64,000 nt of DNA, from positions 33,238-97,237 of the IMG/VR virus record IMGVR_UViG_3300007535_000003; one strand, given 5' to 3'. How positions within the stretch are numbered: position 1 is the stretch's first letter; the number at the start of each line of letters is the position of its first letter. Shown here piece after piece: positions 1 through 64,000 of this stretch. The translations under genes and the position numbers were made by a program. The notes beneath the pieces are model-generated. The model saw only the letters and a program-made list of their open reading frames with translations. It ran no database searches and was not told the DNA's origin. Source of the DNA: a virus.

Positions 1-78
1 ATCTACATTATCAACATTCACACCTGCAGTACCCCATGTACCATCTGTCCTTAATACGTTTATTTGCCTATTTAACAT
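1..78 (-). CDS. hypothetical protein, N-terminal part (runs off window start)
   Basis: ATG at 78, open frame to position 1 (MLNRQINVLRTDGTWGTAGVNVDNVD), AGGT-like leader. Confidence 0.5.
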   Translation of the reverse strand, partial: MLNRQINVLRTDGTWGTAGVNVDNVD

Positions 79-92
79 AATTACCTTTTTAT

Positions 93-236
93 TTATTCTG
101 TTACAAATTTAGCAAATTTCTTTGCTGTCCTGACTATCTCTGTGTCAGTTACTTCTTTATCGCCTTTAAGAAAGAATAAAGCCTCCCTAAGGCATTCTAG
201 CCTAAACTGTTCAACTGCTTTCTGTTGTTCATCCAT
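93..236 (-). CDS. hypothetical 47-aa protein
   Basis: Manually translated MDEQQKAVEQFRLECLREALFFLKGDKEVTDTEIVRTAKKFAKFVTE*; same strand as neighbours. Confidence 0.55.
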   Translation of the reverse strand: MDEQQKAVEQFRLECLREALFFLKGDKEVTDTEIVRTAKKFAKFVTE

Positions 237-295
237 AATTAATAATTTAGTACTGATACGTATATTTAGTTAAAAGGTTATATAATACTGATAAT

Positions 296-321
296 AAAAA
301 AACCCCAGCCTTACTGGGGTT
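296..321 (-). terminator. intrinsic terminator
   Basis: AACCCCAG/CTGGGGTT hairpin followed on the minus strand by a T-run, downstream of the HSP20 gene. Confidence 0.7.
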
Positions 322-375
322 AGACTGGAGTTAATAACCATAGTCCATACATAAGCAAACTGATTAAGTTAGTAA

Positions 376-675
376 CTACTCAACTTTAACTTGCTTACCT
401 AGGTCTTCCAATTCAATCTTTGATATACTTATACTTAGGATACCATTTTCATATTTAGCTCTTACATTGTCAAGGTCTAGATTCCTAGGTAAAGCATACC
501 ATTCATTAAATAATACCTTACGTGCCATAGCTTCACTTTCATGACTAGCCTTAACATGCAACTAACCTAACTCGGTAATAACTTTAATATCTGATTTGTC
601 AACGCCAGGGAGTACAACATCAACTACAAAATTACCTTTATCATCTTCACGCTTATAAATCTTTTCTATCAACAT
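376..675 (-). CDS. small heat-shock protein (HSP20/alpha-crystallin) with one in-frame TAG at 562-564
   Basis: ATG at 675 with upstream AGGGGAG. Reading through the TAG gives ...VVDVVLPGVDKSDIKV...LPRNLDLDNVRAKYENGILSISI, with both the LPG..K.DI and A.Y.NG.L HSP20 motifs. Confidence 0.75.
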
Positions 676-744
676 ATTTACTATCTCCCCTTTTTAGTTT
701 TACTCTTTGATTTACGCCCAGTTTTATATGATTGCCCATAGGCA

Positions 745-987
745 TTACTCTGGGGGCCTTTTATTATCTAACCTATAAATTAATTCTTCAGGGCTTGATA
801 TACTGCCTTTAAACTTATAAAATACTTCATCATCTTCAGTACCAGTCTCTTCATCAACTATTTCAGCTGCTTTTATGTTACGCCTAAACATAACATCAAC
901 TCCTGACTTATTTTCTGTACCTAAGTTAAACCTAGCTACATCAGTCCTATTATGGAGAATATCCCTAAATTCATCTTTTAAACTCAT
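745..987 (-). CDS. hypothetical protein
   Basis: 80-aa ORF in the minus-strand block. Confidence 0.6.
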   Translation of the reverse strand: MSLKDEFRDILHNRTDVARFNLGTENKSGVDVMFRRNIKAAEIVDEETGTEDDEVFYKFKGSISSPEELIYRLDNKRPPE

Positions 988-1029
988 AAGCTAAATAAGC
1001 TATTTTATTAATTTTTAGATATACCTATC

Positions 1030-1262
1030 CCCTATAATCGTAAAATTTGCCCTAAGTTTTCGCTAAACCAGTTCGTCACCTCTTGTTGGCTACACCCACC
1101 CCTATTTTTTCCATTCTATATAGACCTGTTGGGTCATAGGGTGCTTAGCTTATACTTAGGGTGTTTTTGGCACTATCGGGGACAATATACTTACTAACCC
1201 AACTTCTGACCCCCTAACTACCTCTCGGCCCTCGGGGGCGATCTACCTCTCGGTAGGTGCCT
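1030..1262 (-). ncRNA. candidate structured ncRNA
   Basis: GC-rich gap with no ORF in the track; GAGA-tetraloop hairpin (CTACC-GAGA-GGTAG) and several interleaved complementary blocks. Confidence 0.45.
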
Positions 1263-1272
1263 ATTAGTTAGA

Positions 1273-1524
1273 CTACCTGCCTAACCAATTACGGTACTTA
1301 TACTTATATTGGGTTGAAAAGGTTTCATTTTCACCCTCAAAATTTAACCTGGTTTGCCCAGATTGTTCTTGGTTAAGGTTATGTACACTTTCATCATATT
1401 TATACAAAGACCTCACATGTTCGCCTAATTCCTGATCATTAGGCATATTCCTAACAGCACTACTTACTTGCTTGTTCCTTGCTATCGCTCTCCTTATATA
1501 TTCTCCCGTAGATGTCATTATCAT
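1273..1524 (-). CDS. hypothetical protein
   Basis: 83-aa ORF overlapping the end of the GroES-like gene. Confidence 0.55.
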   Translation of the reverse strand: MIMTSTGEYIRRAIARNKQVSSAVRNMPNDQELGEHVRSLYKYDESVHNLNQEQSGQTRLNFEGENETFSTQYKYKYRNWLGR

Positions 1525-1951
1525 TCTCTTTAGTTATATTCCACATACCTAATATATCATATATATTTAACAAAACTGAGTCCCTATATAAGTCAAATTG
1601 AAATACACTAGGCCTCTCATGATAAACTATTACATCCCCTTCTTCAAGGTCAAATTTATCCTTATTACTATTAGATATGGATAGAACTACACCACGCCTA
1701 ACATTAGCTTTAACTTCTTTCGTAATAGTTTCAGTTTCAGTCTTAGGGCCCTTCTCAATTTCCTTTAGAGACTTCTTCTTACTAACCCTATCATCCTCCT
1801 TAAATACTATCTCTTCTCGTTTCAAATGTATAGGTTCCATCGGCTTTACTAACACCTTGTCGTCTAAAGGGGTAAATGGTATCTCTAGACGTTGTATCGC
1901 TTGTTTGTCTTGTTCTTTCAATTCTGTTGATGTTTTCACTGCTTCCGCCAT
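1460..1951 (-). CDS. GroES/Cpn10-like co-chaperonin with an enlarged mobile loop
   Basis: FTPLDDKVLVKP ... RGVVLSIS ... LEEGDVIVY ... DILG match the GroES pattern. Confidence 0.75.
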   Translation of the reverse strand: MAEAVKTSTELKEQDKQAIQRLEIPFTPLDDKVLVKPMEPIHLKREEIVFKEDDRVSKKKSLKEIEKGPKTETETITKEVKANVRRGVVLSISNSNKDKFDLEEGDVIVYHERPSVFQFDLYRDSVLLNIYDILGMWNITKENDNDIYGRIYKESDSKEQASK

Positions 1952-2552
1952 AATAATTATTTATAAGTTTAGTGATTACTACCACTGTTATTAATATCAT
2001 TGTGAACTTTAATAAAGCTTCAAATATTGTATCTTCTGCCTTATTTTTCATACCCTATTATACTCAAATTATAACAAATAGTTTCAAAAAATTTTTTATA
2101 TTATATATAGTCAAGTGAAGGTATCACTACTCTGTGTATACACCCCTCCCGCATAATATATAGCTGAGTACGGGTTCCACCTTGTATCAACCTCCCCTAT
2201 GCAGTTTTGAGGGGAAAAGGGGGGCACCTTTAACTTTTATTCCCCAAAGCCAAGGTAAGTTAATAAGTCTAAATATTACCTTAGGAGGCTTTGTAAAACG
2301 GCAACAAAGAATAACTCCTTAACCCGCCGTGTTTATTTTATGATTCTCAAATCACTATCAGGCTTTAAAAAAGTCTGGGAGTGGTTCTTTTGCTGAAGTA
2401 TCTCATAGCACTGATAGTGTTACTATGAGAAATGGTACTTATCTTCAGCTTTTCTTACACTCCCTTCATGACAGTAAGTAAAATAAGGTACCCTTGCCAA
2501 TATTCTCATAGGACTGATAGTAAGTTATAAACCTTTAAAATAATCAACAGTT

Positions 2553-3167
2553 ATGGAAAAAAAAGTCTATGAAATTGCTGGTGTCAACCGGCACAGCAAG
2601 ACCACAGTACGTGGTGAAGAGATAGAATATGTCTCACTTGCCCTGCAAGAAAAAGGTCGTAACATATTCAAAAGCTCTAACACTGACCCATTTGTCAACA
2701 TCTTTGGTAGCAATGCCAACGACAAACGCAAGATCGAACTTGTCAAAGCTTGCAAAGATGACAACGATAAGTACGATCCAGCTAAGCTTAAAGCGCTAGG
2801 TGATGTCGAAGGTTATTTTGCTACCCTCAGTGTGTCACCGTACTACGTCAAAGATCGGGAAGGTAACTATATGAAGTACCCCGATGGGCACCCTGACAAA
2901 GGGAAGCCTATGATCTCTACTCGTATCAGCGTGTTTGTTTGGGCTGGTGACGAGTCATCTCTGGAGGAGATCAAGACCATGAACATGGGTAATCGTGAGT
3001 TAGTGCCAACAACTGAACTTGACCCTAACCGATACGCATCTGCTAGTGCCAAACTGGTACTGCGTAAGGCTCAGGCTGAAGAAACAGCAAGAGGTAAGCC
3101 AGTTGATGACGAGTCCATTGGTGAGTCAGAGACTGAAGATCAGCAACAGCAAGGTCAAAAGATCTAA
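2553..3167 (+). CDS. hypothetical early protein with acidic tail (possibly ssDNA-binding)
   Basis: 204-aa ORF with more C-ending codons than neighbours, acidic C-terminus and its own terminator; function not identified. Confidence 0.7.
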   Translation: MEKKVYEIAGVNRHSKTTVRGEEIEYVSLALQEKGRNIFKSSNTDPFVNIFGSNANDKRKIELVKACKDDNDKYDPAKLKALGDVEGYFATLSVSPYYVKDREGNYMKYPDGHPDKGKPMISTRISVFVWAGDESSLEEIKTMNMGNRELVPTTELDPNRYASASAKLVLRKAQAEETARGKPVDDESIGESETEDQQQQGQKI

Positions 3168-3173
3168 AGTACT

Positions 3174-3201
3174 AGGGGTTACAGTGTGTAGCCCCTTTTT
3201 T
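3174..3201 (+). terminator. intrinsic terminator
   Basis: GGGGTTAC/GTAGCCCC stem followed by a T-run. Confidence 0.8.
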
Positions 3202-3260
3202 CACTAAGCTAAATCATGGTATTCCTACAAAATAAGTACCAATAACTAAATTAATTAATC

Positions 3261-3344
3261 ATGGAATTAGAAACAGCTGTTATAATTATGACATTATTTG
3301 CCATGCTTATAATAGTAATTATAAAAGGCAATAAGGATAAATAG
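3261..3344 (+). CDS. 27-aa single-TM microprotein
   Basis: MELETAVIIMTLFAMLIIVIIKGNKDK*, flanked by 20-bp direct repeats. Confidence 0.45.
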   Translation: MELETAVIIMTLFAMLIIVIIKGNKDK

Positions 3345-3645
3345 TAAGTACTGATAACTAAATTGAGTACTATCAGATCTGAAAGTTTAGTCCAAATTTG
3401 GACTGTCTGAAGTATGTTGGCATATCCCCAAATAAAGCCATATAAGCTGTTTATAGTCTAAATAGACCTGTAGTACCTAAACTACCCTATGAAGGCTTTA
3501 AATCGCTTAAAAAGGGCATTTATGGGCAAATGAGGGAGAGTGTTATAGGTCGTCTAAACTCACGCCTCAATCAGCCCTAATTTCACATAATCAATAACCC
3601 AACCTATATAATACTAATAGCTATAAACCACAAAAATATACAACT

Positions 3646-4029
3646 ATGAATAAAATTGAATTAATTGGAAGAGGTACAATAATTAACATTGATGATATTA
3701 ATTATTGTATTGAATCTCACAGCCATAATGACCCTGAATTAACAAGCTCAGTCTATCCCAGTAGGTACCTTTGCGTATTTGTCATTAAAGATGGGATAAA
3801 GTTTAGGATAGGATATATTAACTACAACGAACTAACCTGGTTTGATACACAAGCAAGGGAACAACTTATAGAGCATCCTAGTGATATAAAACAAGTTACT
3901 GTTATTAATGTCTTAAATTCGGTAGAGTTTAGTGTAAAAAGACTCCACACACCTTTACATGAATTTGATAGGCTGGATGAAGAGAACAGGGAAATGGTAT
4001 TTGAAAGATTAGTTGACACTGAACTTTAA
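3646..4029 (+). CDS. hypothetical early protein
   Basis: 127-aa ORF preceded by the AACCACAAA motif. Confidence 0.7.
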   Translation: MNKIELIGRGTIINIDDINYCIESHSHNDPELTSSVYPSRYLCVFVIKDGIKFRIGYINYNELTWFDTQAREQLIEHPSDIKQVTVINVLNSVEFSVKRLHTPLHEFDRLDEENREMVFERLVDTEL

Positions 4030-4040
4030 ACCACAAAACT

Positions 4041-4301
4041 ATGAAAATAATAAAAATAGTATTTAGGGTATTGTTAGTACCTATAATAATAGCAGCTGAA
4101 TTAGCAATCACAGCTGTATGTGGGTGGGGTATAGGGAAACTAATCCTATACTTTACACATGTAGATGAAATAGATTTGTTAGCATGCGACAGTTCAGTCC
4201 TTGAAACTATGTACTTAGGGGTAATCATTATAGTAGCATTTGTAACAGTATGTTTACTATTATATATAATATACTTATTAATTAAAGAATTTATTATATA
4301 A
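4041..4301 (+). CDS. two-TM membrane protein
   Basis: Two hydrophobic stretches; motif-led start. Confidence 0.7.
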   Translation: MKIIKIVFRVLLVPIIIAAELAITAVCGWGIGKLILYFTHVDEIDLLACDSSVLETMYLGVIIIVAFVTVCLLLYIIYLLIKEFII

Positions 4302-4314
4302 TCAAATCAATAGT

Positions 4315-4521
4315 ATGACTAGAGAGCAAATAACATTAGTAATAAAGAAACGTGAGGATTTATTAGAACAAAATCCTAATTTAAGGAAGGGTCAAGCATT
4401 CTACCTAATGTTAAGTACATACTTCTATCACAAAGCAATGGAAATTACAGCTACAAAATTTGACCCATTCTATGAAGATAAGAAGATTCCCAAGTGTATT
4501 AACTATCTTTTAAATCATTAA
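4315..4521 (+). CDS. hypothetical protein
   Basis: 68 aa with an LRKGQAF...FDPFY pattern typical of small phage proteins. Confidence 0.7.
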   Translation: MTREQITLVIKKREDLLEQNPNLRKGQAFYLMLSTYFYHKAMEITATKFDPFYEDKKIPKCINYLLNH

Positions 4522-4549
4522 ATACTATTAACTACAAAACTATAAGATT

Positions 4550-5071
4550 ATGAAGATTTACAGATTTAAAACTAAGGAAGAACTCATGAAAGAGTTTGGT
4601 TCTAATTTTAGAACTAAAGCACGTTTTAACAGTGAAGGTGAGATGGATTACCTATTCGGTACACCAGTGACAAAAGACTTCTATGAAGAAGTTGCAAACC
4701 AAGGTATTGCTATGATAGACAATGTAAATCCACATGCTTATCCCACCTTGTGGTCTGTCAACAATAAAATGTTAACCTGGAACTATAAACCTAAAAGGGG
4801 GGAAATAGTTGTAATTACACATTACCACAGTGGTAATATTGAAGGTACAGTTACTAAAATATTGGAAGCAAAATGGTACAGTGATTTAATATTATGTGAA
4901 GCCTTTACTGGTGATCCAATTAGAAATTTAAGACACCTAAACAAGCCTGCTTGGTTTGAAGCAGAGTATAGACCTGCTACTGAAGAAGAGAAAGAATTCT
5001 ACAGACTTGCTAAGAAAAAGGGGCGAGTTGCCATAGTAGGGCAAAGTAGTGGAAAACCACACATCTGTTAA
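4550..5071 (+). CDS. hypothetical protein
   Basis: 173 aa, YRFKTKEE N-terminus and RPATEEE motif. Confidence 0.75.
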   Translation: MKIYRFKTKEELMKEFGSNFRTKARFNSEGEMDYLFGTPVTKDFYEEVANQGIAMIDNVNPHAYPTLWSVNNKMLTWNYKPKRGEIVVITHYHSGNIEGTVTKILEAKWYSDLILCEAFTGDPIRNLRHLNKPAWFEAEYRPATEEEKEFYRLAKKKGRVAIVGQSSGKPHIC

Positions 5072-5126
5072 ACTAAACCACAAAGCTACAAAGTTATAAA
5101 TAAGTTAAATTAAACCACAAAATAAA

Positions 5127-5369
5127 GTGATTGAAAAAGGATTAGAAAGACTTAATAATCGTAAAGCCAAGCTTCTCAGGGATAGGGAAGCAATCAGTAC
5201 AGGTAGAATAGTATTTAGGAATAATAGGTTGTTAAACAACAAAAACTACAACCCATTGTTTGCAGAAGAATACAGATTCTCCCTCATCAGCTACATTGAC
5301 AAGAAAGTAGTGGAAATTGATGAAGAGATTGCAAAAAGTGAAGCTCCCCAGTTAGGTATGGGGAGCTGA
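5127..5369 (+). CDS. hypothetical protein
   Basis: 80 aa, GTG start right after the motif. Confidence 0.6.
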   Translation: MIEKGLERLNNRKAKLLRDREAISTGRIVFRNNRLLNNKNYNPLFAEEYRFSLISYIDKKVVEIDEEIAKSEAPQLGMGS

Positions 5370-5393
5370 TTATTAACCACAAAATATAGATGT

Positions 5394-5798
5394 ATGACAT
5401 CAAAAGCATTAGTATGGTTAAATTCCAACAAAGTACAGATTGGGGATCGAGTATTATTACTACCTGACGTACTCAAGGACAACCCTACAGAAGAATTAGC
5501 AGGACATGCTGTAGTAATTACTGGGTTAATACCTACAAAGGATTATAAGACAGCCTATGTAGAAGTAGGTAAACGTCTTCCTATTGGTGTAATAGGCTAT
5601 TGCCAACCTAATTATTATAGGCTGCTTAAAGCTACTCATTACAAGGTTAAGCAAACAGGTACAAAATGGCCTAAGTCAACTAATTGGCACAAGATCACAG
5701 ATTTCTTTGTGATGCTAAAAGGTTGGGAATACCAATTTGCTATCAAGGAAGATGGTTATATGATCCCATTGCAAACCAGGAAGTGGTGGAGATTATGA
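5394..5798 (+). CDS. hypothetical protein
   Basis: 134-aa motif-led ORF. Confidence 0.65.
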   Translation: MTSKALVWLNSNKVQIGDRVLLLPDVLKDNPTEELAGHAVVITGLIPTKDYKTAYVEVGKRLPIGVIGYCQPNYYRLLKATHYKVKQTGTKWPKSTNWHKITDFFVMLKGWEYQFAIKEDGYMIPLQTRKWWRL

Positions 5799-6124
5799 TA
5801 AGTAGGTGGCAAATATCCGGCAAGACCTTGGATAATAAGCTACTAGTCTCGTTTTTAAAGAAAGAGAGTTTATTAAATAGGTTTATTGATCTAACATACT
5901 TCTTTGCTTCTAAAACATCTAAGTTAAAAGCATCAAAGAGTGACCCATTTACGAGTACTAACAGCCCATTAAATATAAACGGGGATCTAAATGCTATATC
6001 ACAAGCATTTCCATGGGCAGCATCAATCGAAAGGGAACTATTCTGGTGTTCTATTGACAAAAAGTACAGAAAGTATGTAAAAACTAAAAAAAGGGAGGCT
6101 AAATATGAAAACCAGGTTAGATAG
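5795..6124 (+). CDS. hypothetical protein (likely start at ATG 5795 rather than 5684)
   Basis: ATGA overlap with the upstream stop codon. Confidence 0.55.
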   Translation: MISRWQISGKTLDNKLLVSFLKKESLLNRFIDLTYFFASKTSKLKASKSDPFTSTNSPLNINGDLNAISQAFPWAASIERELFWCSIDKKYRKYVKTKKREAKYENQVR

Positions 6125-6287
6125 AGCTAAAACTAGGCTTTCAGGTCAGCTGAATAGGCCTAAGTCCAAAAATATGCGAACTCGTGGAAAGAAAGTAATT
6201 GATAAGCGAGTACCAAGGGATGAAGAGCGTATAGTTGAACTGCAACAACGGATTAGCAGGCTAAAACGAGAGCAACATACGCAGTAG
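6105..6287 (+). CDS. small basic hypothetical protein
   Basis: 60 aa, Arg/Lys-rich, GGGAGG upstream. Confidence 0.55.
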   Translation: MKTRLDRAKTRLSGQLNRPKSKNMRTRGKKVIDKRVPRDEERIVELQQRISRLKREQHTQ

Positions 6288-6591
6288 AACCACAAACAAC
6301 AGAACTGTAGTAACCCATGTAGGATTAAGCCAGATGGTTGCTGCACAAACAGTAGGTCTTTAAATAAAACTATACAGACAACACCATAAATAGTTGTCAC
6401 CCCAAAGAAAGGGTATGAATGCTGAAGTACAGCTGATACAGCTCTTTCCCTACTGTTTTCCAATAACAGGTATTTTTTTGAGGACTTTTGTCCACCAGAT
6501 TATAACAAATAGTTTAAATACCGTAATTATGAGAGTACTTAAGCCACCTTAATTAACAACAACTAAAATTTATTTATTATTATTTTAGAGA

Positions 6592-6635
6592 TTAAATTAT
6601 TAAAACTAAACAGTTAAATTATTAAAACTAAACAG
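6592..6635. repeat. 22-bp tandem duplication
   Basis: TTAAATTATTAAAACTAAACAG x2. Confidence 0.9.
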
Positions 6636-6720
6636 GTAGATCTATTCTGACAGATACGCGCTCATTGAGGGTGGGATCTACCTGTTTATCTTATACAATA
6701 AACCACAAAAATTAAGTAAG

Positions 6721-7341
6721 ATGAAAAAAAACTTTAACAAAGAAATAGACATACTTAGACAGCTTCTCATATATAAGGAAAACTGTCAGTACGAAATGAG
6801 CTTAAGACAGCCGATAGGTGACGGACCTATGGCGCTTGTAAGTAGAGCCAGGTATGTTACAGGGTATATGTCTACAAGGTGGTTTGATCTATTTGACATA
6901 TACAAAGAGTTACAACTAACAGTTGGTTGGAATTTAAGTGATTTATTAAGTAAAAGCATAATTGACTTAGGATGTGGAACAGGATTACTTGTAGACTTAT
7001 TCAGCATAATATTTAAGAAAACTTATGGAATAGAAGCTGATTGGAATCTTTGTAAGATAGCTACAATAATGAGGCCTCATCTAGAAATATACAATGGATA
7101 TGTACAGGAAAGAGTAGACTTAATACTCAGGTTAGATCCTGACATTATTTATGCTTTTAATATCACAGGTGAACCAAGAGAAACATTTGATGAGTTATTC
7201 AGGAAGATGCGCAAGGGACAAGTATTTGTACATCTAGGGGGCTCAACAGAGATAGAAGAGTTAATAGATGAACACAAGTTTAATACATCTAACAAAGAGG
7301 AAGATAGGCAATCAGCCAGAGTACTGATAGCTATTAAATAA
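6721..7341 (+). CDS. class I SAM-dependent methyltransferase
   Basis: IIDLGCGTG motif I followed by YGIE. Confidence 0.8.
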   Translation: MKKNFNKEIDILRQLLIYKENCQYEMSLRQPIGDGPMALVSRARYVTGYMSTRWFDLFDIYKELQLTVGWNLSDLLSKSIIDLGCGTGLLVDLFSIIFKKTYGIEADWNLCKIATIMRPHLEIYNGYVQERVDLILRLDPDIIYAFNITGEPRETFDELFRKMRKGQVFVHLGGSTEIEELIDEHKFNTSNKEEDRQSARVLIAIK

Positions 7342-7359
7342 AACCACAAAATTAAAAAT

Positions 7360-7488
7360 ATGGATTGGGAACAATCAAGAGACGAAGATAGAGAATTTGA
7401 TCCTAATGATGGACAAGATATCTACGGATGCATACTAGGAGCAATTATGTGGATAGCACTAATAGCACTAGCGATTTTCTGTAGATAA
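7360..7488 (+). CDS. 42-aa acidic, C-terminal-TM microprotein
   Basis: MDWEQSRDEDREFDPNDGQDIYGCILGAIMWIALIALAIFCR*, motif-led. Confidence 0.55.
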   Translation: MDWEQSRDEDREFDPNDGQDIYGCILGAIMWIALIALAIFCR

Positions 7489-7608
7489 ACCACAAAAATG
7501 AAATTGTTAAAAATATAGAGAGATCTTGGAGCCCAATCAGGGCTATCGGCGACGACACGGTGGTAACCAGCCCATACAGCAGTCGTACTTCAGGTCTCCC
7601 TAACTTAT

Positions 7609-7728
7609 GGTCCGTTCGTCTAGTGGTAGGACGCCGAGCTGTTAATACTTTATACATGCACTAGCTATGTTAGAGTATCAACCATGGTTTGCCCCACGGA
7701 AACGGAGGTTCGACTCCTCCACGGACTG
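7609..7728 (+). ncRNA. tRNA-like RNA with an expanded anticodon arm
   Basis: Acceptor GGTCCGT/ACGGACT, D-arm GTCT-AGTGGT-AGGAC, T-arm GGAGG-TTCGACT-CCTCC; about 50 extra nt in the anticodon arm. Confidence 0.75.
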
Positions 7729-7733
7729 CTGTT

Positions 7734-7926
7734 AGCCATATAGCTCAAAAGTGTTACACTCAAGTTCCTAGGAATCGGCTGTAACCCCCAAGGATATGCA
7801 GAGGAGAATGGAACTTATTTGGACTTAAAATCCAATCCATTCTAGGCCACCTCACGCAGAGTCCGAGTAGCGGAAGAGCCCCTAATAAATTATAGGGAGA
7901 TCTGGGTTCGAGTCCCAGTATGGCTA
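7734..7926 (+). ncRNA. tRNA-like RNA with a ~120-nt insert in the D-loop
   Basis: Acceptor AGCCATA/TATGGCT, D-stem GCTC/GAGC, CCCTA/TAGGG arm, T-arm CTGGG-TTCGAGT-CCCAG. Confidence 0.75.
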
Positions 7927-7961
7927 CTATTTTTATTTACAAACCACAAAAATTAAATATT

Positions 7962-8129
7962 ATGTCAGCATTAATTGCATTCCTTGTAACAATGGCATTC
8001 CTAAGTTTAATGGGCTATGCCTTATTACCTTACGGGACTAAGGAGGAAGCCTCAACGAGAAAAGTAGTAGGTATTGTAGCAATTTTAGCTACAGTAGTAA
8101 TACTAATATTAACTTTAATAATATCCTAA
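7962..8129 (+). CDS. two-TM small membrane protein
   Basis: MSALIAFLV... start follows the AACCACAAA motif; two hydrophobic helices. Confidence 0.65.
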   Translation: MSALIAFLVTMAFLSLMGYALLPYGTKEEASTRKVVGIVAILATVVILILTLIIS

Positions 8130-8132
8130 AGT

Positions 8133-8390
8133 ATGGAAAAACGTTATGCCCTTAACAGGGGAGACATCTTAGTCTTACTGTTAAATGGGAAGAAAAAGAC
8201 ATTTAGGGTCTTATCCTCAAAAGATAGCATGGGAAAAGACGCCGACAGTAGTAATAAGAAAGAGCCTTTGGATCTCAATATAAGTAGCGAGCTATTCAAA
8301 GAGATCGAAAAGAAACTGCCTGAAGTATTTTTTAAGAAAATCCGATGGAAATCTAACTCAGTAAGATTATTAAGCGTTAAAAGGAGCTAA
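8133..8390 (+). CDS. hypothetical protein
   Basis: 85-aa ORF in operon. Confidence 0.6.
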   Translation: MEKRYALNRGDILVLLLNGKKKTFRVLSSKDSMGKDADSSNKKEPLDLNISSELFKEIEKKLPEVFFKKIRWKSNSVRLLSVKRS

Positions 8391-8393
8391 GAC

Positions 8394-8837
8394 ATGTGGA
8401 AATCTAACTCAAAGCAAAGCAAAGACAAAATAAGTAAGGGCAGTTTAGTAATTATTGACATGCCCGACTTTATTGGAGAATATGTACCTTCAATAAGTAA
8501 GGTAGCGTGTAGCTACAAAGAAAAGATGCTACATTTCTCTAATGTTAGCAATGCTTTTGGTAGCTTATTTGGTGAAGAACACCATTTAATAGAAGTACCA
8601 AGAGCAGTCATACTCTATAACAAGACACATTTTCTTAAGAGTGTATTAGAGCTATCTGAAGCATATAAAGAAGATAGCTTAGATTCTTTATTCTTTTACG
8701 GTCGTAAAATAGTACTACCAGTCCATGAGGGATACTTAATGCCGGTAAGTAAAATAAAGGATCCACACAAAAGAGGACTATGTTATAGAGAATGGGAAAT
8801 GTTAAAGACTAAGGGATATAGTAACCTTATAACCTAA
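8394..8837 (+). CDS. hypothetical protein
   Basis: 147-aa ORF in operon. Confidence 0.65.
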   Translation: MWKSNSKQSKDKISKGSLVIIDMPDFIGEYVPSISKVACSYKEKMLHFSNVSNAFGSLFGEEHHLIEVPRAVILYNKTHFLKSVLELSEAYKEDSLDSLFFYGRKIVLPVHEGYLMPVSKIKDPHKRGLCYREWEMLKTKGYSNLIT

Positions 8838-8898
8838 CTTAACTAACAAACGATTTACTTACGCTGCTAGCTAGGGCTTTAGCGGACTCGGGTTCGAT

Positions 8899-9519
8899 CA
8901 AAAGGTCGAAGTTAAACTGGGTGAATTCAGGGAAACCTAAGTCACAATGATAAGGCAACCCTGAGCCAAGCCCTTAAGAGGGAAGGTGCAGAGACTACCT
9001 GAATACAGGCTAGAGCGCCCAGCACTTAAAAGTGAAGAGATAGTCCGATACTCCTGAGAAATTAGGAGAAGAAGCGAGATGTAAATTCTTGACGTTTTGA
9101 TAAGGTTTCTTTTGTATATTTACCATTACGAGGTGTTATACTCTTCAATTCGTTAAGTATCATATCTATACGTCTACGCTTCTTGGGATGTCTGGAATTT
9201 ATGTAAGATAGTACGTTTATACATTTAGGTAAATAAGTATACCTCAGCTCATAATTAGTAAAATCACCTGATTTTTTAGTACAAATGAATCCATTATGAC
9301 CTGTTTCAAGTTTAATAAATTTTTCTATTTCCACAAGTAGGTCATATTCGTTATTACTAAAAGAAATAACAGGTGATCTTTCGCAATTCTTATGTAAACG
9401 TAAAAATGTTATCGTGCCGTCAGCATCAAAGAAACCTGTAATATATTCCCAACCCATATTTTTATTGAATATACGGACGCAGGTTTGAAATGTTACTGTT
9501 CCAGATGTTTTAACTATTG
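8899..9519 (+). mobile_element. group I intron in the tmRNA T-loop
   Basis: P1 with U.G at the splice site (TTCGAT/GTCGAA); P GAATTCAGGGAAAC 8923; Q AACCCTGAGCCAAG 8957; R GTGCAGAGACTA 8986; S AAGAGATAGTCC 9035; P3 CTGGGTG/CGCCCAG; extra P7.1 hairpin (IA-like); terminal G9519. Confidence 0.92.
9062..9457 (-). CDS. single-motif LAGLIDADG homing endonuclease, antisense within the intron
   Basis: N-terminal YITGFFDADGTI motif, 131 aa, located in the P9 region of the intron. Confidence 0.9.
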   Translation of the reverse strand: MGWEYITGFFDADGTITFLRLHKNCERSPVISFSNNEYDLLVEIEKFIKLETGHNGFICTKKSGDFTNYELRYTYLPKCINVLSYINSRHPKKRRRIDMILNELKSITPRNGKYTKETLSKRQEFTSRFFS

Positions 9520-9552
9520 TCCCGAAGGCTCCACTTATCTAAACACTGTATT

Positions 9553-9693
9553 ATGAAAGCATTAAAACTACCACGGAAGGAGAAAAAGAGACGTAAGAAG
9601 GAGATACAAAAGTATCTAAGAAATGTTCTTAAGGTAGAAGCTAATACTAAAAACATCCGATTATCGGAAATAGGATACAGGCTAGTAAAATAG
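9553..9693 (+). CDS. 46-aa highly basic protein in the tmRNA intervening spacer
   Basis: MKALKLPRKEKKRRKKEIQKYLRNVLKVEANTKNIRLSEIGYRLVK*. Confidence 0.45.
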   Translation: MKALKLPRKEKKRRKKEIQKYLRNVLKVEANTKNIRLSEIGYRLVK

Positions 9694-9812
9694 CCCGTTG
9701 CCAATGATAGCAGTAGGGCAGGTGAGGAGAAAATATTATAATTTCACGGAGGTTGGTAACTCAGGTAGCCCCTGGGGTGTAACCTGCCCTTTGTTTTCAA
9801 CGTTAAAAATAT

Positions 9813-9955
9813 GGGGCCTAATTGGTTTTGACGTTATGGTACCCAGTTAGCACGAAAGGTGTAAGTAATTTTTAAATGGCGAATCTGAAATGATGCAATT
9901 GCTTAGAGCAGCTGCTTAATCGGTGAGTCTTGGGGGACATTAATAGTCCCCCTTT
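9813..9955 (+). ncRNA. ssrA: two-piece tmRNA, coding (5') piece; tag (A)GESEMMQLLRAAA
   Basis: Starts GGGGCCTAATTGGTTTTGAC; GGGGCCT pairs with AGGCTCC including G3.U70; resume context TAAAT-GGC at 9878; tag ends GCT GCT TAA at 9919. Confidence 0.9.
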
Positions 9956-9960
9956 TTCTT
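9932..9960 (+). terminator. intrinsic terminator ending the tmRNA coding piece
   Basis: GGGGGAC/GTCCCCC stem followed by a T-run. Confidence 0.85.
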
Positions 9961-9982
9961 TAACCATTAAAACTAACCAAAC

Positions 9983-10531
9983 ATGGATAACTTATTTAGG
10001 AAGACACTACTCCAAGATCTTAAAGATCAATATTTGGAGTTACGGAAAGACTTCTTTAGGGCTAAAAAAAGAGGCAACAAAAGGGAAGCAAATTCCCTGC
10101 GAGAACAGCTTTCAACACTTTCCGCCTTAATCGGAGAAATTGAGAATATGGAAAAGAAGAAAGCATCATCCAGCTTTGAAGGAGACAAAAAGTACTTAAG
10201 GAAATACTTATTTGATACACTAACTGCTTCTTTGACTGAATCCAAAGATAGTCGTAAAGGTAGACTTTTCAGAGATAAGTGTATCAACGAAGTTGCAACT
10301 ATAACGAAAGCTTCTCATAAGCACTTGTTTGAAGAAGATGATAAGTTAAGTCCAGAAGAGGCGTATAATATCATTAATACGCTTAGTAAGTTTGGTATGA
10401 AGGAATTCAGGGAAAGAATCAGTGAAGCAAGAAAAGACGACAGGGGTAGAGACAGAATTGTCAAGTTTGTCTTTTCAAATTCACCTGAAGATCGAAATAA
10501 AATCGATATGGTGATTAAGAAAGTTCTATAA
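9983..10531 (+). CDS. hypothetical protein
   Basis: 182 aa, coiled-coil-like N-terminus. Confidence 0.7.
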   Translation: MDNLFRKTLLQDLKDQYLELRKDFFRAKKRGNKREANSLREQLSTLSALIGEIENMEKKKASSSFEGDKKYLRKYLFDTLTASLTESKDSRKGRLFRDKCINEVATITKASHKHLFEEDDKLSPEEAYNIINTLSKFGMKEFRERISEARKDDRGRDRIVKFVFSNSPEDRNKIDMVIKKVL

Positions 10532-10552
10532 ACCCTGAAAAAACCGATTAAA

Positions 10553-11611
10553 ATGAACAAATACAATGCTTCTGCATCGGAATTATTTGATGCAGCCGAA
10601 TACTTTTACAAAATGGCTGTCCGTTTTGAAGACAGGTATTGGAATCATGGCAACAACCAAAGTGATATGAGTGCCATGCATATGTACAAACTGAAAGCTG
10701 CTGAAGCTGAAAGCTACGCTGAATTGCTTATTCAAGAGGGGTTAAGCAATACCCTAGGATTTGGTCCTGAATGGATTAAAAAGAATTTTGTAGCTCTTAA
10801 TCCAGCTAATATTAAAAGTGAGGTAAGTAAAGCTAAAGAAGCTGGTAAAAGTGAAATCCCTAATGCTGAAATAGTTAATGATGAAGCTGAATTCATTAGC
10901 AAAAAAGTAGGTATGAAATTACGGGAAGAAGAAGCAGCTGTACTTAGCAAAAAAAGGCAAATACGTGAAAGTGAACCTCCATTTGTAACTAGCTTACGTT
11001 CTGAAATTATAGAACTACTTGAAAAAGGTCTAAGGGGCGAATTGGTTACATTATTAACTAAGTTCCATTTTAGGGATGTTGAATATCCTGCAGAAAGAGC
11101 TTACAGGTTTATCAACTTAGTTAAAGAGCAATTCAATATATTAGAACCCTCAAGTTCTTTAAAAGAAGCTAAAACAGCCAGAAGGGTAGCTGAACTAAAA
11201 ACTCAGCTGCTTAATAAAAAGAGAAGAGAATTCAGGAAAAAGTACACTAAAAAGCATGGTAAATTGCCTAAGCCCGAATTACTCAATGCTATACAACTAA
11301 GCGATCAGGAAATAGCTCCTTTAGTTGAAAAAGCTAATAAATGGGGCACAGAAAAGATACCTGTAAATACCTATGTTTATGCTAGATACACGGTACATAA
11401 TTGTAATGGTGTAGATGTAGAAGAGGGCTATGCCAAAAGACATAAGAATAAGCCTAATGAGCTATGGCATAGCAATAGGTTTGTATGCTTCTTAAGTGAT
11501 GTAGAGAAGTGGAGACCTATCTACGATATCATTCACAACAAAGAAAGGGAGATGAAGTGGTATTTCAATAACAACCCTGTATCAGGCAAATATCAAAGAA
11601 ATAAAGTTTAA
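10553..11611 (+). CDS. hypothetical protein
   Basis: 352-aa ORF. Confidence 0.75.
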   Translation: MNKYNASASELFDAAEYFYKMAVRFEDRYWNHGNNQSDMSAMHMYKLKAAEAESYAELLIQEGLSNTLGFGPEWIKKNFVALNPANIKSEVSKAKEAGKSEIPNAEIVNDEAEFISKKVGMKLREEEAAVLSKKRQIRESEPPFVTSLRSEIIELLEKGLRGELVTLLTKFHFRDVEYPAERAYRFINLVKEQFNILEPSSSLKEAKTARRVAELKTQLLNKKRREFRKKYTKKHGKLPKPELLNAIQLSDQEIAPLVEKANKWGTEKIPVNTYVYARYTVHNCNGVDVEEGYAKRHKNKPNELWHSNRFVCFLSDVEKWRPIYDIIHNKEREMKWYFNNNPVSGKYQRNKV

Positions 11612-11626
11612 CCTAAGTAACATATT

Positions 11627-12151
11627 ATGTCAAAAAGTAAAAAAGAAAGAAACACTTCACACGACGCAATAGAGTTAATACTCGTAAGCGTGCGTATCAA
11701 CGAGCTCAGGAGCTTAAGGTTACGGTTATTTAACGACATTTATTTAATACGTTCAACCTGTCAAAACTCCAAGTTTACAAGAGCTTCTAGTACTATCAAC
11801 AATATGAGTTTACTCATAAGCGAGATAGATGCTAGAAGAAAAAGCTTAACAAGGAGAAGTAGATCCTTGATGGTAAGAATGATTAAGCTAACCAATAAAA
11901 CATTTCAAGAAAAACCATCAGAGCTAGTGCCCTTACACAATAAAGATATTGAAACTGGGTATGTAGAACTGACGGAAGTAACTGAACAAGGTGAACTTAT
12001 ACCCCATTTACTACTACTTGATAGTGGTAAAATAGAACCAGCTAACAATGTAAGAGCTAAACAGATCATGGCAAGAGGTCCCAGCTATACCGGGTTCACC
12101 TTCGATAAAATAAAAGCCTTGGCTATAATGTCTGAAACCTGGCCAAGGTAG
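11627..12151 (+). CDS. hypothetical protein
   Basis: 174-aa ORF. Confidence 0.7.
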   Translation: MSKSKKERNTSHDAIELILVSVRINELRSLRLRLFNDIYLIRSTCQNSKFTRASSTINNMSLLISEIDARRKSLTRRSRSLMVRMIKLTNKTFQEKPSELVPLHNKDIETGYVELTEVTEQGELIPHLLLLDSGKIEPANNVRAKQIMARGPSYTGFTFDKIKALAIMSETWPR

Positions 12152-12215
12152 CACATAATATTTTTTGTGGTTTGAGTCGATTTAGGTGCGAGCCTATTTC
12201 GGCTTCAATTTTTGT
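12152..12215 (+). ncRNA. candidate antisense sRNA to the AACCACAAA/AUG leaders
   Basis: CATAATATTTTTTGTGGTTTG followed by a GCGA-tetraloop hairpin and a T-rich tail. Confidence 0.55.
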
Positions 12216-13450
12216 AGCAGTTCTTGAGAGAACCTTCACCCTACCGCCTTTGGATTCGGCAATGTTGGGAATACCAAGGACAATGCCTACTACCTATTAG
12301 CTACTCAATATCTACAAAACTACTCTCCTTATGAAGTATCCTAGGAAGATGGGTTCCAATTATTGATTTAAGCGCACTCTGAGGAACTGGCAGACCCGAT
12401 GGATACATTAAGGTAAATAGGTCTAACGCAACCCATGGTCAAATCCGTACTCTTAAGTGTGTGGGTATTACCCTTAAGAGCTTATGCATGCTCGCACTTC
12501 CCTTTACGAAAAGGTTGAACTAAGAAGTAACTGAATACGGGGCTGTATATACTGTATACAGTGGGGCTGGAAACACCAGAAGACTACGATGATGCTACCT
12601 AGTAAATAGGCCAAGTGAACACTTAACTTTGAATTAAGTTAGTAACGGGGGGTCCAAATTCCTTAGAGTCGTTGTATAGACCTTGAGTACCGAGTACAGA
12701 GTAGATAATTTATCCCCCAGTAAAGTGGTGTAGTTCAAGCCGCAGTAGCGAAATATGAACTGTCGTCTGTGATTTCGGCTGGGGTAAGAGGAGGAGGGAT
12801 GGATACGTGTGCTTCACCGTTTGTATGGTAAGAAGCTACATGTTATACGCCCTAGCCAAGATCTGAAGCATGAATCGTCAAGTTGGGGCTTAGGAATAAG
12901 TTTGATAAATAGCCTGCGATAGGTCGCAATCCCTATCAGTTTCAACCATCGAGTAATGTGGAGGATACATACATCAATGAGGCGGTAATGCCGCCCAGTA
13001 TCATGGTAGTGCGCTTTATAACTGATGCAGCCATTTCCAGTTATATTTGCTTGGAGCTACTTATGATGCGATACTCTGTAGGACAGAGGGTCTTTAAACT
13101 TAGCAGGTAACCGTAAGTGTGGAGAACAAAGTTAAGTCCCTAGAGTAGAACAGACCTCTAACAGTTCTACAAAATTCAAATAGTAAACAAGGGTTTACAA
13201 CGGAGCCGTTAGGCTGTTGTATAATATATACCCAAATAAATGTCAGTGTATTTCTTGCCTAACCACAGCAAGAGACTGACTAATAGTGACTATAAGAGTA
13301 TTAAGCTAAGGAGGTTGTGAGTGGATGTGGTTCATGAGGTACCAAGTGCATTTTAAAAGCTTGGGTGGATGACTTCATTGAATCATAGCTTAATATTAAG
13401 TAAGGAAATAGGACTGGGGCTTAAGAAAGTCCCAGCTCCCCAGTCCTTTT
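12216..13450 (+). ncRNA. candidate very large structured ncRNA (or cluster of ncRNAs)
   Basis: No ORF >=60 aa in any frame, higher GC, many hairpins and long-range complements, ends in a terminator. Confidence 0.65.
13410..13450 (+). terminator. intrinsic terminator
   Basis: AGGACTGGGG/CCCCAGTCCT stem followed by TTT. Confidence 0.75.
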
Positions 13451-13463
13451 AAACTATTAAAAA

Positions 13464-13778
13464 ATGAAGGTAAAAAAGTATAAATATCTAATACCTATAA
13501 TAAGCATAAAAGCTGAAGGTACCTTAGTACATTTGATACAGCGCAATATTCTGTACAAAGCTAAAAAAGTACTAGGGATCAAAATACCAATAGAAAAGAT
13601 CTTTCAAAAAGACAGGGGGATCTCAGCTTGGAAAGAGACAGCGGGTCATAAGCAGACTAAATGGAGAATAGTCTACATAAAAGATGAAGATAATAACATC
13701 AGATTAGGGCCCGTTATTCAAGACAAGAAACTTTTAAAGTTTTTAAACAAGATTACTAACCAAAATTATGCAAAATGA
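13464..13778 (+). CDS. hypothetical basic protein
   Basis: 104-aa ORF. Confidence 0.6.
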   Translation: MKVKKYKYLIPIISIKAEGTLVHLIQRNILYKAKKVLGIKIPIEKIFQKDRGISAWKETAGHKQTKWRIVYIKDEDNNIRLGPVIQDKKLLKFLNKITNQNYAK

Positions 13779-14275
13779 AAAGAGGAGCTAGCAAACCCAG
13801 TAGTGTTTTATCGCTTGGAGAAATAGTATATTTTCTACAAGAAGAGGTTGTAGACAATGACAACAAGTTGATAAGGACTACCTGGTATGATCCAAAGGGT
13901 ATAAGAGTAGTATCTGTTGTCTTAGACGGCAACAAAGTTGTAGTAAATCGAAAAGATATCGTCGAGTCTATTATGTCTAAAGGAGAGATAGAAGGAGACC
14001 ATAAGATATTTGAAATGTCTTTCGATATCAACAAAGAATCGATTTACACAGACAAAGATTCCGCAATAGAAGATGCGTGGGATCTCAATGAGAAGTCCCT
14101 GGAACAAAACAGGTATGCAGTATCTGAAAAGAAAAAGGAGTTATCTGACCTTGAAGAAAAAGTTAAAATGGTCAAAGTTCAGATAGATGCTGGAAATAAA
14201 GTATCTCAATTTCTCGAAGATTGGCTTGAAAAATTAGGTGATGGGGAAACCTACACTGATGATCAAGCTGTTTAA
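13775..14275 (+). CDS. hypothetical protein with C-terminal coiled coil
   Basis: 166-aa ORF. Confidence 0.7.
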   Translation: MKRGASKPSSVLSLGEIVYFLQEEVVDNDNKLIRTTWYDPKGIRVVSVVLDGNKVVVNRKDIVESIMSKGEIEGDHKIFEMSFDINKESIYTDKDSAIEDAWDLNEKSLEQNRYAVSEKKKELSDLEEKVKMVKVQIDAGNKVSQFLEDWLEKLGDGETYTDDQAV

Positions 14276-14312
14276 CCTTAAGAATTATTAACCAACTAAA
14301 CAATTTAAAAAA

Positions 14313-14735
14313 ATGGCTAAAAGCAAAAAGAAAGTACAAGATGAAGTACAGGAACAAGAAACTGCAACTACAGTGGAAAATGAAGCTACAGAAGCTTCTG
14401 GTTCAGACAACACCCAAACTGCTAACGCTGAGGATGATACGGTCTTTGGTACGGTAGTATGGAACGACAAAAAGAAGAAAGGATTTGGTTTTATCCAGAT
14501 GGATGGTGAAAAGCAAGAAGAAGGTAATGATATCTTTATGCACCATTCCCAAATTATGGCTTACAAAGATGGTAAGGTACCAAATCTTGAAGCTGGTGAT
14601 AGGGTATCCTTTATACTTGTAGATCCCCCGGAGAGCAATAGCAAACAAAAACCTATTGCTTCTGAAGTAGTTCTCGAGGAAAAAGCTCCCAAAGAGGATA
14701 AACCCAAAGAGGAAAGCAAATCTGAAAATAAGTAG
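14313..14735 (+). CDS. cold-shock domain (CSD) protein with acidic extensions
   Basis: GTVVWND.KKKGFGFI (RNP1), DIFMHHSQI (RNP2), LEAGDRVSF. Confidence 0.9.
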   Translation: MAKSKKKVQDEVQEQETATTVENEATEASGSDNTQTANAEDDTVFGTVVWNDKKKKGFGFIQMDGEKQEEGNDIFMHHSQIMAYKDGKVPNLEAGDRVSFILVDPPESNSKQKPIASEVVLEEKAPKEDKPKEESKSENK

Positions 14736-14766
14736 TGTTAAACTCTAAAAACTAAAAAGCTAACCA

Positions 14767-15222
14767 ATGGGTAAAAATAATCAGGAAAAACAGCAACAGA
14801 ATAAAGGTAATTCTCTTACTGATCCTATCAAAACTAAGAGCGGTAAGGAAATCAAGGGTTTAGAAACTGATGTTAACAAAGAAGTAAGCAGTATCATCAG
14901 TAATAGAAAGACTGAACCTTATGAAACAGTCAAAGGTAAATTGGCTGAAAAAGAGTTACAAAGAAGGGCAGATGTTTTAATGAATGCCCTTTATACGGAG
15001 TACCCAAAGGTGGTTAATATGGTCAAAGAAATAGGGCCGGATCTTGATCCAGAATACAACGAGGATGACAAGGAAGTAAAACCTAAACGTTATTCTGCTG
15101 AAGCCTGGAAAAAGAAGACCAAGACTCTAGAGAGATTTGAATCTCTTAAAAAGGCTATTGAGACTGTCAGAAAAGATGGCAACTATGAATTGCTGGACAA
15201 GTATTTTAATCAGTACAAATAA
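14767..15222 (+). CDS. hypothetical protein
   Basis: 151-aa ORF. Confidence 0.7.
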   Translation: MGKNNQEKQQQNKGNSLTDPIKTKSGKEIKGLETDVNKEVSSIISNRKTEPYETVKGKLAEKELQRRADVLMNALYTEYPKVVNMVKEIGPDLDPEYNEDDKEVKPKRYSAEAWKKKTKTLERFESLKKAIETVRKDGNYELLDKYFNQYK

Positions 15223-15230
15223 TAAGGCGT

Positions 15231-15617
15231 ATGGAAGACAAATTAAAGCTTCCAACCAGCATACAAAGAGAAATAGATGAGATAGCTTCATCAAGAAATG
15301 ATGAGGTAATGTCTCTAGTACACATCTGGCGCAACAGGCAAATAAAGTATAAGTTTGATCCTGTAGTTCATGATGGTAAGAGCAACAATCAATTAATAAG
15401 AGGAGGGTGCCAATGTTCATACTGTAAACACCTTAAACTCTATGTCCAAAAGAAGTTGGAACATCACAGATTGAAGAAGTTTATAGATAAGTGTGATATG
15501 TACGGCATAGAAGTAAGTGAACTGGATGATTTATTAAAAACCCTTGATGAGATTAAAATTAAAGTTCAGTATGAGAAATCTATTAAAGATAAAGTTAAAC
15601 AAGAACTAAAACTCTAG
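15231..15617 (+). CDS. hypothetical protein with a CxCxxC motif
   Basis: GCQCSYC; 128 aa. Confidence 0.7.
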   Translation: MEDKLKLPTSIQREIDEIASSRNDEVMSLVHIWRNRQIKYKFDPVVHDGKSNNQLIRGGCQCSYCKHLKLYVQKKLEHHRLKKFIDKCDMYGIEVSELDDLLKTLDEIKIKVQYEKSIKDKVKQELKL

Positions 15618-15625
15618 CAACCACT

Positions 15626-16654
15626 ATGAAGATTTCAAAGGTAATTAAGACTATCCTATTTGTAATGATTGTTATGTCTTGTGCCTCTTTTTACACTCTA
15701 TACAGCTTTTATAAAAATAATAATGATAAACTTGAATCCGCTGAAAATATTCAGGGACAAGAGTCATTAGATGCTAAAATTCTAAAAATAATCTATTTCA
15801 ATAGAGCTTTAGAATTAGCTAAAAGTACAGAGTGTATAGAAGAAGTAGAGGTAGATAATACTAACTACAGACGGGAATCAGTCGAGAGCTTTATAGGAAA
15901 ATCTATTCCTTCTAATAATAGTATAACCGTTTCTAACCTGCTCATTTACAGGAAGGAAACCCTGGTTATATATGCAGGGAATAGCAAGACTCAATTTTTC
16001 TATAAGACTCTTACAGAAAGTTACAAAGGCGCTATAAACGTCTACAAACCACTAATCCAAGTACCGGAATATTTAGGTTACTCTATAAGAGGACCTACCA
16101 GAGCAGCTATAAATAAAACTGCTAATAAACCTGACAATCAACTAAATACTATGAAGAAATGTGAATTTTCAAAGGAACAGAAAAAGAAAGTTGAAAGGGT
16201 AGCAAAGGTATTATTCGACTATAAGTACATATACATTGAGGGTAATAATCTTGTTTTCTCTCAATTTAGAAAGAGCTCGTTAGTTAGCTTATTAGCTCCC
16301 AACGAAGCTACCAAAGTACCTATATTTGAGTTGATAGTAAACGAAATCCCTAAAAAGCTAAGTACTTTTGCTTATGGGAACCAATCCTTTGCTCCTCTTT
16401 ATATGGCTGGTATTGTGTACCTCTTAAATATGCACCCGCCAGCTATAGCTGATTATGTATATCATAAGTTTATAAGGATTAGTAATAATTACAATCCCCA
16501 AGCTACGGCAAGATCAGCTATAAAAAATATCATTGATGAAGAAGAAAAAGTGAACAATAGTTCGATACTTATGAGTAAAAGGGCTAGAGATGCTGTTAAC
16601 ATGGGTGAAAGCAGTAAACTTGAAGTTGAAAGTATACTTAACATGATGCCATAG
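15626..16654 (+). CDS. hypothetical protein with N-terminal TM (possibly two genes, second start at 16151)
   Basis: 342-aa ORF; internal ATG after an AT-rich leader. Confidence 0.6.
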   Translation: MKISKVIKTILFVMIVMSCASFYTLYSFYKNNNDKLESAENIQGQESLDAKILKIIYFNRALELAKSTECIEEVEVDNTNYRRESVESFIGKSIPSNNSITVSNLLIYRKETLVIYAGNSKTQFFYKTLTESYKGAINVYKPLIQVPEYLGYSIRGPTRAAINKTANKPDNQLNTMKKCEFSKEQKKKVERVAKVLFDYKYIYIEGNNLVFSQFRKSSLVSLLAPNEATKVPIFELIVNEIPKKLSTFAYGNQSFAPLYMAGIVYLLNMHPPAIADYVYHKFIRISNNYNPQATARSAIKNIIDEEEKVNNSSILMSKRARDAVNMGESSKLEVESILNMMP

Positions 16655-16768
16655 TATACTAAAGCCCTTACCTAAACCTTTTATAGTTTATAACGTAAAA
16701 GGCCTCATAAGTTATAAGTAAAGGGCGAGTTAAGTTAACTTGCCCTATGTTTAACTAAACTACTATTT

Positions 16769-17431
16769 ATGAATAAGTTTTTTATAATCATAGCTTCTGT
16801 GATTACTATGTTTTTGCTATGTAGTCCAAAGCTAAACAAGGGCTCTTCTATACCGATAGACAAAGAAAAATCTATGGCTACTTATGAAAGATTAGTAGCT
16901 AAAGAGCAACTAAACCTAAGTAACAAGGATACAGAAATGGTCAAAGCGCTTAAAATAGCGTTAAAAGGCAAAACTCATTTATTCAATGATTCTGTTACAA
17001 ACAGGTTAAATAGGATAGCATCCACACATGGTATTAAACCTTCTTGGATTGTTTATGTCATGGTTAAAGAAAGTGGTGCCGATCCTACTAAGCAGAATGA
17101 AATATCAAATGCTACTGGCATTATTCAATTTATGCCTAGTACAGCTAGGGCACTAGGCACATCTACTAAAGAACTACTCTCTATGAATATTTATGAGCAG
17201 CTTCATTACGTAGATAAATACCTCAGTGCTATAGGAAAGTCTCATCTTATAAGATCCTATGAAGACTTATACTTAGCTATATTCTGGCCCAGAGCTTTGG
17301 GCAAGAGCCCTGATTATGTGATAAGTTCTAAGAAAAGTCTTGTAAGTAAACAAAATCCAACTATCTCTGGCGAAAGAAGGGATGGTTCTATTACAGTAAA
17401 GAGTTTTAAGAAGTATGCACTAAAATTGTAA
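16769..17431 (+). CDS. lytic transglycosylase (SLT/lysozyme-like) with N-terminal signal or anchor
   Basis: KES catalytic Glu, ATGIIQFMPSTA, EQLHYV..Y, DLYLAIFWP. Confidence 0.88.
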   Translation: MNKFFIIIASVITMFLLCSPKLNKGSSIPIDKEKSMATYERLVAKEQLNLSNKDTEMVKALKIALKGKTHLFNDSVTNRLNRIASTHGIKPSWIVYVMVKESGADPTKQNEISNATGIIQFMPSTARALGTSTKELLSMNIYEQLHYVDKYLSAIGKSHLIRSYEDLYLAIFWPRALGKSPDYVISSKKSLVSKQNPTISGERRDGSITVKSFKKYALKL

Positions 17432-17452
17432 CAAATATTGTTTATTAATAAG

Positions 17453-17490
17453 AAAATACCCGCTCAATTTAAAAGTTGGACGGGTATTTT
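17453..17490 (+). terminator. intrinsic terminator (possibly bidirectional)
   Basis: AAAATACCCG...CGGGTATTTT. Confidence 0.7.
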
Positions 17491-17508
17491 ACTTAAAAAC
17501 TTTTTATT

Positions 17509-17910
17509 ATGGAGATTACCCTAGATCTAAATGAAGCTATCAACTTTCAAAAAAAATTAAACAGCGAACTAGGTAAATTAAGGAAAAAATTACTTTGTTC
17601 CAAGGATGAAGAGGAAAGAGATAAACTGTTAGATGAATATGAATATATTTCTAACTCTCTTGTAAAGATAAAAGTTAAAATAAGGGAGAAGAATATTCAA
17701 GAAAATATATCAGAGAATATCTATAAGTTATCTGAACTGAAATCCCTAAAAGAGATTTTAGTAAAAACGAGAAAAGTAAATAGAATTAGAGAAATTGAAA
17801 AAGAAATTATAAGGTTGGAAAGATTATTAAGGGTATCTAACTCATTTACTACCATTGCTATTGATAAAGAAATGAAAAAACTTGTAAATATTTTAAATAA
17901 TACAAAATGA
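17509..17910 (+). CDS. coiled-coil hypothetical protein
   Basis: 133 aa. Confidence 0.7.
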   Translation: MEITLDLNEAINFQKKLNSELGKLRKKLLCSKDEEERDKLLDEYEYISNSLVKIKVKIREKNIQENISENIYKLSELKSLKEILVKTRKVNRIREIEKEIIRLERLLRVSNSFTTIAIDKEMKKLVNILNNTK

Positions 17911-19112
17911 ACATACAAAATAGTAAGTTGGTAATACTACACGATAGAACTGGGAAAGAAATACAGTTTAATGATAGGAGAATGATAGAATATACTATAA
18001 TCTCCATGATTAACAGTGTTGTAAATAGACCTCTAAGTGTCATAGATGCAGGCAAAGAATACTATGGATTATTGAATTTAGCTGCAGGAAAACCTCTATT
18101 AGAAGGAGTAGATATAGGCTCTACTTTAAGTAGAAATCCTATCAAACTAGTTAAGATGCTTGAAGGTACAGATGGTACAGTAATTAAGGAAGCTGAGAAT
18201 AAAGCTTCTCAAATAGCTAATATAATTATGGACAAAGGTGATAAAGACACTAGTTTAACTTCTTCCTTTTTTAGCTATTTTTTAGGAGAATTAACACCCT
18301 ATATGCTAAACAACAATATCCTTATTCCTTGTTATGATTATAGAAGCCCTGCAGTTGTTATCCATAACTTAGTAGGTAAAGAAGATTCACTAGATACATC
18401 CAGTATTGATAAGATTATAAATACTTTTAAGAAAATAGAAGTATATTTAGCTTGTCTACATAATACTAATAAAATTGAAGAAAAAAGAACAGTTGGGAAA
18501 GTTGGAGAAAAGTACAGATCTAAGTTCAAGGATATATTAAAGAACATTGCACGTGATAAAGTACCTAAGAGAGCTGATATGTACGACCCTAAAAATATTA
18601 AACATATATTAGATTTGTACTCATTATCTGAGGAATTCCTTAGGGAACAATGTATAGAAGCAAACAAAGTAAATATAGAAGAAATTGATAAATCTATAAA
18701 TAAGATTGATAAACAAGAGAACATATCAAAGGTACTATTAACATCTGAAGAAGGGTCAGAGGATAATAAAGATGACTACAACCTTACAATTAATTTAACA
18801 GATACTTTTAAAGAAGACTTAAGGACAATATATGAAAGTATTGAAGATAAAGAACAGGCATTTGATTTAAGTCTTTTTATTATTAATTATTTGAGAATTA
18901 ATTCCTTGATGGGAGATTATACTGATACAACAACGTTATTTTCTAAGTTAGATACAGGTAAGAGTATTACTACATATTCAGACTTATATGAAATGTTAAC
19001 TTCTGTAACTAGGGATTATTTAGATACAAAGTCCTATTTAAATGAAGTATCTAACAAAATCCCAAAAAGTATTTTACAATTCTCTAAAAACTTATTGAAA
19101 CAAAATACGTAA
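17907..19112 (+). CDS. hypothetical protein
   Basis: 401-aa ORF. Confidence 0.75.
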   Translation: MNIQNSKLVILHDRTGKEIQFNDRRMIEYTIISMINSVVNRPLSVIDAGKEYYGLLNLAAGKPLLEGVDIGSTLSRNPIKLVKMLEGTDGTVIKEAENKASQIANIIMDKGDKDTSLTSSFFSYFLGELTPYMLNNNILIPCYDYRSPAVVIHNLVGKEDSLDTSSIDKIINTFKKIEVYLACLHNTNKIEEKRTVGKVGEKYRSKFKDILKNIARDKVPKRADMYDPKNIKHILDLYSLSEEFLREQCIEANKVNIEEIDKSINKIDKQENISKVLLTSEEGSEDNKDDYNLTINLTDTFKEDLRTIYESIEDKEQAFDLSLFIINYLRINSLMGDYTDTTTLFSKLDTGKSITTYSDLYEMLTSVTRDYLDTKSYLNEVSNKIPKSILQFSKNLLKQNT

Positions 19113-19294
19113 TGTATATAAAAGCATATAGGAAAGTTTCAAACAAATGTAAGACATGTGGGGGTGAAGGAAAAATTACCAACAAAAGGTATAGTTGGCA
19201 TAAAAATACTTGTCCTACATGTAGAGGTGAAGGAATAACGACTAGAGAAGAGGAAGTAAAGATTCCTCTTAGTCATCTTAATGATTATACCTAA
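19112..19294 (+). CDS. DnaJ-type zinc-finger protein
   Basis: Two CxxCxGxG repeats. Confidence 0.75.
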   Translation: MYIKAYRKVSNKCKTCGGEGKITNKRYSWHKNTCPTCRGEGITTREEEVKIPLSHLNDYT

Positions 19295-19747
19295 ATGGTA
19301 ATTTGTGTAATTGATAAAACTCACAGTAGAAGTAAAGATTTATATGAAAGATTGAAAGAGGAGTATACTGAAGGTAGGGTACTCTATTTAGCTTCTATCG
19401 ATAAGGTAGAAGAAGTCGCTACGATGCTAAAGATGTCAAAGAACTTTGGCTTAGCTAAAGAAGTAGAAAAAATTTGGCAAAGTTATAACGAAGCTATAGC
19501 AGATAATATCATAGACTATATTAAACATTTTAAGAACGAAGAAGATATAGTACTAGTCAATGTAACAAGTGAAAAGGATAGAGCTCTGTTTGTTGAAAGA
19601 TGCTCATTTGATGTGCATTCTATATTCTTGGAAGGAGCTCCTAAGAGCTACATACATGACACTGTACTAAACATAAGGATGAATATGACTTTACAAACTA
19701 GTAAGTACGATGATATATCTGCTAACAAAGAAGAAAGTACTGTTTAA
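19295..19747 (+). CDS. hypothetical protein
   Basis: 150-aa ORF. Confidence 0.65.
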   Translation: MVICVIDKTHSRSKDLYERLKEEYTEGRVLYLASIDKVEEVATMLKMSKNFGLAKEVEKIWQSYNEAIADNIIDYIKHFKNEEDIVLVNVTSEKDRALFVERCSFDVHSIFLEGAPKSYIHDTVLNIRMNMTLQTSKYDDISANKEESTV

Positions 19748-21683
19748 AGATGGTGATATTAACTACAGTACTAAAATATCAGAGGTTATATCTGATTTAA
19801 AGGAACAGAAAGTAATTGCCCTAGATATAGAAACTAATGGATTTGATACCTTGACTAACAAAGTATTAATGCTCCAGTTAGGTACTAGAGAAGGTAACCA
19901 ATATGTTATAGATTCTAGGGATTATGATATAAGTAAATTCAAGGAAATATTAGAGGATAGTAGTAAAGTATTTGTAGGCCATAATATAAAGTTTGATTAT
20001 AATTCCTTAAAGAAGCACAATATAGTATTAAGTAGGGTATATGATACTATGCTGTCAGATATTGTAATATATAACGGCTATTACTCTAAAGATTATATTA
20101 AGAAAAACAAGAGATTCTCATTAGCAGGTGTGTACAAACATCACTTTAATAAAGCCATTGAGAAAGAAACTAGGGATACTTTTAAAACAATAGGCAGCAC
20201 ACCATTTAGCTACTCTCAAGTACTCTACGGAGCTAATGATGTTAAGTACCCATTAGAGATAATGAAGGTTCAAAGAAATTTACTAAATGAATTTGATTTG
20301 GTAGAATGTGCTAAGTTAGAGAATAAAGTTACTTTGGCTTTAGCTGATATAGAGTATAATGGTTTTTATCTCAATAGGGACAAGTGGGGAAAAGTAGCTA
20401 AGGAGTATAGTAGAAAAGTTAAGGAAACTACTGACAAATTAGATAGAATACTGATAAGTAAGGATAAATCATATAAGAAAAAGTATTACCAAAAAGATTT
20501 ATTCGATGAACAGTATGAAGATAAGAGGTTCACAGTAGTTAATTGGGATAGTCCCCAACAGGTATATGAAATATTAACAAATGTATTTGACATATATCTT
20601 GTAGATAAGCATGGTAAACCTTCTACTAGTACTAAAGCTATAGAATATTTAACAAGTACCCATGAAATTACTGATAAACTATTACAATATAGGCAAGAAA
20701 GTAAGGCTTTAAATGCTTTTGGGGAAAACTTTGCTAGAGATTCTACAGATAAGGAAGGTAGGATACACACTAAATTTACTCAAATTGTGGAGACTGGTAG
20801 AGTTAGTTCTAGCAAACCTAATTTACAACAGATTCCTAGCTCTAAATTATTTAGGGAATGCTTTGAAGCCCCTAAAGGTAGGAAGATAATTACTGCAGAC
20901 TATAGTACTCAAGAGGGCCGTATTATGGCTGATCAGTCCAAAGATGAAGCTTATGTAGATTTCTTTAAGAATGGGGGCGGTGACGCCCACAGTTTTGTAG
21001 CAACTAAGATGTTTTCAGCTAAATTTGGTAAAGAATTCATAGTAACTAAGTACAATGAGAATAAGGAGTATAGACAACAAGGTAAGAAATTAAACTTCTC
21101 TATATCTTATGGTGGTACTGCCTTTTCTTTATCAAAGAGTTTGAAGATATCGGTGGAGGAAGCTCAGGAGCTCATAAACGCCTTTTTTAGAGGATTTAAG
21201 CAACTCAAAGAGTATTTTGATACTAACTCCCGTTTCGGCCTAAACAACGGCTATATTCGCACTAATACGATCACTAAGCGTAGGAGGTGGTTTCAAGAAT
21301 ATGAAGATTATTTAGTGTATAAGGAAAGAGCTAATCAGTCTGATAGATCTTTAGATTATTATAAGAGGTATAAGACTCTAGAGGGATCTATTGGTAGGAA
21401 GTCACAAAATACACCTGTTCAGGGTACTGCAGGGGATATGACTAAACAAGCTTTAGTGTATATTAGGGATAAACTATTAGAGAACGGTGTAAAACCACTG
21501 TCTAGTGCTGAAGCTAAGTTGGTTAGTGTGGTACACGATGAATGTAGCTTAGAGGTAGTAGAAGGTAAAGCTGAATTCTACGCTAAGATACAAAGGGAAG
21601 CTATGGAGAAAGCTGCTAATCTACTCACTGAAGATCTAGATATTCCTGTAGATCAAGAGATAGGAGATCATTGGTCTCATTAA
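19710..21683 (+). CDS. polA: family A DNA polymerase with 3'-5' exonuclease
   Basis: DIETNG and HNIKFD exonuclease motifs; TGRVSSSKPNLQQIP; DYSTQEGR (motif A); RQQGKKLNFSISYG (B); VHDE (C). Confidence 0.97.
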   Translation: MIYLLTKKKVLFKDGDINYSTKISEVISDLKEQKVIALDIETNGFDTLTNKVLMLQLGTREGNQYVIDSRDYDISKFKEILEDSSKVFVGHNIKFDYNSLKKHNIVLSRVYDTMLSDIVIYNGYYSKDYIKKNKRFSLAGVYKHHFNKAIEKETRDTFKTIGSTPFSYSQVLYGANDVKYPLEIMKVQRNLLNEFDLVECAKLENKVTLALADIEYNGFYLNRDKWGKVAKEYSRKVKETTDKLDRILISKDKSYKKKYYQKDLFDEQYEDKRFTVVNWDSPQQVYEILTNVFDIYLVDKHGKPSTSTKAIEYLTSTHEITDKLLQYRQESKALNAFGENFARDSTDKEGRIHTKFTQIVETGRVSSSKPNLQQIPSSKLFRECFEAPKGRKIITADYSTQEGRIMADQSKDEAYVDFFKNGGGDAHSFVATKMFSAKFGKEFIVTKYNENKEYRQQGKKLNFSISYGGTAFSLSKSLKISVEEAQELINAFFRGFKQLKEYFDTNSRFGLNNGYIRTNTITKRRRWFQEYEDYLVYKERANQSDRSLDYYKRYKTLEGSIGRKSQNTPVQGTAGDMTKQALVYIRDKLLENGVKPLSSAEAKLVSVVHDECSLEVVEGKAEFYAKIQREAMEKAANLLTEDLDIPVDQEIGDHWSH

Positions 21684-21695
21684 TTTAAACTTATT

Positions 21696-22121
21696 ATGAA
21701 TAAAATTAAAATTAGATATAAAAATACATTTACAAAGCCTATCAGTTATCATAGTTTATCAAAAGAATGGTATATATTCTTACCTAATAATTTAATTAAG
21801 CTATTTAAATATGGAATAAAATATCCCATTTTATATTGGTTTAATAAAAAGCATTATACAGGTATATGTGAATGTGGCCATAATTTCAGTGAACATCACC
21901 ATGGTGTTATTATGAATGTAGATTCGTTATACTACCCATTACAAGTAAATGGGGTTATAGGTCAAGAATGTGAGCATAACGGCTTTAATGGTGAAAAATG
22001 GGCTGATGAAGATGGTAGTATCTGTAGGTGTAATAGCTACGTAGACAAAGGCTGGATATTCAGGAAGAATAAAGATTATAAATTCAGATTGCATGGAAAA
22101 ATTGGACGATCTAAAACCTAA
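21696..22121 (+). CDS. Cys/His-rich hypothetical protein
   Basis: CECGH..EHH...C...CRC. Confidence 0.6.
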   Translation: MNKIKIRYKNTFTKPISYHSLSKEWYIFLPNNLIKLFKYGIKYPILYWFNKKHYTGICECGHNFSEHHHGVIMNVDSLYYPLQVNGVIGQECEHNGFNGEKWADEDGSICRCNSYVDKGWIFRKNKDYKFRLHGKIGRSKT

Positions 22122-22407
22122 GCAGATAAAGGAAGAGGACTTTGATGCTTATGTAGATATATATGATAAAAAGTATACATGGTTCTACAAAAATAAGGTA
22201 TTGCTTATAGAGAAAAAAGGAGGTGAATTTGAATTTCTTGAGTGGCATGCCCACAATGGACCTGTATATGATTTAAGCTTGTCTACAGTAAGGTGGCTTG
22301 TAGATAAAAAGAAGATAAATTCAAAACGTATCAAATTAGTATTAAAATTAGCAGGAAATGAACAATCAGACTCTAACAGAACCAGTATCAGAAATAGGGG
22401 CAACTAG
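22093..22407 (+). CDS. hypothetical protein
   Basis: 104-aa ORF. Confidence 0.6.
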   Translation: MEKLDDLKPKQIKEEDFDAYVDIYDKKYTWFYKNKVLLIEKKGGEFEFLEWHAHNGPVYDLSLSTVRWLVDKKKINSKRIKLVLKLAGNEQSDSNRTSIRNRGN

Positions 22408-22744
22408 ATTGTTATTGGATATAGTAAGGGATAATCTACCTAAGGAATATAATAAAGACTATGAGTCATTGAACAATGCTGTAGATAAGATAACACCTGA
22501 AAGACTATCTTCTACAAGACATTTAAAGACTTGTGATGAACTGTTTAGACGAAGAATCTTACTTACTATTCATACACCTTATAACAGCTCCTATGACAAT
22601 CTCTTGCTTAAACAAGAGAAAGTTAAAAGAAATGCACTTCCTCGATTTATAGAGGAATATGTGAGAAAGAGAGGTACTAAGCATAAAAGGCTTTCACATT
22701 TTGAAAGAGAAGGTAAGGTCTTTTGTGTTAAACACTACAAGTAG
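22358..22744 (+). CDS. hypothetical protein
   Basis: 128-aa ORF. Confidence 0.6.
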   Translation: MNNQTLTEPVSEIGATRLLLDIVRDNLPKEYNKDYESLNNAVDKITPERLSSTRHLKTCDELFRRRILLTIHTPYNSSYDNLLLKQEKVKRNALPRFIEEYVRKRGTKHKRLSHFEREGKVFCVKHYK

Positions 22745-22746
22745 AT

Positions 22747-23310
22747 ATGAATATTGATATTGAAGTACTTAAAGATTACAAACTTACCCCTAATGAATAC
22801 GTAGTAGCACACACAGTGCAGAATAAAAACTACAAGGACTTTAGGGCATTAAGTAAATTAATACAAATGGATGATATTCTTCGTAGCTTAGAGAAAAAGG
22901 GATTTATTAAAGTTCCTGAAGAAGAAGGCATAAGCTTAGATGATATCACAGTGAGAAATAAGTTACTATTTGTATTTGACGAAAGAGACTATTTTGATGA
23001 TATATATGAAGAATACCCTGTCAAGGTTATAAGACCTGATGGTGTAAAAGATTATCTTAGAGCAGATGTAAAAAGGAGTAGAAAGATATACTATAATAAG
23101 GTAAATAGCTCTAGAAAAAGACATGAGAAAATATTGAAAGCCCTAAGATTTGAAAAAGAAATTAGGGAAAAAGAAAACTCGTGGAAATACATGAAAAAAT
23201 TGCCTAAATGGCTCTCATCTGAAGAATGGAAAGTATTTGAAGAGAGGATGAGAGATGAACAGCAGGAAAAAAGTAATAAAAAACCTGAGTATGGCCAACA
23301 ACTCAAATAG
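22747..23310 (+). CDS. putative replication initiator or helicase-loader-like protein
   Basis: HTH-like N-terminus, FDDIYEEYP and KWL..E.W motifs, directly upstream of DnaB. Confidence 0.55.
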   Translation: MNIDIEVLKDYKLTPNEYVVAHTVQNKNYKDFRALSKLIQMDDILRSLEKKGFIKVPEEEGISLDDITVRNKLLFVFDERDYFDDIYEEYPVKVIRPDGVKDYLRADVKRSRKIYYNKVNSSRKRHEKILKALRFEKEIREKENSWKYMKKLPKWLSSEEWKVFEERMRDEQQEKSNKKPEYGQQLK

Positions 23311-24241
23311 AGTGTTGCATTATAAACAAATTGCCCTACCCGCCAGGGAAATTATTCAGTATATGGATAAAAGACGGAAAGGGGATATTACTTCGTTAAA
23401 GACTAAGTGGAAAAAGTTTAATGATCAGTGTATGGGAGGTATTGAGCCAAATAGTATCTACACTATAGCAGGCATATCAGGAAGTGGTAAATCAGCATTT
23501 GCCAACAGTCTAGAAACTGACCTATTCGACCAGAATCCCAATGAAAACTTTGTTGTACTTTCCTTCAATTTCGAGATGTTAGCTTCAAAGCAAGTGGGGA
23601 GGAAGCTGTCATACAAATTAGATAAAACAACACAAGAGCTTTATAGCGGCTTGTCCAACCACAAACTATCAGAATTTGACTACCACAAAGCTATTGAAGA
23701 AGCTAAAAAAATTAAAGATCTACCTATATATTATGTAGATACCCCTGGAACGGTCTCTCAGATTAGAGAGACTATCACTGATTTTTCCAATAGAGTCGCT
23801 AAAGATAGGTGGCTCATAATATTACTCGATCACACCTTGTTAACAAGAGGTAAACAAGGTGAAAAAGAAAGGGAGACATTAGCTGAATTACAGTATATGT
23901 TCATGGAAATTAAGAAGTATGACCAAAATACTATAATTCAGTTGTCTCAAATGAACAGAGAGATAGAAGCTAAAGAAAGGATTATGGTTAATACTATGCA
24001 TTTTCCGGTGCGTAGGGATATATTTGGTGGTGATTCTGTATTTCAAGCATCAGATTATCTTTTAGTGCTGCATAGGCCAGAAATGCTTAATATCTCCTCG
24101 TATGGGCCTGAAGGTTGGCCTACCAAAGATCTCATTTACATGCACTTTTTAAAAGTGCGAGAAGGAAACCCAAGTATTTTAGTTTTTAAGAATAACTTAA
24201 AGTACAATAAGATTGAAGATTATAACCTTAAAGATTCGTAA
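23290..24241 (+). CDS. dnaB: DnaB-like replicative helicase
   Basis: Walker A GISGSGKS, FEM, LDH, LSQMNR, KVREG; likely start MANNS. Confidence 0.92.
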
Positions 24242-24297
24242 TACTGACTGTATCAAAAAACAGAAGTATTACTAGTCGAATTTCTAAATTTGAGACA

Positions 24298-24783
24298 ATG
24301 AACAAAAAATTGTCATTTGTAGTCGATATGACTAAGCCCGTTAGTAACAACTTTGCTGAAAACGAAGGCACTTTCGACTATTATAAGCGAGCTTTAGTAC
24401 GTAACGTAAAGAAACTCGGACTTACTATTTCTGGTGAAGATCGCCCAGAAATACGTCGGGGTGTTGACCAGGCAGGATTCGGTAATGTACTTACCGTTGG
24501 TACCTCCCGCACCCACGATATGGAATGGATCGAACGCATGGATTACGTGTGCGAAAAAGGATATACTCCCGTATTGAATCTGATTAAGGACTGGGACTTA
24601 ATCAGCAGGAAGCTGGTAGAGTATTACAAAGACAAATACCAGATGGATCTCAAATATGGTTCTACCGTCTCATTCCACGACGGTTTTGTCAAGATTGGGA
24701 CTGAACTGGTAACCAATCGTGAGCTTGATAAGATCATTGACAAGCTTGATGATATGGTACGTAGGGGATATCTCTACAGATAG
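24298..24783 (+). CDS. hypothetical protein
   Basis: 161 aa, C-ending codon bias, followed by a terminator-like hairpin at 24806-24840. Confidence 0.7.
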   Translation: MNKKLSFVVDMTKPVSNNFAENEGTFDYYKRALVRNVKKLGLTISGEDRPEIRRGVDQAGFGNVLTVGTSRTHDMEWIERMDYVCEKGYTPVLNLIKDWDLISRKLVEYYKDKYQMDLKYGSTVSFHDGFVKIGTELVTNRELDKIIDKLDDMVRRGYLYR

Positions 24784-24859
24784 TAAGTGATTAAAGATAT
24801 AATATGCTTAGGGGTTGTATATCTTCCCCTAAGCTTATTTAACTATAAAACATATTAAT

Positions 24860-25294
24860 ATGATTGAACAAGGAACTACTAAAGAAGATCTTATAGGTAA
24901 AAAGCTCAGAGTAGAGAAAAACACTGGTATGCATAACTATGGCCCAAAAGGAGCTATCTTATATGTAAACAAGAGTACCGCTGTTAATAACAACACTATA
25001 ACAGGAGCTATAAAAGAAGACGGAACGAAGGGAAACTCTATTCTTTTCAGTGAAGTATCAATAGTAGACGAATCTATAAGTGGCCTAAAAAAAGATAAAG
25101 ATAAACTTATTGAAGATAAAATAGATATTGAAGATAAAATATGTAACATAGACGAAAAAATTGAGTTTATGAAAGTACAAGGATTATCTAAATTCAATGA
25201 AGAAGAGTATAAAGTATTTAAAGTTCTACAAGAGTTAAAGACCTATAAAACAGATATGGAATTAGCTAAATCCGTAGCTAAAATAATAAAATAA
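24860..25294 (+). CDS. hypothetical protein
   Basis: 144 aa with coiled coil. Confidence 0.7.
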   Translation: MIEQGTTKEDLIGKKLRVEKNTGMHNYGPKGAILYVNKSTAVNNNTITGAIKEDGTKGNSILFSEVSIVDESISGLKKDKDKLIEDKIDIEDKICNIDEKIEFMKVQGLSKFNEEEYKVFKVLQELKTYKTDMELAKSVAKIIK

Positions 25295-25295
25295 T

Positions 25296-25943
25296 ATGGC
25301 TAGAGAAGCTTATAATATTGCAGTTACAGGTAATAGTGGGAGAGGTAAAAGTTATTCTCTGCGAAATTTAGATCCTGAAACAACTGGTTTTATAAATATG
25401 GAAGCAAAGCCTCTACCATTTAAGAACAACTTCAAATTTTATTACGTCCCAAAAGATTGGAACGACGCTTATAATAAATTAATAGAATATGCCAAAAATG
25501 ACAGTGTAAAAACAGTTGTACTTGAAAGTTTCACTCAGTATATGGACAGTGTACTAAAAGCATCTAGGGAGATTAAGAAAGGTTTCGATATATGGAACTT
25601 CTACAATCAAAAAATAGGTGAATTAAACTATATAATAAAAAGGTATCCTAAAGATATTATAGTTACTGCACATACTGAGAAAGTTGAAACTGACAATGGA
25701 GTGGTAGAAGAACGCATATTCGTAAAAGGAAAGGAATGGAAAAGCGATATAGAAAAAGACTATACAATTGTACTATACGCCGATGCCAAAATATCAGATT
25801 CTTCCAAACGTGACTACTTCTTCAGATTAAATACGGATGGTATAATTAATGCAAAGACTCCGCCTATGTTGTTTGAGGATCAGGAAACAATCCCCAATGA
25901 CGTCAAAGAAGTATTAGACGAATTAGACAGAGTATTTAATTAA
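25296..25943 (+). CDS. AAA_24/Sak4-like P-loop ATPase (recombination-associated)
   Basis: GNSGRGKS Walker A, AKTPPMLF, adjacent to SSB. Confidence 0.85.
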   Translation: MAREAYNIAVTGNSGRGKSYSLRNLDPETTGFINMEAKPLPFKNNFKFYYVPKDWNDAYNKLIEYAKNDSVKTVVLESFTQYMDSVLKASREIKKGFDIWNFYNQKIGELNYIIKRYPKDIIVTAHTEKVETDNGVVEERIFVKGKEWKSDIEKDYTIVLYADAKISDSSKRDYFFRLNTDGIINAKTPPMLFEDQETIPNDVKEVLDELDRVFN

Positions 25944-25962
25944 TTAAACACAGATATATATT

Positions 25963-26571
25963 ATGCCATTATACGACATGACCAAAGATGTTCAAAAAGA
26001 GGGTAACGGTAGTGCTTATTTGGAAGCTGGTATTCATGAAAACATCGTGCTAAGTGATGTATCATATAACGAATCTAGGAATGGTAACAAATTTCTAGCT
26101 TTCTATTTCTCCGATGAGAATGGGAATCAAGTACCTAAAACAGAATGGGAACCCAATGGAGAGAATCAAGAAAGCAAAGTTAATAAACAACTAGCTAGAA
26201 TAAAGCATATTGCCGTAAACTCAGGTATTTTGAGCGAAGATGAGTTCGTCTTCAAAGCAGAAGATTTTGAGAGTTTCGCTAAACAAGTAGTTGAGAAACT
26301 AAAATCTAAACAAGATCAATGGAAAGATCATAAGCTTAGGGTAAAAGTAGTATATGATTTTAACAACTATACAACTTTGCCTAGCTACGCTAAATTTGAT
26401 TGGCTAGAAAATATGAATATACCTGCGGATCAATCAAAGATTAAGATCTTGCCTATAGATAAAATGGAGAGAGATAAACCTGATTCTACTCAGACTTCAT
26501 CTAACCCATTTGATAGTAATACCCAGGAACAGGGTAAGAGTTCAAAGACTGATGAAAATGTTCCATTCTAA
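25963..26571 (+). CDS. putative single-stranded DNA-binding protein
   Basis: OB-like N-terminus, acidic tail ending DENVPF. Confidence 0.7.
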   Translation: MPLYDMTKDVQKEGNGSAYLEAGIHENIVLSDVSYNESRNGNKFLAFYFSDENGNQVPKTEWEPNGENQESKVNKQLARIKHIAVNSGILSEDEFVFKAEDFESFAKQVVEKLKSKQDQWKDHKLRVKVVYDFNNYTTLPSYAKFDWLENMNIPADQSKIKILPIDKMERDKPDSTQTSSNPFDSNTQEQGKSSKTDENVPF

Positions 26572-26615
26572 ATTAGCATATAATATCCCTCTTCGGAGGG
26601 TACATATATATACCC

Positions 26616-26648
26616 AGGGCTTTGTTTTACAACAAGGCCCTATTTTTT
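26616..26648 (+). terminator. intrinsic terminator
   Basis: AGGGCTTTGTT/AACAAGGCCCT stem followed by a T-run. Confidence 0.75.
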
Positions 26649-26669
26649 GCTAGCTCAAGTATAATAACA

Positions 26670-27060
26670 AGCTCGATAGCGGAACCAGAAGACGCACTGA
26701 TTAGCCTTGACCCCTAAGGCTTGAAATTGGGGGGAGGCCTTGCTATCCTAAGAAACTGAATCTTTTTATATCAATGACAAGATATAAAGATAGCAACGCT
26801 CGTGGGCGTAGAATAACGAGCAAAGGTACAACTGTGCACTAAGTATTATATACCTGCAAAGAATATTAAATACGTATAGTTGATTACCGGTCAGGACGCA
26901 CTAAATGGTAGTAATAGAATCCATTCAAAGAATCTATTGACCCGATAAATACTAAGTTATAGTGCAATATCCAGTAATAGACACGTTGAATTGAAGTTCG
27001 ACTTAATACTACTAACAAGTAAAGTAAGTAAGTGTTGCAGGTTCAAGCCCTGCTCGAGCT
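26670..27060 (+). ncRNA. tRNA-scaffolded ~390-nt structured RNA
   Basis: Acceptor AGCTCGA/TCGAGCT, Leu/Ser-type D-arm GCG..CGC, T-arm GCAGG-TTCAAGC-CCTGC; ~335-nt insert at the anticodon position; TATAAT at 26660. Confidence 0.75.
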
Positions 27061-27068
27061 TGTTACTA

Positions 27069-27138
27069 GCCGGGTAGCTCAACGGTAGAGCCTAGGATTT
27101 TACCCTAGAGAAGCGAGGTTCGAGTCCTTGCCCCGGCA
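27069..27138 (+). tRNA. non-canonical tRNA, anticodon TTT (Lys-like)
   Basis: GCCGGG/CCCGGC, GCTC-AACGGTA-GAGC, CTAGG-ATTTTAC-CCTAG, GCGAGG-TTCGAGT-CCTTGC. Confidence 0.65.
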
Positions 27139-27152
27139 CTAAATTAATAAGC

Positions 27153-27404
27153 ATGAAAAAATATAATACATTTGTAACATACGCAACTAACGACAAGGGC
27201 GAAGATATCACAGAAGATAACAAATTAATATGGCATAAGTATAAAAAGGGTAGTAGAAAAGAATATGTAAGCGTATCTAAAAGAGCTCAAGATGGGGATA
27301 TACCTCAATTGAATGAACCTAATAGTAGAACTGTTTCATACTACACGAGAAATATACCTAAATTCGGCGAAGAGAGAACTGAGTTCATTATTTTTGAAAG
27401 CTAG
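27153..27404 (+). CDS. hypothetical protein
   Basis: 83-aa ORF. Confidence 0.6.
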   Translation: MKKYNTFVTYATNDKGEDITEDNKLIWHKYKKGSRKEYVSVSKRAQDGDIPQLNEPNSRTVSYYTRNIPKFGEERTEFIIFES

Positions 27405-27408
27405 TACT

Positions 27409-28386
27409 ATGCTATACGACACTGATAAACTTACACCTGTTACAGAGGAAAATATTTTAAAGAGAACTACTGAGTATGATATTTACTCTTACTATATAGG
27501 AAGAAAAGTACCAATAAATACTAAATTTAATAGTCCCCTAAGAAAAGATGATGATCCTTCATTTGGTTTATTTATGGCCAAAAAGACCAGGAGTCTATTA
27601 TTTAAAGATCAGGGTACTGGTATAGTAGGTAACTGTTTTAAGTTTGTACAATTATATAAACAATTAGCTACTTATAGAGATGCCTTAAATAAAATAAATA
27701 AGGATTTAAGTTTAGGCTTGTTAGAAAGGTCACAAAAAGGCTTACTAGTAAGGGACAAGTACAAGCCTAGTAGGACTAAGATAGCTGTAAAGAAAAGGAA
27801 TTTTACAAAATTTGATTTGGATTATTGGTCTCAGTTCTGTATTACAAGAGAGACGCTAAGGAAGTTTAATATATTCCCTATAAGTAAATTATGGATAAAT
27901 GATGCGGTATCCAAGTATTTTTATAGTAAAAGAGAGCCTATGTATGCTTATAGGATATATAATAAGTTTAAAATATATAGGCCACATAGTTCTAAAGATA
28001 ACAAGTTCCTAAATAACTGTAACAAGCACGATATACAAGGGTTCCAGCAGTTGAAAAAATCTGGGGAACTAGTTATTGTAACCAAATCCTTAAAGGATGT
28101 TATGGTTCTATACGAACTGGATTTTAGTTCTATAGCTGCTAACAGTGAATCTACTCCAATACCTAAAGATGTAATGTTAGATCTAAAGAAGAGGTTTAAT
28201 AGGGTGGTAGTGTTATATGATAATGATAGCACTGGTGTAAAGGGTATGATTGATATGAAGAAGGCATACAACTTAAAATGTATCTTTATACCCTTAGGGT
28301 ATAGAGCTAAAGATATAAGTGATCTTATAAAAAAAGTAGGTTTTAACAAAACTTATACAATATTAAACAAGCTACTTTATGGATAA
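27409..28386 (+). CDS. DNA primase (TOPRIM)
   Basis: SPLRKDDDPSF, TKSLKDVM, YDNDSTG, KDISD; likely start MLYDT. Confidence 0.9.
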   Translation: MLYDTDKLTPVTEENILKRTTEYDIYSYYIGRKVPINTKFNSPLRKDDDPSFGLFMAKKTRSLLFKDQGTGIVGNCFKFVQLYKQLATYRDALNKINKDLSLGLLERSQKGLLVRDKYKPSRTKIAVKKRNFTKFDLDYWSQFCITRETLRKFNIFPISKLWINDAVSKYFYSKREPMYAYRIYNKFKIYRPHSSKDNKFLNNCNKHDIQGFQQLKKSGELVIVTKSLKDVMVLYELDFSSIAANSESTPIPKDVMLDLKKRFNRVVVLYDNDSTGVKGMIDMKKAYNLKCIFIPLGYRAKDISDLIKKVGFNKTYTILNKLLYG

Positions 28387-30427
28387 ATGTATCAAAAAAG
28401 AGGAAATAGCAATTAGTCTAGAGCACTTAAATGCTATAACAGCAACCAGAACAGCTGTACTAGATCAAGGCCACACATATACATATATTTCTAATTCAGC
28501 TGTAGATCTTTTTAACAGGGTGATATCTTCATTAGCTAATAAGCTTACAAAAGATAAACAGGACTTATCAGAATTTAAAGCTAAAGAAGTTAAATCTGAT
28601 TTAGATTTAGATAGTATTAATAGGTTAGAAAGAAGAATAAAGATTACTTCAGAGGCTATAGATGTAAGTAAATACCTTAAAGGCAGGCCGTTCTCCAACG
28701 GCTATAAAATAACAACTGACCATACAGTAAATGAAACTAAACTTAGTGAAATACCTTTAAGTTTGCATATAGACAATAAAGGGAAAGCTCTTATATTTAC
28801 TAGAGCTTTATTGGGGAAATCAATAATACAGATATTAGAAGAGAGTGGGCATATTGGTCCAGTTAATATGAGATGTGCAGTGGAGGTTCTGCTAAATAAT
28901 TCTGATCTGATTACAATACCAAAGAACTATAAGGATCTATTGCCCCCAATATCCACACACTATGGGATAATTTCAATATCCACATACTATGGGATAATTT
29001 GTCGTTCAGAACAACAATCTATATGGACCTACATAGCAAAAGTTATAAAAATGTCTTCTGAGGACCTTGATTATCAACCCTATTTTAAAGAGATTAAGCT
29101 TGGTAGAGCTATAACAGCTATAATGGGCAGTGCTGTACCTAGTGCAGTAGTAGAAAAAATAGTGCAAGAAGTTAAGGACTTGGCAGATTCTGCTAATACT
29201 AACCTAGAAAAAGCTGTTAGTATAGTAGAAGGTCATGATATATTATTTTATTACAATAGGCATAATAATCTATTCTTAGAAAAATTGCCAGAAGGAGTTG
29301 TAGAAAGTGCCAATATTAATGCTCAAGAAAAAGGCGGATCATTAGCAGGTAGTTGTATGAACGGCTATTCTAATTATAGTAAGTTGAATTTTTATGCCTA
29401 TAATCCTGATAGAATTAAGTTGCTAGTTTTAAAGAGTAAAGTACCTAATAAAATCTTAGCTAGGAGTATTCTATGGTTACCAGATGATGGTAAGGTATAT
29501 ATGGATAGAATATATTCTATTTCAGAGACATGTGCTAGAATACTTAGGAAATATGCTAAGGATAAAGGGTTCATAGGTATACATCACAGCTCTGTGATAT
29601 CTGATACTGGGTATGATGCCAAATTTGTATTAGAAGACTTGTACGCACCTAATATTAAGCACTATAGACTCCCTTATTTAGACTCTCTAAACAGGAGAGG
29701 TTTTGTACTCACCAAGGATAACAAAGTCAAAGTTACATTATCTTATGGTCCATTTAATACCCCTGAGAAAGATAAATGGGTAAAAAGAAAAGTAGAAGAT
29801 GATGAAGTTAAGTATATTGATGAGTCGGATATTTCAAATAAGAATAGTCTTAATGTAGATAAAGATAAAATAGCAACTCTTACAAAAATAATAAATACTT
29901 CTAAAACAGAAGATCTGGATAATGAGGTAAGTTTTAACACTGATGCTAATATTAAAGCAAAAAAGGTAAGCTCTGATCCTAATTTAGAAGGCGTTATCAG
30001 TGATATTAATAAAATACTGTCAACAAGGTATGGGGTAAAGAGTCCACTACGGTCTAAAAACATGGGTATCAAAAGAATATTTAGTCAATACATGACTTTA
30101 AACAGTGTAACAAACAGAAACTTTTTTAACCGTATTAATGTAGACGAAGCAGTAAATACAAAAACATTCAATAACACAATTTGCTCTGTAGAAATTGGCA
30201 GCAAGGATGTTATATATAAGGATAAGCACTTAGTAAAGAATTTACTATTAAATCCTGATATAGATTTTTATGTAACAAAAAAGAATATTGTGACAGATCC
30301 TAATTATCTAAATGTGACTCAGTCAGGTCCCTATTGTATCATATTACATAAAAATAATATCTTTAAAGTTTTTGGTAAGAACAATATAAAAGAAGTAAGT
30401 ACCAATTATTACAAACATACGGCCTAA
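28379..30427 (+). CDS. hypothetical protein
   Basis: 682 aa with GSCM...ARSILW...YMDRIY...PYLDS conserved-looking motifs. Confidence 0.75.
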   Translation: MDKCIKKEEIAISLEHLNAITATRTAVLDQGHTYTYISNSAVDLFNRVISSLANKLTKDKQDLSEFKAKEVKSDLDLDSINRLERRIKITSEAIDVSKYLKGRPFSNGYKITTDHTVNETKLSEIPLSLHIDNKGKALIFTRALLGKSIIQILEESGHIGPVNMRCAVEVLLNNSDLITIPKNYKDLLPPISTHYGIISISTYYGIICRSEQQSIWTYIAKVIKMSSEDLDYQPYFKEIKLGRAITAIMGSAVPSAVVEKIVQEVKDLADSANTNLEKAVSIVEGHDILFYYNRHNNLFLEKLPEGVVESANINAQEKGGSLAGSCMNGYSNYSKLNFYAYNPDRIKLLVLKSKVPNKILARSILWLPDDGKVYMDRIYSISETCARILRKYAKDKGFIGIHHSSVISDTGYDAKFVLEDLYAPNIKHYRLPYLDSLNRRGFVLTKDNKVKVTLSYGPFNTPEKDKWVKRKVEDDEVKYIDESDISNKNSLNVDKDKIATLTKIINTSKTEDLDNEVSFNTDANIKAKKVSSDPNLEGVISDINKILSTRYGVKSPLRSKNMGIKRIFSQYMTLNSVTNRNFFNRINVDEAVNTKTFNNTICSVEIGSKDVIYKDKHLVKNLLLNPDIDFYVTKKNIVTDPNYLNVTQSGPYCIILHKNNIFKVFGKNNIKEVSTNYYKHTA

Positions 30428-30438
30428 ATTTTCAAAAT

Positions 30439-31686
30439 ATGCCAGATATAAGCTTGAGAATGTTAAAGAATGTGCTGTCTATACAATCTAAATCTACTTA
30501 CAGCAAAGATAGTAAAGACAATGATTTGCAGATAAGGAGGTACATAAAGTCTGTGCTGTCTTCTAATAATATTAAACATTTTGAAGATGGGTACGGCAAC
30601 ATATATGCTGTAAAAGGCAAAACAGAACTGTACGATTGTATAGTAGCTCATGTTGATACAGTACACAACATTAACAACAACGTAGAAGTGAATAGAAATG
30701 GGGATTACCTATATGCCTTTGACCCTATAAATGTTAAACAAGCAGGTATAGGGGGTGATGATCTTGTAGGGGTTTATATAGCTTTACAAGCTCTAAAAGA
30801 TAGGGATAATATAAAAGCTGTATTCTACAGAAACGAAGAGATAGGTAAACTGGGTAGTAAATTCTCAATAAGTAATAATAAGACATTTTATAGCAACTGT
30901 AAATTTGTTATACAAAACGATAGAAAAAATAACACGGATTTTATAGTTAAATCTAGTGGTATAGATATTTGCAGTAACAGTTTTAAAAAAGATGCTAAGA
31001 TATATCTTGACAAAAATGGGTATAAAGAAAGTACAGGTTTGTCTTCAGATATTGATACTTTAGTAAGTGGTGGTATAGGCATAAGTGCTGTAAATCTTTC
31101 TTGTGGTTATTTTAGGCCCCACTCTGATACTGAAGTTGTAAGTATTAGTGATGTAAAACGTGCTTACAGCTTAACTACAGATTTATTTGATAACTTGATT
31201 AAGAAATATAAACATACTTATACTCCCCCAAAAAATACTAATAATAACCAGTACTACTTTAGTGGTTATAACACAAATACTGGTATTGATGATGTATATG
31301 CTAAGCAGCATTCTTCAGAGTATAAAGAAACATTAAACAAGATTGATTCGACTAAGAAAAATGAATATAAACTTTTCCTTAAGCTTAAAGGTGTAGATTT
31401 CTACATATTGAAAAACCACGAAGATATTGAAGTTCCTATAAAAGGGCACACTTGTAGTGAATGTAGTAAAGAAGAAACTACGTATTTTATCCCTGATGAA
31501 AATAGGTTCTTCTGTATAAGCTGTAATAAGTTTATAAACAATGATTTAAATTTAAGGAAGAAACTAATTATAAAGGATTCAAAACACGTATTTTACCATA
31601 ATGGTATAAACAACAGATGGATTAGGGATAATGCTGTCTGGGATAATACTTTTGATTTCTATAGACACAAAAGATATGGAGAATAA
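30439..31686 (+). CDS. M20/M28-family zinc peptidase-like protein with C-terminal zinc ribbon
   Basis: AHVDTV, GGDD, EE.G..GS, DR, YFRPH; CxxC...CxxC. Confidence 0.85.
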   Translation: MPDISLRMLKNVLSIQSKSTYSKDSKDNDLQIRRYIKSVLSSNNIKHFEDGYGNIYAVKGKTELYDCIVAHVDTVHNINNNVEVNRNGDYLYAFDPINVKQAGIGGDDLVGVYIALQALKDRDNIKAVFYRNEEIGKLGSKFSISNNKTFYSNCKFVIQNDRKNNTDFIVKSSGIDICSNSFKKDAKIYLDKNGYKESTGLSSDIDTLVSGGIGISAVNLSCGYFRPHSDTEVVSISDVKRAYSLTTDLFDNLIKKYKHTYTPPKNTNNNQYYFSGYNTNTGIDDVYAKQHSSEYKETLNKIDSTKKNEYKLFLKLKGVDFYILKNHEDIEVPIKGHTCSECSKEETTYFIPDENRFFCISCNKFINNDLNLRKKLIIKDSKHVFYHNGINNRWIRDNAVWDNTFDFYRHKRYGE

Positions 31687-31759
31687 TAACTTTAATTAGG
31701 GGCTTTCGTATAATGCGAAATGCAACGTGGGTTCATGTTGAGCCCCTAATTTTATTATT

Positions 31760-32281
31760 ATGAAGCGAAAGAAGAATAGGAAGGTAAAGAATGCTACTAT
31801 TAAAACAGTAGATGGTATAAAGTTTAAGTCTAAGTTGGAAGCTCATTGTTACAATAGACTTAAAGAAAATAATATAAAGGCTGAATATGAGGGTAAAAAG
31901 TTTGAAATTATACCAGCTTTTATATATAATAATGAGAAAGTAAGGAAAATGACCTATACTCCAGATTTTGTTGGTACTTATAAAAATAAGAAGTTTGTAA
32001 TAGAGTGTAAAGGGAATCCTAATGATGCTTTCCCATTAAGGTGGAAGATATTTAAGTATTATCTATATAATACTAGGTCTAAGTATGATTTGTATTTACC
32101 TAGGAGTATGAAACAGGTAGATGAGACAGTTGAAAAAATAAAAAACAATGGAACTAATTTACATAACAGCAAAAATGATGGAGCCAGGAGAAGCAGGGAT
32201 AAAGGAGAAAATAAAGGCTCACAAAAAGGAAATAAAAAGACTGAGAAAAAGGCTAAGAATGATAAGAAAATGGAGAAATAG
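31760..32281 (+). CDS. PD-(D/E)XK endonuclease (DUF1064/endonuclease I-like)
   Basis: FKSKLE...YTPDF...IECKG. Confidence 0.85.
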   Translation: MKRKKNRKVKNATIKTVDGIKFKSKLEAHCYNRLKENNIKAEYEGKKFEIIPAFIYNNEKVRKMTYTPDFVGTYKNKKFVIECKGNPNDAFPLRWKIFKYYLYNTRSKYDLYLPRSMKQVDETVEKIKNNGTNLHNSKNDGARRSRDKGENKGSQKGNKKTEKKAKNDKKMEK

Positions 32282-32295
32282 GGGGTTACCTTGGT

Positions 32296-33333
32296 ATGAA
32301 CGAGAAGCAATATTATAAAGAAAAGGGGGTATCTAACTCCTCGTTAAATTGGTTTTTATATTCCCCCGCTTATTTTAGGAAAAGATTAGATGAAGAGATA
32401 GCTGAAGAGCAGAAATCATGGCAATCTATCGGTCGTAAGGTGCATATGGCTATACTAGAACCAGAAGAATTTGAAAAAAACTATATATATTTAGAATATC
32501 AACAGCCTAAAAGCCCACAACAAAAACAATTCTGCGAAGAGTATGTTAAAGATAGGCGCAATAGACCTAAAGCTACTAAAATATCTAGTAAGATTAAAGC
32601 TTATGGAAAAGCTTACAATACTAAAGCTATCAAGGAAGAAGATGTGAAGAAAAAGGCTGAAAGTCTACAAAGAAAGCTTAAGGATTATATAAACTACTTA
32701 GAGAAATCTAAGGAATACAAAGATATATTGACTAAAGCTGAATGGAATCTAATTAACCGTTTGAAAGAAGCCGTATTTGAGCATAAAATAGCTACAGAGG
32801 TGTTGGGTATGGGTGGGAGTAATGAGCTCTTTAAAAGCCAAATTTCGGCCTATAGTGAGCTTCCTATATTTTGGAAGTACCCAACTGATATTGATGTAGA
32901 CTGTAAGTCAATGGTTGACAGGCTTGTTATAGATAAAGAGAATAAAACAATAAAGTTAATCGACTTGAAAACAACTAGTAATATAGGTAAATTTAGCGAC
33001 TCATTTAATGACTATAGTTACTATAGACAGCTAGCTTTTTACTGGCTAGCAGTTTATTACATGGCTAAGAATGATAGCTCAATACCTGACATACGTGATT
33101 ATAAGAAAGAAACATATATTATAGCTCTACAGAAAAGGGACATACCAGAGTGTAGAGTTTACAAGATACCAGAGCACAAACTTAACGAGGGATTAGCAGA
33201 GATAGAGAGAATATTACCAGAAATTGCATGGCATATAGAAAATGACAAATGGTTCCATACTAAAGAGTACTACACAGGAAACGGAATCGAAAAACTATTT
33301 AAACATGATGAACAACATGCAAACGTTAAGTAA
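32296..33333 (+). CDS. PD-(D/E)XK exonuclease (RecE/exonuclease VIII-like)
   Basis: VSNSSL, G..VH..ILE, CKSMVDRL, IDLKTT, YYRQLAFY. Confidence 0.85.
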   Translation: MNEKQYYKEKGVSNSSLNWFLYSPAYFRKRLDEEIAEEQKSWQSIGRKVHMAILEPEEFEKNYIYLEYQQPKSPQQKQFCEEYVKDRRNRPKATKISSKIKAYGKAYNTKAIKEEDVKKKAESLQRKLKDYINYLEKSKEYKDILTKAEWNLINRLKEAVFEHKIATEVLGMGGSNELFKSQISAYSELPIFWKYPTDIDVDCKSMVDRLVIDKENKTIKLIDLKTTSNIGKFSDSFNDYSYYRQLAFYWLAVYYMAKNDSSIPDIRDYKKETYIIALQKRDIPECRVYKIPEHKLNEGLAEIERILPEIAWHIENDKWFHTKEYYTGNGIEKLFKHDEQHANVK

Positions 33334-33868
33334 TCTTAACAAAGGCAGAACAACTGAAAAGACTCAAGCAACTAGATTTCTAATGCCTCTGGTATCCAAG
33401 GGATCTGATGGTACTTATCTTGAATTTATTAAGAAAGGAATTGATAATTGCTATCTGTATGAAGAAGATAAATTAATACTAGTTTATGAACATACAGATG
33501 ATAATATTAGCCTTGAAGAAAAAATGAGGGGTAATAGCTTGTTTGAAGACAGTATTGATATTAAAAACGAGAATAAAGTAGGGTATATATTTAATGTACC
33601 TGAACAATATAAACAAGACTTAGAGAATTTTAAGCAGGGTAAATATTCTGAGTTTAGTAAAGATATGAAAGATACTATACTCTCCTTCTGGAATTTAGAC
33701 CCCAAGGATGAAACTAACGTCCTTTATGGTGTACTAAATAAAACTGAGATAGGTAAAGACTATGCTCAAGACCAAAAAGAAGATAACGATGAGTTTGAAG
33801 GAGATGAAGTATGGATGAAACCGAATATAGAGATTGAACAATTTTCAAACATATATTCAAAAGCATAA
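33305..33868 (+). CDS. hypothetical protein
   Basis: Acidic ORF with an F..GKYSEFS motif; start uncertain. Confidence 0.7.
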   Translation: MMNNMQTLSNLNKGRTTEKTQATRFLMPLVSKGSDGTYLEFIKKGIDNCYLYEEDKLILVYEHTDDNISLEEKMRGNSLFEDSIDIKNENKVGYIFNVPEQYKQDLENFKQGKYSEFSKDMKDTILSFWNLDPKDETNVLYGVLNKTEIGKDYAQDQKEDNDEFEGDEVWMKPNIEIEQFSNIYSKA

Positions 33869-33940
33869 GTTGGTTAGTTAGGGTTTAATAAGTTGGGGTG
33901 TCATTCGGTTGGCACCCCTTTTATTTTAAATTAAATTATT

Positions 33941-34102
33941 ATGAAAATATATATAGATCCAGATAAGTACTCAGAAGAAGATTTAGGGCTGCTTATAAAT
34001 GCTTTAAGAGATATAGGCATATATGCTGAAGCAGCTGAATTAGAAACTGAAGTCTTAAATAGAAGAGTAGATGAAACTATTGAACAAAACGATAACAATT
34101 AA
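33941..34102 (+). CDS. 53-aa hypothetical protein
   Basis: Manually translated MKIYIDPDKYSEED... Confidence 0.5.
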   Translation: MKIYIDPDKYSEEDLGLLINALRDIGIYAEAAELETEVLNRRVDETIEQNDNN

Positions 34103-34110
34103 GTTAGGTA

Positions 34111-34914
34111 ATGAGATGGATTAAATACAATGAGTGGATCGCCTTAAAGATTTATTCGTATATATTTGATAAGATACACAGAAGAAAACTTTTATATGAT
34201 AATTATTATAGTATGCAACAATTAAATTTACAATTTAAAGAAGATCCACGACTAGTAGAAAAGCGGCAGAAGCTGCTAGATAACTGGTATAAGATACTTA
34301 AAGATGAATTCAATAAGGACTATATGCAGCGAATATCAGCTTATTTAGCTAATAGGTATAAAGAAGCTGAGGTATATCCACCTAAACATCAAATATTTGA
34401 GGCATTTAAACAATGTTCTTATAATAAGACTAGGGTGGTAATGATAGGTCAAAACCCGTATCATACCCCTGGTACTGCACATGGTCTAGTATTTAGTAGT
34501 CTGCAGAAGAAGACTCCACCTAGTTTAAAGAATATTTTTGTTGAGATAGAGAATGAATTAGGCAAACACACGTTTAATCATAACGACTTAACTCAATGGG
34601 CTAATCAAGGTATACTATTGCTCAATGCTTCGCTTACAGTTGAAAGGGGAGACCCGTTATCTCATACAGATATAGGGTGGGATAACTTCTTAAAAGCTGC
34701 TATAACTAAGCTGAACAAGCATAATAACCAAATAGTATATTTGCTGTGGGGTAAATTTGCACAATCTTTCAAACCACTAATAGATACTGACAAACATATT
34801 GTATTAGAAGCAGCTCACCCTAGCCCATTCTCTGCAGACAGGGGATTCTTTGGCTGTGGACATTTTAAGGAAGTAAAAGATAAGTACCCAGATATAGATT
34901 TTAATGTATACTAA
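34111..34914 (+). CDS. ung: uracil-DNA glycosylase family 1 (catalytic motif GQNPY)
   Basis: VYPP, GQNPYH, AHGL.FS, PPSLKNI, LLLN, LLWG, HPSP; true start may be 34213. Confidence 0.92.
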   Translation: MRWIKYNEWIALKIYSYIFDKIHRRKLLYDNYYSMQQLNLQFKEDPRLVEKRQKLLDNWYKILKDEFNKDYMQRISAYLANRYKEAEVYPPKHQIFEAFKQCSYNKTRVVMIGQNPYHTPGTAHGLVFSSLQKKTPPSLKNIFVEIENELGKHTFNHNDLTQWANQGILLLNASLTVERGDPLSHTDIGWDNFLKAAITKLNKHNNQIVYLLWGKFAQSFKPLIDTDKHIVLEAAHPSPFSADRGFFGCGHFKEVKDKYPDIDFNVY

Positions 34915-34915
34915 A

Positions 34916-35080
34916 ATGAAAAATTTACTAAGAGTCTTTATTATAATAGCGCTTACGGCAGCTATAATAACCAGTTTTATACAAAAAGACTATTTCCTAT
35001 CGACTAGTATTTTATGGATAGTATTAATGCTAGAAGCAATTTTAGATATTTTAGATAGGCACAAAATTAATAAAAAATAA
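34916..35080 (+). CDS. 54-aa two-TM protein
   Basis: Manually translated; two hydrophobic helices and a basic tail. Confidence 0.5.
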   Translation: MKNLLRVFIIIALTAAIITSFIQKDYFLSTSILWIVLMLEAILDILDRHKINKK

Positions 35081-35084
35081 TGCG

Positions 35085-35810
35085 ATGGCTAAAAATATTC
35101 AAAGGAGAAATTTTATAATCCTTATCTTAAGCGAAATGCTAAGTTATATGGGTCTAGAAGCATATCCTCATAATAGTGATAATGTTACACTTATATATTA
35201 TCACGGTAGTAAAGTAAAGGTAGTTAAAGTAGTAAAATTTGAAAAATTATTAAGATTTTGTGGGTTAGATTATCTAGTAGATAAATACTCTTTCCTGCAC
35301 GAAACAGCTTTCTTTCAAAAGTTAACTGAATGTAAGTACTTTAACCCCACTATATTTAGACCTGGTAATAGTAGGGATACATATAAACAGGCTAAGGAGC
35401 AAAAGCTAAATACTTTATTTACAAGCTTTGTCAATCATGTATCAAATAATAGATTAAGTTTATATAAAAACCCTTATATATTTACTATCCATGAAAGAAT
35501 GCACCTTAAAGCTATAGACTATTTCTTTGTGTTTAATACAGAAGAAACATTAGCCTTGCAAGCTAAAGCAATAAGGGATTCTTTACTAAGCCCTGAAACA
35601 GTAAGGGAATACATATTGGAAGATAAAGGTAAGAATTACTTTATACCTGATGGGGCTGTAGAAGATTGTATAAATGAATTGATTGATAGTGTAGTACAAG
35701 TAAAAGGTAATTTAGAAAACTACCTAAGGGAAGTAACAGCGAATACTGTAAAGAAAGATATCCTGAATATCTATAATTATTACGTTATGAGAGATTACTA
35801 TGAAAACTAA
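35085..35810 (+). CDS. hypothetical protein
   Basis: 241-aa ORF. Confidence 0.65.
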   Translation: MAKNIQRRNFIILILSEMLSYMGLEAYPHNSDNVTLIYYHGSKVKVVKVVKFEKLLRFCGLDYLVDKYSFLHETAFFQKLTECKYFNPTIFRPGNSRDTYKQAKEQKLNTLFTSFVNHVSNNRLSLYKNPYIFTIHERMHLKAIDYFFVFNTEETLALQAKAIRDSLLSPETVREYILEDKGKNYFIPDGAVEDCINELIDSVVQVKGNLENYLREVTANTVKKDILNIYNYYVMRDYYEN

Positions 35811-36015
35811 AAAAGATAAATTCTTTAAAAAACCTAGGAGAGTAGTTATAAAATGCTTGAATCCTAACTGTGACGCTCAAAAACCTTTTATTATGAATGT
35901 TAATAACATTCATGAGAGTGAGATCAGTGAAATATTAAACTGCCCTAGATGTGGTAGTAATAATATAGAGATAGTAGAAGTAACTACCCCTAGAAAACAA
36001 ACACTCGTTATATGA
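35800..36015 (+). CDS. zinc-ribbon protein
   Basis: CLNPNC...CPRCGS. Confidence 0.65.
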   Translation: MKTKKDKFFKKPRRVVIKCLNPNCDAQKPFIMNVNNIHESEISEILNCPRCGSNNIEIVEVTTPRKQTLVI

Positions 36016-36203
36016 AAAAAATAGATGAAATTGTAGAATATAATTACGCACCAGGTTATTCCTTAGTCCATTTTATTGGGGACGGAAGGTTTAACTCCCT
36101 AGTACGAAACAGTGACCTTGTTTGTACACATCTAAAAGAAAGGCAAGAGCCTAAACAAAAAAAGGTGGAAATCAATTTGTATGAAATCCACCTACATCTT
36201 TAA
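36012..36203 (+). CDS. hypothetical protein
   Basis: 63 aa, last gene of the plus-strand block. Confidence 0.55.
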   Translation: MKKIDEIVEYNYAPGYSLVHFIGDGRFNSLVRNSDLVCTHLKERQEPKQKKVEINLYEIHLHL

Positions 36204-36221
36204 AAAGATCATTTAAAACAG

Positions 36222-36258
36222 TAATGGGGGGCTTGTTGCTGAGTCCCCTATTATTTTT
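36222..36258. terminator. terminator between the convergent blocks
   Basis: GGGGGCT/AGTCCCC hairpin and T-rich tail. Confidence 0.65.
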
Positions 36259-39200
36259 TACCTAAACCATGCTAACATACTACCCATATCTGTAAGTCTA
36301 TAATACTGTTTCCAGAATGGTAACATATTATTAAGGTGTTTGGCATATCGAGGATTACCTTTTAATGGTCCCTTTTCTATCTCATCAAATATACTCTGTC
36401 CAGGATCTGCAAATTCTGAGAAGAAATTTATAAGGTTCTCAATTATAGCCAAAGAAGCTGCAGGAGACCTAAGTATCCTTTGAAACTCTCCAGGACTATA
36501 GAAAAATAAAAGCTCTGACCTTAACCTAAGGGCATGGAATGCTATTGTTTGATACATGTACTCTTCCCTATCATCATCTGCTTCTTTAAGACCTTTTAGA
36601 GCTGCCCAGCCAATTATTATAAATGCAGCTAAGAATATATGATCACCTAGAGTCCTGCGTATATTAGCTCTTTCTACTGCTGTAACTCCTTTCCAATGAG
36701 CTCTAGCCATATCAGCTTTAAACCTCATAAGATCCCATATTATCTTAGGCATTATCCTAAGGAATGAGATATAAGCACCTTCAACAGAGGATTCTAGCAG
36801 TTCATTGTACTTAAACTTATAGTTACCATTTTCATCCTTTAGCCTCGAATGTTCCCACCTACGTTTAAATCCTGGTACAACAAACTTCCTAAACATCATA
36901 CCTGCTTGACCTAAAGCATGTCTCTGAATAGCGTTAGAGCCTTCTTTAGAGTATTCACCGTGCATTCTAGATAAAACTCTTTTGATCTTATTACCAAATT
37001 GTAGAGCTTCATCTCTAGTCCAATCAGACTCTTTCTCAACTCTATCATTTAATTTAATCTTGCCTGTTTCCTTATCTACTTCAATTGCGTGATAAAGTGT
37101 CATATCTCTTCCGTTGGACCTTTTCATGATATTCCCATCTTTATCATATATTTTCTGTGATAGAGCCATTGATACTGCAAATCTTACTTGCATCATATAT
37201 TCGCCCATATGAGACTGGAAGAATGCTAGATTACTAGTCATTAACTGTCTAAACTTATTGTGCTTCCTCATTCTGGGATCATTACCATAGTCGTGTAGTA
37301 TATCCCACCACTCTTCTAACCTACTCAATTTGTTAGTAGGAGCCCTACTGCCTATATCATTGAATATACCTGGTAGATTCGTCTTAAATATTATACCAGC
37401 TCTTTCATAGTCTTTCATATTAGTATATTCACCAGCAAAGGCTTCTACACGTTGCATAACTTGGCCTAATCCCCAGTTAGCTATACCTTGTACTAAGTTT
37501 AGACCTAGTAGATTATAAGCTGAGTACTTATTAATATTTTGTATAACTTTAGTAGTATCTACAGACTGGCCAAATACAGAGAACTCGCCCATTTGCTCCA
37601 TAGACTTACCATACATAGCGTGTTTCATCCAATCCTCAAACTGTTCAGCTATATAACTTCCTTTCTCTTTAGTAACTTCTTTACCCCTAAGGGACCTTAG
37701 AGCATTTTTAATAGGGTTGCCTTTAGCTACTAATCTCAACTTCCTATTATTAAGGTGGAATTGAGTAAGTTCCATGAACGGCAATATTTCACTCTTGTAC
37801 TTATAGTCTATCCCCATTGTAAACCTCATATTATACAAAGAAGCTAGATCATATGACTGTTCACTTTCATTTATATTAGATGAGTAGAATATAGGTAAGA
37901 ACATTCGTTCATTGCCGTTTTCATCTTGAAGCTTTAATATCTCACTCCTCTGTTTCTCAGTTTTCCCTGTTCCTACAGTTTCACCTTTCTGTATATCTTC
38001 AGGCCGCCTAGTAAATGCTTTCCTACCAGTACCCTTTAAAGCTTTACCTATATTATATCCTGATCTTAATCTTTCTACGAAAGTTTTCGATACTCCAGGC
38101 AGCCTAGTACCTAGTCTGTACTTATATGGGAGCCTCATATCTATTTCAGCATTCTTGTTTACTATATATTCATAGTATTTAACTCGTGGATCATCTGGAT
38201 TCTTACTTTTTATATTCGTTAGTTTCTCCCACTCAGGATTCTTCCACATGTCTATAGGTGTTCTATACTCCCATTCATTCTCACGTATCCACTTAAGTAT
38301 TTCTGAAATAGCTGTTTCATTATCTTCAAGGATATCAGTAATATCCCTCTTAAAGTCTCCTGGGGAGTAGTCATTATCAATAAGCTCTGTCTTTGTCTCT
38401 TCTGATAATATACCTTGTTCTACTAATGTGTCATAAAATAAGGCTTTATCTTTCCTATATTTATTAGTATCAAAATTAGTATTATTATTTTTCCACCTAT
38501 TAATCTCTTTACCCCTAGCCCTAGCAGCTTTTTTAGGATTTACACCGCTATAATCTCTTCCAAAAGCTATCTCTTTAATTAGGTCTAACTGGCTATGAAA
38601 TTCGCTGTGAAACTCTGACACATAGTGTTGTGTGTACTTAGAGTTATGACTCTTATATTCATATAGATTAGGTTCTAGTAAGAATTCTTTACCACCGCTA
38701 GTATATCTTACCCAGTTACCATAGTCCTCACTTTTAGTAACTACAGCCTCTTTAAAGTTATTAGCACCTTTTTCACTTATATATATAGTTCTGCCTACCC
38801 TAAATGCTACATCTCCAGATATTATAAACGACTGTGTTTTCTCTAGCATAAAATCATACAGACTCTCAGGACTAGATATAGTAGTATAGCCTTGTTTCTT
38901 TTCTAGCTCCCTTGTAAGTTCAACTACTTCATCCCTAACATCTATAGATTCATCTCTAGACTTATTATGCTGAATCATAAAGGCTTTAACAGCTGATGCT
39001 ACAACCTCATCATTACTATCTAATACACTATCAGCCCATCTAGCTAAGAAGGGTATATCATACTTAGCCTTCTCTATTTCATTACGTAGGCTATTCCTTA
39101 TATTCTGTTTTATCAAGTCCTCATTTTGCTTCACTTCTTCATCAAGAAACTGTGCTAAAGGCTTAGCTTTTTTATCTTCTTTAGACCACTGACGCCATTC

Positions 39201-42200
39201 TTTTTCTTTCTCTAATTTAAACTCCTCATATGCCCTAGTATCAAATTCACTAAGAGCATTTACTAATATCTCAGATGAATCCCTAGTATACAGACTTTTT
39301 ATAGAGTTCTTCATTTCTATAGTACTAGTAAGGAAATCACGTATTCCAGAAAATTGCTCTTGTATTTCACTTTGTTTAGTAAACTTTAGATATTCTTCTT
39401 TCATTTCTTCTAAAGTATCAAAAGCAACTAGATAGTCATACCATTGGCGGAATAATTCTGCTAACTCTTTATTAGTAACTTCACCTTTATCTATCCTATC
39501 TTTTAAACTCCAATATCTATCATATATATGCTTAGTATGTTTACCAGCTACAGAAGCAAATCTAGCTAGTGCTACTATAGGGCTATCCTCTTTCATCTTT
39601 TCATATTCTTCAGACAGCTTAGCCACTTGTTCTCTCTTACCCCTATTTTTGTATAGTGATATCTTAGTCTCTAATCTTTCTAAGACTTTATCCTTCAGTT
39701 TATCAGCCCTAGTTATATTACTATCAATAGCTCCTTGAGCTGATACTATGCCCCTTATCATAGCTATATTCTTCTTCTCTTCAGCTGTAAGCTCCCTATC
39801 AACTCTTTGTTCATAAGAGTCTACCAGGGTTTCCTCAGCAGCTTCTGTAGGCTTCTGACTTACAACTTTTTTAGCTAATTTCCTAACGGCAGACTTTTCA
39901 ATATGTAATAGTTGCTTAATCCTATCAAATATACGCATCAGTACTCTTTCCCACCTACTAGCTTTTTGTAGTCTCTGCTCATTATCTTTGATATTATTGA
40001 ATATATCAGCAGTATCTCTACCTATTGCTGTAGCTAGTACTTCTTTCTTTAGGGTAATATCATCAACACCTACCAGATCAGAATAAGTATTATATACTTC
40101 TTGTTCTATACTAGATCCTTCAAGTTCTTTTAAAGCCTTCTTAACTAGTGGGTTCTCTAACCCACCCATCAAGTCTATAAGCAAGTGGCCAAACTCATGG
40201 CCTATAGTATCTGTAGTCCATTTATTAGGGTTAACCCGTATTACTCTACCATTTTGTTCAAGTAAGCCTTTTTGCTCAATAGAATAATCTTCTGCTACAT
40301 CTTGTACATAAGGGAAGGTATTAAGCATTATATCTTTCTTACGCTCAAAGTCAGCCCTATTTTCTTTATCAAGAATATCAGTACCAAGATCGTTAGTGTT
40401 GACCGTCATTCTATAACTACCTTCCTGAGTAGTCTCAGCTTCACTATTGTTTACTAAAGATTCCCATATATTTCTTGTAACAATATTAAGCCTTTGTTTT
40501 TTATCAGATATGAGATTACCGTTATTCTTAAGAGCTATAGAATTAAGCTTTCTATATACCTTTTTAGCTAATCCCTCTCCTCGACGTCTATCAAACTTTA
40601 TCCAACGTACTCTGAGATTATTGCCTTCTCTTTCTAATAACACATCTCCTATCTTACCTTCACCGTCACTTACCTTGTACTGAATACTTTCACCGCTAGA
40701 TATTCTAAGAATATGTTCTAAGGACTCTTTATTTTCTTCTGAAGGCTCCATTACAACATCTTTAAGATCATATCTCTGCTCATATTGATCTAAAGATATA
40801 AGATCTTCATTAGCCTGCCTGCGCATCTCATCTATCTCTTGCTGATTACGCTTAAGTGCAAAATTGTCTATCTCTACAGTATATACATCTCTACCAGCCT
40901 GCCTACTAGCATCCTGTTTCTTTAATAGCTTCAATAAACCAGGATTATTACTATTAATAGCATTGACTAACTTAAGAGCCTTAGCATAATTATTACTACC
41001 TTCAGAATCTGCTTTAACCCATATTTTATCTTGATACCGCTTACCTGCTATACCATCTTGAGCTATTAGATGGTCTTCTACAGATTTACGAGTAAAGAAT
41101 CTCTTATCTTGTGGTTGTATTCTTACTCTACCCGCCCTTTGTTCATAGGAAGGCTCATTTTTAACAAATTCTCTAAAGCCCTGTATATCTTGTTCAGAGC
41201 CTAGTATATGAATTTGATCAGGATTAAATACAGCTGGATAACCTTCTGCTATTATAGAATCAAAATTTCCATATTTTTCTAGCTCCCCTATTTGCTTATT
41301 CTTAATAAACTGGCCACCTCCTGTATTAGGATCATATATATCTAAAAGACCCAGATAGTTTTGCTTAGCCTTTTCATTACTTATATTGTCTATATATCCC
41401 CTACGCTCTATATCCATACCCTTCTCTATATCGGATACAGTTCCTTCGCCGTATTTAGAGTCTATAAAGTTTTTTACAGCTCTAAGATCTTTGTAACTAA
41501 AAGGGTTCTTTATATCTAATAAAGCATATACTATAGACTTACCTACATAAGGTTCTTTTCCAACTTTATCAAAAAAGAAAGCATCACTAGTTCTACCATG
41601 GCCTTTTTCAAATCCTACCTCCTTCATATTAGGGTGAGATGAAGAGTGCTGGTATATTTCCCTAGTTGTACTACTAGAAAATATAGTATTTAAGTATTGA
41701 GAGTAAGCTTCTAAAGCTTGTTGTTTTTGTTGTGGGGTTACTTCAAAATTACTAATAGATTCAGATTTAATATCTTCAAGCATTTGCTTATAAGATTCAG
41801 CGTGTCTGTCTATTGTACTATCAGGTACATTAGCTCTATTTTCACCTCTTGCTATTTGTGCTTTTATTCTTTGTTTAGCCAGTTCTGGATTTAAATCCAT
41901 CAACTTGTATTGAACATTAGCAGTAGGTATTTCTTTTTTGATAGCTTCAATAAAAGGTAGTCTTTTATCTTTCGTTAAATTAGTAGTATCAAATACAACT
42001 TGTTTACCTTGTTTAATTGCTGCTACAGCTCTTTTAGCAGCCTCTTCATATATTTCTTTATCTTTAGATTTGTCATTTATATCACCTGTAAACTCAACTC
42101 TCATTGCGTCAGGTTCTATAACTACTAAATTTTCTTGCGGTAAAGATTTTATAAAAGTGGACTTTCCACTACCACTTGTACCGATGGGTAATATAACATC

Positions 42201-45200
42201 TGGTTCACTTTTAAACCCTAAAGCTTCATATACTTTATTAGCTAAATCAGGGTTTTGCTGAAATACAGCATCCACTCCTTCTTTAACTCTAGGAGCTCTT
42301 TGTTCACTACTAGGTAAATCCTCTACTGTTATAGTCCTATCTAATCTCCTGTTTATAATATACTCAGAGAATGTAAGTATTTCTTCAGTAGCACTATTTA
42401 CCAACTTTTTACCTGATATAGCCCTGAACAAATCAGTAAACAAGGCTACTATCTTATCCCACAATGAGGGAGATGTTGTTTGAAGTTCCCTTACAAAATT
42501 AGGATTGGCTATAATCTCTGATACAAATTCTAAAGGATTTTTAAGTCCATAAGACTTACTATTAGGCAACCTCCTTAAAGCCTCTTGCCAGTATCTCCTT
42601 ATTTTATCATGGAACTCTCTCTCTGTTTTAGTGGTAGGCTCCAACAAAGACCTTACAGTTAGACTATGCATACCTTCGTGTATCATAGAGACACCAAAAT
42701 AACTAAACATAGAGGAGTCTAACCTCTCCATAGAAATATGAATAGTATTTTTATTTGGATCGTAATACATATAAGCATTAGAATGCCCTTCACTATCAAA
42801 TTGAGTAGTAATAACAGCATCAGTCTTTTCTATTAGATCCAACCAAACTCTATACTTATTACTATGAAAGAATGTATCGTAATTATCCCTAAGTTTTTTG
42901 ACAACTTTTGGTACATGAGTATCTTCAATCTTTCCATCAAATATTGTATCTCTTATTTGTATAGAATTTAACTGTGATATTCTATCCTCAGTCTCAGCAA
43001 CAAGCTTATCTACCTGATTTCTATAGTACCTGATTCTAGATTCCAGTAGTGAAATGGCATTACTGTATTCCTTTTTTGCTATCTTAGCTATAGGATCTAC
43101 AGGAGTTAATCCAGTCATTCTAGTGAAATAATCTTGACTTATTTTTCCATCTTGAAGGTCTTCTATAAGATCATCTACATCATAGGTAGCTAGTTTTCTA
43201 TTCCCTTCAAAATACATACCTAAGGAGCTGTAATCATAAGACCTTAATATTTCAGCAATTTCTGGTAATGCTGCAAAAGCTTCAGAAGGTACCATCATAC
43301 CAGCCCCATAGTCACTCTTTATACGCCTTATAGCCTCTTCGTATATTTCTATGTTCTGGTTATACTCTTCTATCATAGATGATAAGCTCATAGCAGCTTC
43401 AGTGGTTATTTCACTTTCTTGCAACCTATTAGTTCTGCCATAGTCATCAACAAAATATATATTATCAGAATCAAATGTAACATACTCTTCATAAGTACCA
43501 TCAGATGTAAATGCTTGCTCCTCAATATATATAATACCATCATTACCCCATGCTTTCCATGTCTTAACATCTTCAGTACCTATATTAGCTACAGTATCGT
43601 ACTCTACCTCTTCAGATGAAAACTTCCTAGGATTACGCATATTGAGGAATAGCGGCCTAGTCTGTATATTCTCTTCACTAACCCCAGTTCTTTCAGCACT
43701 AGACTTACCATACCGCCTAGCAAAATTAATATTAGGTGTAGCATAGAATGCTGCTTTATCGCTAGTACCAGAGAATTGTTCAGTACTACCATGCCATAGT
43801 ACTTCGGGTTCCCCGTTAACATCTACAGCTTTAGAAGAATTCTTAGGATCGTTAACCCAATCACCAAACCATTCTTTAAACTCTGAAGTCCTTGTATGCA
43901 AATAAGTCCTTAAAGCTGTATTGAAATCATATGTAGACTCTAACTCGCTGAATAAATTAGATATATTATCGTTAGGAGCTTTATACTGATTTTTATCATA
44001 AGCATCGGTTACCTCACCACTACTTATCATACTCTTAAGTAAAGTAGCTTCCTCTTCATTAAGATTAGGGAATGCTTTCTGTATAGTACTTACAGTATGG
44101 TCTGCTTTACCCTTAGGTAATTTCTTAGTTGTTAGACTCTCGCCTTTAGCGCCCATACTCTTAGCTGTCTTATCTACATCTTCTTCAGGAGTGATAGTGT
44201 CTTGTAAGGATTCTTTACTATAGAATACAGCTAAATTATCAGCTTTACTTACCTCTGTAAAGTCTTCATATATTTTCTTACCACTTTTACTAATACTGCG
44301 TATGCCATTAGCATCGAACAGTGTATTCCTCGGCTTGTCTTTAGAACTAGCTAAATTAGCTTTATTTTCTTCAAAGAGTGTATCTTTGAGACCATACTCT
44401 TTAACCTTATGCCCCCTAGAACTATAACCACGTCTATCAGTTAGCCTATATACTGGATCTTTAACAGCATTATAACCTATATATTCATATAGATACACTT
44501 CATCACCCCAAAGACGCTTTATAAATGGTTTATAAACAGGAGTACCATGAGAATTACTACCTACCCATAGTTCATTCTTCTCGCTATCTACAGTAATAAG
44601 GGCTGATTCTCTGTTACCCCACCCTACAGTATTATATAGAGCAGCATCTTGTACTTCAGGTACAATATTATCATTAAACCAACTATGCTTGAAGAATTCA
44701 TCTAGTACTTCAGCAGCTATACTACTAAAGTTCTCTTCATGATTAAGGTCTTGTATTTGCCAAGATATATAATCACTGAACCCAACATCCCTTAAGTACT
44801 GAAATGGTATATATTCAAAGAAAGAATTAAGGGTACCATTGAACCCTGACGTAAAGAAAGCATAAGCTACAAGATCTTTACCTAATCTCCTTACAGCATC
44901 ATTGGGATATGATAATAGTTCTTTCCAGCCTTTAGTAACTTCATCCTTATCCCACTTCTCAGCTATATCAATAGTATTTGTAGCTAATTTATCGTAATCA
45001 GATTCATTCTCTGCTAGCCTAGGACTTAACATATCTAACAGTTTATTCTTCTTAAGATCTTGGTACTTATTAGGGCTGAATTTGACATTGTATACTCGCC
45101 TAGCTACACTATTATTACCTTTGAGTAATTTATTAACACTAGCTGAATCATACCCCATATATTCAGGATCTGAAAAGAATCTAGATACTATAGCAGAATA

Positions 45201-48200
45201 TATTTCATTAGCTGAATAGTTTACTACATCCTTCATTAAACGATTATCTGAAGTATACATAGTACCAGTAAATTTAAGTACCTGGTTATGTATGTAGTCA
45301 AACCCATCCGTAGAAGTAATAGTTCTATTCTTTAATATAGTATGTAAAGCTGGTAATACGTTGTTCATGTATTCCCCTAGGAAAGTATCTGTAAAGCTCT
45401 TTTTAAAGTTCTTTATGACATTATCCCTAAGTACTTTATTGTACTTATTTTCATATATCCTAGCTTCAACTAAGTTCTTACCATACTGTGCAGTATCTAT
45501 CCTAGAGGCCATTACAGCTTCTGTTAGAGCTGCCCCATACCCTTTTAATTCTTGGTACTTACCTAGTATCTCTAATTGTCTAGCATAATATTCAAAGTCA
45601 TTAGCATGTTTACCAGAAGCATCCTTCCTGAGCCTAGTAAAGTTGAAAGGCTTACCAGTACTTTCAGTTTCAAACTTCTCTACCCCTTGTTTCTTAAGCT
45701 TCTCAAACTCTTCTTTCATCCTCTTCTTATAGATACCTCTAACTACACTAACAGCAGCAGTATTTATAGCAGCTATGCCAGAACCTGATTTATCTGTGAG
45801 TGAGTCATAGTAAGCTAAATCTTTCAAAATAGGCTGTGCTAAGAAGTAGAATGTCCTATCCCCTAAACCGGACCTTAATAGCAAGTTAGCTACATTCTGT
45901 GTAGTATTGTTAACATTAACATCAAATATATAGGGGTCTTTGCCTATATCAACAAGAGCACTAATAGCAGCTGACATCCAGTCTGATACATACTCCCCAT
46001 CTACACCTTTATGTACTGCTAAATTAGTTGTACCAGTTGTAGTCTTTTCAATTTTTGTTATTTTTTCATATTGAAACTGCACATATCCCTTACCTTCTAG
46101 CCTACTATATTCTTCTTCAGACCATCCTTCTACTTTAGACCATTCCTCAGGAGTTATTTTATCTAAGCTGTATTCATCTGTTGTAGCTCTAACTAATACA
46201 GATCTACCCTCTGTATCAGTGAATTTTACAACATCACCTTTTTTTACATGTTTTCTAGCCTCAGGACTCCTACTAGTAGCTGTTCTATCCCCGCTTATTA
46301 TTAAATCCATTGTAGACTTACCTCGGAACTCTGGCCTCATTTTTCTTCCTCCTTGACCGTCTTTAAAGTTCATGGGCATAGTTACACTTGGTTTAATATC
46401 TGTACCAGCTACATTAGTTGTATTAGTAGGAGTAAACTTCTGTCCTACTTTATATCCTTCTTGAAGAGCTTTTTCTATTAAATCAGCAGTCTGTTTTTGA
46501 ATGCCTGGTTTCACAGACTCTCTATTACCAGCGACATTTAAAACTTTAATATTATTATCTGCAATCCATTTAGCTAATTCTCTAGAAGATGGATTTACTA
46601 TATAGGGTTTATTAAGCTTTTTTGCTAAATTTACAGTAAGCTTAGTACCAGGTGAAGTAGTATTCCCTACTAACAGAGTACCATCACTATTTTCAATATT
46701 TTTCCTAGTACGCTTAGGATATATTTTAGGATCATACTCTCCTTCTACCAGCCCGTATTTACTAGAAAGACTTTCATCCTTGCCTTTTTCAGTTATAAAT
46801 CCTTGAGGAGCAGTACCGCCAGTTTCTATACCTAGGTTAAGAGCAGCAACTAATCCACCCTGATCAGCCCCTGTTTGACCCCCTGATATTATTTTAGATA
46901 GACTTACTTTTACAGTTCTCTCGCCACTTATATAGTCTTTAACAAACCTATAAAAATCAAATTTATATGAAGCCTCTTCACCTTCTAAAGTGCCCCTAAG
47001 TACACTTTCGCCAGGTATCTCTACATCAAATAGTGTAGTCTGTTCAGTATCAATAGTCTCTATAGCATCACTGTCATACAGCATACTCATCGCTGTTTCT
47101 TGTAGACCTTCTTCTATCTTGATGCCTCCGCCAACTTCTTTTGTAGAAGCTTCTATTATTTTATTAACTGTCTCTTCATTATTACTTATCCAATGTGCTT
47201 CTTCAAATGTAACATCAGGTAAAGGCATTTTCATAGATACCCACTTATCTAATACCTTACTATTGTAAGAATCTATTATACTTTTATAGGAAGCTATGTC
47301 TTTATACGGTATAGGAGTAGTTTGCAGAGCATTAGGTAACTTAGCAGCTTCAATAAGCTTATTAGCAGGTATACCATTTACTTTAGTTTTCTTCAACTTC
47401 TCTATATACCTAGACTTCTCTGTAGCTGGTACTTCTTTTATATAATCTTGATATTGTTCAGGTAGTACCCCATTTAAGTTAAATTCGCCCATTAGCTCAT
47501 AAGCAGTACTAAAAGCTTCTTTTAGCATATCATCTGGTGTCTTCTCTAACTCTGCAGCCTCTTTAGTTTGTGGTATACCTAAATCAGTATCTATATATAA
47601 ATCAGCTATTTGCCCTACAATATGATGTACATTATTAAGAGCAAATGAACCTATTAAGTTCTTACCTTCAATATATCTACGCTTAGAGTCAGCTTGGAAT
47701 CTAGGCGTTAAACTATAGTTATCTGGCAACTCTGTCTCAGTCTTTACTTCGCTAGCTATTTTCTTAAGTCTATCTGTGTAAGTATCTAAAGGTGTATAGG
47801 TTTGTACTGCGTGCTTAGAATCTAATAATATACTCCTATAGCTAGCTATTAGTATATTTTCAATAGCAGCTGGTGTATTCTGTTCTAATATACTTCTTTG
47901 AGCAAATTCTTCCCTATGCTCTTTCACCCACTTCTCTACTAACTCGTCAGACTTTTTCTTTATACTATCTTTAACATCTTTTATACCTTGGTTAAGGTCT
48001 TGTATCATACTATGGACAGTATCTATAGCCTCTTTTCTATCAGCTATATCCTCTTCTACAGCTTCTAAATATACACCTTGGTACCTATCAAGAGCATCCC
48101 TAAACTCAGATTGAAGATAATCTAATTCTTCTTTACTCAGCTCCCTACTCTGTAATATTCTCTTAATCTCTCTAGTGTACAACTTTCTTACATCCTCTAT

Positions 48201-51200
48201 TTCTTTAGCTACCCCTTCTTCCCTAGCATATTTATATATACGCTGTTCAAAATTATTTACCTTGCCAGGCTTATCCTGTGAATCAGTCAAATAGGGAACA
48301 AGTATAGGATTACCATCCTTATCTAGTTCATAATTTTCCCTAAATACAAATAATTTGTCAATATCGAAATCAGAACCTGTAAGAGTAGTAAACTCTGCAG
48401 GCAGTATAACTGCATCTTTATAATTCTCTGGTAAGAAACCTACTATATTTAAGCTAGATACAGAGTTAGGACCTTGAGTAGGAACCCTATAACCTAAGGC
48501 TTGTGGGTTATTTTTAAGGAACTTTTTCTTCTGTTCAAAAGTGAGATTCTTATAGTTGGGTATTGCATCTTTATACAAATCAACACTGACAACAGCGTCC
48601 ATAGATATAATATTGCCCCCTTTACCTATCCTGTAGTACTTAAGATCTTCCTTAGCTTCTTGCAACCATGTAATCTTATCCTTGTACTTATCTAACCCTT
48701 CAGTAGACTTAAGACGTCTACCAAAGTTAGATACTTGTATAAAGGGCTTACCAGGTATCAAAAGATCTATAATATTCTTATTAATAAGTGATACAACCCT
48801 ATTCTCTATCCACTTTCTGTTTGGCAGAGAATCAAATTCTGGATAATTACCGTTAGCATCTGGAGTAAGGGCATCTACTATGTTGTTAGGACTGTTAGAC
48901 CTTACAGCATCCTCTCTGAGGACTTCTAAGAGCTTCAATTCATTTTCGACTACTCCAGTACTAGGATTGATCCCCATGCCAGTGAGGAGCTTCCTAGCCC
49001 CTATTGTGGACAATCTACCAAGGGACTTGTTAATAGTATTAAGTATTTCTTTACCAGTAACATCTTTACCTTGTAGACTATAAATACCAGCTTTATTAAC
49101 ATTATACATAGGAACTTTCTTAACCTGTGTACCTAAAGCTATTTCAGTTTCTTCGTGGGGATCAGTCATAATCTGTCTCCTAAGAAACTCAAACTTCTGA
49201 CTATATACAGCTGCTTTATCTAACGAGTTTATATCTTCATGCTCAGCATCTGCATAAAATTCAAACCTATCCCTATTACCTACTTTGGTAGCGGTATCAA
49301 ATTTAACTTGATGTATTTTTTGTAAGTCGCCGTTAAGATTGAAAGTACCCCCAGGAGCGTAATCCCCTTTTAGCTCCATTCGATCTAACAACTCTTCAAG
49401 CTCAGTATCTTTGACTATATCCCTGGTAAGTACGGCCATAGACATTTTATCGTATGTAGGTACAGCCATACCCCTTTCATAGCTAGGGCCAAAGTATACT
49501 AACTTTAACGGTGGAAGTGGGTTAGTATCAAATTCGCCTCTCTCACCCTGTAAATCTGCTAAAGCTTGATCATCTTCTATATGCCATTCGCCTAAACGTT
49601 CTTTTATAGACTTATACATTTCAGGTGAAATAAATACCTGTGCATCTGTTTGGTCTACTTTTTTGTAGTTATTAAGCTTATTAGTAGAAAGTCTATCAGC
49701 TTCTACTGAAGAATACCCTTGTTCCAGCAGTAGATTCATGTAGTTATTCTTCAACTGCGGATAGTATACGCTGCTAACAATATTAGTATCTAGCGTAATA
49801 CTGTTGTATTCAGTTTCATTAGCTAACCTATGACCGCTTGGGAAATCAGTACGTAGATTCTCACCTGTAGACCCTAGTACAGAGGAACGCTTAACTTTAT
49901 TTACATCAGTACTAAAAAATGCTGGATCGCCTAATAGAACTTTATCTGTCTCTATTGTAGATACTAGGTTGTTAACAGCATAAGTAGCTATAATATCTTT
50001 AATAGCATGGTTAGTATTTCCCCCATATCTTTCCTTAGCTATATTATCTACAAGAGTACTATCTAAGTACTTGTTGCCTTGTATAGTTACTTTCTTACCT
50101 TCTACTTTAGTATCTATAATACCATATTCAGAAGCTAATTTAATAGTATCTAGTATATTAGATACTACTATATTCATAGCGTCCTGCTTTATATCTTTAG
50201 CTCGTTTCTTATTCAGGCTAGTAAACTCGTGAAACTTAGTACCATCACCTAAATAGTTACCTTGATTATCTTTAAATACTTTATATAAAGCTCTACCAAT
50301 CTGTTTATAAACAAAACCAGATCTAGGCTTAATATTGTCTAACTTATAATGATAGTCTTCTACCAGATGAGTAGTTTCCCCGGTCTTTAAAGCTTCTTCA
50401 ATCTGTTCTTTTGTCTGCTCTATCCTATTCTGTTCATCTAATATATAACCTTCTATTATCCTGATTATTTCAGAATCATAAGGTATTATAGTTTCCCCTT
50501 TATTATTCAGGGTAAAACTAAAATCAACAGGTTCTATACCACTGAAGTAATAGAAACTAGACCTATCAGCTAAAGTAGGCAATGGCAGCTTACCATGCTT
50601 AGTAGAATGCAACCTAGCTATTAAGTCTTCCATAGGGTTCATTCCCTCGTAGGATCTGCCCTGATCTAGGTATTCTCTAACAAAGGCAGAAAAAGTATCT
50701 AGTTTAAACTTAGCCCTAGCATTTGCATCTTCGCTAATACGTTTTAATATGTAAGAATTCTTATTGAATACAGCAGACCTATGGAGCTGTAAAGCCTCAG
50801 GATCTTTCTTTAACTTCCTTATAAAGTCTGTAGTAAAGCTGTTAAGCATATACTTAAAGTGGGCATTCCCTTGAGGACCCAATATAGTAGAAGACAGATT
50901 CTCAGGACTATACTCAGCAAAATACTGGCCTAAGTCCCTGGCTATACTTTCATTCAAGAACAATTCACTAGTATCATATCTATCCCCATTAGCTTTAGTA
51001 GGGAAATTGTCTAAAGAAGCTTGGTACAAAGTACCAGATCTTTCAAATAAGCCCTTTAGCCTATTAAGCAGATTCATAGCAGCACCGTATCTACCAGATG
51101 TATCATCTTGATCTAATACATATAGTAAAAGATCTTCATCAGTAGGTATATTTATACTATTGAGTAGACTACTGAGGGACCTTAGTAGCTTACCTAATTG

Positions 51201-54200
51201 ATTTTCATCTTTGTTCTTAGCAATAGCCACAGAATCTCTTACTAACTTGTTGTAAGTATCGTTATACTTACGCATCTTAGACTTATCTATCTTATTATCT
51301 TTAGTAACTAAATCGCTTTTAGCTAGTCTCTGTCCCCATTCTAACACATATCGCCTAGAAGCAGATTGTATCTCAGCGTCACCAAACCTAAATCTAAACT
51401 TATTTTTCCTATCATCAAAATAGGCATTAATAAACTTATTCTTATGCAGCCTGGTGCTTACTAGGAATTGAGTACGTACTAATTCATTATGATCATTTAA
51501 TCTATTATATAAGACTTCATAAGGAAAGTAATTCTCACTCTTAGACTTTAACCTCTCCAACATCTCTTCTACACTGTCTACATCATGTAAATCATTTAGT
51601 ACTTTATTCCATGTAGAAGTAAAGTCTACAAACTTAAACATATCTGTATAAGCATCTTTCTGCTTACTCTCAGGAAGAGTAAGTACCATCATCTTTATAT
51701 CAGACCTTATATTCTCCCTACCATCAAATTGGAATGGCGCTTTATTGTACTTTTCAAATTCTGATTGACCTCTACCACTAGTATACTCATTATCTAAATA
51801 GTCTTCTTTCTTCCTAGTAATATTTAGAGATGACAGATAGTCCTCAGCTAAAGATTGGAAATACTCAAAGTTGTCCAATATATCTTGATATAAGTCTATT
51901 AACCTATCAGCTTCAGCTATCTCTCCTTGAGCAAACTCTTTTTCTTCTTGGTTAGAAGCCTTTTCAACTTGTTCAGAGAAATATTCTTTATTATCTCTTA
52001 TTACATCTCTTTTTCTGGCTACATCCTGCTTTACCGTATCAAAGTCTATTTTCTCAACATCTTCTACTCTATGCACTTCATTGAGAGTTAGAGCTTTAAA
52101 TACTAAGTTTTTGGTAATAGTCCTTTGCAGATCAGAGCTATACCCTTGCGAATTAAGATACGCTGTAGCACCTTTGAATATAGGAGCTGCTTTAGATTTT
52201 TTAGGTCTTGCGTATTTAAATCTACCTTGTTCTACAGCCCTAAATACATTCTCTACATCTAAACTGGATAATTGAACATCTCCAGTAAATAGGGTATATA
52301 TTATATTCCAAAGCTCCTGAAAGAATCTTTTTATTGCGCTGGGTTCTTTAAACTTATCCTTGTTATCAGTAAGTACAAATTCCCTAAACCTTTCAGCTAA
52401 TCTCTCTTCAACCTCTAAATTAGAGGCTCTAGCCATATCATACTTTCTCCTGGCTTTATCGTACATCTCTCCCCTTTGCTCGGGAGTAAGCAATGATAAG
52501 GATACTCTGTGAAATGCCTCATGGAAAGCAGTACCATACTCAGCAGCTCTAGACAGTATAATCATATCAGATCTAGTCTGGCCAAATGCTTCTTCGCCAG
52601 AAGATATCACTTTAATTAAGCTGTCTACAACATGTACATTCTCTTTAGGCAATTTATTCCTAAGCCATTTTAGCTCTCTCTCTATATCTATTTTTTTATA
52701 TGTAGAAGGAGCTTGACTCCTAAGCCTAAAAGGACTTATTTCATTAGGATCGTCACCAGCATTTCTAGGCTTGTTTTGTCTTTCATTGTACTCATCTGAA
52801 ACATCTTTAGTATAGATATAGCCCATGTTAGTACCACCGAATACAGACTTGAACTGCTCCATTACAGCTTTAGCTACATCCTCATTAGTAACAGATTCCC
52901 TTTCAACTGCTTGAAGTTCTGATTTAGCGCTAGACTTAGTGAGTACCTGTATCTTCCTATTCTCATCCACCCTAAGCACAGGGTCGGTAAACATAGTCTT
53001 CTCTTTACCTTCCTCTATAATAGCATGCTTGGTAACTAACTCTGTATTAGCTGGTATATTCTTAAATTTCTCTACAGTGTCTACAGTTCTGTAGAATTTC
53101 TTAGACTTAGATTTAGGCTCTTGTTTAGACATTACAGTTTTAGATGCATCTTCAGACGTCTTTTCTTCAGATTTAGAATTAGTAGGAGTCACACTACCAG
53201 AAGTATCATTACCAGAGTTGGTAGGACTTATAGAGTTTATATCGTAGTGTATAGACGGTGCATGAAATATCGGCTTTTCAGCATCTGTCATTACTAATCT
53301 ATTATCTATAAGATATTCAGAGTAAGTAGTATCATTAGCTCTTACTTCTATATCCCCTAACTTAAACGATCTATCAAATGTCTTACCTAGTTTATTAATG
53401 CTAGCTACATAATTCTTGTTGGCCTTAGCCCACTCTACAAACTTATTAATATCATCTGAAGATATTTCGCTTATATCTGATTTACCTGTAAGATCTATAA
53501 TACCACTTTCTCCATAATGGAGCTTTCTTTCCTCTACATATAGTTGCTTACGCTTTAAATCAGTTTTAGTAGGATCTGTAACTTTGGTATATTTGATACC
53601 CTCCAATGCTAATATATTAATAGCTTCACCCGCTGTAAGATTTTCAACATTAGGTATATTAAGGGCTGTATTATAGCCACCTTTTAGATGCGCTGTAAGT
53701 ATAGCCTCTAATAGTATTCTAGAATGTTGATCAGATAACTTTGAAGGATTAAGTTTAAAAGGAAATTCCTTGCCATTTTGAGTAGCTTCTGTAATAAGGA
53801 ATACATTACCTGGATTACCTGTATATTCTGCAAAGCCCCCTTTACTAGAGTGCAACATACCAGAGTTATCAGCTATAGCTACTTCAGCTTCTTTAGCTGT
53901 AACAGGGAATACATCAGTTATTTTCTTATTACGTTTTTCTTTTGTCAAAGAGGCTGTTATAGGTCTACCCCGACCTTTCTGAAGGTTAGTAACAGAAGGC
54001 CTATTTCCTTTGAGTATCTCCCTAAGCACTCGAATCCTATTAGCCCTAGTCTTACTCATTATGTTCTCTTTATAGATTTCTGTTTGTTCTTTAGTAAGAT
54101 CACTAGGTACTACAAAGGCATCATAACTAGATACATGGGAATGTACAATAGCAACAGTATTACCTTTAGCGTTCTTTACAGTACCCTTTATAGGTATTTG

Positions 54201-57200
54201 ATCTGTAGGATTAAAGAAAGATTTAGGATTAGGCAGATTATCTTTTATAATACTGTTTATCTCTTCATCTGTAAATGTTTTCTTACTTTGTAAATACTCC
54301 TTAAGCTTTGTATTATCATTCCAAAATATCTTATAAGTAAAATCAATACTAAATTCTATAATATGATCTTTAAGGTTTGTAGTAGAAAAGTACCTATCTT
54401 CCTTATTGTAGAACTCATCAGGCTCTGTACCCCTTACTTGCTCATCCCCATAATAAGCTACCATTTGTGAAGGATCGTATACTTTAAGAGTATCTTCAGC
54501 TAAATGTCTACTAGCTTCATGCAGCTCTATAAAGGTTCTACCAGATTCTTCTGGTGTAACAGGCTCTAGTATCTCCTCGCTAGTTAGAACTTCTTCAGCT
54601 CTTTCCCTAGCTTTATCATCTATTAAACCCTGCTCAGTTTCGTTTCCGGTCTCAGATTCAGCTGCTCCTTCTGGTGCTTCCTCAACTCTCCCTTCAACGT
54701 CTGATAATTCTGCAGCGGACTTTGTAAGGTTAATTTCTTTCGGAGTTGCGGATCGAATAGCATTGCCAATTCGTTTAAGTTCATTTTGTAATTTCTCCTT
54801 TTTAATCTTAGTACCAAATCGTTTATTTTGTATCATGTTAGCCATTGCTTGGCTTAACTGGTCATTGTATATTTGAGCTACCTGTTTTCTAATACCAGCT
54901 TTCACCCAAGACGTATAGCCACCTTTATTATCTTTACCTTTGACATGTAATCTACCCTTACGATAATATACAGCATACTCTTCACCAGTTTCAGGTGATC
55001 TTACTATGACAAAGTCTTCATTAGCTTCTTTCATTGTTTGCATAGCTTGAAGCCTAGCAAACTCTATTGTAGCTATAGCTGCAGATAGCTCTTCAACAAG
55101 TACAGGATTCTTAAAGGTAACTGATCTATTATCACTATCACGCAGAGTAACACCACTAGGATTGCCCTTATTATCTTCCTCTATAGAATCTAGCCTATTA
55201 TTAGTAGGTATAGTGTATTCATTGCCTTCTATAGTAATAGTCCTACCATCTCCCCTAGTTCTTACATCAAATATGTAATTACCTAGTATAGTAACACCTA
55301 AATCTTTTGGTTTAGATGTACTATCTCTTGTAGCTATATCATATTCATTACCCCCTACATCTATGAATTTAGTATCACCACTATCCTTATCATAAGTAAG
55401 ATACCCTGTCTTACCATCATGTAAAGCTGGTAACATATCAGTACCACTAGCTTCAAATACTGTGGTTATAGGCTGGTTAGTTAAAGTATAATTAGCATAC
55501 CTATCTATAACATCCTGCTCAGCTTGAGCTTTAGTCCTAGGAGCTACTTTCGTAGTTTCCCCTATAGCTGCTTCACCAGTATAATATTCTTGTTGTTGTT
55601 CAGTCTCCCCAAATATAGTAGTCTTATACTCTTGGGTTTTATTATCTACATACTCTTCTACTGTTTGACCATACAATTCTGACTCAGGTACTCCTTCTAC
55701 GCCTCTTCCCTGCTTTTCTAAAACTGCTAACTCAGCATCATATTTAGCATTAATTTTATTAGGATGGTATTGATTCCAATAGTCGCTCAAAGATTCAACT
55801 TCACCATCTATTATTTTTTGAATTGCAGGTTGTAGTGATGCTCTTGCTCCATAATAGAACCCATACCCTCTATTAGTTAAGTCTACTGTAATTTCTTCAG
55901 CAGTCTTCCCTTTTTTAATTTGAGCAGCAATAATTTTATCAAGAAGCTCTAGTTCATTCTTAAGTCTGTCTCCCGTAAAGGTTTCTTCACTTTTATCTCT
56001 TGGTCTTTTAACTAATATACTCCCTTTAACAATTTCAGACTGCTTTAACTCTTCTTGCCTCCTTCTCTCAATTTCTTGTCTCTGTTCTTCAGTACCACGC
56101 CTTTCCTCTTCAGTATAGAGACCCTCAGCCATTGTAGCAGTACCTTTCTGCTCTTCCTCTACAGCTAATTCACCTAGTGTCTGTTCTACTTCTTCCTCTT
56201 GTTTCTTCTTTTCTTTCTCATCAGTATTTACTATAGTCTTAGCCCTATCAGCTAATTCAGCTGTATTTCTTAATAGCATCCTATACTCATCCTGCCTAAT
56301 CTCTTTATCAGCAGTAGCATCAAATAAATCACTATGGGCTTGTTTAATTTCTGGATCAGAACTGGTTACTAAGTCTTTTTCACTAAAATCAGATCTATCT
56401 AGCTTTTTATTGTACTCTGTCTCAGTATTTCTTATCTCCCTATTAAGCTTATTCCTAAACTTTTTAGCGAAGCTTTTAACATTAGGTATATCATGTTGTT
56501 CAGCTAAATCGAATGCTTCTAACTTTTCTTTAAGAGCATCTAACTTAAGCTTAGTACTAAGAACATCTATAAAATCCTTACCCAAATCTTCAGCAGTATT
56601 CCTAACTTCTCCTTCTGTTTGGTTTAAGTATTCTACCCTAGATTGCTCATCTCTTTTAGCTTGAGTATACTTTTTATTAAGATTGGCCATTTTAGAAGCT
56701 GCAGCTAATGCTTCTGACTCGCTTAATTTACTGAGATTCCTATTAGACTTATAATTCTTAAGTATCTTAGCACCAGCCTTAAAAGCAGCCTTTTCATCTT
56801 CTATCATCTCATTGGTAATACCATAGTCTTTGGCAAGTTTGGATCCCTTAATCCTATCCATTATATCAAGGAATCTTTTCGATCTATCCTGACCATATAT
56901 AAGGTTACTAGTCTTTTGTTTAGCACTCCTCTTACCGAGCCCCATAAACTTACCTAGTATCTGTTCCCTATAAGTATCTTTTTCAGCTTGAGATTCGAGA
57001 TCGAACATTTGCTCTACCTCTTTCTTAGTTCTAGCAGATGACAGTATATCCCTGAAATTAGCAATAGTAGATGAAGCTGCTGTAAAAGAACCACCCATTA
57101 AAGCACCTGTTCTAGTAGCTTCCCTAAACTCTTTACTATCAGCTAATTCTTGTTCGCCTAAACCTAGTATAGCATTTGTAGATCTGATTGATGCATCAAA

Positions 57201-58541
57201 ATATGTCTTTATATAATCTTTAACATCAGATATCTCCTCTAGAGTACCATCTTTATACGCTTCTTGCCATATAAACTGATTACCTTCTTCTATAGCCTCT
57301 GTATAAGCATTACATACAGTAGAACCTACACCTACAAAGGCTCTCCTCATAGCAGCAGAACCAAAGGCTTTGCTTATATTAGGGAACCAAGGTATAGCTA
57401 ATATAACTGTTTGAGCTATATCTTCTGACATTAAGCTCATATTAGCTTTCTTAAGGTCATCAAGGCCCTCATAAGCATTCATTCTAATAGCTCTAGCCTC
57501 CTCTTCATCAGGCTCTCTACCGTAAGTATTTATAAAATCTTGTTCCTCCTGAGCTAATTTCTCTTCATACGCTTGACCAGCTTCAGCCTCACTTTCATGC
57601 TCACGCATCTTAACCAAGGCAAACGCCCCAATACCTGCACCTACTACTGTACCTAGTGCCATACCCCATGGACCACCTAAACCTAAACCAGCTAAAGCTT
57701 TAGTAGCTATTGCGGGACCTAATGCTGCACCTAACTGCCACATCCAGTCAAAAGCTCCGCCAGCTAGTACTTCCCCAGATTCATATTTAAGAAAAGTACC
57801 AAAGCCATAGTCACTTGGTATGAATGGGTTACCAGTACCCTCATCGGCTATAGCAGCTGCTTTCTTAAGCTTATAAGGCAGCGATTGTTCAAACTCTCTT
57901 ATTTCTTCTTCTTTAGCCTGTATATCCCCCTGAAGTGATTCTACTTTAGTTAAAGCTAATTCCCTACTAGCTCTTAAATCCCTAAACTCTTCCATAGATA
58001 AATTATCAGAATCTTTTAGCTGTTCATCTATCTTATCTAGTTCATTCTGGGCGGTAGCTAGTTCATCAACAACCCTAGATTTTTTAAAAGAGTTATAATG
58101 TTCCCTAAATGAATCAGCCCAATTAGACCATCCACTCTGAAAGTTGGTTTGTATAACTCTAGGATCTGCGGAAGGTTGGTTTTTATAATCACCTTTGGCT
58201 ATGAACGGTAGATTTTGAGCTACTCTAATCTTAGCAAGCTCTTTAACTAATTCCCTATTTTGCTGTCTTTGAGCTTCAGCAATAGCAGTACCAATAGAAC
58301 TAGCTCCTTTGCCTACTTCAGGGCTATATGATAGTTCATCAGTACCTTCAGAACTAGAGTAGTAGTCGCTGTAGTCTACAGGGTAAGCACCTATATTATC
58401 AGCACTTACATTACTGCTAGCTGCTTTATTGCCTACAGCAAGATCTGTATCAATATCAGTATTAATATCAACCTGGTCACCACCAGGTGTATTATAATTC
58501 ATATCGCTTAAGTAAGCTTTATATTCAGGGTTATTAGCCAT
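36258..58541 (-). CDS. giant virion-associated RNA polymerase polyprotein (crAss-like), 7427 aa
   Basis: GYRVPTQG and GSDFDIDKLF two-barrel RNAP catalytic motif (~48357-48377); three HExxH motifs; several accessory domains. Confidence 0.9.
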   Translation of the reverse strand: MANNPEYKAYLSDMNYNTPGGDQVDINTDIDTDLAVGNKAASSNVSADNIGAYPVDYSDYYSSSEGTDELSYSPEVGKGASSIGTAIAEAQRQQNRELVKELAKIRVAQNLPFIAKGDYKNQPSADPRVIQTNFQSGWSNWADSFREHYNSFKKSRVVDELATAQNELDKIDEQLKDSDNLSMEEFRDLRASRELALTKVESLQGDIQAKEEEIREFEQSLPYKLKKAAAIADEGTGNPFIPSDYGFGTFLKYESGEVLAGGAFDWMWQLGAALGPAIATKALAGLGLGGPWGMALGTVVGAGIGAFALVKMREHESEAEAGQAYEEKLAQEEQDFINTYGREPDEEEARAIRMNAYEGLDDLKKANMSLMSEDIAQTVILAIPWFPNISKAFGSAAMRRAFVGVGSTVCNAYTEAIEEGNQFIWQEAYKDGTLEEISDVKDYIKTYFDASIRSTNAILGLGEQELADSKEFREATRTGALMGGSFTAASSTIANFRDILSSARTKKEVEQMFDLESQAEKDTYREQILGKFMGLGKRSAKQKTSNLIYGQDRSKRFLDIMDRIKGSKLAKDYGITNEMIEDEKAAFKAGAKILKNYKSNRNLSKLSESEALAAASKMANLNKKYTQAKRDEQSRVEYLNQTEGEVRNTAEDLGKDFIDVLSTKLKLDALKEKLEAFDLAEQHDIPNVKSFAKKFRNKLNREIRNTETEYNKKLDRSDFSEKDLVTSSDPEIKQAHSDLFDATADKEIRQDEYRMLLRNTAELADRAKTIVNTDEKEKKKQEEEVEQTLGELAVEEEQKGTATMAEGLYTEEERRGTEEQRQEIERRRQEELKQSEIVKGSILVKRPRDKSEETFTGDRLKNELELLDKIIAAQIKKGKTAEEITVDLTNRGYGFYYGARASLQPAIQKIIDGEVESLSDYWNQYHPNKINAKYDAELAVLEKQGRGVEGVPESELYGQTVEEYVDNKTQEYKTTIFGETEQQQEYYTGEAAIGETTKVAPRTKAQAEQDVIDRYANYTLTNQPITTVFEASGTDMLPALHDGKTGYLTYDKDSGDTKFIDVGGNEYDIATRDSTSKPKDLGVTILGNYIFDVRTRGDGRTITIEGNEYTIPTNNRLDSIEEDNKGNPSGVTLRDSDNRSVTFKNPVLVEELSAAIATIEFARLQAMQTMKEANEDFVIVRSPETGEEYAVYYRKGRLHVKGKDNKGGYTSWVKAGIRKQVAQIYNDQLSQAMANMIQNKRFGTKIKKEKLQNELKRIGNAIRSATPKEINLTKSAAELSDVEGRVEEAPEGAAESETGNETEQGLIDDKARERAEEVLTSEEILEPVTPEESGRTFIELHEASRHLAEDTLKVYDPSQMVAYYGDEQVRGTEPDEFYNKEDRYFSTTNLKDHIIEFSIDFTYKIFWNDNTKLKEYLQSKKTFTDEEINSIIKDNLPNPKSFFNPTDQIPIKGTVKNAKGNTVAIVHSHVSSYDAFVVPSDLTKEQTEIYKENIMSKTRANRIRVLREILKGNRPSVTNLQKGRGRPITASLTKEKRNKKITDVFPVTAKEAEVAIADNSGMLHSSKGGFAEYTGNPGNVFLITEATQNGKEFPFKLNPSKLSDQHSRILLEAILTAHLKGGYNTALNIPNVENLTAGEAINILALEGIKYTKVTDPTKTDLKRKQLYVEERKLHYGESGIIDLTGKSDISEISSDDINKFVEWAKANKNYVASINKLGKTFDRSFKLGDIEVRANDTTYSEYLIDNRLVMTDAEKPIFHAPSIHYDINSISPTNSGNDTSGSVTPTNSKSEEKTSEDASKTVMSKQEPKSKSKKFYRTVDTVEKFKNIPANTELVTKHAIIEEGKEKTMFTDPVLRVDENRKIQVLTKSSAKSELQAVERESVTNEDVAKAVMEQFKSVFGGTNMGYIYTKDVSDEYNERQNKPRNAGDDPNEISPFRLRSQAPSTYKKIDIERELKWLRNKLPKENVHVVDSLIKVISSGEEAFGQTRSDMIILSRAAEYGTAFHEAFHRVSLSLLTPEQRGEMYDKARRKYDMARASNLEVEERLAERFREFVLTDNKDKFKEPSAIKRFFQELWNIIYTLFTGDVQLSSLDVENVFRAVEQGRFKYARPKKSKAAPIFKGATAYLNSQGYSSDLQRTITKNLVFKALTLNEVHRVEDVEKIDFDTVKQDVARKRDVIRDNKEYFSEQVEKASNQEEKEFAQGEIAEADRLIDLYQDILDNFEYFQSLAEDYLSSLNITRKKEDYLDNEYTSGRGQSEFEKYNKAPFQFDGRENIRSDIKMMVLTLPESKQKDAYTDMFKFVDFTSTWNKVLNDLHDVDSVEEMLERLKSKSENYFPYEVLYNRLNDHNELVRTQFLVSTRLHKNKFINAYFDDRKNKFRFRFGDAEIQSASRRYVLEWGQRLAKSDLVTKDNKIDKSKMRKYNDTYNKLVRDSVAIAKNKDENQLGKLLRSLSSLLNSINIPTDEDLLLYVLDQDDTSGRYGAAMNLLNRLKGLFERSGTLYQASLDNFPTKANGDRYDTSELFLNESIARDLGQYFAEYSPENLSSTILGPQGNAHFKYMLNSFTTDFIRKLKKDPEALQLHRSAVFNKNSYILKRISEDANARAKFKLDTFSAFVREYLDQGRSYEGMNPMEDLIARLHSTKHGKLPLPTLADRSSFYYFSGIEPVDFSFTLNNKGETIIPYDSEIIRIIEGYILDEQNRIEQTKEQIEEALKTGETTHLVEDYHYKLDNIKPRSGFVYKQIGRALYKVFKDNQGNYLGDGTKFHEFTSLNKKRAKDIKQDAMNIVVSNILDTIKLASEYGIIDTKVEGKKVTIQGNKYLDSTLVDNIAKERYGGNTNHAIKDIIATYAVNNLVSTIETDKVLLGDPAFFSTDVNKVKRSSVLGSTGENLRTDFPSGHRLANETEYNSITLDTNIVSSVYYPQLKNNYMNLLLEQGYSSVEADRLSTNKLNNYKKVDQTDAQVFISPEMYKSIKERLGEWHIEDDQALADLQGERGEFDTNPLPPLKLVYFGPSYERGMAVPTYDKMSMAVLTRDIVKDTELEELLDRMELKGDYAPGGTFNLNGDLQKIHQVKFDTATKVGNRDRFEFYADAEHEDINSLDKAAVYSQKFEFLRRQIMTDPHEETEIALGTQVKKVPMYNVNKAGIYSLQGKDVTGKEILNTINKSLGRLSTIGARKLLTGMGINPSTGVVENELKLLEVLREDAVRSNSPNNIVDALTPDANGNYPEFDSLPNRKWIENRVVSLINKNIIDLLIPGKPFIQVSNFGRRLKSTEGLDKYKDKITWLQEAKEDLKYYRIGKGGNIISMDAVVSVDLYKDAIPNYKNLTFEQKKKFLKNNPQALGYRVPTQGPNSVSSLNIVGFLPENYKDAVILPAEFTTLTGSDFDIDKLFVFRENYELDKDGNPILVPYLTDSQDKPGKVNNFEQRIYKYAREEGVAKEIEDVRKLYTREIKRILQSRELSKEELDYLQSEFRDALDRYQGVYLEAVEEDIADRKEAIDTVHSMIQDLNQGIKDVKDSIKKKSDELVEKWVKEHREEFAQRSILEQNTPAAIENILIASYRSILLDSKHAVQTYTPLDTYTDRLKKIASEVKTETELPDNYSLTPRFQADSKRRYIEGKNLIGSFALNNVHHIVGQIADLYIDTDLGIPQTKEAAELEKTPDDMLKEAFSTAYELMGEFNLNGVLPEQYQDYIKEVPATEKSRYIEKLKKTKVNGIPANKLIEAAKLPNALQTTPIPYKDIASYKSIIDSYNSKVLDKWVSMKMPLPDVTFEEAHWISNNEETVNKIIEASTKEVGGGIKIEEGLQETAMSMLYDSDAIETIDTEQTTLFDVEIPGESVLRGTLEGEEASYKFDFYRFVKDYISGERTVKVSLSKIISGGQTGADQGGLVAALNLGIETGGTAPQGFITEKGKDESLSSKYGLVEGEYDPKIYPKRTRKNIENSDGTLLVGNTTSPGTKLTVNLAKKLNKPYIVNPSSRELAKWIADNNIKVLNVAGNRESVKPGIQKQTADLIEKALQEGYKVGQKFTPTNTTNVAGTDIKPSVTMPMNFKDGQGGRKMRPEFRGKSTMDLIISGDRTATSRSPEARKHVKKGDVVKFTDTEGRSVLVRATTDEYSLDKITPEEWSKVEGWSEEEYSRLEGKGYVQFQYEKITKIEKTTTGTTNLAVHKGVDGEYVSDWMSAAISALVDIGKDPYIFDVNVNNTTQNVANLLLRSGLGDRTFYFLAQPILKDLAYYDSLTDKSGSGIAAINTAAVSVVRGIYKKRMKEEFEKLKKQGVEKFETESTGKPFNFTRLRKDASGKHANDFEYYARQLEILGKYQELKGYGAALTEAVMASRIDTAQYGKNLVEARIYENKYNKVLRDNVIKNFKKSFTDTFLGEYMNNVLPALHTILKNRTITSTDGFDYIHNQVLKFTGTMYTSDNRLMKDVVNYSANEIYSAIVSRFFSDPEYMGYDSASVNKLLKGNNSVARRVYNVKFSPNKYQDLKKNKLLDMLSPRLAENESDYDKLATNTIDIAEKWDKDEVTKGWKELLSYPNDAVRRLGKDLVAYAFFTSGFNGTLNSFFEYIPFQYLRDVGFSDYISWQIQDLNHEENFSSIAAEVLDEFFKHSWFNDNIVPEVQDAALYNTVGWGNRESALITVDSEKNELWVGSNSHGTPVYKPFIKRLWGDEVYLYEYIGYNAVKDPVYRLTDRRGYSSRGHKVKEYGLKDTLFEENKANLASSKDKPRNTLFDANGIRSISKSGKKIYEDFTEVSKADNLAVFYSKESLQDTITPEEDVDKTAKSMGAKGESLTTKKLPKGKADHTVSTIQKAFPNLNEEEATLLKSMISSGEVTDAYDKNQYKAPNDNISNLFSELESTYDFNTALRTYLHTRTSEFKEWFGDWVNDPKNSSKAVDVNGEPEVLWHGSTEQFSGTSDKAAFYATPNINFARRYGKSSAERTGVSEENIQTRPLFLNMRNPRKFSSEEVEYDTVANIGTEDVKTWKAWGNDGIIYIEEQAFTSDGTYEEYVTFDSDNIYFVDDYGRTNRLQESEITTEAAMSLSSMIEEYNQNIEIYEEAIRRIKSDYGAGMMVPSEAFAALPEIAEILRSYDYSSLGMYFEGNRKLATYDVDDLIEDLQDGKISQDYFTRMTGLTPVDPIAKIAKKEYSNAISLLESRIRYYRNQVDKLVAETEDRISQLNSIQIRDTIFDGKIEDTHVPKVVKKLRDNYDTFFHSNKYRVWLDLIEKTDAVITTQFDSEGHSNAYMYYDPNKNTIHISMERLDSSMFSYFGVSMIHEGMHSLTVRSLLEPTTKTEREFHDKIRRYWQEALRRLPNSKSYGLKNPLEFVSEIIANPNFVRELQTTSPSLWDKIVALFTDLFRAISGKKLVNSATEEILTFSEYIINRRLDRTITVEDLPSSEQRAPRVKEGVDAVFQQNPDLANKVYEALGFKSEPDVILPIGTSGSGKSTFIKSLPQENLVVIEPDAMRVEFTGDINDKSKDKEIYEEAAKRAVAAIKQGKQVVFDTTNLTKDKRLPFIEAIKKEIPTANVQYKLMDLNPELAKQRIKAQIARGENRANVPDSTIDRHAESYKQMLEDIKSESISNFEVTPQQKQQALEAYSQYLNTIFSSSTTREIYQHSSSHPNMKEVGFEKGHGRTSDAFFFDKVGKEPYVGKSIVYALLDIKNPFSYKDLRAVKNFIDSKYGEGTVSDIEKGMDIERRGYIDNISNEKAKQNYLGLLDIYDPNTGGGQFIKNKQIGELEKYGNFDSIIAEGYPAVFNPDQIHILGSEQDIQGFREFVKNEPSYEQRAGRVRIQPQDKRFFTRKSVEDHLIAQDGIAGKRYQDKIWVKADSEGSNNYAKALKLVNAINSNNPGLLKLLKKQDASRQAGRDVYTVEIDNFALKRNQQEIDEMRRQANEDLISLDQYEQRYDLKDVVMEPSEENKESLEHILRISSGESIQYKVSDGEGKIGDVLLEREGNNLRVRWIKFDRRRGEGLAKKVYRKLNSIALKNNGNLISDKKQRLNIVTRNIWESLVNNSEAETTQEGSYRMTVNTNDLGTDILDKENRADFERKKDIMLNTFPYVQDVAEDYSIEQKGLLEQNGRVIRVNPNKWTTDTIGHEFGHLLIDLMGGLENPLVKKALKELEGSSIEQEVYNTYSDLVGVDDITLKKEVLATAIGRDTADIFNNIKDNEQRLQKASRWERVLMRIFDRIKQLLHIEKSAVRKLAKKVVSQKPTEAAEETLVDSYEQRVDRELTAEEKKNIAMIRGIVSAQGAIDSNITRADKLKDKVLERLETKISLYKNRGKREQVAKLSEEYEKMKEDSPIVALARFASVAGKHTKHIYDRYWSLKDRIDKGEVTNKELAELFRQWYDYLVAFDTLEEMKEEYLKFTKQSEIQEQFSGIRDFLTSTIEMKNSIKSLYTRDSSEILVNALSEFDTRAYEEFKLEKEKEWRQWSKEDKKAKPLAQFLDEEVKQNEDLIKQNIRNSLRNEIEKAKYDIPFLARWADSVLDSNDEVVASAVKAFMIQHNKSRDESIDVRDEVVELTRELEKKQGYTTISSPESLYDFMLEKTQSFIISGDVAFRVGRTIYISEKGANNFKEAVVTKSEDYGNWVRYTSGGKEFLLEPNLYEYKSHNSKYTQHYVSEFHSEFHSQLDLIKEIAFGRDYSGVNPKKAARARGKEINRWKNNNTNFDTNKYRKDKALFYDTLVEQGILSEETKTELIDNDYSPGDFKRDITDILEDNETAISEILKWIRENEWEYRTPIDMWKNPEWEKLTNIKSKNPDDPRVKYYEYIVNKNAEIDMRLPYKYRLGTRLPGVSKTFVERLRSGYNIGKALKGTGRKAFTRRPEDIQKGETVGTGKTEKQRSEILKLQDENGNERMFLPIFYSSNINESEQSYDLASLYNMRFTMGIDYKYKSEILPFMELTQFHLNNRKLRLVAKGNPIKNALRSLRGKEVTKEKGSYIAEQFEDWMKHAMYGKSMEQMGEFSVFGQSVDTTKVIQNINKYSAYNLLGLNLVQGIANWGLGQVMQRVEAFAGEYTNMKDYERAGIIFKTNLPGIFNDIGSRAPTNKLSRLEEWWDILHDYGNDPRMRKHNKFRQLMTSNLAFFQSHMGEYMMQVRFAVSMALSQKIYDKDGNIMKRSNGRDMTLYHAIEVDKETGKIKLNDRVEKESDWTRDEALQFGNKIKRVLSRMHGEYSKEGSNAIQRHALGQAGMMFRKFVVPGFKRRWEHSRLKDENGNYKFKYNELLESSVEGAYISFLRIMPKIIWDLMRFKADMARAHWKGVTAVERANIRRTLGDHIFLAAFIIIGWAALKGLKEADDDREEYMYQTIAFHALRLRSELLFFYSPGEFQRILRSPAASLAIIENLINFFSEFADPGQSIFDEIEKGPLKGNPRYAKHLNNMLPFWKQYYRLTDMGSMLAWFR

Positions 58542-58556
58542 AAAAAAGTTTATTCG

Positions 58557-60593
58557 TTATTTAGTTTTAACGTCTTCTGCAATTGATCTCCTAGAAGGAG
58601 TTGTCTTACCTCTATTCTGTTGCATCTGAAGTAATTCCCTTAGAGCATTCCTCTGACTACGTACATCCTTTGTAATACCAAACATCCTAGCATATTCTTC
58701 AGACTGGGGCTGTCCACTAGTAACTGGTATTAGCTCTGAAGTAAGAGCATTAGTCATATCTTCAGCTCTGTCGGGTAGAGCAGTATATAGATTAATACGC
58801 ACTATCTCTTTAGTGTTTCCATTACTATCCTCTATTTCCTCTATATAAGCTGAACCAGAATCTACAAGATCTTTAAGGCTAGGTAAGTCAGTACCATGTT
58901 TATCTTCAGCTCTTTCTATCATATTCTCTGCTTGATTCTTAGACATCTCTATGGTACCACGGGAATATAGTTGACCTTCCCTAGTTAATATCTTATTGTT
59001 AACTTGAGCTGGTTCATACTTATATTTTCCTTCAAGACCTGCCAACTCTTTACCTAACATGTTTGCTTTAGTATATTTATCTGCCTTCTCTCTTATACCT
59101 TCTGGTAGTGACTCTTCAGCACTTTTAATACCTTCCTTAATATCTCTAGATATATCAGCTAGTAATTCTTTCTTTTCTGTATCACCAACAGTCTCATCCC
59201 TCATTTTGGCTGGTATATCGCCATAATCTTCCTCTAAATTGCTATCAGTAGCTAATTCATATGCTTTAGCTAATTTGTTGTAATTAGAACTTTTTTGACT
59301 AGAAGATGTTGGAGCTCCCATATAGCCTACATATTCATACTTGCCTGAAGATTTCAGGTTGCTAGGAGTTAAACCTTTCTTAGACACATCACCTAACAGC
59401 TTACTAGCCTCATCTATAGCAGAGATTTTCTCAGCATTAGCTTGTATATTTGCTAGATCTTCAGGTCTACCTAAACCTAAGTCAGGTAATATACTGCTTT
59501 CTTCAGCAAATTGGCCTAAGTCTAATCTACCCTTATCATCTGTATTCATCCAACGATGCATAGTCTCTTGATCGAAAGTTTGAACTTCCTTAGTCATAAG
59601 ATCTTCAGCTCTTTGAGCGTACATAATATCAAACATGCTCGCACCAGCTTGTTCCTGCTGTGCTTGACGCCTACTCTCTACAGCAGACCAGTTAGTATCA
59701 ATACCTGACTCAGCTGCAATAACTCTCCTAGCTGTTTCATCATATAAAGCTCTCTCTATATTATTGACTAGATCCCTAGACATTTCAGGAGCTTCCCCAG
59801 CTTTTACTTGCTGCCTAGCTATATACTCGGCTTGATCACTCAATGCTCTACCCGCTTTACTAGTTCTAAAGTCATTAGGTATACGTCTTAGTACTAAATC
59901 GTCAGACTCTTCATCTTGAACATAACCTAACATCCTACCTACCCTATCAGGTAGTACTCCTGTCTGACCAAATTCTAAAGTATCTTCACGTATATCATCA
60001 AGCATAACATCCCTAATATATTCATTAGGATCTGCCATCTCTTCAGGAACTGTACTAAACCTAAGAGTCCTACGACCTTCAGGTGTAACAGCGCCTTCAG
60101 TTTCATACTCAGCTAACTGTTCCCTTATCTGATTAACTTTCCAAGAAGGTAGTTGATAGCCATACTCCTCTAATCTTTCCCTGGTTTCTGCCGCTTCTTG
60201 TGCAGCACTTTTAGCTTCTCCCCAAAAGGGATCTGATAATATTTCAGACCTAACATTTTGAAACCTATTCTTAAAACCAGGAGACCTAAGATTATAGCCT
60301 TCTTCTTCAGCTAATTGGTTTATAGCTTGTTTAGCTGCGTTAGCTTTAGCTTTAGCTGTCCTAGCATCTCCACCACCGATACCTAAAGCTCTACCTGAAG
60401 TACCTTCTGCAGCTTCCTCTGTGGACAATTGTCCAGAGCCTAAACCACCTATAAACTGTTGAGCAGCCTGACGATAAGCATCTTGTTCTTTCTGCATCTG
60501 CCCAGCCATAGCACCTAACTCCTGAATTGGGGGAGCTACGTAACTAGGTTGATAATAACCTTGAGCAGGTTGTGTATATTGACTAATTGGCAT
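58557..60593 (-). CDS. putative virion cargo/ejection protein
   Basis: 678 aa, Y.P.Y..PP N-terminus, directly upstream of the vRNAP as in crAss-like gene order. Confidence 0.65.
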   Translation of the reverse strand: MPISQYTQPAQGYYQPSYVAPPIQELGAMAGQMQKEQDAYRQAAQQFIGGLGSGQLSTEEAAEGTSGRALGIGGGDARTAKAKANAAKQAINQLAEEEGYNLRSPGFKNRFQNVRSEILSDPFWGEAKSAAQEAAETRERLEEYGYQLPSWKVNQIREQLAEYETEGAVTPEGRRTLRFSTVPEEMADPNEYIRDVMLDDIREDTLEFGQTGVLPDRVGRMLGYVQDEESDDLVLRRIPNDFRTSKAGRALSDQAEYIARQQVKAGEAPEMSRDLVNNIERALYDETARRVIAAESGIDTNWSAVESRRQAQQEQAGASMFDIMYAQRAEDLMTKEVQTFDQETMHRWMNTDDKGRLDLGQFAEESSILPDLGLGRPEDLANIQANAEKISAIDEASKLLGDVSKKGLTPSNLKSSGKYEYVGYMGAPTSSSQKSSNYNKLAKAYELATDSNLEEDYGDIPAKMRDETVGDTEKKELLADISRDIKEGIKSAEESLPEGIREKADKYTKANMLGKELAGLEGKYKYEPAQVNNKILTREGQLYSRGTIEMSKNQAENMIERAEDKHGTDLPSLKDLVDSGSAYIEEIEDSNGNTKEIVRINLYTALPDRAEDMTNALTSELIPVTSGQPQSEEYARMFGITKDVRSQRNALRELLQMQQNRGKTTPSRRSIAEDVKTK

Positions 60594-60597
60594 ATTA

Positions 60598-63378
60598 TTA
60601 ATTATTATTTTTTAAATATCTTTTATACGCAGTATTAAATATATCACCCCTAGTAGGATTGAAATTAATACTACCTTGCTGACCTACATCATAATCAGGT
60701 AAGTACTGATTAAGTGCTCCACGCCACATTTCAGTATTACGCCTAGACTGTACATCTTGCATAACACCCCTAGCACCAGCACCTAACTGACTCATACCAG
60801 TACTTATTAACCTATCCTTAGCTGCCTGAGTGCCTAACCTACGATTTAAGTTAGCCTCTTCTAACTGCTGCCTACGTTGTGCTTCCCTAGAGCCCATGTT
60901 AGCTAACATACTAGCATTCTGTTGCCTATATTGATTCTCTACATTTTCTTTACGTCCGTATATATTAGCTTTGGTCCTAGCGTCTTGACCTTGTAATGCA
61001 GCTAAATTAGCTAAGTATTGCGCAGAACTAGGAGCTGTTTCCCTTAAGTTTCTTTCAGCTGTCCTAGAAGCTATATTAGCTTGTTGTAGTTGAGGCCTAA
61101 CATCGTATCGCCTATCCCTCATTAGATTAAGTATCTCTTGCTTATAGGGATTCTGTTGGTAATTTATATCTGTTTGAGCTTTTTTACCAAACAGCCCTTT
61201 ACCTATATTATATAAAGCAGGCGCAAATTGAGCTGCTACACCTACCCCAGTACCTACTTTGCCCCAGTTAATACCTTGTCCACCAGCTTCAGGTGCTTCT
61301 GGTGAGCTCATAGGAGCTAGTTGAGGATTGTTAACATCGTAGGTTTGTTCCTGTCCTATACCCCTTATACCAGATAACTTGTCAGGATTAGAGGTATCAA
61401 GTTGCATCGCAGCCTCATCATCTATATCTATATTATTTAAATCATACAACTCTGGACTTAAATTATGCCCTACAAATCTACCAGGATCATGAAGAGGCCT
61501 ATTAGCGGATGTACCACTAGGTGTCCAAGTATTGCCTATAGTTTGATTATAGGGACTAGGAGCTAACTGTGGGTTATTAGCATTATAAGTCTGACCCATA
61601 CCTTGTAAAGGTAAAGAACTCATTTTAGAACTCTCACCCCACCCCCAGTCATCAGAGTTACCCCACATAGCTTCTATAGGACCCCATCCGGTTGTACCAC
61701 CTTCCTGCATTTTACGGTTGCCTCCAGAAGTTTTCTGACTCTCTTGTTGTTGCATTAAATCCATATATTCTTTATTCACTTTAGCTAACATCTTCTCTGC
61801 AGTACGTTTAGCTATCGGAGTAGGCTTACCTTCCATTACTTTCTTATAGTTATTATACGCTCTTTCTAATCTCCTACCTAATTCTTTATATTCCTTATTA
61901 TCACTATTCTTAAGATCACCTAGAACTTGAGTACCTTTAGGTAGGTTCATATCTATACCACCATTTTTATGTGTAGGAGTACCTTGTGGTACCTGTTTAA
62001 TAACACCAGCTGGGGTTCTATAAGTTTCTCCCTTCTCTAATTCAGCATTAGGACCGCTATTACCATAAGGTATCATACCGCCCATAGGCATTTGATAAGG
62101 AGAAGTATACTGACTTTGGTGTTGGGGCTGCATTTGTGCTTGTGCAGCTTGTGCTGTTTGTTGGGCCTGCATAGCTTGCTGTTGTTGAGCTGCTTGTTTA
62201 TCTCCTTGTATTTCACTGCCTATCATGCCTGCACCAGAAGATATCATGCCCATACCAGCCCCCTGTAATCCTGGAACAAACATAGCTCCAGCTCCTCCTA
62301 ACGCTAACGCACCACCCAGTATACCCTGTTTATTCTCACCTATCCAACCACCTAAGTTGTATTCAGGTAATTCACCCTCATAATTTTTAACCTTTTTAGC
62401 TGCTCTATCTAAAAGCTTCTCCTTTATATCAAAGTCACCTTCTTCACTAGTACCTATCATAAACCCCTGATTTCCGTATAGATTACCTTCTTTACCTACC
62501 CTAACAGGGGATTCAGATTCGACTATACCGAATCTATCATTAACTCTAGATAACCTACTCCTCAAAGAATCTGGGGATTCTGTTTGACCTAAGTAACTAG
62601 CAACATTAGAGGGGTATACCTGATTTAAATACCAACCCATGTTAGACCTATTTATAGGCCTAAAATTAGGATTTGATATATATTCACCAGGTTTACCGTA
62701 TTCTTTGGTCTTAGCCATATTATGAGAATAGACATCAGCACTTGGGGAACCTGATACAGGACCACCTTTTTGGTATTTCACTTTGTTCGTTTTTTCAGAC
62801 ATCTTATTTTTATTATTATTCTGTTCTACGGGTATGTAATTATTATCGCTACCTTTTTCATAATAGACCCTATCATATATTTCTGGTGTCCTATCTAAAA
62901 ACTTATTAGCTAAAGGATTCTTTAAATCCCATTTATCATAAAAGGATACGTATTGACCTCTTTCATCTTCACCTCTACCTACTGTTATATCCCCAGAAAA
63001 AGTTAAATAAGGTAGCTCACTAACTCCACCTTCCCTAGTATCTAAAACAGCCTTATCTTTATCACCAAGAGCTTTCATAGCTCTATTGAGAAATTTCCCC
63101 CTATTGTAATCTTTAGGAGTATAATAAGTAACATCCTGTTCCTGGCTTATAGAAGGAGCGTATTTAGACTTGTTAAAGCTTCTAGTGGGTTCTCTACCCC
63201 CTAAAGCATATCTCCACATATCTTCCCTTCTTTCGCCTACAGGTGCTCTACCTCCACCTACTATAATATTGCCTATTGCTGGAAGTATATTACCCAGTGT
63301 ATTACTATAACCTAGAGGTTGAATATTTTTATATATCCTTTTATCTAACTTAGTAAATTTGGGATCTCCGTTTGCCAT
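60598..63378 (-). CDS. putative virion cargo/ejection protein with xxxGG repeats and Gly-rich TM segments
   Basis: YQKGG/YNLGG/MPMGG/MQEGG motifs, NAELEKGE, THKNGGI, Gln-rich linkers. Confidence 0.7.
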   Translation of the reverse strand: MANGDPKFTKLDKRIYKNIQPLGYSNTLGNILPAIGNIIVGGGRAPVGERREDMWRYALGGREPTRSFNKSKYAPSISQEQDVTYYTPKDYNRGKFLNRAMKALGDKDKAVLDTREGGVSELPYLTFSGDITVGRGEDERGQYVSFYDKWDLKNPLANKFLDRTPEIYDRVYYEKGSDNNYIPVEQNNNKNKMSEKTNKVKYQKGGPVSGSPSADVYSHNMAKTKEYGKPGEYISNPNFRPINRSNMGWYLNQVYPSNVASYLGQTESPDSLRSRLSRVNDRFGIVESESPVRVGKEGNLYGNQGFMIGTSEEGDFDIKEKLLDRAAKKVKNYEGELPEYNLGGWIGENKQGILGGALALGGAGAMFVPGLQGAGMGMISSGAGMIGSEIQGDKQAAQQQQAMQAQQTAQAAQAQMQPQHQSQYTSPYQMPMGGMIPYGNSGPNAELEKGETYRTPAGVIKQVPQGTPTHKNGGIDMNLPKGTQVLGDLKNSDNKEYKELGRRLERAYNNYKKVMEGKPTPIAKRTAEKMLAKVNKEYMDLMQQQESQKTSGGNRKMQEGGTTGWGPIEAMWGNSDDWGWGESSKMSSLPLQGMGQTYNANNPQLAPSPYNQTIGNTWTPSGTSANRPLHDPGRFVGHNLSPELYDLNNIDIDDEAAMQLDTSNPDKLSGIRGIGQEQTYDVNNPQLAPMSSPEAPEAGGQGINWGKVGTGVGVAAQFAPALYNIGKGLFGKKAQTDINYQQNPYKQEILNLMRDRRYDVRPQLQQANIASRTAERNLRETAPSSAQYLANLAALQGQDARTKANIYGRKENVENQYRQQNASMLANMGSREAQRRQQLEEANLNRRLGTQAAKDRLISTGMSQLGAGARGVMQDVQSRRNTEMWRGALNQYLPDYDVGQQGSINFNPTRGDIFNTAYKRYLKNNN

Positions 63379-63386
63379 ATCCTATA

Positions 63387-63599
63387 TTATTTATTAGCTT
63401 TCCTAGCGTTCCGTGCGAAATTAGCTTTCTTAGCTATCTTACCACCTTGTTTCAAACCTTTCTTTATACAAGCTTGTGTAACACCATTATAGCCTTGTTT
63501 TTTACACCAGCGAGTAAAGCTGCCTTCAGTACCTTTACGCTTCATACGTTTAGAAGCTTTACCCATCCAATCCTTATTAGAACCTTTCTTTTTAGCCAT
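63387..63599 (-). CDS. small basic virion-associated protein
   Basis: GSFTRWCKKQG...KKANFARNARK. Confidence 0.65.
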   Translation of the reverse strand: MAKKKGSNKDWMGKASKRMKRKGTEGSFTRWCKKQGYNGVTQACIKKGLKQGGKIAKKANFARNARKANK

Positions 63600-63609
63600 G
63601 GCTTTAATT

Positions 63610-64000
63610 TTATCTATATGATAACCTATACTTAGTTACAAATAATGGGAAGTTAAATCTATACCCATTAACATTATCATATTTAAGTTCTACAATTAAA
63701 TATTTATCACGCATCCTCTCCTTGAAACTCTTACTAGAGTCTAAGTTACCAGCATCGAATATATCTGGATTATCAGCTAGATCTACAGTAACTGCATTCC
63801 TAGGAATTCGCATAGACCAGTCTTTACCACGCTTATCTATATTGTCGCCTACAGTAAGACTTACCCAATCTGAATTCTGATAAGTGTTGTATACCCTAGC
63901 TTCATCTAATGTATCATAAAATATATTCTTATCGCTAGAGTCTGTAGATTTATTTATATAGTTAAATACATCAAATATCTTAGTTAAGCCTATATCAGAA
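63610..64000 (-). CDS. C-terminus of a tail stabilisation-type structural protein (partial)
   Basis: Frame open to the window edge: KIFD...YNTYQ...WSMRIPR...RMRDKYL. Confidence 0.6.
   Translation of the reverse strand, partial: SDIGLTKIFDVFNYINKSTDSSDKNIFYDTLDEARVYNTYQNSDWVSLTVGDNIDKRGKDWSMRIPRNAVTVDLADNPDIFDAGNLDSSKSFKERMRDKYLIVELKYDNVNGYRFNFPLFVTKYRLSYR

What the first reader, a model, noticed from the sequence alone, without database searches (positions are those of the whole stretch)
12216..13450. ~1.2-kb ORF-free, hairpin-dense region: candidate giant ncRNA
Seen: no ORF >=60 aa in an otherwise densely coding genome, elevated GC and many local hairpins (e.g. CTCTTAAG/CTTAAGAG, CCCCAG/CTGGGG, GATAGG/CCTATC, TATTAAGCTA/TAGCTTAATA). 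Long-range complements include AAGCGCACT 12370 / AGTGCGCTT 13008, TACAGAGTA 12695 / TACTCTGTA 13072 and CTCCTTA / TAAGGAG near the two ends. A loop AACCACA (13261) is complementary to TGTGGTT (13326), the same core as the early leader motif. The region ends in a terminator. Known: large ornate RNAs such as GOLLD and ROOL occur in phages near tRNA genes. Inference: a member of such a class, or a new and larger one.
Basis: partly seen in the sequence, partly recalled or inferred. Interest (0 to 1): 0.78.

Follow-up and report, generated by a model that had tools for sequence, protein, structure and literature searches.

The report
Noncoding RNA locus, crAss-like phage
A 1.3-kb gene-free, G+C-rich stretch of a soil crAss-like phage is most likely a noncoding RNA locus that relatives keep at the same place; the one structure shown to be conserved is a small hairpin that copies the anticodon arm of tRNA-Trp, and nothing yet shows a single giant folded RNA.

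Summary
The gap is real. Window 12152-13463 has no ORF of 60 aa or more under any stop-codon reading. It has no protein signal, 42-45% G+C against 35% around it, and a strong hairpin plus U-run at its end. It matches no Rfam family even at E<=10 (GOLLD, ROOL, OLE, RNase P, introns, tmRNA, tRNA).

'Hairpin-dense' holds only weakly. Short perfect hairpins occur about 1.9 times as often as in shuffles, but folding-energy z-scores are no better than in the flanking genes.

The phage is crAss-like. Eight related contigs (seven lineages) carry an ORF-free gap, G+C-raised in most, at the same place upstream of the replication genes, but their sequences cannot be aligned with the window's.

One element is shared with five of them: a hairpin with the invariant loop GUCCAAA, which is a tRNA-Trp-type anticodon loop. 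Its stems are completely different between lineages (6 of 6 pairs covary). In the window this stem is the weakest.

In phage phi14:2 the equivalent intergenic region is published as abundantly transcribed long noncoding RNA.

Best reading: a modular noncoding RNA locus. Whether it is one giant RNA or several RNAs is open. Earlier notes of this scan describe similar loci in other crAss-like phages.

The parts
12152..13463 (+). ORF-free, G+C-raised gap between two + strand genes that are conserved in the closest relative. This is the noncoding RNA locus.
   Evidence: ORF lists and stop counts; G+C; no Pfam or tblastx signal; syntenic gaps in relatives
12157..12182 (+). Conserved 5' block. It contains TTTTGTGGTTT (12163-12173), the reverse complement of the AAACCACAAAA motif that stands before about ten early genes.
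   Evidence: 22 of 26 positions are identical in the closest relative, L002, although nothing else in the gap aligns. The motif count is 12 against 2.1 expected, and this is the only exact + strand copy. The sense/antisense asymmetry is 1 against 11.
12190..12215 (+). Weak terminator-like hairpin with a U-run. It could end a short 5' RNA.
   Evidence: Consensus scan. RNAfold prefers a neighbouring hairpin. Not conserved in L002.
12249..12254 (+). UUUGGA, complementary to the hairpin loop UCCAAA. It lies about 100 nt from the gap start, as in L002 (UUUGG); G002 has one about 100 nt before its hairpin.
   Evidence: Absent from G001, G003 and L144, so only a lead.
12647..12663 (+). Anticodon-arm-like hairpin, GGGGG[GUCCAAA]UUCCU. 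The loop is 12652-12658 and reads as U33, anticodon CCA, A37, A38.
   Evidence: The same 7-nt loop on unrelated stems occurs in five relatives. On alignment A4, 89% of cells pair, 6 of 6 pairs change on both sides, and 0 of 500 shuffles reach this. Enrichment in the gaps. Strain variant T12659C turns the closing G.U into G-C. In the window the stem has three G.U pairs and a predicted pairing probability of about 0.
12784..12791 (+). GTAAGAGG block, within GGGGTAAGAGGAGGAGGG. Similar blocks follow the hairpin in relatives.
   Evidence: 7-mer shared by 6 of 9 gap sequences. In relatives it precedes a T-loop-like TTCGAAT-CCCRCC that the window lacks. Tentative.
13299..13395 (+). Local domain closed by a perfect 10-bp helix (TATTAAGCTA / TAGCTTAATA).
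   Evidence: the repeat finder pair I5; MFE of 13290-13462 is -52.8 kcal/mol; local z -2.6
13407..13455 (+). Strong hairpin followed by UUUU, an intrinsic-terminator-like 3' end 9 nt before the next ATG.
   Evidence: the repeat finder pair I2; -23.3 kcal/mol. The gaps of G002 and G003 also end in a hairpin plus U-run just before the next gene.

Best explanation
The gap is a noncoding RNA locus of a soil crAss-like phage. I infer that it is transcribed rightward with the early/replication gene block and ends at the hairpin plus U-run at 13407-13455.

It is probably modular rather than one globally folded RNA:
- a conserved 5' block carrying the antisense of the phage's early-gene leader motif;
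- a central part, the most conserved between strains, that displays a free-standing copy of a tRNA-Trp-type anticodon arm (loop GUCCAAA);
- a clamped 3' domain followed by the terminator.

Proposed mechanism (inferred): the anticodon-arm copy is the working part. It would act as a mimic or decoy for a factor that reads tRNA anticodon arms with A36-A37-A38, such as a host anticodon nuclease used in defence, a tRNA-modifying enzyme, or the synthetase. Alternatively it would pair through its loop with UUUGGA-type sequences. The rest would serve as a fast-evolving scaffold or as further small RNAs.

Shown: no coding capacity, the conserved position, the covarying hairpin, and the terminator-like end.
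Inferred: transcription, the limits of the transcripts, and the mimicry.

My odds: functional noncoding RNA locus about 0.65; modular rather than one ornate RNA about 0.45 against 0.2; anticodon-arm mimicry as the function about 0.2.
For: 1. No coding signal.
- No long frame opens under any stop reading.
- Pfam finds nothing in the eight longest open frames.
- tblastx finds nothing against relatives.
- The flanking genes are whole and have full-length homologues in L002, so the gap is not an intron in a split gene.

2. Position is conserved.
- The phage is crAss-like: its major capsid protein is 61-63% identical to those of cr118_1, cr50_1 and others.
- In L002/G005 (DNA polymerase 69% identical) the same two genes flank a 900-nt ORF-poor gap. 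Its G+C is raised (0.37 against 0.29) and it opens with the same 5' block.
- G001, G002, G003, L144 and L146 carry gaps of 1.0-1.4 kb about 1.4 kb upstream of the homologue of the 128-aa protein (window 15231-15617).
- L136 and L150 carry gaps of 0.8-0.9 kb, 6-8 kb upstream of the DNA polymerase gene.

3. A covarying hairpin.
- The GUCCAAA loop sits on six unrelated stems.
- 7 of the 8 GTCCAAA sites in about 11.7 kb of gap sequence are hairpins. In the surrounding genome and locus sequence, 4 of about 58 are (1.14 Mb, both strands, scanned in all).
- In 1.6 Mb of loci, stems of 5 bp or more are almost confined to this clade and all lie on the + strand.
- The G.U pairs fit only the + strand RNA.
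- A real tRNA-Trp (L168) has the loop CUCCAAA.

4. Constraint on the nucleotide sequence.
- A variant strain differs at 1 of 216 positions in 12587-12802 against 30 of 526 in the upstream gene. That one change improves the hairpin.
- In the pair L174/L136 the gap core has 1.7% mismatches against about 4% in coding DNA.

5. Published precedent.
[quoted passage not shown] The authors call them long non-coding RNAs of unknown function (bioRxiv 10.1101/2020.03.07.982082).
- In NC_021806 this is 2905-4601, about 5 kb upstream of the DNA polymerase gene.

6. The 3' end.
- It is terminator-like here and in G002 and G003.
Against: - No RNA data exist for this phage.
- Folding energies are no better than those of shuffles, and weaker than in the flanking genes.
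- In the window the key hairpin is the weakest of the six. It has three G.U pairs, and the model prefers to pair the G-run with CCCCC at 12714-12718, giving a pairing probability of about 0.
- Apart from the 5' block and the 7-nt loop, nothing in the window's 1.3 kb aligns with any relative. Homology of the whole gap is therefore not shown.
- GUCCAAA hairpins also occur elsewhere in this clade: in a separate 180-nt intergenic region (L136/L174) and inside ORFs (L150/G004, L146). The hairpin may be an independent small module.
- I found the motif by inspection, so the statistics are post hoc.
- The strain contigs are of low depth and may mix strains; a second stretch (12978-13182) differs by 11%.
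- No cloverleaf surrounds the hairpin, and the tRNA models do not match.
Confidence: 0.5

Rival explanations
1. One giant, globally folded 'ornate' RNA of about 1.2-1.3 kb, running from the promoter near 12150 to the terminator. It would be a new class comparable to GOLLD or ROOL, possibly forming RNA-only assemblies.
For: - The size, raised G+C and absence of ORFs fit.
- There is only one strong terminator, at the 3' end.
- Short hairpins and complementary 9-10-mers are about twice as frequent as in shuffles.
- UUUGGA at 12249 could pair with the loop at 12652.
- The phi14:2 transcripts are described as long noncoding RNAs.
- Earlier scan notes report large conserved RNA loci in other crAss-like phages. 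These are unchecked and do not count as independent evidence.
Against: - There is no match to GOLLD, ROOL, OLE, raiA, HEARO or any other Rfam family at E<=10.
- The MFE z-score is -0.3, and local z-scores are worse than in coding flanks.
- No long-range helix is conserved with the closest relative.
- The syntenic gaps vary from about 0.7 to 1.4 kb with unrelated sequence.
- Half of the phi14:2 'long RNA' region is simply a tmRNA gene.
Confidence: 0.2
2. A DNA-level element rather than an RNA gene: a replication origin, a packaging site or a regulatory region next to the replication module. The hairpin would then be a DNA structure or a protein-binding site.
For: - It lies upstream of the replication genes and its sequence diverges fast between relatives, as phage origins often do.
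- Virion RNA polymerases of some phages use DNA hairpins as promoters (N4; my own knowledge). The phi14:2 enzyme transcribes single-stranded DNA, and no early promoter motif is known for it.
Against: - The gap is G+C-rich, not A+T-rich, and has no iterons or tandem repeats.
- The cumulative GC skew turns at about 35.5 and 69 kb of the genome, at the strand switches, not at the gap.
- The G.U pairs in the window's and L002's stems would be mismatches in DNA, and A.C on the template strand.
- The equivalent region of phi14:2 is an abundant RNA.
Confidence: 0.1
3. Sequence with no function of its own: a decayed gene, the relic of a mobile element, or a spacer. The shared 7-mer hairpin would be coincidence or a small independent element.
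For: - It does not align with relatives.
- There is no thermodynamic signal.
- GUCCAAA hairpins also turn up inside ORFs.
Against: - A gap has been kept at the same position in seven related lineages besides the window's, in otherwise tightly packed genomes.
- G+C is raised by about 8 points in both the window and L002.
- There is no residual protein similarity.
- Nucleotide divergence is lower than in the neighbouring genes in two lineages.
- The hairpin is strongly enriched in the gaps.
Confidence: 0.1

Closest known systems
Long intergenic transcripts of crAss-like phage phi14:2 (g004-g005 and g005-g006 junctions; Drobysheva et al., bioRxiv 10.1101/2020.03.07.982082)
   Same: Both are gene-free stretches of 1.3-1.7 kb in a crAss-like phage, on the same strand as the DNA polymerase gene and 5-6 kb upstream of it. 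In phi14:2 the stretch is transcribed at high level from early infection on, with function unknown.
   Different: No sequence similarity was seen (no alignment was run; phi14:2 was only compared by motif and shared-loop scans), and phi14:2 has no GUCCAAA hairpin. The 3' half of the phi14:2 region is an ordinary tmRNA, whereas the window's gap matches no tmRNA model. phi14:2 has a family B polymerase and belongs to another family of the order.
GOLLD and ROOL RNAs (large ornate phage and prophage RNAs, Rfam)
   Same: Large size, phage location, raised G+C, no ORF, tRNA-type genes nearby.
   Different: No covariance-model match even at E<=10. No conserved multi-helix architecture could be shown, and there is no thermodynamic signal.
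tRNA-Trp anticodon arm (loop CUCCAAA in a real phage tRNA-Trp, L168)
   Same: A 5-6-bp stem with a 7-nt loop carrying U33, anticodon CCA, A37 and A38. Only position 32 differs: G instead of C.
   Different: No acceptor, D or T arm surrounds it, and ARAGORN and the Rfam tRNA model do not match. It stands alone inside a long noncoding stretch.
Phage tRNA-like and tRNA-derived RNAs used against tRNA-targeting host defences (general knowledge, not tested here)
   Same: A phage-encoded RNA that offers an anticodon loop.
   Different: Known cases are complete tRNAs. A bare anticodon arm in a long RNA has not, to my knowledge, been described, and nothing here shows a nuclease or a defence context.

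Membership tests
GOLLD, ROOL, OLE, raiA, HEARO and other large Rfam ncRNAs | Match to the family covariance model (sequence plus structure) | tested here: not met
   cmscan of the whole window at gathering scores. Sensitive runs at E<=10 on 11900-13700 and on the five syntenic gaps gave only chance-level snoRNA and miRNA hits.
Group I or group II intron | Match to an intron model, and a host gene split by the element | tested here: not met
   The Intron_gpI model hits 8774-9068 in the same window but nothing in the gap. The flanking genes are complete and collinear with their L002 homologues.
tmRNA (standard or permuted) | tRNA-like domain with a G3.U70 acceptor stem and T-arm, plus a tag reading frame | tested here: not met
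   ARAGORN and the Rfam tmRNA models find none in the gap. The same tools do find the phi14:2 tmRNA. The gap has no T-loop hairpin.
tRNA | Cloverleaf with acceptor, D, anticodon and T arms | tested here: not met
   Only an anticodon-arm-like hairpin is present. There is no ARAGORN or RF00005 match.
Long noncoding transcripts of crAss-like phages (phi14:2 type) | Long gene-free region upstream of the replication genes, on the same strand | tested here: met
   The window's gap is 6.2 kb upstream of the DNA polymerase gene. In phi14:2 the region 2905-4601 is 5 kb upstream.
Long noncoding transcripts of crAss-like phages (phi14:2 type) | Abundant, stable transcript during infection | not testable with these tools
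   No RNA run holds this phage. The host is unknown and the phage uncultured.
Clade-specific GUCCAAA hairpin element (defined here) | Invariant 7-nt loop on a stem of 4 bp or more, on the + strand, in the syntenic gap | tested here: met
   Window 12647-12663, 5 pairs of which 3 are G.U. Whether it forms in context is doubtful.

The most novel reading that the evidence does not exclude
A clade of crAss-like phages encodes long noncoding RNAs whose conserved core is a free-standing copy of the tRNA-Trp anticodon arm. It would act as a decoy for a host anticodon-loop nuclease or another tRNA-reading factor, while the rest of the RNA evolves freely. The same RNA may also carry an antisense 'anti-leader' at its 5' end that shuts off about ten early genes.
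Probability: 0.15. Interest if true: 0.8.

Novelty: new variant of a known kind. Interest (0 to 1): 0.5.

Why it matters
crAss-like phages are among the most abundant phages known. Their long gene-free regions are transcribed at very high level in the one phage studied, phi14:2, and nobody knows why.

This locus adds three things:
- A second, environmental clade keeps such a region at the same place.
- The sequence turns over almost completely between relatives.
- One small element, an anticodon-arm look-alike, is held fixed through that turnover.

That gives a concrete, testable handle on function: mutate the loop, or pull down what binds it. It also cautions against calling every ORF-free, G+C-rich kilobase a 'giant ornate RNA'.

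Tried and rejected
- **Alternative genetic codes:** rejected, because no frame opens.
- **Decayed gene:** rejected (Pfam, tblastx).
- **Similarity to known phages:** none by blastn or megablast.
- **Relatives through the flanking 352-aa protein:** nothing in IMG/VR. Only one distant hit among 5.8 billion proteins.
- **The 5' block as a search pattern:** a scan of IMG/VR found only L002 and one chance hit inside a gene.
- **DNA polymerase scans:** scans of IMG/VR, JGI metagenomes and GTDB genomes gave no relative closer than 69% identity except a near-duplicate of L002 (L143). Covariation analysis of the window's own RNA was therefore impossible.
- **blastn and nhmmer of the gap against all relatives:** nothing.
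- **Sequencing runs:** no RNA holder is listed. Only low-depth DNA contigs could be laid on the sequence.
- **T-loop-like block as a search pattern:** the scan mostly returned odd tRNA-Met genes of unrelated phages.
- **Further shared hairpin loops:** only GUCCAAA stands out from chance.
- **A conserved UUUGGAC target site:** nothing consistent.
- **Function of flanking proteins:** PDB sequence searches of the 128-aa and 352-aa proteins gave nothing; PHROGs and Pfam found only a cold-shock domain and an SLT domain.
- **Replication origin by GC skew:** not supported.
- **No covariance model was built.** With two or three alignable sequences it would have added little.

Full report
**What is there**

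The window is the right-hand 64 kb of a 97-kb IMG/VR phage record that also occurs in soil metagenomes. Between the stop codon of a 174-aa gene (12151) and the ATG of a 104-aa gene (13464) lie 1312 bases with no ORF of 60 aa or more on either strand.
- Each frame carries 16-37 stops of all three kinds. Reading any one stop through opens at most 140 codons, so recoding does not explain the gap.
- G+C is 0.42-0.45 against 0.33-0.37 around it.
- The eight longest open frames match no Pfam family, and tblastx against relatives finds nothing.
- The gap ends in a strong hairpin with a UUUU tail (13407-13455; -23.3 kcal/mol for 13400-13462), 9 nt before the next start codon.

**Is it 'hairpin-dense'?**

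Only modestly.
- Counts of perfect short hairpins and of complementary 9-10-mers are about twice those of dinucleotide shuffles, with 3-10 of 200 shuffles reaching them.
- On the same measure, 35 coding segments of the window reach z 2.4 against 2.2-2.6 for the target.
- Folding energies give no signal. The whole-region z-score is -0.3 on the + strand and -1.2 on the - strand. 150-nt windows inside the gap average -0.05, against -1.5 in the flanking genes.
- The named long-range 9-mers are what a sequence of this length gives by chance about three to four times.

**Known families**

cmscan against Rfam 15 finds a group I intron and two tRNA-like genes elsewhere in the window but nothing in the gap. 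This holds at gathering scores and at E<=10 with permissive filters. ARAGORN finds nothing there either. The locus is therefore not a recognisable GOLLD, ROOL, OLE, RNase P, intron, tmRNA or tRNA.

**Who carries it, and what relatives have at the same place**

The major capsid protein is 61-63% identical to those of gut crAss-like phages; portal and terminase fit as well. The flanking genes have almost no relatives in public data. DNA polymerase scans of IMG/VR, JGI metagenomes and GTDB genomes gave one subclade partner, L002/G005 (69% identical, with a near-duplicate L143), and a wider clade at 46-53% identity.
- L002 is collinear with the window. Homologues of the same two genes flank a 900-nt ORF-poor gap with raised G+C (0.37 against 0.29).
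- Nothing in the two gaps aligns except the first 26 nt. This block contains TTTTGTGGTTT, the reverse complement of AAACCACAAAA, which stands 0-12 nt before the start codons of about ten early genes.
- In G001, G002, G003, L144 and L146, ORF-free gaps of 1.0-1.4 kb lie about 1.4 kb upstream of the homologue of the window's 128-aa protein (15231-15617). In L136/L174 and L150, gaps of 0.7-0.9 kb lie 6-8 kb upstream of the polymerase gene.
- The gaps of G002 and G003 also end in a hairpin plus U-run just before the next gene.
- Position and general make-up are thus conserved across the clade; sequence is not.

**The one conserved structure**

Seven of the nine gap sequences contain GTCCAAA on the + strand. 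In six, the window included, it is the loop of a hairpin whose stems share nothing:

| Sequence | Hairpin |
|---|---|
| Window | GGGGG/UUCCU |
| L002 | AUAUGG/UCAUAU |
| G001 | GAGUCC/GGACUC |
| G002 | AAACU/AGUUU |
| L144 | CGAG/CUCG |
| G003 | AUGG/CCAU, with a 9-nt loop |

- On alignment A4, 89% of cells pair, all six pairs change on both sides, no shuffle of 500 reaches this, and slid registers pair only 25-53%.
- 7 of the 8 sites in the gaps are hairpins. In the surrounding genome and locus sequence, 4 of about 58 are (1.14 Mb, both strands, scanned in all). In 1.6 Mb of loci, stems of 5 bp or more are almost confined to this clade and are all on the + strand.
- The loop reads as an anticodon loop: U33, anticodon CCA, A37, A38. 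A real phage tRNA-Trp has CUCCAAA. No cloverleaf surrounds it.
- Caveat 1: I found the motif by eye.
- Caveat 2: the window's stem is the weakest, with three G.U pairs. In a context of 120 nt on either side, the folding model pairs the G-run with CCCCC at 12714-12718 instead.
- Caveat 3: the same hairpin also occurs in a separate 180-nt intergenic region of L136/L174 and inside ORFs of L150/G004 and L146. It may be an independent small module.
- A variant strain in one run differs from the window at a single position in 12587-12802. That position is T12659C, which turns the closing G.U pair into G-C.

**Constraint**

That strain shows 1 difference in 216 nt around the hairpin against 30 in 526 nt of the upstream gene. 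Another stretch (12978-13182) differs by 11%, and the contigs are of low depth. In the pair L174/L136 (93-96% identical) the gap core has 10 mismatches in 600 nt, against about 4% in coding DNA and about 10% in the gene just upstream. The 150-nt window that covers most of the 180-nt hairpin region (6601-6750) has none. This is what purifying selection on a noncoding sequence looks like.

**Precedent**

[quoted passage not shown] The transcripts are present from the first time point, do not decline, and their function is unknown. In NC_021806 this is 2905-4601, about 5 kb upstream of the polymerase gene, so it is the positional counterpart of the window's gap. Its 3' half is an ordinary tmRNA (ARAGORN 4031-4500; Rfam 46 bits against a threshold of 47). 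The 5' half matches nothing. Such regions can therefore be strings of RNA genes rather than one RNA.

**Other readings**
- Replication origin: not favoured. The gap is G+C-rich and has no repeats, and the GC skew turns at the strand switches near 35.5 and 69 kb of the genome, not here.
- Split gene or intron: excluded by the intact flanking genes.
- Junk: hard to square with the conserved position, the raised G+C in two lineages and the low divergence.

**Verdict**

I read it as a modular noncoding RNA locus of an environmental crAss-like clade. Its conserved parts are a 5' anti-leader block, an anticodon-arm look-alike and a terminator. The most likely role of the hairpin, still speculative, is mimicry of a tRNA anticodon arm.

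Earlier notes of this scan describe similar ORF-free, G+C-rich loci in other crAss-like phages. I did not test those, and they are not independent support.

Noticed in passing
window 3625-7951 (+) and 12163-12173 (+): AAACCACAAAA stands 0-12 nt before the start codons of about ten early genes. Its only exact antisense copy opens the gap studied here and is conserved in L002. It could be a phage RNA that pairs with early leaders.
   Followed up: partly
window 7819-7835 (+): A second free-standing anticodon-arm look-alike, UUGGA[CUUAAAA]UCCAA (Leu, anticodon UAA), inside an odd tRNA-like gene. Like the Trp-type loop it has U33, A37 and A38.
   Followed up: no
L178 (phi14:2, NC_021806) 4031-4500: The g005-g006 'long non-coding RNA' region of phi14:2 contains a standard tmRNA gene (ARAGORN tag GSSVQKLAMVA; Rfam tmRNA 46 bits, just under the threshold of 47). 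The text passages I read did not say this.
   Followed up: partly
L164:4573-4657, L166:5650-5735, L168:4539-4623, L173:3473-3556: tRNA-Met(CAT) genes of 84-86 nt in unrelated high-G+C phages carry a bulge of about 8-12 nt ending UAAGA in the 5' strand of the T-stem. The same odd T-arm block (TAAGAGG-TTCGAAT-CCCGCC) occurs in the gap of G001 and, in variant form, in the gaps of G002, G003, L144 and L146.
   Followed up: partly
L136:6562-6742 and L174, same place: A 180-nt intergenic region after a 401-aa gene holds another GUCCAAA hairpin. Most of it (the 6601-6750 window) shows no substitution between two phages that differ by about 4% elsewhere.
   Followed up: partly
G000 1-3583 (outside the window; locus L176): The first 3.5 kb of the phage record has almost no ORF of 50 aa or more, at ordinary G+C (0.34-0.35). 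It may be another noncoding stretch, a recoded gene or an assembly end.
   Followed up: no
window 36258-58541 (-): A single ORF of 7427 aa, followed by ORFs of 678 and 926 aa with no PHROG match (the 7427-aa ORF itself was not searched). It is presumably the crAss-type virion RNA polymerase block fused into one giant gene.
   Followed up: no
L016, L017, L018, L019 (DNA polymerase genes): In several relatives the DNA polymerase match is split into two pieces 0.8-1 kb apart, suggesting introns or inteins in the gene. The window's terminase (1046 aa, outside the window) also carries an insert with helicase- and primase-like hits.
   Followed up: no

What the first reader, a model, noticed from the sequence alone, without database searches (positions are those of the whole stretch)
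26665..27065. tRNA scaffold carrying a ~335-nt multi-pseudoknot domain in place of the anticodon
Seen: acceptor stem extendable to 12 bp (TAACAAGCTCGA/TCGAGCTTGTTA), a Leu/Ser-like D-arm and a perfect T-arm. The insert contains AGCCTT-GACCCCT-AAGGCT, whose loop can pair with a downstream G6 run (H-type pseudoknot). It also has TTGCTATC/GATAGCAA, GCTCGT/ACGAGC, AGGTA/TACCT crossed by CAACTGTG/TATAGTTG, and ATTACC/GGTAGT crossed by GCACTA/TAGTGC. The layout resembles tmRNA but lacks G3.U70 and an AA-ending tag. GCACTAAATG and AAGTTATAGTGC also resemble group I R and S elements with the G-site pair swapped, but no P4-P6 domain is evident. Inference: a possibly undescribed ncRNA class that uses tRNA processing for maturation and stability, or a derived intron/ribozyme.
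Basis: partly seen in the sequence, partly recalled or inferred. Interest (0 to 1): 0.82.

Follow-up and report, generated by a model that had tools for sequence, protein, structure and literature searches.

The report
tRNA-framed giant RNA in crAss-like phage
A soil crAss-like phage carries a gene descended from a leucine tRNA that keeps the tRNA's ends and elbow, but about 340 strongly folding bases sit where the anticodon and variable arms should be; it is an unusually large, still unexplained example of the tRNA look-alike RNAs of phages.

Summary
The sequence features are real. There is a 12-bp closing stem (a 7-bp acceptor plus 5 bp), a leucine-type D arm and a canonical T arm. They frame 340 nt that fold far better than shuffles (z -5.75).

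The frame aligns with the tRNA-Leu(UAA) gene that published crAss-like phages keep in the same slot, just upstream of the primase gene. So this is a remodelled tRNA-Leu gene, sitting next to an intact tRNA-Lys(UUU).

No single excision restores a canonical anticodon arm. The best one removes 26703-27019 and gives a defective Leu(UAA) cloverleaf. Rfam's tRNA, tmRNA and group I models do not match the element.

The individual pseudoknots are unproven, because nested alternatives exist. I found no homologue anywhere, so there is no covariation, and no RNA data either.

Best reading (0.5): a non-decoding RNA that is matured like a tRNA and carries a structured cargo. It would be a very large relative in kind of T4 species 1 RNA and T5 RNA1. 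Earlier notes from this scan describe similar anticodon-less tRNA frames in other phages, and I confirmed one, unannotated, in crAssphage cr4_1 at the same slot.

A self-splicing or relic intron remains possible (about 0.15). Function is unknown.

The parts
26616..26650 (+). Intrinsic terminator of the upstream 202-aa gene: an 11-bp stem followed by a T-run. The element therefore probably starts its own transcript.
   Evidence: sequence
26665..26676 (+). 5' strand of the closing stem. 26670-76 (AGCUCGA) is the 7-bp acceptor strand; 26665-69 is a leader that pairs with the trailer.
26677..26696 (+). U8, A9, then a leucine-type D arm (GCG / GAACCAGAAGA / CGC) and A26. G19 is kept; position 18 is A instead of G.
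   Evidence: aligned with tRNA-Leu of cr130_1, cr131_1 and cr115_1
26697..26702 (+). CUGAUU, predicted to pair with GGUCAG 26889-94. This closes a 186-nt domain and ends in a U26702.G26889 wobble.
   Evidence: minimum-energy fold; prediction only
26703..26739 (+). Hairpin AGCCUU/AAGGCU plus a G6 run. It could form either a pseudoknot or a nested fold; weak on its own (z -1.6).
26740..26796 (+). Long hairpin (UUGCUAUC/GAUAGCAA closing UCUU..UAUAUC/GAUAUA..AAGA) with an A-rich 5' internal loop. This is the best supported local structure (z -4.3).
26799..26822 (+). Hairpin GCUCGU/ACGAGC with a 12-nt loop (z -2.6).
26825..26882 (+). Region of the proposed AGGUA/UACCU x CAACUGUG/UAUAGUUG knot. The minimum-energy fold uses only the outer helix (z -1.0).
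26883..26966 (+). AUUACC, GGUCAG, then GCACUA...UAGUGC around a hairpin (26913-38). This is either a group-I-like P3/P7/P8 knot or one long nested hairpin (z -2.75 for 26895-968).
26985..27036 (+). Hairpin GUUGAAU-UGAA-GUUCGAC followed by an A/U/G-rich tail. It contains three features: AGUUCGA (26995-27001), an alternative partner of the acceptor 3' strand; GACUUAAUA (27000-08), a possible remnant of the Leu anticodon loop; and CUACUAACAAG (27009-19), an alternative partner of the trailer.
27037..27053 (+). Canonical T arm GCAGG-UUCAAGC-CCUGC, with G53, U54, U55, C56, A58 and C61 all present.
27054..27068 (+). Acceptor 3' strand UCGAGCU, discriminator U (27061), and trailer GUUACUA that pairs with the leader. 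No CCA is encoded.
27069..27139 (+). Intact tRNA-Lys(UUU), 8 nt (27061-27068) downstream of the acceptor 3' strand. It is probably co-transcribed with the element.
   Evidence: (43.7 bits)

Best explanation
The stretch is one RNA gene descended from the tRNA-Leu(UAA) gene that related crAss-like phages keep in the same slot. That slot lies between the ~200-aa gene following the Sak4-like ATPase and the primase gene.

The gene has kept the parts of a tRNA that the processing machinery reads: the acceptor stem, the leucine-type D arm, and the T arm with the elbow. The anticodon arm and the long variable arm have been replaced by about 340 nt of strongly folding RNA. The leucine identity base A73 has become U.

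The following steps are inferred, not shown. The RNA is transcribed from just behind the upstream terminator, together with tRNA-Lys(UUU). It is cut out by RNase P and by 3' trimming, like a tRNA. It persists as a stable RNA of about 390 nt with its insert retained. It cannot read codons. The tRNA frame would supply maturation and stability for a structured cargo whose task is unknown; candidates are a decoy or binding platform for host or phage factors that recognise tRNA.
For: Frame:
- 7-bp acceptor, D arm and T arm at the canonical spacing.
- The acceptor AGCUCGA/UCGAGCU matches cr130_1 tRNA-Leu ACCUCGA/UCGAGGU at 6 of 7 positions, with a compensating change at pair 2:71. It also resembles cr131_1 GGCUUGA/UUGAGCC.
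- The D arm has the same GCG-11 nt-CGC layout in all of them.

Same slot:
- cr131_1 has tRNA-Leu(UAA) directly before the primase gene, and cr130_1 has tRNA-Gln plus tRNA-Leu there.
- L009 has tRNA-Lys there.
- cr4_1 has an unannotated 124-nt anticodon-less tRNA-like gene there.

Not decoding:
- No excision gives a 5-bp anticodon stem, U33 and a purine at 37 within the normal tRNA geometry.
- The tRNA model gives no hit on the element at E<=10.
- A73 is U and G18 is A.

Structured and non-coding:
- Fold z -5.75.
- No ORF.
- A terminator lies upstream, and none was found by the scan between the element, tRNA-Lys and the start of the primase gene.

Precedent: T4 rnaC/rnaD and T5 RNA1/RNA2 are annotated as stable tRNA-like RNAs inside tRNA clusters. 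T5 RNA1 has a leucine-type D arm.

No phage-encoded RtcB, Rnl2-type ligase or splicing endonuclease was found.
Against: - No homologue of the insert was found, so selection on the fold is untested.
- There are no RNA data, so transcription, the ends of the RNA and retention of the insert are all inferred.
- The 5 extra base pairs between leader and trailer (up to 15 nt of pairing) are not what RNase P prefers. This rests on established knowledge of RNase P substrates.
- Removing 26703-27019 gives a product that ARAGORN calls tRNA-Leu(UAA). The removed piece starts after a U that can wobble-pair with G26889 and ends in G. That fits an intron reading.
- Internal repeats of tRNA pieces could mean scrambling and decay rather than function: GACGCACT twice, AGTTCGA, and GCACTAAAT, which also equals the 3' end of tRNA-Lys.
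Confidence: 0.5

Rival explanations
1. It is a pre-tRNA-Leu(UAA) interrupted by a 317-nt intervening sequence (26703-27019). That sequence is removed either by self-splicing (a rearranged group-I-like or new ribozyme) or by an unknown enzyme, leaving a 75-77-nt tRNA. Alternatively it is the decayed relic of such an intron.
For: - The frame descends from tRNA-Leu(UAA). From established knowledge, this is the classic home of group I introns in cyanobacteria and plastids.
- Excising 26703-27019 gives a product that ARAGORN at default settings calls tRNA-Leu(UAA).
- The piece starts after U26702, which can wobble-pair with G26889 at the end of helix CUGAUU/GGUCAG, and it ends in G27019.
- ACUAAAUG and AAGUUAUAGUG resemble the group I R and S elements, with a hairpin between them. 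This comparison is from memory of the consensus.
- At 317 nt it is within the usual size range of an ORF-less group I intron (from general knowledge, not tested here).
- The same phage has a real group I intron (97 bits). It also has a tRNA-Asn with a 49-nt insert at position 37/38 whose removal restores a normal tRNA.
Against: - Rfam Intron_gpI gives nothing on the element at E<=10, whether 751 nt, 161 nt or the whole genome is searched.
- There is no significant similarity to the bona fide intron of the same genome.
- The only good partner for the exon end lies 186 nt into the insert and directly before the 'P7' strand. That leaves no room for P3-P6 in the canonical order.
- The guanosine-site pair would be C-G.
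- The 'spliced' tRNA has a G.A mismatch in the anticodon stem, no nucleotide 26, a 7-nt variable region instead of a class II arm, A18, and U73 instead of the A73 that all three relatives have.
- Among 5280 trial excisions, ARAGORN accepted 226, 10 of them as Leu(UAA). One such solution is therefore not surprising.
- No intron-less allele was found with the T-arm/acceptor word.
Confidence: 0.15
2. It is a dying tRNA-Leu gene. Recombination among tRNA genes and insertions scrambled its middle. The fold is incidental, and the RNA, if made, has no function.
For: - It is an orphan. It is absent from all syntenic relatives examined and from every collection searched.
- It contains repeats of tRNA fragments.
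- Leucine identity and the anticodon are lost.
- The other tRNA-like genes of this phage are also disrupted.
Against: - Acceptor stem, elbow nucleotides and T loop are intact, whereas decay should hit them too.
- A z-score of -5.75 is far beyond shuffles.
- About 400 nt are kept in a tightly packed genome.
- The same sequence is present, without differences over the parts covered, in contigs of four soil runs. This only shows that the phage recurs.
Confidence: 0.2
3. It is a phage tmRNA-like RNA that rescues ribosomes or tags proteins.
For: - Its size (about 390 nt) is tmRNA-like.
- A tRNA-like domain is formed by the two ends.
- A pseudoknot-like element (26703-34) follows the 5' part, and several possible knots lie further on.
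Against: - ARAGORN finds no tmRNA.
- Rfam tmRNA models give nothing at E<=10.
- Pair 3:70 is C-G, not G.U, and the discriminator is U.
- The frames after the first knot give only AILRN-stop or ALLS-stop, with no alanine-rich tag (my reading).
- It has a proper D stem, which tmRNA lacks (from knowledge of tmRNA).
Confidence: 0.02

Closest known systems
Phage T5 RNA1 and RNA2, and T4 species 1 and 2 RNAs (rnaC, rnaD): stable tRNA-like RNAs of unknown function inside phage tRNA clusters (GenBank AY543070 and AF158101)
   Same: - Encoded next to tRNA genes.
- Acceptor and T arm are kept.
- T5 RNA1 also has a leucine-type D arm (CCG-GAAUUGGUAGA-CGG).
- The anticodon region is replaced by other structure.
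- Function is unknown.
   Different: - Those RNAs are 119-144 nt, whereas here the replaced part alone is 340 nt.
- There is no sequence similarity.
- Their stability and processing were shown at the bench (from knowledge of the older literature). Here nothing is known about the RNA itself.
tRNA-Leu(UAA) of Suoliviridae crAss-like phages cr130_1 and cr131_1, encoded just upstream of the primase gene
   Same: - Same genomic slot.
- Near-identical acceptor stem.
- Same D-arm layout, and a T arm.
   Different: - Those are normal 87-nt class II tRNAs with a CUUAAAA or AUUAAAA loop, a 17-nt variable arm and A73.
- Here the anticodon and variable arms are gone or unrecognisable, and the discriminator is U73.
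Unannotated 124-nt tRNA-like gene of crAssphage cr4_1 (NC_055893.1, about 51507-51630, minus strand)
   Same: - Same slot before the primase gene.
- Canonical acceptor, D arm and T arm.
- An oversized arm without an anticodon loop.
- Not found by default ARAGORN.
   Different: - Its insert is only about 60-80 nt.
- Its acceptor carries G3.U70 and discriminator A.
- There is no sequence similarity to the insert here.
tRNA genes with 'enigmatic introns' of Lak megaphages (Devoto et al. 2019, PMC6784885)
   Same: - Phages of Bacteroidota with oversized tRNA genes.
- The inserts match no Rfam family.
   Different: - There, removing the insert restores a tRNA of recognisable type.
- Here it does not restore a canonical one.
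Group I intron of tRNA-Leu(UAA) in cyanobacteria and plastids (Rfam RF00028)
   Same: - The host gene is the same tRNA species.
- The insert size is comparable.
- There are short R/S-like words, a U.G pair at a possible 5' junction and a G at a possible 3' end.
   Different: - No match to the covariance model.
- No P4-P6 in the canonical place.
- The G-site pair is swapped.
- The junction would be 33/34, not 34/35.
- The resulting tRNA is defective.

Membership tests
Canonical tRNA (Rfam RF00005) | 7-bp acceptor stem, D arm and T arm with a UUCRANY loop at canonical spacing | tested here: met
   position 18 is A instead of G
Canonical tRNA (Rfam RF00005) | 5-bp anticodon stem with a 7-nt loop (U33, purine 37), directly or after one excision | tested here: not met
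   The only 5-bp solution that also has U33 and a purine at 37 (excision 26700-27002, anticodon ACU) needs two nucleotides at position 26, takes only 2 nt from the 5' exon and fits no splice rule. The Leu(UAA) solution has 4 of 5 pairs with a G.A mismatch and lacks nucleotide 26.
Canonical tRNA (Rfam RF00005) | Score at or above the family's gathering threshold (29 bits) | tested here: not met
   Only tRNA-Lys 27069-138 is reported, even at E<=10.
Group I intron (Rfam RF00028) | Match to the covariance model | tested here: not met
   The model finds 8774-9068 at 97 bits but nothing on the element at E<=10.
Group I intron (Rfam RF00028) | P4-P6 domain between the 5' strands of P3 and P7 | tested here: not met
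   Only 9 nt (GGUCAGGAC) lie between ATTACC and GCACTA.
Group I intron (Rfam RF00028) | G-C guanosine-binding pair in P7 | tested here: not met
   The pair at that position of GCACUA/UAGUGC is C-G. The position was assigned by analogy with the consensus from memory.
Group I intron (Rfam RF00028) | U.G pair at the 5' splice site, terminal G, and exons that join to a functional gene | tested here: inconclusive
   U26702.G26889 and G27019 exist, and the joined product is called tRNA-Leu(UAA) by ARAGORN. But that product has several defects.
tmRNA (Rfam RF00023 and relatives) | Match to a tmRNA model or an ARAGORN tmRNA call | tested here: not met
tmRNA (Rfam RF00023 and relatives) | G3.U70 alanine identity pair and a tag reading frame | tested here: not met
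   Pair 3:70 is C-G. The only short frames are AILRN-stop and ALLS-stop.
Phage tRNA-like stable RNAs (T4 species 1/2, T5 RNA1/2 kind) | Encoded beside phage tRNA genes, with a tRNA-like acceptor and T arm and no usable anticodon arm | tested here: met
Phage tRNA-like stable RNAs (T4 species 1/2, T5 RNA1/2 kind) | Accumulates as a discrete, processed, stable RNA | not testable with these tools
   No RNA run holds the stretch.
Phage tRNA-like stable RNAs (T4 species 1/2, T5 RNA1/2 kind) | Sequence homology to the T4 or T5 RNAs | tested here: not met
   No blastn match in the phage collection, which holds T4 and T5. The likeness is of kind, not of descent.

The most novel reading that the evidence does not exclude
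The 317 nt from 26703 to 27019 are an active self-splicing intron of a new or topologically rearranged group-I-like kind in a phage tRNA-Leu(UAA). In this reading the exon-binding strand lies after a P4-P6-like domain, the guanosine-site pair is swapped (so the cofactor specificity may be changed), and splicing would yield a minimal leucine-type tRNA.
Probability: 0.06. Interest if true: 0.9.

Novelty: new variant of a known kind. Interest (0 to 1): 0.5.

Why it matters
Phage genomes hold many tRNA look-alikes that cannot decode. The first ones (T4 species 1 and 2, T5 RNA1 and RNA2) have been unexplained for decades.

This case adds two things.
- It gives a clear line of descent: an ordinary tRNA-Leu(UAA) at a conserved slot of crAss-like phages has turned into a frame.
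- It shows the frame can carry a cargo of about 340 nt, roughly three to five times the insert sizes I saw in the comparison cases: about 55 nt in T5 RNA1, 60-80 nt in cr4_1, and 125-127 nt in the earlier, unchecked notes of this scan.

If the RNA is made and stable, it is a natural version of the 'tRNA scaffold' used in the laboratory to express structured RNAs. Its cargo would be a candidate new functional RNA of the most abundant group of gut and soil phages. If it is spliced instead, it would be a new kind of intron.

The finding also flags that annotation pipelines miss these genes. The cr4_1 record has none annotated at this slot.

Tried and rejected
Homologue searches, all empty or chance:
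- blastn of 561 nt against 50,697 phage records.
- blastn of the two frame halves against the same records.
- Exact or gapped words in viral contigs. The 38 hits and the 6 were coding-sequence coincidences.
- Two words in genome contigs.
- Primase-synteny loci from viral and metagenome contigs.
- Whole records of five relatives. The 14-nt hit upstream of the primase gene in L013 lies in the C-terminal codons of the neighbouring gene.
- A tRNA-Lys word found only L009's contig.

RNA evidence: no RNA holder is listed. Four soil DNA runs hold the same sequence or parts of it, with no variants inside the element over the parts covered. One divergent contig in the fourth run differs only at 27066-27073.

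Other readings tested and dropped:
- tmRNA.
- Tandem decayed tRNAs inside the insert: the tRNA model shows nothing further at E<=10.
- The weak YrlA, suhB and mir-465 hits are far below their thresholds and explained by tRNA-likeness, the terminator, or chance.
- Coding capacity.
- Antisense targets in the phage: the 20-nt match at 49025-44 is same-sense and lies inside a giant ORF.
- Phage-encoded RtcB, Rnl2-type ligase and splicing endonuclease.

A strict frame scan of phage SPP1 found nothing. Searches were slips that I corrected, and one search was an empty script.

Full report
**Where the window comes from.** The window is part of a 97-kb virus record, 94% complete by CheckV's estimate. 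Its primase gene finds crAss-like phages, and its DNA recurs in four soil metagenome runs. The element lies in the replication module. The gene order is DnaB-like helicase, Sak4-like ATPase, a 202-aa gene, the element, tRNA-Lys(UUU), then primase.

**The observation.** All listed sequence elements are present.
- The two ends pair over 12 bp, or 15 nt at 93%.
- The inner 7 bp form an acceptor stem.
- They are followed by U8-A9 and a D arm, GCG-GAACCAGAAGA-CGC.
- They are preceded by a T arm, GCAGG-UUCAAGC-CCUGC, with every conserved T-loop base.

Default ARAGORN and Rfam see only the neighbouring tRNA-Lys.

The 401-414 nt fold at -112 to -113 kcal/mol, z -5.75. A crude second layer of crossing helices is also better than shuffles (z -3.9, 1 of 150). 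The individual knots are not established.
- The minimum-energy fold turns the ATTACC/GGTAGT x GCACTA/TAGTGC knot into one long hairpin.
- The sub-domains holding the other two knots are barely better than shuffles.

There is no ORF. A strong terminator precedes the element, and the scan of 26300-27400 found none between the element, tRNA-Lys and the start of the primase gene.

**What it descends from.** Syntenic relatives found through the primase gene lack the element. They have the ~215-aa and ~205-aa genes and then the primase gene. One of them, L009, has tRNA-Lys(CUU) in between, and that gene is about 80% identical to the tRNA-Lys here.

In published Suoliviridae the same slot holds tRNA genes.
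- cr131_1 has tRNA-Leu(UAA) directly before the primase gene.
- cr130_1 has tRNA-Gln and tRNA-Leu(UAA) there.

The frame of the element aligns with these tRNA-Leu genes.
- Acceptor AGCUCGA/UCGAGCU compares with ACCUCGA/UCGAGGU in cr130_1. That is 6 of 7 positions, and the difference at pair 2:71 is compensated.
- It compares with GGCUUGA/UUGAGCC in cr131_1.
- All share the same GCG-11 nt-CGC D arm.

The differences are A18 for G18, U73 for A73, and loss of the anticodon arm and the 17-nt variable arm. GACUUAAUA at 27000-08 resembles the 'GA + CUUAAAA' of the relatives' anticodon arm, but this has about an 8% chance expectation. I conclude that the element is a remodelled tRNA-Leu(UAA) gene. 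This rests on few compared genes and is partly post hoc.

**Can it decode?** I enumerated all single excisions.
- With normal geometry, none gives a 5-bp stem, U33 and a purine at 37.
- With relaxed geometry, one solution is noteworthy. Removing 26703-27019 gives ACUGA-UUUAAAG-UAAGU. Default ARAGORN calls the 77-nt product tRNA-Leu(UAA).

The removed piece starts after U26702, which can wobble-pair with G26889 at the end of helix CUGAUU/GGUCAG, and it ends in G. This keeps an intron reading alive. But the product has a G.A mismatch in the stem, no nucleotide 26, a 7-nt variable region, A18 and U73. ARAGORN also accepted 226 of 5280 trial excisions, 10 of them as Leu(UAA).

**Known families.**
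- Rfam release 15 gives nothing on the element at E<=10, in windows of 751 and 161 nt.
- The tmRNA and group I models run over the whole genome find only the real group I intron at 8774-9068.
- A local alignment of the element with that intron is no better than shuffles.
- The only good partner for the putative exon end lies 186 nt into the insert, directly before the 'P7' strand. P3-P6 therefore cannot sit in their canonical order, and the guanosine-site pair would be C-G.
- tmRNA is excluded by pair 3:70 (C-G), discriminator U, the lack of a tag and the lack of a model hit.

**The kind it belongs to.** Earlier notes of this scan describe anticodon-less tRNA frames in many phages, several with a leucine-type body. 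They name T4 rnaC/rnaD, T5 RNA1/RNA2 and the Lak-phage 'enigmatic introns' as closest known. I checked these leads.
- The T4 and T5 records annotate such stable RNAs inside tRNA clusters. T5 RNA1 has a CCG-GAAUUGGUAGA-CGG D arm.
- Devoto et al. report phage tRNA genes with unexplained introns.
- I also found an unannotated 124-nt gene in crAssphage cr4_1 at the same slot. It has a canonical acceptor (with G3.U70), D arm and T arm, and an oversized arm without an anticodon loop.

The element here is thus of a known, poorly understood kind. It stands out by the size of its insert: 340 nt, against about 55-130 nt in the cases above.

**Mechanism.**
- Shown: the frame, its descent, the strong fold, the non-coding nature, and the terminator and tRNA context.
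- Inferred: transcription with tRNA-Lys, tRNA-type processing, retention of the insert and stability. No phage-encoded RNA ligase or splicing endonuclease was found.

The insert's function is unknown. I commit to 'non-decoding, tRNA-matured carrier of a structured cargo' at 0.5. The alternatives are 'intron or intron relic in tRNA-Leu' at 0.15, 'decaying gene' at 0.2 and tmRNA at 0.02. The rest is left for something not considered.

**Limits.** No homologue of the insert was found in any collection I could scan. No RNA run holds the stretch.

Noticed in passing
window 7609-7728 (+): tRNA-Asn(GUU) carries a 49-51-nt insert in the anticodon loop at about position 37/38. Removing it restores a normal tRNA (44.6 bits). 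The insert is too short for a group I intron, and the phage encodes no splicing endonuclease, RtcB or Rnl2-type ligase. The homologous gene in relative G002 (3295-3387) has a different, shorter insert.
   Followed up: partly
window 7734-7925 (+): A 192-nt tRNA-like gene with acceptor AGCCAUA/UAUGGCU and a good T arm. A perfect Leu(UAA) anticodon stem-loop (UUGGA-CUUAAAA-UCCAA) sits at the tip of a long extended helix inside the body. Its acceptor resembles the normal tRNA-Leu(UAA) of relative G001.
   Followed up: partly
window 8774-9068 (+): A bona fide group I intron (Rfam 97.3 bits, full-length match). ARAGORN and the Rfam tmRNA model find no tmRNA in the genome.
   Followed up: partly
window 36258-58541 (-): A single open reading frame of 7427 aa, very large for a phage of about 100 kb.
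   Followed up: no
L097:11508-11631 (-), i.e. NC_055893.1 about 51507-51630: An unannotated 124-nt tRNA-like gene in crAssphage cr4_1, between gp34 and the primase gene. It has G3.U70, discriminator A, normal D and T arms and no anticodon loop. Upstream of it lies a structure of about 130 nt closed by a ~13-bp stem with one unpaired base.
   Followed up: partly
L099:2222-2498 and L098:2999-3201, 3366-3623: The gaps around tRNA-Leu in cr131_1 and cr130_1 contain acceptor/T-arm minihelix-like pieces (for example UAUCGG...AGAGG-UUCGAUU-CCUCU-CCGAUA) and further tRNA-like 3' halves. None is annotated.
   Followed up: no
window 26836, 26898, 27136 (+): GCACTAA occurs three times within about 300 nt: twice in the insert and once spanning the 3' end of tRNA-Lys and its trailer. 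Only 11 copies of GCACTAR lie on the + strand of the whole 64 kb. GACGCACT also occurs twice (26691 and 26895). This could be a processing signal or a trace of duplication.
   Followed up: partly
G002 (IMGVR_UViG_3300026167_000001) about 4815-4860: The sequence GGGACGCGGGTTCGATTCCCGCCGCCTCCAC looks like the 3' end of a tmRNA (T arm plus an alanine-type acceptor strand). It lies next to a 77-nt tRNA-like gene that ARAGORN does not call.
   Followed up: no
window 26718-26725 versus 27042-27049: GGCUUGAA in the insert is perfectly complementary to the T loop and the start of its 3' stem (UUCAAGCC). It was picked up as the best crossing helix. It could be an alternative fold or chance.
   Followed up: no
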